Shown here one piece after another: positions 1 to 4,965 of a stretch of DNA of 4,965 nt. Positions within the stretch are counted from its first letter, which is position 1. Every line of letters starts with the position of its first letter. The translations under genes and the position numbers were made by a program. Location: IMG/VR virus record IMGVR_UViG_2671180680_000009; one strand, written 5' to 3'. Below the pieces are notes generated by a model, which saw only the letters and a program-made list of their open reading frames with translations, searched no databases and had not been told where the DNA came from. The stretch comes from a virus. Taxonomy: Duplodnaviria; Heunggongvirae; Uroviricota; Caudoviricetes.

Positions 1-61
1 TGACAAAGTCATCGGGCATTATCTGAACATAAAACACTATCAATAAGTTGGAGTCATTACC
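1..61 (+). mobile_element. IS1 3' terminus including the right terminal inverted repeat (partial, continues beyond the window edge)
   Basis: Positions 1-61 match the IS1 right end as I recall it (...TGACAAAGTCATCGGGCATTATCTGAACATAAAACACTATCAATAAGTTGGAGTCATTACC). The reverse complement of 39-61 is GGTAATGACTCCAACTTATTGAT, the IS1 terminal repeat, which mirrors the GGTGATGCTGCCAACTTACTGAT end at 4674. Flanking DNA starts at 62. Confidence 0.85.
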
Positions 62-263
62 CCAATTTTTTACGTACGTAAACCACTAAATGATATTTGC
101 GAGAATGCTACCGAGTATTGAAAACACCACTACAAATACATAAGCAAATCCCAACAAATAACCAACAAATAATTTCCAGTGTTATTTTTAGCCGGTTTAA
201 ATTGAACCTTCAAATTATAGAGCACTTATAAATAACAACTTCACAAATCAAACGAGAAACCAA

Positions 264-290
264 AACTTACATCTTGAAATAATCACATTG
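264..290 (+). promoter_or_regulatory. Candidate OmpR-type box / porin promoter region upstream of the porin gene
   Basis: AACTTACATCTTGAAATAATCACATTG resembles the TTTACATTTTGAAACATCTA-type OmpR boxes of ompC/ompF and lies about 66-90 nt upstream of the porin ATG. Inference from motif resemblance only; no clear -10/-35 pair was found. Confidence 0.2.
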
Positions 291-355
291 ATTAGATGAA
301 TATTTATCGCGCAATGACATCATTTTTTAATAATAGTTCAAAAAAAGGGCTCACG

Positions 356-1438
356 ATGAAAAAATTAACAGTGGCAATTTCTGCTGTAGCTGCATCAGTA
401 CTGATGGCGATGTCTGCTCAGGCAGCTGAAATTTATAATAAAGACAGTAACAAGCTGGATCTGTACGGGAAAGTTAATGCTAAGCACTACTTCTCCTCTA
501 ATGATGCAGATGATGGTGATACTACTTATGCCCGTCTTGGCTTCAAAGGTGAAACCCAAATCAACGATCAACTGACTGGTTTCGGTCAGTGGGAATATGA
601 ATTCAAAGGCAACCGCGCTGAATCTCAAGGTTCCTCCAAAGATAAAACCCGTCTTGCCTTCGCTGGCCTGAAATTCGGTGACTACGGCTCCATCGATTAC
701 GGCCGTAACTACGGTGTAGCATACGACATCGGTGCGTGGACTGACGTCCTGCCAGAATTCGGTGGTGACACTTGGACTCAAACAGATGTGTTCATGACTG
801 GTCGCACCACTGGTGTTGCAACTTATCGTAACAACGACTTCTTTGGTCTGGTTGATGGTCTGAACTTTGCTGCTCAGTATCAGGGTAAAAATGACCGCAC
901 TGACGTAACTGAAGCTAATGGTGATGGTTTCGGTTTCTCCACTACTTATGAGTATGAAGGATTCGGTGTAGGTGCAACCTATGCTAAATCTGACCGCACT
1001 AATAATCAGGTTATCTACGGTAACAACAGCCTGAATGCATCTGGTCAAAATGCTGAAGTATGGGCAGCTGGTCTGAAATATGATGCGAACAACATCTATC
1101 TGGCTACCACCTATTCTGAAACCCAGAACATGACTGTTTTTGGTAATAACCATATTGCCAACAAAGCACAAAACTTCGAAGTAGTTGCACAATATCAGTT
1201 CGACTTCGGTCTGCGTCCGTCCGTTGCTTACCTGCAATCTAAAGGAAAAGACTTGGGTGCGTGGGGTGATCAGGACCTGGTTGAATATATTGATGTAGGT
1301 GCAACCTATTACTTCAACAAAAATATGTCCACTTTTGTTGATTACAAAATCAACCTGATTGATAAGAGCGATTTCACGAAAGCATCTGGCGTTGCTACCG
1401 ATGATATCGTTGCTGTAGGTATGGTTTACCAGTTCTAA
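356..1438 (+). CDS. nmpC: Outer-membrane general porin precursor, OmpC/OmpF/PhoE family, NmpC/Lc-like (prophage moron porin); 360 aa
   Basis: Start chosen at ATG 356 rather than the ORF-track start at 296. It gives a canonical signal peptide [23 protein letters not shown] with an AQA|AEIYNKD cleavage site, and AAGGG sits 6 nt upstream. The mature N-terminus [17 protein letters not shown], the PEFGGD loop-3 motif, the LAFAGLKF and YGRNYG motifs and the C-terminal ...VYQF (terminal Phe) are hallmarks of 16-strand general porins. Its position next to the Q antiterminator matches the nmpC locus of DLP12-like prophages. The ORF is uninterrupted. Confidence 0.9.
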
Positions 1439-1448
1439 TTTGATTACT

Positions 1449-1487
1449 AAAAGATATGTTGCGGGAGGCTTTGCCTCCCCAACATAT
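1449..1487 (-). terminator. Rho-independent terminator on the reverse strand (tR'-like, downstream of Q)
   Basis: ATATGTTG-c-GGGAGGC (1454-1469), loop TTT, GCCTCCC-CAACATAT (1473-1487) form a 15-bp interrupted stem. Read on the reverse strand the hairpin is followed by CTTTTAG (complement of 1447-1453). It lies about 140-180 nt downstream of the Q stop. Confidence 0.45.
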
Positions 1488-1574
1488 AAGTGGCTCCCTC
1501 AAGCCACTTCCTTTAGGAGCACAACCTTGCTTCTAACTATATAAACCTTCTGTTATATATTACCCTTTATTTTT

Positions 1575-1610
1575 GGGGGCGTTGCAACGCCCCATTTTTA
1601 ATAATTTTTA
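1575..1610 (+). terminator. Rho-independent terminator for the porin transcript
   Basis: GC-rich palindrome GGGGCGTTGCAACGCCCC (1576-1593) is followed immediately by ATTTTTAATAATTTTTA on the + strand. On the reverse strand it is followed by an A-run, so it is effective mainly for + strand transcripts. Confidence 0.6.
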
Positions 1611-1626
1611 GTAAACAATTGGCATA

Positions 1627-2010
1627 TTAATTAGAGTTATTAACAACGATATCCATCTCTAACCGGATATCTAATGCCATTAACATCCCTTCAATTATGC
1701 CCTCAGCCTTCTGTAACCTTTTCCCGATATAACCATCAGAGCAGCAATGCTTACCTGCCAGTGACATGAATGTCATACCGACTACATAATAATCTACTAA
1801 TAAATCGTGCAAATCGCTGTTGTTCTTTTTCAGACGGGCCATGCACCCGCAAATAATCATCGCGTCATCGTCACAACATTGCGGGCGAGATTTTACTTTT
1901 GAAGTAATTAATCCCTTAAAACCGGCGGCAATGGACGACCAGGTCACATCTTCATGATTATTAGCCGCCCACGCTCCCCAACGCTCAAGAACCATCTGAA
2001 TATCACGCAT
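1627..2010 (-). CDS. quuD: Late-gene antiterminator Q homolog (DLP12 QuuD-like), 127 aa
   Basis: The reverse-strand ORF begins [14 protein letters not shown] at ATG 2010, preceded by GGAG with a 7-nt spacer (GTGGAGTAAGTTGATG). The ORF-track start at 2025 is a TTG inside that RBS. Cys-rich segments ([20 protein letters not shown]) fit small Q-type antiterminators, and the gene sits at the distal end of the nin operon as Q does in lambdoid phages. Confidence 0.85.
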
Positions 2011-2095
2011 CAACTTACTCCACAAAAATCAGACCAGAACGCCAATTACAAGCAAAAATCAACAAAACAGTATTAGTTGATTGTTATCTCTGACT

Positions 2096-2236
2096 TCATA
2101 CTCCTGCTCCTGTCAGGGTTTTGGCGTAATTCTTCAGTATTCGGTAATCGGTCAAAACAGAACCGGGGAAACGATATAAGCGCAGATGCCCCCAGCGGTG
2201 GCGAAGAAATTCTGCCATATAAAACTCAAACATCAT
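2096..2236 (-). CDS. ylcG: Small nin-region protein YlcG-like, 46 aa
   Basis: Not in the ORF track (below size cut-off). Hand translation of the reverse strand from ATGATG at 2236 gives [46 protein letters not shown], ending at TGA 2096-2098. The start overlaps the rusA stop as ATGA. Call rests on synteny with rusA-ylcG-Q in DLP12 and on size. Confidence 0.6.
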
Positions 2237-2595
2237 TCATTCCCCATTTCGGTGATGGTCAGTTCCAGCCTCCCACCTTTGGTAACAGGCATCTTCACAA
2301 CGCGGTAATCAACGACCTGAGCATCATCCAGCCAGAAACCTGCTTTGGTGAGTGCGTCAAAAGCGGCTTTTTGCAGATTATCCAGGTCACGGCGACGGCG
2401 ATCCGGCATGTGGCACTCAATACGGATTTTCACTGGCATAGCCAGGCCGATATCCAGCATTGCGTTTTTAATGATTCGGGTGACGTTATCGCGGTATGCC
2501 TGCCCTTCTGCGCTGATGTGTGTGCGCCCGCGATTATGGCGGTAATAGCGGTTATTGCTCGGAGGCCAGGGTAATGTGATGCTGTAGGTATTCAC
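2233..2595 (-). CDS. rusA: RusA Holliday-junction resolvase (crossover junction endodeoxyribonuclease), 120 aa
   Basis: 120-aa product [18 protein letters not shown]... with aspartates at predicted positions 70, 72 and 91 (RRRDLDN...WLDDAQ), matching the acidic catalytic residues reported for RusA. The start codon is GTG (2593-2595), overlapping the ybcO stop as GTGA. Confidence 0.9.
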
Positions 2596-2882
2596 GCCTT
2601 AATAACCCCCTCTTTCAGCCAGATAACCTGCGTTCTCGCCATACCTTCCAGCGCGCATTCTTTTGCATACTCAGCATCGACAAAATATGTGCGGCGGTCG
2701 ATTTCGTCGTGACAGGCAGAACATGCAATGGTGGCAATCAGGTCTGGCGGTTTGATACCGGTACCGCACAATCCAGCCAGCCGGATATGTGCCAGTACTG
2801 ACGTTTCAGGATTGCCATTACATACGCCAGGGATTCTTACCTGGCATTCCCGACCACGCGCTGCTTTTCTCAAATCAGCCAT
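2592..2882 (-). CDS. ybcO: YbcO-like nin-region protein (DUF1364 family, cysteine/histidine cluster), 96 aa
   Basis: Start placed at ATG 2880-2882 ([10 protein letters not shown]...), which has a perfect AGGAGG 5 nt upstream (GCAAGGAGGAATCATG). The ORF-track start at 2921 would lack an RBS and overlap ninE extensively. Contains a C..C...H...C...C..C.H cluster. Position between ninE and rusA matches DLP12. Confidence 0.8.
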
Positions 2883-3045
2883 GATTCCTCCTTGCTGCCA
2901 GTCGCAACCATTTTTTATCAACCAGGCTAGCGGTATATCCGAGCAGTGTTGGTATTTCGGATGGCTTCAGCTCAGGCTTACGCTTACGACGATTTGATAC
3001 TCTGTAGATGTGCCCGTTCATGACACGAATAAGCGGTGTAGCCAT
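2875..3045 (-). CDS. ninE: NinE-like small protein, 56 aa
   Basis: Not in the ORF track. Hand translation of the reverse strand gives [62 protein letters not shown] lies 5 nt upstream, the start overlaps the ybcN stop as TAATG, and the 3' end overlaps the ybcO start by 8 nt. Confidence 0.8.
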   Translation of the reverse strand: MATPLIRVMNGHIYRVSNRRKRKPELKPSEIPTLLGYTASLVDKKWLRLAARRNHG

Positions 3046-3500
3046 TACGCCTCCTGCTTATCGCGCAGCTGCTGGTATTCACAGCTCTGCGGAATTGTCA
3101 GGTGGCAGCCGATATTCATCGCCCAGGCTTCGACTTTGCACAGGAAGATGTACATCTCGCCGGTTTCCAGCTCTGACGTATGGCGGAGGGATTGGACGGT
3201 GGTGACCTCGCCGGACACGACATCTACACGGTCTTTGCTTTCGTAGCCGAGATAGGTGTGCTTCATCGCGTCTTTGACCCACTCAGGCGTAGCGAAGGTC
3301 TTGCCGCGGGCGATGAGATATTCGCTGATCTCCGTGTACCACATGTGGCTGAGCGCGTTCTGCGACAGGCTGCGCTTCTCGCGCCACGGCTTAACCTGCA
3401 GGCGTAAGCATTGCCCGGCATCCAGCAATGGCTGAATCTGCTGGCCGATGGCCGCGAAGTTACCGCGATGGAGTTTGATGCCGTCTACTGGCAGAGTCAT
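3045..3500 (-). CDS. ybcN: NinB/Orf-family recombination protein homolog (YbcN-like), 151 aa
   Basis: Reverse ORF MTLPVDGIKLHRGNF... with GGGAGG 4 nt upstream of the ATG (GGGAGGCCGTATG). The internal SLSQNALSHMWYTEIS segment resembles the conserved core of lambda NinB. It is the first gene of the coupled nin operon. Confidence 0.85.
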   Translation of the reverse strand: MTLPVDGIKLHRGNFAAIGQQIQPLLDAGQCLRLQVKPWREKRSLSQNALSHMWYTEISEYLIARGKTFATPEWVKDAMKHTYLGYESKDRVDVVSGEVTTVQSLRHTSELETGEMYIFLCKVEAWAMNIGCHLTIPQSCEYQQLRDKQEA

Positions 3501-3526
3501 ACGGCCTCCCTAACGGAAACCGCAGA

Positions 3527-3556
3527 ATGCAGAAAATCGCAGGTGCATTTCTGCAT
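3527..3556 (-). promoter_or_regulatory. Inverted repeat upstream of ybcN (candidate tR2-like terminator/attenuator or operator)
   Basis: ATGCAGAAA (3527-3535) and TTTCTGCAT (3548-3556) form a 9-bp perfect inverted repeat with a 12-nt spacer, 27 nt upstream of the ybcN start. Read on the reverse strand it is followed by a T-containing tract (TCTGCGGTTTCCGTT) that is only moderately U-rich. Confidence 0.25.
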
Positions 3557-3764
3557 CTGTGACAAGGTGATGAGTTCAGATTGTGGTCGCATTTAAGTCC
3601 CCTTAAATGCGCAGAAGTCACCGGAGTTGTTCAGGCTCCGATGAGAGGATTATGGCGGATTGATTACGATAAATCAAAACTATCTTGAAGCCAAAACAGT
3701 GATCTTCGCTTTAAAAACCTTGTATACTTTCACCTAATCACAGCCAGAACTATGGATCTAACCA

Positions 3765-4142
3765 ATGACCAACAAAGAAAACAAAGATAAATATATTAAC
3801 AAGTTCAAGAAAGAGCTTTCAAAATATATACAACCAACTGCTGGAGTGGACATTCAATTATTTAACTCTAAGGATGGTGGTGGTGTAATTAAAGCCACTT
3901 TGAATAGAAGTGGAAAAAGAAAATCATCTATTGCTGGTAATTTTACTAAATTAGGTGAGGCAATTACCTCGAGTGGGCAGAGGGTTTTTGGTGGTGATCT
4001 ATCAAATGTGAATTTTTACGGAACAAATACGATTTTTGATGGAGATACAATATTTTTAATTAAATCACCTGATTCAGAGGAGTGGTCATCACAAAAAGCT
4101 TCCAAAGACGTAGAGGGCATCGTATTTGGAGGGAAAAAATGA
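3765..4142 (+). CDS. Hypothetical protein, 125 aa, soluble, Lys/Gly-rich, no recognised domain
   Basis: Uninterrupted ORF in a strongly AT-rich island. N-terminus is highly charged (MTNKENKDKYINKFKKELSKY), with no signal peptide or TM segment. Gly-rich stretches (SKDGGGVIK, RVFGGDLSNVNFYGTNTIFDGDTIF, GIVFGGKK). No obvious SD; a possible -10 TATACT at 3723-3728. I do not recognise the family. Confidence 0.5.
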   Translation: MTNKENKDKYINKFKKELSKYIQPTAGVDIQLFNSKDGGGVIKATLNRSGKRKSSIAGNFTKLGEAITSSGQRVFGGDLSNVNFYGTNTIFDGDTIFLIKSPDSEEWSSQKASKDVEGIVFGGKK

Positions 4143-4224
4143 TTAACATTACTACTAAGGATGCACTCAAGTCAGTGGTGAAGTAAGAGATCTAGTAATT
4201 CTTCTTGAAACTGATGGAAAAACG

Positions 4225-4566
4225 GTGTCTGATTATTTGCAGCCAATCCCTCCCAAAAAAGATACACACTGGAGCATGATTTTCATTCCGGTAGCAATTT
4301 ATATACTACTTAATCTTGTATACATTATTGCTCACCCATTATTTCCTGAAAAATATCTAAAAACATCAACATCTATATTTCTATTCATTTCCTTCATATT
4401 AAGTGCAATAGTAGCATATTTTGTTTTCCATAAGCATAAATCTGCCACTCTATCCATATGCAGCTTAGTGTTCTTAGTGTTAATTGTAGGTGCTAACGTA
4501 GGGTTTATCAGTTACAGCGACCTAACACAAAAAGCGACGCAAAAATTAGATAGTTTGTCTAAATAA
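4225..4566 (+). CDS. Hypothetical small integral membrane protein with three predicted TM helices (113 aa from GTG 4225, or 96 aa from ATG 4276)
   Basis: Hydrophobic stretches IFIPVAIYILLNLVYIIAHPLF, SIFLFISFILSAIVAYFVF and LSICSLVFLVLIVGANVGFISY are separated by short charged loops. Same strand and composition as the upstream ORF, 82 nt downstream of it. Start is uncertain: GTG 4225 has a weak GGA 6 nt upstream, and the first in-frame ATG is at 4276. A hairpin GCCATGC-7nt-GCATGGC (4574-4594) follows the stop. Confidence 0.5.
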   Translation: MSDYLQPIPPKKDTHWSMIFIPVAIYILLNLVYIIAHPLFPEKYLKTSTSIFLFISFILSAIVAYFVFHKHKSATLSICSLVFLVLIVGANVGFISYSDLTQKATQKLDSLSK

Positions 4567-4673
4567 TTATGTTGCCATGCGAAGTATGCATGGCTGCATG
4601 TCTGCCTTCCATTTAAAATGGGCTAAGACCTATAACCCTAAATATTATTCTTTATTATCTTCTTTACCACTTC

Positions 4674-4904
4674 GGTGATGCTGCCAACTTACTGATTTAG
4701 TGTATGATGGTGTTTTTGAGGTGCTCCAGTGGCTTCTGTTTCTATCAGCTGTCCCTCCTGTTCAGCTACTGACGGGGTGGTGCGTAACGGCAAAAGCACT
4801 GCCGGACATCAGCGCTATCTCTGCTCTCACTGCCGTAAAACATGGCAACTGCAGTTCGCTTACACCGCTTCTCAACCCGGTACGCACCAGAAAATCATTG
4901 ATAT
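4674..4904 (+). mobile_element. IS1 5' portion (left terminal inverted repeat plus start of insA), truncated at about IS1 coordinate 231
   Basis: GGTGATGCTGCCAACTTACTGATTTAGTGTATGATGG... matches the IS1 left end as I recall it. It is in the same orientation as the IS1 tail at 1-61. Similarity stops abruptly after ...CACCAGAAAATCATTGATAT (4904). Confidence 0.9.
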
Positions 4905-4932
4905 TGTCAGCGCCAGTGATATAAGACGGTAA
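4729..4932 (+). pseudogene. insA: insA remnant: first ~58 codons of IS1 InsA followed by 9 unrelated codons and a stop
   Basis: [58 protein letters not shown] matches InsA as I recall it (with one substitution, A for T in QLQF[T/A]YTAS), then diverges to IVSASDIRR-stop where InsA should continue MAMNGVGCRA. No insB-encoding sequence follows within the window. Confidence 0.8.
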
Positions 4933-4965
4933 TTCGCCATTTGGATTGTCCGCTCCACCCAACAT

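What the first reader, a model, noticed from the sequence alone, without database searches (positions are those of the whole stretch)
1..4904. Prophage remnant and cargo bracketed by two directly oriented IS1 copies (composite-transposon-like unit)
The window opens with the last 61 bp of an IS1 and, 4.6 kb later, reaches the first 231 bp of another IS1 in the same orientation. Direct IS1 pairs can mobilise or delete intervening DNA (as in Tn9-type composites) and mediate cointegrate or deletion formation. Everything between them, including the intact porin, the Q/nin genes and the AT-rich cassette, is therefore potentially mobilisable or the residue of IS1-mediated deletions that removed the prophage lysis and replication modules.
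Basis: partly seen in the sequence, partly recalled or inferred. Interest (0 to 1): 0.55.

Follow-up and report, generated by a model that had tools for sequence, protein, structure and literature searches.

The report
IS1-bracketed piece of decaying prophage
A 4.6-kb slice of a defective lambda-like prophage lies between two same-direction IS1 copies that arrived by separate events, so this is ordinary insertion-sequence-driven prophage decay of the kind seen in Shigella-type genomes, not a transposon that has moved.

Summary
Window 1-61 is the last 61 bp of IS1 (61/61 to K-12 IS1A). Window 4674-4904 is the first 231 bp of IS1 (229/231) on the same strand.

Near-identical complete chromosomes (99.98%) supply the missing flanks.
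- The left IS1 is a simple insertion with an 8-bp target duplication (CCAATTTT) between the holin gene and the porin gene. The lysis genes are still present beyond it.
- The right IS1 has no target duplication. It marks a deletion of about 9 kb that removed P, O, immunity and recombination genes.
- The right IS1's far side carries a 3.6-kb inversion made with a third, inverted IS1. A 9-bp duplication in cscK is split between those two copies.
- The right IS1 does not simply run off the window. A 2.1-kb IS21 is inserted at its nt 231, and window 4905-4965 is the IS21 end.

No duplication flanks the pair as a unit. The interior is colinear with the prophage outside it. The unit occurs nowhere else in 5,426 E. 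coli genomes or 72,556 plasmids. It is therefore not a composite transposon that has moved.

Verdict: real, ordinary, already known in kind.

The parts
1..61 (+). Right end (nt 708-768, including the right inverted repeat) of the left IS1 copy
   Evidence: 61/61 identity to K-12 IS1A. In L005, L007 and L014 the full 768/769-bp copy is present.
62..69 (.). CCAATTTT, the right-hand copy of the 8-bp target-site duplication of the left IS1
   Evidence: In L005 the same 8-mer lies immediately before the left inverted repeat. The empty site CATAACCAATTTTTTACG is present in L001, L002, L006, L008, L009 and L011-L013.
237..238 (.). Junction of a 96-bp deletion private to this window, 118 bp upstream of the porin ATG
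   Evidence: All 12 related loci checked carry 96 extra bases here (GCCGTTAATAT...AGAGATCT).
356..1438 (+). Intact prophage-borne porin (OmpC/NmpC/Lc-type, 360 aa)
   Evidence: Pfam Porin_1, E=3e-153. 100% protein identity to WP_000737275.1 of ETEC1747.
1576..1603 (+). Terminator-like hairpin with T run downstream of the porin gene
   Evidence: Consensus scan only.
1627..2010 (-). Late antiterminator Q (quuD)
   Evidence: Pfam Phage_antitermQ, E=3.5e-53. Protein identical to the ETEC1747 quuD product.
2096..2236 (-). ylcG
   Evidence: Annotated ylcG in L001. phrog_2705. One amino-acid difference from ETEC1747.
2233..2595 (-). rusA Holliday-junction resolvase
   Evidence: Pfam RusA, E=1.6e-22. 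Protein identical to ETEC1747.
2592..2882 (-). ybcO (DUF1364)
   Evidence: Pfam YbcO, E=1.6e-42.
2875..3045 (-). ninE
   Evidence: Pfam NinE, E=4e-5, just below the curated cut-off. Annotated NinE family in L001.
3045..3500 (-). ybcN / NinB-like
   Evidence: Pfam NinB, E=3.6e-5. Annotated YbcN family in L001.
3765..4142 (+). AT-rich accessory ORF1 (125 aa), function unknown
   Evidence: phrog_18061, function unknown. No Pfam or PADLOC hit. GC 33-36%.
4139..4566 (+). AT-rich accessory ORF2, a pseudogene here: a 1-bp deletion (one G) between 4162 and 4163 breaks a 142-aa membrane-protein ORF
   Evidence: Alignment to the intact allele in L001 and L010. The frameshift allele is shared with L005, L007 and L014. 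The intact form is phrog_16940.
4645..4673 (-). Last 29 nt (..SGKEDNKE*) of replication gene P, all that remains of the replication module
   Evidence: Identical to the 3' end of the P gene in L001 at 13681-13709.
4674..4904 (+). Left end (nt 1-231) of the right IS1 copy, with truncated insA
   Evidence: 229/231 identity to IS1A. InsA zinc ribbon. SNP at 4858 is private to the window.
4901..4904 (.). ATAT, the 4-bp target duplication made by IS21 inside IS1
   Evidence: In L005, IS1 nt 1-231 and nt 228-769 flank the 2,130-bp IS21, giving a 4-bp overlap.
4905..4965 (+). Left terminus of an IS21 element (istA/istB follow in related genomes)
   Evidence: The window stretch from about 4900 to 4965 (query positions 21-86 of the 4880-4965 query) matches at 100% across the tssC/IS21 boundary in FDAARGOS_943. 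It continues into istA/istB in L005, L007 and L014.

Best explanation
The window is a slice of a defective DLP12-like lambdoid prophage in an IS-laden Shigella-type chromosome. The two direct IS1 copies are independent scars and do not form a transposon. Shown steps: (1) The left IS1 transposed into the intergenic region between the holin gene essD and the porin gene, duplicating 8 bp and deleting nothing. (2) The right IS1 marks the edge of a deletion of about 9 kb. The deletion runs from 29 nt inside the 3' end of P, through O, cII/cro/cI, N, gam/bet/exo and a TraR-family gene, to a point near the torI end of the prophage beside the csc sucrose locus. (3) A third IS1, in inverted orientation, had inserted into cscK with a 9-bp duplication (CGCTTGCAG). 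Exchange between it and the right IS1 inverted the 3.57-kb cscK'-cscB-torI segment, so the two copies of the duplication are now split between the two elements. (4) IS21 then inserted into the right IS1 at nt 231 with a 4-bp ATAT duplication, breaking its transposase genes. Inferred steps: the deletion came about either by IS1 intramolecular transposition (adjacent deletion) or by recombination between two direct IS1 copies. The order of events is not fixed by the data, except that the IS21 insertion followed the arrival of the right IS1. The source organism is inferred to be Shigella, probably S. sonnei. The interior genes (porin, Q, ylcG, rusA, ybcO, ninE, ybcN, ORF1) remain intact because they lie between the scars, not because they are transposon cargo.
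For: IS1 identity and direct orientation. Four chromosomes (L005 = CP104423.1, L007 = CP049179.1, L014, and partly L010) match the window at 99.85-99.98% and carry the same junction sequences. Left IS1: 8-bp duplication, empty sites in 8 related prophages, and lysis genes retained beyond it. Right IS1: flanks TACCACTTC and CGCTTGCAG differ. Its right flank lies in cscK, and the same 9-mer in reverse complement abuts the left inverted repeat of the third, inverted IS1. In the unrearranged E. coli CEA224S the two cscK pieces overlap by exactly these 9 bp. After the inversion is undone, gene order and strands match the CEA224S prophage at the csc/torI site, except for the missing P-to-TraR block of about 9 kb. 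IS21: 2,130 bp, TGTCA termini, 4-bp duplication, istA/istB. The uninterrupted, 99.4% identical prophage in ETEC1747 shows essD to the left and P to the right of the window's interior. Literature: Shigella reference chromosomes carry 229-348 IS copies, the authors judge it likely that much gene loss was IS-mediated, and IS21 is on the S. sonnei 53G IS list but not the S. flexneri list (PMC7373316).
Against: The window holds only 61 bp of the left IS1 and none of the far side of the right one, so everything beyond its ends is read from relatives and not from the source genome. The source also differs from those relatives by a 96-bp deletion and one SNP. No single reference carries both the window-type nin/P region and the csc/torI attachment end. 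The deletion size is therefore estimated from two mosaic relatives (ETEC1747 at icd, CEA224S at csc/torI). The organism was not identified by any tool. L010 appears to have collapsed IS copies and was given little weight.
Confidence: 0.88

Rival explanations
1. A Tn9-type composite transposon. On this reading the two direct IS1 copies and the DNA between them transposed into this site as one unit, or still do so.
For: There are two IS1 copies in direct orientation 4.6 kb apart. In L005, L007 and L014 the outer inverted repeats are intact. In L007 the left copy has open insA and insB frames with the A6C frameshift motif. Established knowledge: IS1 pairs can mobilise intervening DNA, as in Tn9 (from my own knowledge, not tested here).
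Against: No common target duplication flanks the unit: CCAATTTT at the outer left, CGCTTGCAG at the outer right. The left IS1 has its own 8-bp duplication on both of its sides, which marks a solo insertion. The interior is colinear with the lysis genes outside the left IS1, exactly as in uninterrupted prophages. Among 5,426 E. coli genomes, the 30 best-ranked full-length matches listed all show the prophage gene set, and no place covers both IS1 junctions. No plasmid among 72,556 records holds 80% or more of the interior. The right IS1 is split by IS21, which would make the composite 8.4 kb long with only one working transposase source.
Confidence: 0.04
2. The bracket is an assembly artefact, that is, a short-read contig misjoined at repeats.
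For: The window carries exactly 61 bp of repeat element at each end (IS1 at the left, IS21 at the right) and has an odd length of 4,965 bp. That looks like a whole short-read contig ending in repeats (my inference). In one search, about half of the collection blocks carrying the 125-aa protein (ORF1) have a longest contig of 2-5 kb.
Against: All four junction sequences inside the window recur exactly in three multi-megabase chromosomes (L005, L007, L014), which also supply the complete IS copies.
Confidence: 0.02
3. The right-hand junction arose only by large-scale homologous recombination between distant IS1 copies, joining two unrelated prophage regions. On this reading there was no local deletion within a single prophage.
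For: The closest full-length relative of the window's interior (ETEC1747, 99.4%) is integrated next to icd, not at csc/torI. Shigella chromosomes are heavily rearranged between IS copies (PMC8072062 abstract and PMC7373316).
Against: E. coli CEA224S has a complete lambdoid prophage at the csc/torI site with the same gene order and strands: nohD, lysis genes, porin, Q, rusA, nin, P, O, early genes, TraR, torI, cscB. A single deletion within one such prophage therefore explains the junction without any long-range event. The left flank in L005 (nohD, ylcI, ybcV, lysis genes) also matches that layout.
Confidence: 0.06

Closest known systems
Cryptic lambdoid prophage DLP12 of E. coli K-12 (quuD-nmpC-essD-rrrD-rzpD region, with nmpC interrupted by IS5)
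   Same: The gene set and order are the same: ybcN, ninE, ybcO, rusA, ylcG, quuD, a convergent porin gene, then the lysis genes. RefSeq gives the relatives the same gene names. Both are defective prophages hit by insertion sequences.
   Different: Here the porin gene is intact. The IS elements are IS1 (twice) and IS21, not IS5. The relatives place this prophage at the csc/torI (argW-side) locus or at icd. The K-12 DLP12 layout is recalled from my own knowledge and was not fetched here.
Tn9-type IS1 composite transposons
   Same: Two IS1 copies in direct orientation bracket a few kilobases of non-IS DNA.
   Different: There is no unit-level target duplication, and each IS1 has its own separate history. 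The interior is resident prophage DNA. The unit is not found in any second context, and one IS1 is disrupted by IS21.
IS-mediated genome degradation in Shigella (Hawkey et al. 2020, PMC7373316)
   Same: IS1 expansion, IS-bounded deletions and inversions, and IS elements nested in other IS elements. IS21 is among the 12 IS listed for S. sonnei 53G.
   Different: Nothing differs in kind. This is one locus-level example. This particular locus is not discussed in the passages I read.
Inducible lambdoid phages PhiR68_2, PhiR34_1 and PhiR70_1 from the ECOR collection
   Same: They share the porin-Q-rusA-ninE-ybcN module at 94-95% identity over window 62-3679.
   Different: They lack the AT-rich two-ORF cassette (window about 3680-4640) and carry no IS1.

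Membership tests
IS1 (both terminal fragments) | Near-identity to a curated IS1, including the terminal inverted repeat | tested here: met
   61/61 and 229/231 identity to the annotated IS1A of K-12 MG1655, ending and starting at the inverted repeats.
IS1 (both terminal fragments) | InsA zinc-ribbon reading frame at the left end | tested here: met
   PF03811, E=1e-21, for the ORF at 4729-4932.
IS1 composite transposon (Tn9-like) | Two IS1 copies flanking the segment with intact outer inverted repeats | tested here: met
   Direct orientation is shown in the window. The outer inverted repeats are seen only in relatives L005, L007 and L014, so this could not be tested on the window itself.
IS1 composite transposon (Tn9-like) | One target-site duplication flanking the whole unit | tested here: not met
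   The outer flanks are CCAATTTT and CGCTTGCAG. The left IS1 has its own duplication on both of its sides.
IS1 composite transposon (Tn9-like) | The unit is found in more than one genomic or plasmid context, or its interior is foreign to its flanks | tested here: not met
   The 30 best-ranked full-length matches among 5,426 E. coli genomes show the prophage gene set and none covers both IS1 junctions. No plasmid holds 80% or more of the interior. The interior is colinear with the lysis genes outside it.
IS1 composite transposon (Tn9-like) | At least one IS1 copy encodes a working transposase | tested here: inconclusive
   The left copy in L007 has open insA and insB frames, but activity was not tested and the source strain's copy is not in the window. 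The right copy is split by IS21.
Simple IS1 insertion (left copy) | An 8-9 bp direct duplication of the target, with an empty site in relatives | tested here: met
   CCAATTTT lies on both sides in L005. The empty site is present in 8 related loci.
IS1-associated deletion (right copy) | The IS lacks a target duplication, and its two flanks are colinear with a reference but separated there by the missing DNA | tested here: met
   The flanks differ. After the inversion is undone, the flanks correspond to the 3' end of P and a point 63 bp beyond the TraR-family gene, about 9 kb apart in ETEC1747 and CEA224S. The mechanism (transposase-mediated or homologous recombination) is not distinguishable.
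IS-mediated inversion (right IS1 and third IS1) | Inverted IS copies, with one target duplication split between them in inverted orientation | tested here: met
   CGCTTGCAG lies at the right inverted repeat of the right IS1, and its reverse complement lies at the left inverted repeat of the third IS1. The two cscK pieces overlap by these 9 bp in L016.
IS21 family | istA and istB genes, TG...CA termini and a short target duplication | tested here: met
   2,130 bp; TGTCAGCGCC... and ...GGCGTTGACA termini; istA 390 aa and istB 265 aa; 4-bp ATAT duplication in L005. The window holds only the first 61 bp.

The most novel reading that the evidence does not exclude
The pair may still work as an 8.4-kb IS1 composite or translocatable unit. 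In relatives the outer inverted repeats are intact and the left IS1 transposase frames are open. Such a unit could carry an intact phage porin gene, Q and rusA to plasmids, or be looped out by IS1-IS1 recombination. The IS1 insertion about 300 bp upstream of the porin gene, together with the private 96-bp upstream deletion, may also alter porin expression in this lineage.
Probability: 0.05. Interest if true: 0.35.

Novelty: already known. Interest (0 to 1): 0.12.

Why it matters
It matters little beyond bookkeeping. The locus is a clean worked example of how IS1 (with IS21) dismantles a prophage in a Shigella-type genome. The example shows one simple insertion, one IS-bounded deletion that removed replication and immunity genes, one IS-IS inversion and one IS nested in another IS. 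It also shows that two IS copies around a segment do not make a transposon: each end has to be checked for its own target duplication. The practical consequence is that the prophage cannot replicate or excise, yet it keeps an intact porin, Q, RusA and, in relatives, the lysis genes.

Tried and rejected
- An exact-pattern scan of the GTDB species representatives with the window's own left junction found nothing. The source genome is therefore not among them, and no organism title was obtained.
- A look-up of the truncated InsA fusion ORF (4729-4932) as an exact protein found no record.
- A literature search for accessions CP104423, CP049179, CP029794 and CP125938 found nothing, so the organism stays inferred.
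- Sigma-70 promoter scans upstream of the porin gene, with and without the 96-bp segment, gave no sites in either version. The effect of the deletion on expression is therefore untested.
- A PADLOC scan of the two AT-rich ORFs gave no hit. PHROGs returned only families of unknown function.
- I first read L010 as an earlier state without IS21. I rejected this because L010 does contain the IS1-to-IS21 left junction and shows duplicated and missing IS pieces, so it looks like an assembly with collapsed repeats.
- I considered that the second IS1 was truncated by a deletion at 4904. I rejected this because the rest of IS1 (nt 228-769) resumes after the IS21 in L005, L007 and L014.


Full report
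**Observation**

Against the curated IS1A of E. coli K-12 MG1655 (annotated mobile element):
- Window 1-61 equals IS1 nt 708-768 (61/61) and ends in the right inverted repeat.
- Window 4674-4904 equals IS1 nt 1-231 (229/231) on the same strand and starts with the left inverted repeat.
- The ORF at 4729-4932 carries the InsA zinc ribbon.

**What lies between the two IS1 copies**

The 4,612-bp interior encodes:
- an intact 360-aa porin on the + strand;
- on the - strand, quuD (Q), ylcG, rusA, ybcO, ninE and ybcN;
- an AT-rich (33-36% GC) pair of + strand ORFs of unknown function;
- the last 29 nt of replication gene P.

All protein products are identical to those of a 99.4% identical, uninterrupted lambdoid prophage in E. 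coli ETEC1747, with two exceptions. ylcG has one substitution. The second AT-rich ORF is broken by a 1-bp deletion at 4162/4163. In the ETEC1747 prophage the interior is flanked by essD-rrrD-rzpD on the left and by P and O on the right.

IS1 stops at 4904 because a 2,130-bp IS21 (istA, istB) is inserted there.
- Window 4905-4965 is the IS21 left terminus. The stretch from about 4900 to 4965 matches at 100% across the boundary between tssC and an IS21 that interrupts it in another strain.
- In related chromosomes IS1 nt 228-769 resumes after the IS21, which gives a 4-bp ATAT duplication.

**Flanks, read from relatives**

An exact-protein look-up with the 125-aa ORF returned multi-megabase chromosomes. 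Three of them (L005 = CP104423.1, L007 = CP049179.1, L014) match the window at 99.85-99.98% and contain every junction sequence of the window. A fourth, L010, matches too but seems to have collapsed IS copies. In these three chromosomes:

1. The left IS1 is complete (768/769 bp). CCAATTTT sits on both of its sides, and eight related prophages show the empty site CATAACCAATTTTTTACG. The holin, lysozyme and Rz genes lie directly beyond it. It is a simple insertion, and the lysis module has not been lost.
2. The right IS1 has different flanks, TACCACTTC and CGCTTGCAG. Its far flank lies in the sucrose kinase gene cscK and is followed by cscB and torI.
3. A third IS1 lies 3.57 kb further on in inverted orientation. 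It has the reverse complement of the same 9-mer at its left inverted repeat. In unrearranged E. coli CEA224S the two cscK pieces overlap by exactly these 9 bp. One IS1 therefore inserted into cscK with a normal 9-bp duplication, and the segment between the two inverted IS1 copies was later flipped.

Undoing the flip gives this order and these strands: lysis genes (-), porin (+), Q through ybcN (-), two ORFs (+), the P remnant (-), IS1, hypothetical (-), hypothetical (+), torI (+), cscB (-), cscK (-). This is the layout of the complete lambdoid prophage at the csc/torI site of CEA224S, apart from the missing block from P through O, cII, cro, cI, N, gam/bet/exo and a TraR-family gene. The missing block is about 9 kb measured on either CEA224S or ETEC1747. 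The right IS1 is thus the scar of an IS1-associated deletion that removed the replication, immunity and recombination genes. Sequence cannot tell whether this was a transposase-mediated adjacent deletion or recombination between two direct IS1 copies.

**Composite-transposon test**

A composite that had moved as a unit should meet three conditions. None holds.
- It should have one duplication at its outer ends. The outer flanks differ, and the left IS1 has its own duplication.
- Its interior should be foreign to its flanks. Instead the interior continues the prophage found outside the left IS1.
- It should occur in other contexts. The 30 best-ranked full-length matches listed among 5,426 complete E. 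coli genomes all show the prophage gene set, and no place covers both IS1 junctions. No plasmid among 72,556 holds 80% or more of the interior.

One IS1 is also disrupted by IS21. Residual capacity to transpose, or to lose the interior by IS1-IS1 recombination, cannot be ruled out from sequence, but nothing indicates that either has happened.

**Origin**

No tool named the organism. A Shigella-type genome, probably S. sonnei, is suggested by three things:
- the density of IS1, IS21, IS3-family and IS4 elements within 20 kb;
- the 4.8-Mb chromosomes;
- IS21 being on the IS list for S. sonnei 53G but not for S. flexneri (PMC7373316).

This is an inference. The same paper reports 229-348 IS copies per Shigella reference chromosome and judges it likely that much of the gene loss was IS-mediated. 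That is the known phenomenon this locus exemplifies.

**Verdict**

The feature is real and accurately described. It is ordinary: IS-driven decay of a cryptic prophage, not a mobile composite element. Interest is low, and the kind is already known.

Noticed in passing
window 237/238: The window lacks 96 bp (GCCGTTAATAT...AGAGATCT) that all 12 related loci checked carry. The junction is 118 bp upstream of the porin start codon. Only 1 bp of microhomology lies at the junction. The deletion could affect porin regulation.
   Followed up: partly
window 4139-4566 (frameshift at 4162/4163): The second AT-rich ORF encodes a 142-aa predicted membrane protein (phrog_16940) and is intact in E. coli relatives. 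Here, and in L005, L007 and L014, it is broken by loss of one G.
   Followed up: yes
window 3680-4640: An AT-rich (33-36% GC) two-ORF cassette sits on the strand opposite to the nin genes, between ybcN and P. It is absent from the otherwise 95% identical inducible phages PhiR68_2, PhiR34_1 and PhiR70_1. It has no Pfam or PADLOC match, which suggests an accessory (moron-type) insert of unknown function.
   Followed up: partly
window 4901-4965; L004 4020-4030 and 6150-6160; L003 2995-3010: IS21 hit IS1 independently at almost the same spot in a chicken E. coli plasmid (pVTB432v-2). There the duplication is TATG at IS1 nt 229-232, against ATAT at nt 228-231 here. An IS21 in tssC of another strain also abuts ATAT. 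This suggests a target preference of IS21 for this short AT motif.
   Followed up: partly
L005 13813-18149 (outside the window): A 3.57-kb segment (part of cscK, cscB, two hypothetical genes, torI) is inverted between two inverted IS1 copies. The 9-bp cscK target duplication CGCTTGCAG is split between them. What remains of cscK carries a further IS3-family insertion.
   Followed up: yes
L005 5433-6201: The left IS1 of L005 is 769 bp. It has seven A's in place of the A6C frameshift motif, so insA and insB are fused into one 232-aa ORF. L007 and L014 have 768 bp. This is either a constitutive transposase allele or a homopolymer error in that assembly.
   Followed up: no
window 1-61 and 4905-4965: Both ends of the window carry exactly 61 bp of a repeated element (IS1 at the left, IS21 at the right), and the window length is not a round number. 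This suggests the window is a whole short-read contig that ended in repeats. In one search, about half of the collection blocks holding ORF1 have a longest contig of 2-5 kb, as expected if thousands of short-read assemblies break at these IS copies.
   Followed up: no
L010 5738-6201 and 10911-11732: The IS copies in chromosome CP029794.1 have internal pieces missing or duplicated, and the contig is 4.54 Mb against 4.8 Mb for its relatives. This looks like an assembly with collapsed repeats, so it should not be used to infer intermediate evolutionary states.
   Followed up: partly

Follow-up and report, generated by a model that had tools for sequence, protein, structure and literature searches.

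Identity, setting and upstream region of an intact NmpC/Lc-type porin gene in a lambdoid prophage locus

The window analysed here, a stretch of 4,965 nucleotides from the IMG/VR virus record IMGVR_UViG_2671180680_000009, carries a porin gene that adjoins the gene of a phage Q antiterminator on the opposite strand. This arrangement raises the questions of which porin is encoded, whether the gene is intact, and whether transcription from the phage side or from a nearby IS1 element could influence its expression. Porins of the nmpC/lc type have been known as prophage-borne since the 1970s–80s, and the description of the window gene as an intact member of this type is correct but adds little that is new. 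The sole item specific to this locus is a deletion in the regulatory region of the gene, which would matter only if it altered the porin balance of the isolate.

Reading frame and identity of the porin

The porin gene (nmpC/lc family) is located at positions 356–1438 of the plus strand, from an ATG at 356 to a TAA at 1436–1438, and encodes 360 amino acids in an uninterrupted frame. The mechanical ORF call begins at 296; the biologically sensible start is the ATG at 356, which is preceded by the sequence AAGGG at 345–349. The first 23 amino acids (356–424) are identical to the signal peptide annotated for lc in the phage PA-2 record J02580, the loop-3 motif PEFGGD is encoded at 752–769 (residues 133–138), and the protein ends in VYQF, the terminal phenylalanine being F340 in OmpF numbering. 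Moreover, the pore-constriction residues K16, R42, R82, R132, D113 and E117 (OmpF numbering) are all kept. The Pfam domain Porin_1 (PF00267) spans the protein end to end (E = 3e-153; profile positions 1–337 of 337), and PDB porins match residues 24–360 with E values from 1e-137 to 1e-108, those of OmpK37, OmpC, PhoE and OmpF ranging from 1e-137 to 1e-116. The ORF call, Pfam and PDB matches confirm the preliminary description of an intact frame with signal peptide, PEFGGD motif and C-terminal phenylalanine, and the coding sequence, with these features and the constriction residues, encodes a complete general-diffusion porin. The accompanying statement that nmpC of E. coli K-12 is a pseudogene split by IS5 likewise holds, as the annotation shows IS5B interrupting the K-12 copy.

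An ORF of 280 amino acids was also called antisense within the porin gene (395–1237, minus strand). The PA-2 record likewise annotates an antisense 'ORF1', which covers the 3′ end of lc. Codon bias of the porin gene probably accounts for the antisense ORF in the window.

The set of porins used for comparison comprised OmpC, OmpF, PhoE and OmpN of strain MG1655, Lc of phage PA-2, NmpC of phage P7, and K-12 NmpC, which was rebuilt by joining both annotated fragments flanking IS5B (IS5 removed); Salmonella OmpD was left out of the set. Based on global alignments, the window porin is 90.1% identical to both K-12 NmpC and PA-2 Lc and 81.9% identical to P7 NmpC, whereas identities to the chromosomal porins amount to 63.0% (OmpN), 62.4% (PhoE), 60.3% (OmpC) and 58.4% (OmpF). 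The alignment proposed earlier as a check on whether the gene might be closer to ompC or ompF than to NmpC/Lc thus came out in favour of NmpC/Lc. OmpC, OmpF, PhoE and OmpN share with the window porin the Porin_1 fold family, the loop-3 motif, the constriction residues and the C-terminal phenylalanine, but are only 58–63% identical to it and occupy core-genome loci. Residues 1–148 of the window porin are identical to those of K-12 NmpC, and the differences from K-12 NmpC and PA-2 Lc concentrate in the surface loops L4, L5 and L6, which hold 23 of the 36 alignment positions differing from NmpC. Such a distribution would be expected of porin alleles that face phages and antibodies.

The protein is furthermore 100% identical to the porin of phage PhiR34_1 and to WP_000737275.1 of ETEC1747. 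In RefSeq/PGAP, the latter is named 'porin OmpC', with ompC as its gene symbol. Orthology to OmpC, as opposed to a prophage origin of the porin, would agree with this annotation of the identical protein in RefSeq genomes and with the NCBIfam model NF007841 'porin OmpC', on which the window porin scores 518 bits at a cutoff of 484. However, the model is of the type 'subfamily' and not equivalog, the identity to K-12 OmpC stays at 60.3% as opposed to 90.1% for NmpC/Lc, and the gene resides within lambdoid prophages between Q and the holin gene, not beside micF and rcsD. OmpC orthology was rejected on identity and synteny, and its probability is regarded as negligible. The product name arises because the porin passes a subfamily-level model, and on sequence grounds the RefSeq label is best read as a naming artefact and not as a statement of orthology. 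It can mislead porin inventories compiled for studies of antibiotic permeability or phage receptors, and genomes carrying the mislabelled porin can seem to hold two ompC genes.

In DLP12 (qsr′) of K-12, nmpC has the same neighbours as the window porin (ybcN, ninE, ybcO, rusA, ylcG and quuD, followed by the porin gene in opposed orientation), and the two copies agree in the signal peptide and nearly so in the 5′ region and 3′UTR. The K-12 copy is, however, split by IS5B near its 3′ end while the window copy is intact. The window protein is five residues shorter, the alleles differing mainly in L4–L6, and relative to K-12 the window copy has IS1 at −390 (intact-copy numbering) as well as a 96-bp regulatory deletion. 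Lc of PA-2 resembles the window porin, apart from its sequence identity, in the position relative to the lysis genes, the type of upstream region and the 3′UTR, but its loop alleles differ, and it belongs to a deposited phage with an undamaged regulatory region and two CRP sites, whereas the window copy lies in a remnant in which both sites are lost or displaced. The 'OmpD' of PhiR34_1 and PhiR68_2 and WP_000737275.1 share the 100% identical protein and the order Q–porin–holin with the window; their loci differ from it in being complete phages or an intact-looking prophage with adjacent lysis and head genes and with the 96 bp present. NmpC of P7 (P1-like; also JL22) has a homologous 3′UTR with central hairpin pairing, but its gene is flanked by odaA and ssb in a plasmid prophage of the P1 type and does not occupy a Q-to-lysis slot.

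The exact porin of 360 amino acids is indexed in 17,488 blocks gathered from public assemblies and thus occurs in thousands of E. coli and Shigella assemblies. Eight long contigs were inspected, and every one of them has the porin gene placed between Q and the gene of a phage-21-type holin, on the opposite strand, within a lambdoid prophage with lysis and head genes. At megablast sensitivity, 80% or more of the porin gene is found in 2,503 of 5,426 complete E. coli genomes, and 291 records from these genomes match it at 99% or more. Furthermore, PhiR34_1 and PhiR68_2, two ECOR-associated phages with deposited genomes, encode the identical porin. An intact nmpC is the common state and the IS5-split K-12 copy the special case; the literature likewise treats the intact gene as usual and the K-12 copy as the exception (PMC3333887).

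A further porin match was seen in the record ON032529.1, 'Salmonella phage SPF_0923' (L031), where it is located between a pyruvate-flavodoxin oxidoreductase gene and uspF. It was dropped as a relative on account of this chromosomal ompN–uspF context; the record may contain host DNA.

Setting in the prophage remnant and 3′ untranslated region

The Q antiterminator gene (quuD) at 1627–2010 of the minus strand is intact (Pfam Phage_antitermQ, PF06530, 4e-53), and its product is identical to quuD WP_001204791.1 of ETEC1747. ORF calls and Pfam confirm that Q and the porin gene are convergent, as had been described; the spacer between them measures 188 bp. The assignment of the porin to the slot between Q and the lysis genes was recovered in part: the Q side lies within the window, but the lysis side lies outside it, beyond the IS1 in near-identical loci. 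In the five loci that match the window at 99.85–100% (L004, L019, L025, L026 and L028), a holin gene is found just past the same IS1. In complete phage genomes with an identical or related porin, Q, holin and head genes are encoded on one strand and the porin is opposed to them, so late transcripts would have to cross the porin gene antisense in those phages. Moreover, the record of phage 434B carries the DLP12 block of Q, nmpC::IS5 and lysis genes.

Outside the window, between essD and the porin gene, the late-transcription strand of intact relatives (about 5940–5975 of locus L001) has a GC-rich hairpin with a T run behind it (GCTTAAACCCGCCGTCGAGCGGGTTTTTCC), a short distance before the holin gene. 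The structure resembles a terminator, which polymerase modified by Q would need to pass.

The prophage remnant ends at the 5′ part of a second IS1 (4674–4904, plus strand; BLAST to IS1), which has the same orientation as the IS1 upstream of the porin and is interrupted at 4904/4905 by an IS21-family element (4905–4965; istA and istB). The gene downstream in L004 encodes an IS21-family transposase (NCBIfam, 9e-85), and the same layout of second IS1 and IS21-family element is seen in L019 (7201–9813), L026 and L028. In the near-identical loci, the remaining IS1 and then lacY follow, in the place taken up by P, O and the immunity region in intact prophages. The early region of the prophage has thus been replaced through an IS-associated rearrangement. 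One of the near-identical loci belongs to assembly GCA_002073875.2 of Shigella sonnei 4303 (PMC6201595), and the window most probably stems from a chromosome of the Shigella sonnei type, in which the prophage is a remnant bounded by IS elements.

Downstream of the porin stop codon, the 3′UTR covers positions 1439 to approximately 1600 of the plus strand, corresponds to the ipeX region and is nearly identical to its K-12 and PA-2 counterparts. A terminator scan identified a Rho-independent terminator (stem 1576–1593 plus T run), and the fold energy of the 3′UTR is −62.9 kcal/mol (z = −7.8 versus shuffled controls). Castillo-Keller et al. reportedly placed ipeX in 2006 between the nmpC stop codon and the terminator, with PA-2 carrying the same sequence. 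No part of the window matched an Rfam family at E ≤ 1, there being no ipeX model in Rfam. The proposed assignment as ipeX is based on sequence identity to K-12 and PA-2 and on descriptions in the literature, according to which ipeX arises within the transcript of the porin gene and acts as a repressor of OmpC and OmpF (PMC12197685, PMC5069750). The porin gene would therefore also bring the IpeX RNA, a repressor of the host's major porins.

P7 and JL22 (L018, L030) have a diverged version of the 3′UTR behind nmpC, in which the pairing of the central hairpin (window 1487–1508) is kept via two compensatory changes. As a hint from two independent lineages only, this suggests that porin and 3′UTR move together as one functional unit.

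Taken with a probability of roughly 85%, the porin is an intact allele of the lambdoid-prophage NmpC/Lc type and forms a self-contained lysogenic-conversion cassette between Q and the holin gene, opposite to late transcription. The cassette would consist of its own regulated promoter, the porin gene and the IpeX-bearing 3′UTR with terminator. In a lysogen, the porin would be transcribed from its own sigma-70 promoter PnmpC, for which activation by Crp and repression by OmpR, IHF and MprA are reported (PMC11677980). The porin protein would add a trimeric pore to the outer membrane, and the IpeX 3′UTR, being part of the porin transcript, would lower OmpC and OmpF, so that the lysogen would swap porins and acquire an altered phage-receptor surface and permeability. 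Expression in lysogens, pore formation and the lowering of OmpC and OmpF have been described for NmpC/Lc porins (PMC12197685, PMC5069750, PMC3333887). In the copy studied here, the two CRP-like sites upstream of the gene have been displaced or removed by simple insertion of an IS1 and by a deletion of 96 bp that is private to this copy, and the putative core promoter is retained.

Upstream region and expression of the porin gene

The 3′ end of an IS1 (right inverted repeat; 1–61, plus strand) faces the porin gene and matches the terminus of an IS1A annotated in L002 with 100% identity. In near-identical loci, this is a simple IS1 insertion with the 8-bp target duplication CCAATTTT, a complete IS1 copy being present in L019. 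The distance of about 294 bp between IS1 and porin given in the preliminary description holds for the window, where the spacer 62–355 measures 294 bp, but it is not the native one: the IS1 insertion point lies 390 bp from the porin ATG in every relative, and the shorter spacing results from a deletion of 96 bp at 237/238 within the upstream regulatory region (62–355, plus strand).

Based on alignment with K-12, PA-2, ETEC1747, PhiR34_1 and L004, the missing 96 bp span −214 to −119 in intact relatives, counted from their ATG. The five near-identical loci have the IS1 insertion in common with the window, and all five keep the 96 bp (BLAST). The top-ranked complete E. coli genomes also span the 96 bp without exception; since a deleted copy would have ranked first, no complete E. 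coli genome appears to carry the deletion. Searches with the deletion junction and the IS1/porin junction gave zero matches in genome, metagenome and viral contig collections. As judged from these comparisons, the deletion would be either private to the source or an assembly error. Microhomology or repeats flanking the 96 bp were not found, and excision of a mobile element was rejected on this ground as the cause of the deletion.

The deletion bisects a proximal CRP-like site (AGAGATCTACTTCACA), which intact relatives possess with 8/10 core matches and the window lacks. Its TCACA half is retained at 238–248 of the plus strand, where the misc_binding feature 1363–1383 of J02580 maps, whereas the remaining half went with the deletion. 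Upstream of lc, two CRP sites are annotated in the PA-2 record; the distal CRP-like site (−421 to −406) is found on the far side of the IS1 insertion point, and within 62–355 no CRP-like site with at least 8/10 matches is left, the best being a weak one with 7/10. The pair of upstream CRP sites known from the lc annotation was thus not found in the window, which bears on the regulation of the gene and not on its identity.

PnmpC is described as a sigma-70 promoter within −199 to −1 that has a 'G' start site and is activated by Crp at two operators (PMC11677980). A stricter promoter scan gave no sigma-70-like site either upstream of the porin or on the late strand in the spacer separating it from Q, and a relaxed hexamer scan yielded candidates only. 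The candidate core promoter is located at 274–311 of the plus strand, with TTGAAA as putative −35 element (274–279), an 18-bp spacer, GAATAT as putative −10 element (298–303) and transcription starting from G309 or G311; as a further option, AATAAT at 278–283 of the same strand could serve as −10 element, which would imply a start at G290. If transcription starts at G309 or G311, the lost proximal CRP site would have been centred near −72.5, a typical position for a class I activator. Whichever start applies, the putative core promoter would survive and the activator sites would not. As the Crp inputs upstream are lost, expression of the porin is probably altered: the gene appears coding-competent, with its level and regulation probably changed, and a reduction is the more likely direction of this change.

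Two further influences on porin expression were considered in the preliminary description. It held that Q-dependent late transcription would run antisense over the porin gene, and such transcription might represent active regulation by transcriptional interference or antisense RNA. The convergence of Q and porin across the 188-bp spacer and the common strand of Q, holin and head genes in complete phage genomes are consistent with this view, and antisense transcription can be upheld as a trait of the intact phage type. In this lineage, however, everything upstream of the nin region, namely P, O and the repressor region, has been replaced by the IS1 interrupted by the IS21-family element, with lacY behind it. 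Q is normally expressed by transcription that enters the nin region from the early promoter, and as this path is gone, Q-driven antisense transcription is doubtful here. Moreover, no convincing late promoter was found on the minus strand in 1439–1626 (hexamer matches at most 8/12), and pR′ was not located. Active antisense regulation is considered unlikely at this locus. The upstream IS1, on the other hand, might drive the porin via an outward or hybrid promoter or via transposase read-through, given that it faces the gene and that no terminator-like site is present on the plus strand in 62–355. Yet its junction and the ATG are 294 bp apart (390 bp in relatives that keep the 96 bp), the best hybrid candidate there combines TTGGAG over 17 bp with TACGTA, which matches the −10 consensus at 2/6, a relaxed scan of 62–120 gave weak matches only, and transcription of the IS1 transposase is generally weak. 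Expression driven by IS1 is accordingly rated as very unlikely. What can be kept of the earlier suggestion that the IS1 could influence expression is the displacement of the upstream CRP-like site, no hybrid promoter being evident at the junction.

A different possibility is that the gene is intact in its coding sequence but transcriptionally crippled ('quiescent'), with PnmpC firing poorly and porin and IpeX not being made in useful amounts. This would refine the reading as an NmpC/Lc cassette and not exclude it. The removal of −214 to −119 together with one half of the 8/10 CRP-like site, and the lack of any site with at least 8/10 matches in 62–355, point in this direction, as does the shift of the distal CRP-like site to a position about 0.8 kb away by the IS1. 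The lost sites are exactly the two CRP sites annotated in the PA-2 record, activation of PnmpC by Crp via two operators is reported (PMC11677980), and the proximal site would have occupied a class I position if transcription starts at G309 or G311. Against this, the candidate −35 and −10 hexamers, the 5′UTR and the ribosome-binding site are untouched, and the sites for the repressors OmpR, IHF and MprA might be gone too, which would raise expression instead. Furthermore, the coding sequence shows no signs of decay and is 100% identical to the alleles of the ETEC1747 prophage and PhiR34_1. A quiescent gene is therefore regarded as a tentative but quite possible reading, at odds somewhat below even.

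Within the preferred reading of an intact NmpC/Lc cassette, it is also conceivable, albeit unlikely, that the private deletion and the IS1 insertion of the lineage uncoupled the prophage porin from Crp control and thereby also shifted the levels of OmpC and OmpF, because the transcript of the porin gene includes IpeX. If true, this would represent a small and recent rewiring of outer-membrane permeability and of phage, colicin or antibiotic susceptibility, brought about solely via the regulatory region of a prophage remnant.

Further genes of the remnant

The nin region of the remnant comprises ylcG (2096–2236), rusA (2233–2595), ybcO (2592–2882), ninE (2875–3045) and ybcN (3045–3500), all of which are intact and encoded on the minus strand. 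The Q and nin-region proteins are identical to those of the intact-looking ETEC1747 prophage, with the exception of one substitution in YlcG.

Moreover, a low-GC (33–36%) insert of two genes (phrog_18061 and phrog_16940) was observed at 3765–4566 on the strand opposite to the nin genes; in intact relatives, it sits between ybcN and the replication gene P. The insert has no PADLOC or NCBIfam match, and its second ORF shows a sub-threshold Pfam match to 7TMR-DISM_7TM (22.3 bits at a cutoff of 29). It may represent a second moron. The gene for a predicted membrane protein of 142 amino acids within the insert (4139–4566; WP_000608370.1, phrog_16940) is frameshifted by the loss of one G near 4162, and the same frameshift is also found in L004.

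Follow-up and report, generated by a model that had tools for sequence, protein, structure and literature searches.

The segment from position 1439 to about 1602 on the plus strand of the window (the whole 4,965-nt stretch of DNA analysed here) is most probably the 3' untranslated region of an Lc/NmpC-type porin gene, that is, the RNA known as IpeX together with its terminator, which is made in the porin mRNA and lowers OmpC and OmpF; we put the probability of this reading at roughly 0.8. That a hairpin cluster of this kind is IpeX, or porin 3'UTR with terminator, is already known. A tempting mis-annotation is corrected in this way: what comes right after the antiterminator gene Q in this widespread lambdoid prophage group is no late promoter but the tail of a porin gene inserted there, one that most probably makes a host-porin-silencing RNA; the promoter that really responds to Q is a well-conserved cassette and can be as far as 2-3 kb from Q.

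A porin gene and its 3' tail in a prophage fragment

The window represents part of a lambdoid prophage, with IS1 on both sides; in it the porin gene on the plus strand and Q on the minus strand are convergent, their open reading frames ending at 1438 and 1627. Its main landmarks are as follows.

1-61: sequence that we take to be an IS1 end, adjoining the truncated late promoter pR' (homology break at 61/62)
62-82, minus strand: remnant of pR', consisting of TTTACG plus the spacer TACGTAAAAAATTGG, recognised by its match to the family cassette; the -10 and everything beyond are replaced by IS1
356-1438, plus strand: porin gene of the Lc/NmpC/'OmpD' type, 360 amino acids with a signal peptide (open reading frame; Pfam Porin_1, E 3e-153)
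1436-1438, plus strand: stop codon of the porin open reading frame
1627-2010, minus strand: antiterminator Q of the QuuD type, 127 amino acids (Pfam PF06530, E 3.5e-53)
1629-1627, minus strand: stop codon of the Q open reading frame
about 4672-4905, oriented as the left IS1: second IS1, with the InsA N-terminal domain (Pfam E 1e-21)

Besides Q, the minus strand carries ybcN, ninE, ybcO and rusA. Between ybcN and the right IS1 there are two plus-strand open reading frames of low G+C content, at 3765-4142 and 4225-4566, both opposite in orientation to the early phage genes; the first (125 amino acids) has no Pfam match, and the second (113 amino acids) likely encodes a membrane protein, its Pfam matches being sub-threshold only. 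The InsA gene of the right IS1 starts near 4729, and this copy (4672-4965) is apparently truncated near 4906, where it presumably departs from the IS1 sequence.

The Q protein of the window falls into the Q21 Pfam family (PF06530) and aligns weakly with the solved structures of phage 21 Q (E 7.6e-7). Its folded part has 77% identity to the Q of 933W/VT2-Sakai and 84% to that of Lambda_2E9, and the main difference from both lies in the C-terminal tail. Nucleotide homology to the Q genes of Lambda_2E9 and VT2-Sakai ends 24-51 nt before the Q stop (1627-1650, codons ~121-127), and to judge from this alignment the last few codons (IVVNNSN) seem to be part of the inserted porin block rather than of the ancestral Q gene. 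The Q C-terminal tail, the spacer and the porin gene would together constitute an extra gene block, or 'moron', put between Q and pR'.

Homology to intact relatives begins at position 62. Both the Q-spacer-porin segment as a whole and the spacer by itself have 100% identity to functional phages, PhiR34_1 for example, and 96.7% identity both to PA-2 (J02580; lc gene) and to that part of phage 434B which derives from DLP12, and the matching phage records name the porin variously porin, OmpD, NmpC or lc. The spacer is also found in the DLP12 prophage of K-12 (L005), between quuD and nmpC, as an allele of the type seen in the 434B segment (L001). Among phage records it is limited to 36 that have both Q and the porin, and it is missing from more distant relatives of Q. 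In the abstract of their 2006 paper, Castillo-Keller, Vuong and Misra reportedly placed ipeX between the nmpC stop codon and a predicted Rho-independent terminator. The RefSeq K-12 record has no ipeX annotation, and Rfam, searched at gathering thresholds and at permissive E-values, returned sub-threshold terminator-driven matches only and no IpeX family.

IpeX has been described as a 167-nt RNA of DLP12 that arises from the porin promoter, within the porin transcript, is then processed, and represses OmpC and OmpF post-transcriptionally (PMC12197685, PMC5069750, PMC3333887, PMC8313858); its action on ompC is reported to be Hfq-independent (PMC8313858). The region studied here sits on the porin strand between the stop codon of the lc/nmpC-type porin (1436-1438) and a plus-strand terminator at 1576-1593, and from 1439 to the U-run at 1600-1605 it measures 162-167 nt, which fits the reported 167 nt (PMC12197685); the 3' end at ~1602 is placed from the terminator position. 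Since the porin gene is intact in the window, its promoter could give rise to the RNA.

Hairpins and clear or candidate terminators on the two strands

The spacer contains the following elements, all given for the plus strand.

1439-1602, plus strand: porin 3'UTR, equivalent of IpeX, with five hairpins and a single-stranded stretch (sequence identity; fold z -7.8; PMC12197685, PMC5069750, PMC3333887)
1454-1487, plus strand: hairpin H1, 8 + 7 bp with a bulged C1462 and the loop UUU (inverted repeats, fold)
1488-1509, plus strand: hairpin H2, 8 bp, loop CCCUCA unpaired (inverted repeat, fold)
1513-1536, plus strand: hairpin H3, 9 bp (fold)
1538-1559, plus strand: hairpin H4, 7 weak A-U pairs, loop ACCUUCU exposed (fold)
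1576-1609, plus strand: intrinsic terminator of the porin/IpeX transcript, a 7-bp G+C stem with a 4-nt variable loop, then AUUUUUAAUAAUUUUU (scan)

The first-pass annotation had described three hairpins between the porin gene and Q, a GC-rich palindrome among them. All three are real and were located where it had put them; two more, at 1513-1536 and 1538-1559, had been overlooked. At the first site, the inverted repeat 1454-1464/1477-1487 is 91% complementary and surrounds a perfect inner 7-bp helix (1463-1469/1473-1479); the second is a perfect 8-bp repeat, AAGTGGCT/AGCCACTT, at 1488-1495/1502-1509; and the palindrome, GGGGCGTTGCAACGCCCC, occupies 1576-1593. RNA folding of both strands, which had been suggested as a check, showed that each folds far better than its dinucleotide shuffles, the 168-nt spacer reaching -62.9 kcal/mol on the plus strand (z -7.8) and -63.5 kcal/mol on the minus strand (z -6.6). 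The plus-strand fold consists of five hairpins, namely H1 to H4 and the terminator hairpin at 1576-1593.

That palindrome had been proposed to form, with the T-run behind it, a plus-strand terminator, and the terminator scan indeed called one there: the stem has 7 pairs, 6 of them G-C, closes a 4-nt loop and is followed by ATTTTTAATA. It is the sole proper U-run terminator, and it lies on the plus strand. Across 1300-1800 the scan found 2 terminator-like sites where 0.3 were expected, the second being inside Q. Among alleles the terminator stem is invariant but for one G-U change, the loop reading TGCA, CTCA or TTCA. On the opposite strand, a T-run had been claimed after the 1487-1454 hairpin. 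A T stretch does exist there, but it is just CTTTTAG, with 4 T, or 5 in the DLP12-type allele, and the scan did not call the hairpin with this stretch as a terminator. We consider it plausible that the 1487-1454 hairpin with its 4-5 U is a weaker candidate for a terminator of Q-sense transcription, comparable, we infer, to the post-Q terminators of relatives with inserted genes; it would probably halt Q-sense read-through before it runs antisense into the porin gene. The earlier proposal of terminators between the convergent porin and Q genes therefore holds, with a clear one on the plus strand and a weaker candidate on the minus strand.

A clear plus-strand terminator facing a plausible minus-strand one could also mean that the spacer is a plain insulator, in which convergent or bidirectional terminators and mRNA-stabilising stem-loops sit at the edge of a gene block without any trans-acting RNA. 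Post-Q terminators accompany other inserted genes as well, as in Lambda_2E9 (L003) and Citrobacter amalonaticus (L094), and covariation argues only weakly for a specific RNA structure. However, five hairpins and ~140 nt from stop codon to terminator exceed what termination needs, the identical DLP12/PA-2 sequence has a published trans activity on OmpC and OmpF (PMC12197685, PMC5069750), and chance would hardly produce a 15-bp match to the ompC ribosome-binding site. We thus regard a mere insulator as unlikely, and keep to IpeX as the preferred reading of the spacer.

Which strand is made into a structured RNA can be approached through the 24 alleles of the spacer, which, being 97% identical, give very thin support from covariation. 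All one-sided stem substitutions (3/3) give G-U on the plus strand and C-A on the minus strand; in H3, the pair G1517-U1532 alternates with A-U among the alleles, and the G allele pairs on the plus strand only. The substitutions weakly favour a plus-strand RNA, the probability of 3/3 by chance being ~0.125. Two double changes among the alleles come from contigs that look error-prone. In four IMG/VR alleles (L045, L079, L085 and L086), clustered A-to-G/C changes in the spacer create runs of G and C; these look like sequencing or assembly (homopolymer) errors, which makes the four unfit for covariation analysis. The minus strand folds about as well as the plus strand, which counts against a plus-strand-specific reading. 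We nevertheless favour the plus strand, since the only U-run terminator lies there, the substitutions retain G-U pairs there, and the complementarity to ompC is found on that strand only.

The stable fold of the minus strand would also be in keeping with the idea that Q-sense read-through from the early operon, across 1626-1440, acted as an antisense regulator that silences the porin and IpeX in lytic growth. The two transcription units overlap by ~150 nt, each terminator being nearest the opposing gene, which suits such a scheme. The scheme is, however, pure inference, the wobble substitutions favour pairing on the plus strand only, and the prophage here is an IS1-bracketed fragment with no early promoter in view; we find it very improbable.

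The late promoter of this Q family

Just downstream of the Q stop, the first-pass annotation had placed a minus-strand promoter as the start of a short unit of the pR'-tR' type.

1559-1587, minus strand: earlier candidate promoter TTGCAA-17-GGTAAT, below scan criteria and rejected here as a Q-dependent late promoter

The hexamers TTGCAA (1587-1582) and GGTAAT (1564-1559) and the 17-nt spacer between them are present as it had described, but together they fail the ordinary sigma-70 criteria of the scan. The score is 8/12, the second position of the -10 being G where the key A should stand, and across 1300-1800 no minus-strand promoter-like site was called, as against a mean of 2.2 in shuffles. 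The match is therefore no better than chance.

If this element were nevertheless a promoter, transcription would start near 1552 and end at the 1487-1454 hairpin, giving a unit of ~100 nt from which Q loads onto RNA polymerase. The Q stop is directly followed by the two hexamers with their 17-nt spacing, 4-5 U come after the hairpin, and the loop variants found among alleles turn the -35 into TTGAGA or TTGAAA, neither of them a poorer -35. A -10-like TATAGT at 1541-1536 would fall at about +11 to +16, a possible position for a sigma-dependent pause element; it lies in an A+T-rich segment, where -10-like hexamers are expected, and this segment is complementary to the H4 hairpin on the plus-strand RNA.

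Homologues of this Q with 68-87% identity occur in Shigella, Trabulsiella, Citrobacter, Pantoea, Xenorhabdus, Providencia and Morganella. At 27 distinct loci from ~8 genera we found a cassette made of TTTACG, a 16-nt spacer starting with (TA/AT)CGTAAAA, and a TAnnnT -10. The -35 is TTTACG throughout except for a single TTTACA, the spacer is always 16 nt long, and the -10 is always TAnnnT. Beyond the -10, most loci continue with GNTAAGA (G(T/A)TAAGA) at the start site, a small hairpin and a terminator, and the small hairpin exhibits compensatory changes (GTGG..CCAC, GTGA..TCAC, GTC..GAC). At most loci the start of the cassette falls within a range that runs from 12 nt before the Q stop to 29 nt after it, and where extra genes are inserted the cassette lies 140 to ~2900 nt from Q.

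In VT2-Sakai the annotated late promoter, qut site and terminator overlap the Q stop, and the pR' sequence reads TTTACG-ATCGTAAAAATCTGCA-TATCAT-GATAAGAGTGGTTAC. With dRNA-seq, Sy et al. (PMC7547250) located the start of the Sp5/VT2-Sakai pR'; it lies 258 nt upstream of the 3' end that Term-seq gave for tR'. We placed it through this 258-nt distance to tR', the coordinates of NC_002695.2 being offset between genome versions; counted back from the second annotated terminator, it falls by our own arithmetic 5-7 nt after TATCAT.

In PhiR34_1 (L002, 6108-6200), VT2-Sakai (L004, 2915-3006) and L090-L114, the cassette displays an A-tract and then the palindrome TTTACG-NN-CGTAAA, which covers the -35 and runs into the spacer, unlike the TGAGCA direct repeat of phage 21. 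This palindrome is likely the Q-binding site, a putative assignment that we base on its conservation and on the precedent of Q21, whose site lies between the -35 and the -10 (PMC6606751). By eye, the direct repeat TGAGCA of Q21 (PMC6606751) was seen neither in the proposed spacer after Q nor in the family cassette. The pR' of phage 82 was left out of the comparison, the present Q being a member of the Q21 family.

In the interval 1440-1626 the cassette element TTTACG-NN-CGTAAAA is absent even at 2 mismatches, and its sole match in the window lies at 68-82. The cassette occupies the spacer between porin and holin both in PhiR34_1 (L002, 6116) and in DLP12/434B (L001, 7330). What survives of it in the window is TTTACGTACGTAAAAAATTGG only (82-62, minus strand), with IS1 in place of the -10, the terminator, the holin gene and the other lysis genes. 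As far as the sequence can tell, Q is left without a target in this fragment after the IS1 cut of pR'.

The short pR'-tR'-type unit acted on by Q is therefore contradicted, because the proposed promoter fails standard criteria, because the conserved cognate cassette of this Q family, which matches the mapped Sp5 pR' start (PMC7547250), directly follows Q in many genera, because intact phages have that cassette beyond the porin gene, in the interval that separates the 5' end of the porin from the holin gene, whereas it is missing from 1440-1626, and because only the antisense strand of the porin, and no late genes, lies downstream. In PhiR34_1, moreover, the holin gene has its own cassette and terminator before it. 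We would give such a unit hardly any chance.

Lambda_2E9 offers a further view of an enlarged post-Q region. Its post-Q terminator (AGCCAGCCTCCCCAAAGGCTGGTTTTTTTT, L003 2975-3010) resembles the Sp5 tR', or 3' hairpin of StxS (L004 3183-3214), and its pR' cassette is found 1878 nt beyond that terminator, past a lipocalin gene and a ybgA-like gene. A short likeness between the minus strand of the window and this post-Q region (ATATAACAG, GTTAGAA) is not collinear and was judged to be due to chance.

Candidate pairing with porin mRNAs and comparison with known systems

Transcription from the porin promoter would yield a porin mRNA that includes the structured 3' tail 1439-~1602 and ends at the intrinsic terminator at 1576-1593 with its U-run, the tail reportedly being processed out. 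IpeX would then lower the host's OmpC and OmpF after transcription, and the phage porin would take their place. Since OmpC is the receptor of PA-2, its decrease would also protect the lysogen. Two segments of the RNA are candidates for contact with its targets.

1544-1558, plus strand: candidate antisense seed AACCUUCUGUUAUAU, comprising the loop and 3' arm of H4 (15 contiguous pairs with ompC mRNA)
1558-1567, plus strand: UAUUACCCUU, a 10-bp complement of the ompF Shine-Dalgarno region (P 0.2, not significant alone)

The first of these, AACCUUCUGUUAUAU, forms its 15 contiguous pairs, one of them G-U, with K-12 ompC mRNA from -21 to -7, covering the Shine-Dalgarno GAGGG, and the duplex has an energy of -20.6 kcal/mol. 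A match of this length was equalled by 1 of 2000 dinucleotide shuffles (P 0.0005), whereas the same shuffle test of the minus strand against ompC gave nothing significant (P 0.35). In the fold, the H4 loop has an unpaired probability > 0.7, and nearly all of the ompF complement UAUUACCCUU falls within 1560-1575, the single-stranded stretch that precedes the terminator. The start region of the phage porin itself has no comparable complementarity to IpeX. Windowed and contiguous-helix tests were used throughout; folding of the whole-length duplex between IpeX and the porin leaders was dropped, as it gave unrealistic end-to-end duplexes.

Most likely, then, the exposed loop and 3' arm of H4 (1544-1558) would pair with the ribosome-binding site of ompC so as to stop its translation, the single-stranded UAUUACCCUU may likewise block that of ompF, and H1-H3 may serve as structural or stability modules. 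That IpeX is a base-pairing antisense RNA, whose 15-nt H4 seed occludes the ompC Shine-Dalgarno while the adjacent single-stranded 10-mer targets that of ompF, is a tentative proposal drawn from these complementarities, and we rate its chances a little short of even. The ompC seed appears to have been overlooked so far. Castillo-Keller et al. (2006) are reported to give the exact ipeX boundaries and to have found no ompC complementarity, and reviews hold that the mechanism of IpeX does not rely (only) on complementarity. This concrete candidate site, at which IpeX would pair with the ribosome-binding site of ompC, is possibly the sole new point made here and, if true, would settle the working of an RNA described in 2006.

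Read on the minus strand, 1544-1558 (ATATAACAGAAGGTT) is identical at 14/15 positions to the K-12 ompC leader (ATATAACAGAGGGTT, L118), and this is the very stretch that had earlier been taken as a promoter and start-site region. The likeness suggests that the phage may have picked up part of a porin leader in inverted orientation; a similar origin from a porin leader has been proposed for micF.

Compared with the lambda 6S RNA of the pR'-tR' unit and with StxS of Stx phages (PMC7547250), the spacer is alike in lying just after gene Q and in that a short structured Q-sense RNA with a terminator can be drawn for it. It differs from them in having neither an acceptable promoter nor the cognate Q-binding cassette, in the weak U-run at the terminator, and in that late genes do not follow. 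The real equivalent of those units is the cassette at 62-82 of the window, which is truncated, and at 6116-6200 of PhiR34_1 (L002). With IpeX of DLP12 and PA-2, in contrast, the spacer has in common the locus, the position, the strand, a length near 167 nt and a sequence identity of 96.7-100%. The differences are that the porin gene here is intact, whereas nmpC of K-12 is broken by IS5, and that the 15-bp ompC complementarity computed here is not described in reviews. Among host RNAs, the spacer resembles antisense regulators of the MicF/MicC type in its imperfect antisense seed toward the ribosome-binding site of a porin mRNA, and 3'UTR-derived small RNAs such as CpxQ, DapZ and SroC in being released from the 3' end of a coding transcript whose terminator it shares. 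Unlike all of these, IpeX is phage-borne, is tied to a replacement porin, is reported to act on ompC independently of Hfq (PMC8313858), and has a pairing site that is predicted.

Follow-up and report, generated by a model that had tools for sequence, protein, structure and literature searches.

Here we describe an AT-rich cargo cassette of 965 bp (positions 3680-4644) in a prophage remnant, and the two-gene operon that it carries. The window, i.e. the whole stretch of viral DNA that was analysed (4,965 nt; IMG/VR record IMGVR_UViG_2671180680_000009), is what remains of a DLP12/lambda-like prophage, bounded by IS elements, and the cassette is a small mobile prophage cargo ('moron') in the variable replication/nin slot of lambda/DLP12-like prophages. 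Its genes, ORF1 and ORF2, are new protein families in a familiar architecture, and the pair found in enterobacteria belongs, as one branch, to a far wider, unnamed two-gene family without a characterised member. In the window the module is crippled by a 1-bp deletion, which severs the start and the N-terminal domain of ORF2 from its transmembrane (TM) part. Judged from sequence, the chances are about even that the pair is an uncharacterised mobile conflict module that acts by phage exclusion or abortive infection and is composed of a sensor and a membrane effector. The cassette is a testable candidate and not yet a finding of defence.

Chromosome CP104423.1 (L033) matches the window at 99.98% identity. 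The window starts with an IS1 end (1-62) and carries an intact porin gene of the nmpC/ompC type on the plus strand and, to the left of the cargo, a series of nin-type genes on the minus strand (quuD, ylcG, rusA, ybcO, ninE and a ybcN-type gene). The 31-codon gene at 3497-3592 on the minus strand is the homologue of phage 82 orf33 and K-12 ylcH; homology to relatives runs uninterrupted across it, and it is the small gene that opens the nin-side operon and is phage backbone, not cargo. The conserved lambdoid region 5' of this gene (3593-3679, minus strand) forms the left backbone boundary and is 81-91% identical to many lambdoid phages; in the phage 82 record X92588, putative -35/-10 signals and an inverted 'regulator-binding' repeat are annotated in the matching region. 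On the right side, alignment with L001, where gene P is intact at 9047-9760, identifies the last ~29 nt of P at 4645-4673 (minus strand), the rest of the gene having been removed by an IS1 insertion. A terminator-like hairpin with a T-run lies directly 3' of the P stop codon (4620-4638, minus strand). The IS1 left end occupies 4674-4904 on the plus strand; it consists of the inverted repeat GGTGATGCTGCC, which begins at 4674, and the start of insA, and is itself interrupted. The non-IS1 sequence that follows (4905-4965) runs in L033 into an IS21-family element with rve and IstB genes. The original prediction had set the island between the nin operon and an IS1. Both flanks are present, but the IS1 is an incidental neighbour, the place to the right of the cassette being taken by gene P in intact prophages. 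Public records label the proteins of the region Shigella sonnei, and the IS1 junction is found in none of the complete E. coli genomes of the collection; a Shigella sonnei origin of the window is therefore likely, as it is for the three near-identical chromosomes that share its ORF2 lesion. Comparison of the whole window with Rfam gave no match, and a repeat scan of it returned nothing notable.

Since homology with K-12 DLP12 and phage 82 ends at 3679 and the P remnant starts at 4645, the cargo was delimited to 3680-4644. The GC content falls from 0.53-0.59 at 3200-3600 to 0.33-0.37 at 3700-4200, and the cassette as a whole (0.346, or ~0.35) is unlike the flanking phage genes (~0.50) in base composition. 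This drop had been noticed correctly, whereas the limits first given to the island, 3640-4673, took in conserved backbone on the left and the P remnant on the right. A candidate cassette promoter on the plus strand (3699-3728) consists of a weak -35 box GTGATC (3699-3704), an 18-nt spacer and the -10 box TATACT (3723-3728), the latter lying ~37 nt 5' of ORF1 and aligning with TATAAT/TATGAT of Klebsiella-type cassettes; it was not called in a consensus promoter scan and is therefore putative only. Just 3' of the ORF2 stop codon is a hairpin (4568-4600; core GCCATGC/GCATGGC at 4574-4594), which is kept in four cassette types. Its minimum free energy is -16.6 kcal/mol on the plus strand and -13.3 kcal/mol on the minus strand (z -2.6 and -3.8, respectively); the Klebsiella-type hairpin reaches -27.5 and -25.9 kcal/mol and has, on the minus strand, a U-rich tail. 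The consensus scan did not call the hairpin at 4568-4600, which is probably a 3' stem-loop or terminator between convergent transcription units.

ORF1 (3765-4142, plus strand) is intact and encodes a soluble, basic protein of 125 aa (pI 9.5) that is identical to WP_000182282.1; its coordinates and length are exactly those originally proposed. Searches of the protein for HTH, RHH or AbrB-type DNA-binding domains and for antitoxin families gave no match, and its structure model is poor (pLDDT 58). Between enterobacterial variants the dN/dS of ORF1 is 0.07-0.08. By tblastn, ORF1 has no match among 50,697 deposited phage genomes or 72,556 plasmids, and it is found in IMG/VR prophage contigs. An IS1 copy interrupts the gene in strain CV839-06 and likewise in L069, and no ORF1 frameshifts occur in the sample examined. 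In CV839-06 the ORF2 behind the disrupted ORF1 is intact, which, barring a polar effect of the IS, speaks against a simple lethal toxin as the role of ORF2.

In its intact form ORF2 encodes 142 aa, and its ATG (position 4139 in the window) overlaps the ORF1 TGA as ATGA, preceded by a strong Shine-Dalgarno sequence, GGAGGG, at 4127-4132. This length of 142 aa was seen for the second gene in 46 complete E. coli genomes and many further assemblies. A near-invariant N-terminal region of ~35 residues, modelled as beta-beta-alpha, is followed by three long predicted TM helices; the N-terminus would be cytoplasmic, and the charge distribution of the loops alone does not settle the topology. In the window one G is lost at 4163/4164 (GATGGC to GATGC relative to E. 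coli A7, plus strand), shifting the frame after codon 8, so that the frame from 4139 ends after 15 codons at a TAA (4184-4186) and the remaining 133 ORF2 codons lie in another frame. ORF2 of the window (4139-4566, plus strand) is therefore a pseudogene. Because this frameshift was overlooked, the gene had been mis-defined as 4225-4566: the prediction of three TM helices holds for that part, but the GTG at 4225 is merely the first start-like codon past the frameshift. For annotation, the 113-aa 'three-TM protein' of the window is a pseudogene tail and not a gene. Since the start and the conserved domain are severed from the TM portion and the starts downstream of the frameshift lack a good ribosome-binding site, the window copy most likely does not perform the function of the module, whatever that function is.

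The lesion at 4163/4164 is common to L033, L040, L042 and L056 and is thus a lineage allele rather than a sequencing error; L039 shares the IS1 junction with the window, yet its ORF2 is intact. Other independent ORF2 frameshifts affect L041/L042, where an A6 run is the site, and L064, bringing the independent inactivations of ORF2 to at least three in the sample examined. Repeated loss of ORF2 while ORF1 stays free of frameshifts is compatible with ORF2 being a costly effector.

Close homologues of the pair are restricted to Enterobacteriaceae, where ~20 distinct contexts were found in five sequence types with 67-100% identity. In every intact enterobacterial context examined, the 125-aa and 142-aa proteins are encoded together with the ATGA overlap, the cassette strand opposes the early-right operon, and the cassette is flanked by the replication module and the first nin-side gene. 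The adjoining replication modules vary (O/P, DnaB-type, IstB-like), as do the adjoining nin-side genes (YbcN-type, NinB, DUF1367). In the window, too, the nin-type genes are on the minus strand and ORF1 is on the plus strand, in line with the original observation that the two genes oppose the phage operon. The same slot, with replication genes on one side and ylcH/ninB-side genes on the other, holds emrE-ylcJ-ybcK-ybcL-ybcM in K-12 DLP12 and ren in lambda (P-ren-ninB); these genes are unrelated to the cassette, which differs from them in being AT-rich and on the opposite strand. The insertion site is thereby marked by the breakpoint at 3679 on the left, by P on the right and by other cargo in relatives, and the cassette itself is absent from lambda, phage 82 and K-12 DLP12. 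A cargo replacement that brought in a soluble protein with a small multi-TM protein had been proposed and agrees with these comparisons; K-12 indeed carries different cargo, including ybcM, but ylcH, which had been cited as part of the difference, is present in both K-12 and the window. At one locus a colicin-like gene and an immunity gene are also in the slot, next to the cassette. The genes are under purifying selection (dN/dS of ORF1 and ORF2 0.07-0.19 between the E. coli, Enterobacter and Klebsiella types), and cassettes with at least 99.5% identity are found in prophages whose adjacent ybcN genes are only 77-86% identical, which points to recent lateral exchange.

Neither protein family had been recognised from the sequence, and database searches agree: ORF1 and ORF2 have no match in Pfam, NCBIfam or PDB, and none in PADLOC-DB v2.0.0 at E<=10. 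The only PHROGs matched are phrog_18061 and phrog_16940, both of 'unknown function', and no exclusion PHROG was hit. Profile searches of PDB with both families gave chance-level matches only, and fold searches with the structure models returned nothing significant, so structure prediction contributed no usable fold match. Database annotation of the proteins reads 'hypothetical protein' only. A full-text literature search, in which defence catalogues published after 2023 were outside the scope, found no paper for the accessions, PHROG ids or peptides, and the DefensePredictor supplements contain neither the accessions nor the peptides. Homology to characterised housekeeping or structural proteins, which would have spoken against an accessory module, is likewise absent from the Pfam, NCBIfam and PDB results. 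The lack of similarity to known defence families (PADLOC v2, Pfam, NCBIfam, PDB and RexA/RexB) counts against a function in conflict.

An ORF1 profile searched against 1.84 billion representatives retrieved 111 proteins at E<=1e-3, most of them full-length (120-135 aa) and sharing the family motifs YINxF(R), GGxL..F.GTN, LIK, W and D. One relative carries the ORF1 domain with a C-terminal HNH nuclease, a fusion that may represent a swap of effector type as in modular defence systems. The wider ORF1 family has no Pfam, PDB or PADLOC match, a comparison of 72 members with PADLOC yielding stray single matches only, and the distant partners gave nothing informative against the same libraries. The gene neighbourhoods of 21 distant loci were inspected, 4 from metagenomes and 17 from reference genomes. 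All 21, from at least seven phyla, have a homologous three-TM partner directly after the ORF1 relative. They come from Nitrospira, Gamma- and Betaproteobacteria (Neptuniibacter, Nitrosomonas), Syntrophaceae, Myxococcales, an Acidobacteria-like MAG, Synechococcus and Bacteroidota (Bacteroides, Flavobacterium), among others. The distant partners are 123-154 aa long and laid out like ORF2: the consensus of the N-terminal domain is MKxGxxEGTxEE...Y..P, and a basic RFK loop accompanies the three TM helices. By hhalign they are homologous to enterobacterial ORF2 (97.4%, E 1.5e-11). The two genes overlap in 18 of the 21 loci, in 15 of them as ATGA.

The genomic contexts of these relatives are heterogeneous, and most of the distant family members lie outside prophages. 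One Bacteroides genome has the pair between Type III Mod and Res, on the same strand, and a deltaproteobacterial MAG has it 112 nt upstream of BrxA-BrxB, the head of a BREX locus. Two loci adjoin the PADLOC candidate systems PDC-M49A and PDC-M14A, one is part of an island with BrnA, Gp49/HTH and Ymh genes, one has an Xre-MbcA/ParS gene nearby and one is in a non-enteric prophage. A known or candidate defence gene is close to the pair in 4 of the 17 genome loci (adjacent in three and two genes away in one), with one further weak match to LeoBC; 12 of the 17 have no PADLOC match among the neighbours tested, and the neighbours include many housekeeping genes, for example those for ThiC, tRNA synthetases and EPSP synthase. 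Given those 12 loci and the variety of neighbours, the association with defence genes in this small sample (17 genome loci) is suggestive and not established. That defence genes are near only 4 of the 17 loci, and that ORF1 is absent from deposited phages and plasmids, weighs against a conflict function.

In its architecture the cassette resembles RexA/RexB of lambda, a two-gene prophage unit, independent of the lytic operons, that encodes a soluble cytosolic protein and a polytopic inner-membrane protein of ~140 aa. The systems differ in that ORF1 is 125 aa long and RexA 279 aa, in that ORF2 has three predicted TM helices and an N-terminal domain where RexB has four TM helices, and in that the cassette is in the P-nin slot and RexAB in the immunity region. 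Homology was rejected, the hhalign probability being 0.04% for the ORF1 family against RexA and 0.3% for the partner family against RexB. The mycobacteriophage prophage defences Butters gp30/gp31 and Sbash gp30/gp31 also pair a cytoplasmic protein with a small multi-TM protein; these are actinobacteriophage systems, and no similarity to them is claimed. Type II-style toxin-antitoxin operons and membrane toxins such as GhoT/GhoS share with the cassette two small overlapping genes and a patchy mobile spread through prophages and defence islands. They differ in that ORF2 is larger and has a conserved soluble domain, and in that ORF1 has no DNA-binding antitoxin domain.

If the pair is a conflict module, its own promoter would drive expression in the lysogen, the two translationally coupled genes being transcribed against the phage early-right operon. 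ORF1 would be a cytosolic sensor or regulator that contacts the N-terminal domain of ORF2, and ORF2 the membrane effector, which may permeabilise or depolarise the membrane or block DNA entry; this logic, of a sensor gating an effector, is borrowed from RexAB by analogy. Such a module would be in keeping with the HNH fusion, the prophage cargo slot, the nesting in defence operons and the recurrent decay of ORF2, none of which proves it. A defence or toxin/immunity module had been proposed at the outset: the circumstantial part of that proposal has gained ground through the cross-phylum operon and its Mod-Res, BrxA-BrxB, PDC and toxin-antitoxin contexts, but homology to a known family has not emerged. 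A broader claim, which we hold at somewhat less than even odds, is that these genes constitute a new and widespread family of two-gene anti-phage systems, in which a sensor of ~125 aa would gate a three-TM effector via its 35-residue N-terminal domain, with the sensor alternatively fused to HNH; such systems would travel as prophage cargo in Enterobacteriaceae and elsewhere inside R-M/BREX loci.

The most serious competitor, to which we give a probability of about one in five, is a toxin-antitoxin or addiction module in which ORF2 is a membrane toxin and ORF1 a cytosolic antitoxin, stabilising the carrier prophage or island with no direct anti-phage role. Two small genes with the soluble one first and an ATGA overlap are typical of antitoxin-toxin operons, and small overlapping genes are found in all intact enterobacterial copies and in 18 of 21 distant loci; the patchy distribution, the variable contexts with other toxin-antitoxin genes adjoining, and the repeated loss of ORF2 with ORF1 kept point the same way. 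Pfam and NCBIfam reveal no homology to a known toxin or antitoxin family, however, and ORF1 lacks a DNA-binding antitoxin domain. Moreover, the strain with IS1 in ORF1 retains an intact ORF2, and the conserved N-terminal, presumably cytosolic, domain of ORF2 suggests regulated gating and not a bare hydrophobic toxin. A little less probable again is an accessory membrane function outside conflict, with the prophage and defence-locus contexts due to hitch-hiking; the pair might be a small transporter, act in envelope stress or signalling, or bring about lysogenic conversion. Such a function would account for the many distant loci among metabolic and housekeeping genes, which are the majority, and for the 12 of 17 loci with no PADLOC match among tested neighbours, and the TM region has weak, sub-threshold similarity to 7TMR-DISM and VIT1. 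Those matches fall below the curated cut-offs and are confined to hydrophobic helices, however; the pair is patchy and laterally transferred, and its embedding between Mod and Res and its position at a BREX head are unlikely by chance for a housekeeping pair.

A role in phage development, for instance in controlling replication, nin-region transcription or the timing of lysis, appears improbable. The position between replication and nin/Q genes, invariant over ~20 enterobacterial prophage contexts, is what such a role would predict, but the cassette is oriented against the early operon and foreign in base composition, it is missing from lambda, phage 82, K-12 DLP12 and all 50,697 deposited phage genomes, and its distant relatives are mostly non-prophage. 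That the two frames are chance ORFs in AT-rich junk is hardly credible: annotation goes no further than 'hypothetical protein', but dN/dS values of 0.07-0.19, conservation of the pair across phyla and the strong Shine-Dalgarno sequence of ORF2 stand against it, and conservation refutes it. A conflict module remains the reading that we favour.

If the intact cassette proves protective, it would be a compact system (~0.9 kb) made of two protein families that are without annotation anywhere and that occur in organisms as far apart as Bacteroides, Nitrospira and E. coli. In that case the frameshifted allele of the window, probably that of Shigella sonnei, would be a natural loss-of-function control, and the replication-nin junction of lambdoid prophages would be a cargo slot to mine.

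The two-gene module, comprising the soluble 125-aa ORF1 (3765-4142, + strand) and the three-helix membrane protein ORF2, was also found in settings other than that of the window. In the Bacteroides genome L029 (2966-8916) it lies within a Type III restriction-modification system, between Mod and Res; Mod, the two-gene module and Res all share one orientation, and the intervening spacers measure 35 and 94 nt. When exact sequences were looked up, ORF1, ORF2 and a truncated ORF2 all fell into a single 90%-identity cluster of 197 members, and every name given was 'hypothetical protein'; this joint clustering is probably an artefact of clustering or listing.

In two proteins, ORF1-type sequence is joined to other sequence. 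In the metagenomic protein P0104 (447 aa), residues 7-119 form an ORF1-family domain joined to an HNH endonuclease domain at 191-231 (Pfam E 1.3e-12) and to an uncharacterised C-terminal half. P0013 (127 aa), encoded on an ENA contig of 1145 nt, begins with a pentapeptide-repeat N-terminus and ends in a stretch 100% identical to the final 48 residues of ORF1. The two parts meet at a DLSNVNF motif, and the protein may be either an assembly chimera or a genuine recombinant. Among the compared loci, ORF2 was disrupted by mutually independent frameshifts around codons 38-41 in L041 and L042 and at codons 52-55 in L064, and decay of this gene is therefore recurrent; one independent frameshift is located at the A6 run encoding PPKKD.

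IS1 sequence is present at both ends of the window (1-62 and the 4674-4965 region). The right-hand IS1 is broken at 4905 by other sequence, which in the near-identical chromosome L033 (CP104423.1) leads into an IS21-family element (rve and IstB), a pattern typical of an IS-bounded Shigella short-read contig. Near the left end, an nmpC/ompC-type prophage porin gene is encoded on the + strand (356-1438; 360 aa according to the annotation of relatives) and is intact, whereas nmpC in DLP12 of K-12 is split by IS5. At 237/238, upstream of this porin gene, the window is missing 96 nt that its closest relatives (L033, L039, L040 and L042) possess; on either side of the gap it is 100% identical to them.

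Upstream of ylcH, the first small gene of the nin-side operon, a region on the - strand (3593-3679) is 81-91% conserved in many lambdoid phages, and in the annotation of phage 82 (X92588) it contains an inverted 'regulator-binding' repeat along with putative -35/-10 signals, which suggests that the nin operon may have an internal promoter here. In the enterobacterial prophage L049 the cassette slot also holds a colicin-like pore-former accompanied by an immunity-like gene, as well as a DndB-like gene (2665-4348 and 6850-7971), and this additional content points to the replication-nin junction as a general hotspot for cargo.

Follow-up and report, generated by a model that had tools for sequence, protein, structure and literature searches.

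Insertion sequences (IS) nested within other IS occur in Shigella reference genomes (Hawkey et al. 2020, PMC7373316) and have been described for the ISAba elements of Acinetobacter (PMC9330008). IS21, one of the twelve IS identified by ISSaga in S. sonnei 53G (Hawkey et al. 2020, PMC7373316), belongs to a family whose termini each carry two IstA-binding repeats (L1/L2 and R1/R2) and end with CA (PMC10122671). Structure-based target selection by IstB has been described in vitro (PMC11208146). In this report, we analyzed a 4,965-nucleotide stretch of DNA (the window) near the end of which a copy of IS1 stops abruptly. We conclude, with very little room for doubt, that an IS21-family element has transposed into the insA gene of this resident IS1 copy, producing a clean nested insertion. 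The junction is a textbook nesting of two known elements, and public Shigella sonnei genomes already contain it.

Results

IS1 stops inside insA and is followed by the end of a mobile element

The IS1 copy, whose features are collected in Table 1, starts with GGTGATGCTGCC (in a longer reading, GGTGATGCTGCCAACTTACTG), and its last bases, ATCATTGATAT, end at window position 4904, which is IS1 nt 231. The sequence from 4905 onward reads TGTCAGCGCC (longer reading, TGTCAGCGCCAGTGATATAAGACGG) and shows no identity to IS1. A first-pass annotation of this DNA, made from the letters alone, had placed a clean IS1 break at 4904/4905, and direct reading of the sequence shows both its coordinates and its description to be exact. 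The 231 bp at 4674-4904 are 98.7-99.6% identical (three alignments, 231-234 bp) to further IS1 copies of L004, L006, and L013 (two in each), three relatives that carry the same junction. At position 4859, the window has a G where L001, L002, L004, and L009 have an A, and this is probably the one base at which L004 mismatches the window; the A-to-G change converts InsA Thr44 into Ala (QFTYT into QFAYT) in an insA' that is already dead.

Table 1. Features of the window and IS21 insertions within IS1. Positions are those of the window unless IS1 nucleotides are given.
Feature	Position	Strand or orientation	Target duplication	Basis or locus
Right end of a separate intact IS1, same orientation	1..61	+		100% match to IS1 right ends
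Left 231 bp of IS1 copy (IRL and 5' part of insA), cut by IS21	4674..4904	+		Alignment to E. coli IS1
Promoter-like site in IS1 IRL, CTGCCA-16-TATGAT (putative function)	4681..4708	+		Consensus match only, 9/12 positions
Chimeric truncated insA' ORF, 67 aa	4729..4932	+		ORF list; 58 InsA residues and 9 from IS21 end
Outward ORF, 67 aa (20 codons in IS21 left end, rest antisense to insA)	4762..4965	-		ORF list
Left copy of 4-bp IS21 target duplication (IS1 nt 228-231)	4901..4904	.	ATAT	Right flank in L004, L006, L013
First 61 bp of IS21 (left terminal inverted repeat, 5'-TG start)	4905..4965	+		61-mer matches and identical junction
IS21 in IS1	IS1 nt 217-220	+	GAAA	L002
IS21 in IS1	IS1 nt 228-231	+	ATAT	Window lineage
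IS21 in IS1	IS1 nt 229-232	+	TATG	L001
IS21 in IS1	IS1 nt about 340-343	-	TATG	L014
IS21 in IS1	IS1 nt 448-451	+	CCGG	L016
IS21 in IS1	IS1 nt 458-461	-	CAAC	L015

The 61 bp at 4905-4965, which the first-pass annotation had correctly judged not to be IS1, are found by megablast 3232 times among 5426 complete E. coli genomes, of which 2341 contain them, with up to 15 copies per genome and best matches of 100% identity (E = 5e-23), far beyond chance. Two thirds of these places are on plasmids and others are chromosomal, amid unrelated annotations. A multicopy sequence with such a distribution behaves as the end of a mobile element, in this case the left terminal inverted repeat of an IS21-family element. 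Indeed, an istA-istB pair labeled "IS21-like element IS21 family" in RefSeq lies about 100 bp downstream of the 61-mer in three unrelated records, and istA adjoins it in every context inspected. The same matches bear on whether the window might instead contain a divergent IS1 isoform running on through 4905-4965, as could be surmised from two E. coli sequences, H46 and H47, that matched IS1 plus the 61-mer as a single piece. Both in fact contain IS21 inserted in IS1 (at nt 220 and nt 232, respectively), with istA-istB followed by the IS1 remainder and with 4-bp duplications of their own, and the 61-mer also adjoins many sequences other than IS1. No IS1 isoform was found to continue through 4905-4965, and the likelihood of this reading is close to nil.

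The complete element and the resumption of IS1 are seen in relatives

The exact junction was absent from the complete E. coli genomes, and an exact 35-mer spanning it had no match in the GTDB species-representative genomes, a set in which the E. coli representative probably also covers Shigella. No record was returned when the chimeric InsA' was looked up as an exact protein. Relatives with the junction were reached through a look-up of a neighboring 125-aa phage protein, which led to four assemblies with an identical junction 85-mer: L004 (CP104423.1), L006 (CP049179.1), L009, and L013. L004, L006, and L013, which are 99.85-99.98% identical to window 238-4965, are near-identical chromosomes that are almost certainly Shigella sonnei, while L009 is 99.9% identical to window 238-4891. 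S. sonnei plasmids have accession numbers (CP104409 to CP104430) on either side of that of L004, the locus in L004 is crowded with IS1, IS3-family, and IS4 elements, and the window itself almost certainly derives from S. sonnei.

Since just 61 bp of the element fall within the window, the left terminal repeat alone is visible there; the completeness of the element, its right end, and the target duplication were seen in the near-identical relatives. In the three gap-free loci (L004, L006, and L013), the element is 2130-2131 bp long, starts with TGTCAGCGCC, and ends with CATCGTGGCGTTGACA (...GTTGACA), after which the sequence reads ATATGGCCATGAATGG. The right flank opens with ATATGGCCATG in all three, showing that IS1 goes on with ATAT repeated, i.e., with a 4-bp duplication. 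Uninterrupted IS1 reads ATCATTGATATGGCCATG; the resumption is thus exact, with ATAT (IS1 nt 228-231) duplicated. When IS1 is rebuilt in L004 from the left 231 bp and the 538 bp past IS21, it is one base off the intact copy 4.7 kb upstream, and it is in this relative, beyond the window, that the complete 768-bp IS1 with insB' and IRR is met.

These relatives decide between the origins that the first-pass annotation had offered for the junction, namely a deletion within IS1, a recombination, or the insertion of a different element. The last alone survives, because IS1 resumes without loss and ATAT is duplicated. A deletion or recombination joint at 4904/4905, in which IS1 past nt 231 was lost and unrelated DNA joined in its place, would fit the window alone, where IS1 simply stops, and the outer ends of the split IS1 are indeed rearranged, with the phage P gene on the left, the csc sucrose locus on the right, and no target duplication. 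However, L004, L006, and L013 have IS1 nt 228-769 intact past the 2130-bp element together with the duplicated ATAT, which excludes a deletion or recombination at nt 231, and the rearrangement touches the ends of IS1 rather than position 231. We therefore regard this origin as highly improbable. An assembly artefact, i.e., a chimeric contig in which an IS1 read was joined to an IS21 read, also deserves consideration because IS1 and IS21 repeats are classic sites of misassembly. L009, which has the same left junction, contains a run of N inside the IS21 element (an assembly gap) and, beside it, a 114-bp duplication in insA' (L009 11129-11480). Nevertheless, the recurrence of the junction 85-mer in four independent assemblies argues against an artefact, and three gap-free assemblies with the full element and a perfect 4-bp duplication are not what is expected of a random misjoin. 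The chance of such a misjoin is vanishingly small.

The inserted element has the hallmarks of IS21

The nested element encodes the two proteins expected of its family, both beyond the window edge. IstA (L004 11242-12414, 390 aa) matches NCBIfam transpos_IS21 with 284.7 bits (cut-off 160), and IstB, encoded downstream of istA (L004 12414-13211, 265 aa), matches IS21_help_AAA with 301.9 bits (cut-off 200); the two genes overlap by one base. Of the two terminal inverted-repeat pairs (I6 and I2), one joins TGTCAGCGCCA to TGGCGTTGACA, and the second lies at about element nt 14-38 and 2094-2118. Within the 61-bp end present in the window, repeats with a CGCCA core are found at nt 7-11 and 31-35, 24 bp apart. 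Among plasmids, the element in its entirety matches S. sonnei Ss046 pSS_046 best (99.9%); pB5, also examined for IS21, does not contain it. The insertion has duplicated 4 bp, which is the usual target duplication of IS21 itself. We use the name IS21 on the strength of RefSeq labels and the ISSaga call in PMC7373316.

Open reading frames and a promoter-like site at the junction

In the chimeric insA', 58 native InsA codons precede I-V-S-A-S-D-I-R-R, after which comes a stop. The nine foreign codons counted previously are right, the first being a hybrid codon and the other eight wholly foreign. The NCBIfam IS1/IS1595 zinc-binding domain is recognized at residues 8-40 (41.6 bits, cut-off 28), and the match to the IS1 transposase model is limited to positions 1-52 of 199. 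The minus-strand ORF with an ATG at 4963-4965 is likewise present in the ORF list, but the proposal that a gene continuing beyond the junction might start here was not supported, as the ORF has no NCBIfam family match and there is no promoter-like site on the minus strand. A stop is found four codons upstream of its ATG, and the gene call made for it in L013 (66 aa) has no Pfam hits. The left end of IS21 contains this outward ATG (window 4963-4965; L004 11199-11215), preceded by a Shine-Dalgarno (SD)-like AAGGA, in a frame that is open to the tip of the element, and gene callers consequently emit varied "hypothetical proteins" at many IS21 sites: the same outward frame yields a different one for each insertion site. 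The outward ORF is thus an accidental open frame and an annotation artefact.

The promoter-like site in IRL (L004 10917-10944) is the sole such match in L004 10850-11400 and points through insA' to istA of IS21, so that read-through into istA is conceivable from its position. This raises the question of whether the junction is functional, either through expression of the InsA' zinc-ribbon peptide or of the outward ORF, or through read-through from IRL that drives istA. IS1 and IS21 are co-oriented, with the only nearby promoter-like site aimed into IS21, an SD-like AAGGA precedes the outward ATG in the L004 sequence, and both fusion and junction promoters have been documented for the IS21 family (PMC9330008). 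On the other hand, IS21 is found in both orientations among its insertions in IS1, the peptides match no family besides the InsA zinc ribbon, and the promoter match extends to only 9 of 12 consensus positions. We consider a function for the junction very unlikely; as far as can be judged from their sequences, the chimeric insA' and the reverse ORF are by-products of the nested insertion with no function of their own.

The split IS1 marks a rearrangement

The split IS1 (L004 10909-13812; window boundary at 4673/4674) is flanked on the left by TACCACTTC, the 3' end of replication gene P of a DLP12-like prophage, and on the right by CGCTTGCAG, the csc sucrose locus, and these flanks share no 8-9-bp target duplication. 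The complement of the right flank, CTGCAAGCG, is found 3.6 kb away beside a third, inverted IS1 (L004 17382-18150), which indicates that IS1 x IS1 recombination (an inversion) took place after the insertion and truncated the prophage. The earlier intuition of a recombination therefore fits the outer ends of IS1 but not 4904/4905.

Several other features of this region were recorded. The intact IS1 whose right end opens the window is, in relatives, a simple insertion between the phage lysis genes and a porin gene, with the 8-bp duplication CCAATTTT on both sides (window 62-69). The porin gene, which lies between both IS1 copies (window 356-1438), is an intact prophage OmpC/NmpC-like gene encoding 360 aa, and it is accompanied by the late-region genes quuD, rusA, ybcO, ninE, and ybcN of a DLP12-like prophage. 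Upstream of it, at window 237/238, 96 bp are missing by comparison with L004 (6378-6473), L006, L009, and L013; many E. coli matches to the window likewise begin only at 238. At window 4139-4567, a 1-bp deletion near 4163-4164 (GGATGGCAC to GGATGCAC), shared with L004, shifts the frame of a 142-aa prophage ORF whose counterpart in E. coli relatives is uninterrupted (L005 10375-10803). Finally, L004 has a run of seven A (A7) at the IS1 frameshift site in two copies (5731 and 13342), which leads to spurious calls of a fused 232-aa InsAB. We rejected this insA-insB fusion as a lineage trait and attribute it to homopolymer assembly noise because the same copies have A6 in L006 and A6 or A5 in L013.

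Other IS21 insertions in IS1

A survey in which IS1 and IS21 composites were searched in both orientations and the matches inspected yielded six independent nested events, including that of the window lineage (Table 1). All six have 4-bp duplications, and the other five are from E. coli. In the plasmid collection, a search for further simple IS21-in-IS1 events turned up IS1 and IS21 side by side or in more complex arrangements, but no simple nesting. IS1 nt 217-232 (16 bp; window 4890-4905), the most AT-rich stretch of IS1 (0.62-0.71, versus a mean of 0.47), contains three of the six events, and nt 448-461 (14 bp) contains two more. In post hoc simulations with n = 6, three of six events within 12 bp gave p of about 0.015 under a uniform model, and taking in a further pair, within 10 bp, lowered p to about 0.001; with a test that is post hoc and only six events, the clustering is a lead rather than a finding. 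An orientation bias of IS21 within IS1 was also considered and not retained, as both orientations occur and there are too few events for a judgment.

Discussion

The findings above are best explained by a simple scenario. IS21, a 2130-bp element with an IstA transposase and an IstB AAA+ helper, entered insA at IS1 nt 228-231, landing co-oriented with IS1 and duplicating the 4-bp target ATAT. This left insA cut after codon 58 and joined to nine codons from the IS21 end, as is seen in the window, with both IS1 ends surviving, as is seen in the relatives. Past position 4965, the source contig would be expected to continue with the IS21 element and then with IS1 again, ATATGGCC being found about 2.13 kb downstream. 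From established IS1 biology, we infer that the helix-turn-helix of InsA is lost and that the split copy can yield no InsAB' frameshift transposase, which would render this IS1 copy dead in cis.

This junction is of little importance beyond annotation, where it has several implications. First, the ORFs at the junction are artefacts of nested insertion, and the appropriate annotation of the locus is a split IS1 pseudogene and an IS21 end, in place of labels such as a 67-aa "IS1 family transposase," an outward "hypothetical protein," or a "transposase zinc-binding domain protein." Second, the junction is a stable lineage marker common to several S. sonnei chromosomes. Third, it shows how IS-in-IS events come to escape short-read IS mapping (PMC7373316). 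A more general implication, which we put forward with considerable reserve, is that IS21 targets inside IS1 could be regional rather than random or, in a weaker variant, that the 2.9-kb IS1::IS21 unit, in which both IS1 ends are kept, could be mobilized in trans by other IS1 copies; both are doubtful at present. If true, regional targeting by IS21 could reflect, in nature, the structure-based selection by IstB (PMC11208146).

Comparison with known systems highlights important similarities and a few differences. The split copy resembles canonical IS1, which encodes insA and, via a -1 frameshift, insB', in its IRL, its first 231 bp (about 99% identity or better), and its insA zinc ribbon, and the remainder of the element is found downstream of IS21 in the relatives. 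The differences are that this copy is split by IS21, has no 8-9-bp target duplication of its own, and has flanks from different loci. The inserted element shares with IS21 as annotated in S. sonnei and E. coli its length, its istA (390 aa) and istB (265 aa), its 5'-TG...CA-3' tips, its two-repeat termini, and the shortness of its target duplication, and no difference was detected between them. Within the IS21 family, the CGCCA cores 24 bp apart fit the two-repeat terminal architecture (PMC10122671), while the 4-bp duplication differs from the 5 bp reported for IS5376 (PMC10122671). Like nested IS in Shigella (PMC7373316) and in Acinetobacter ISAba elements (PMC9330008), IS1::IS21 has a transposase ORF cut short by the incoming element and a duplicated target; it shows no evident promoter or resistance-gene effect.
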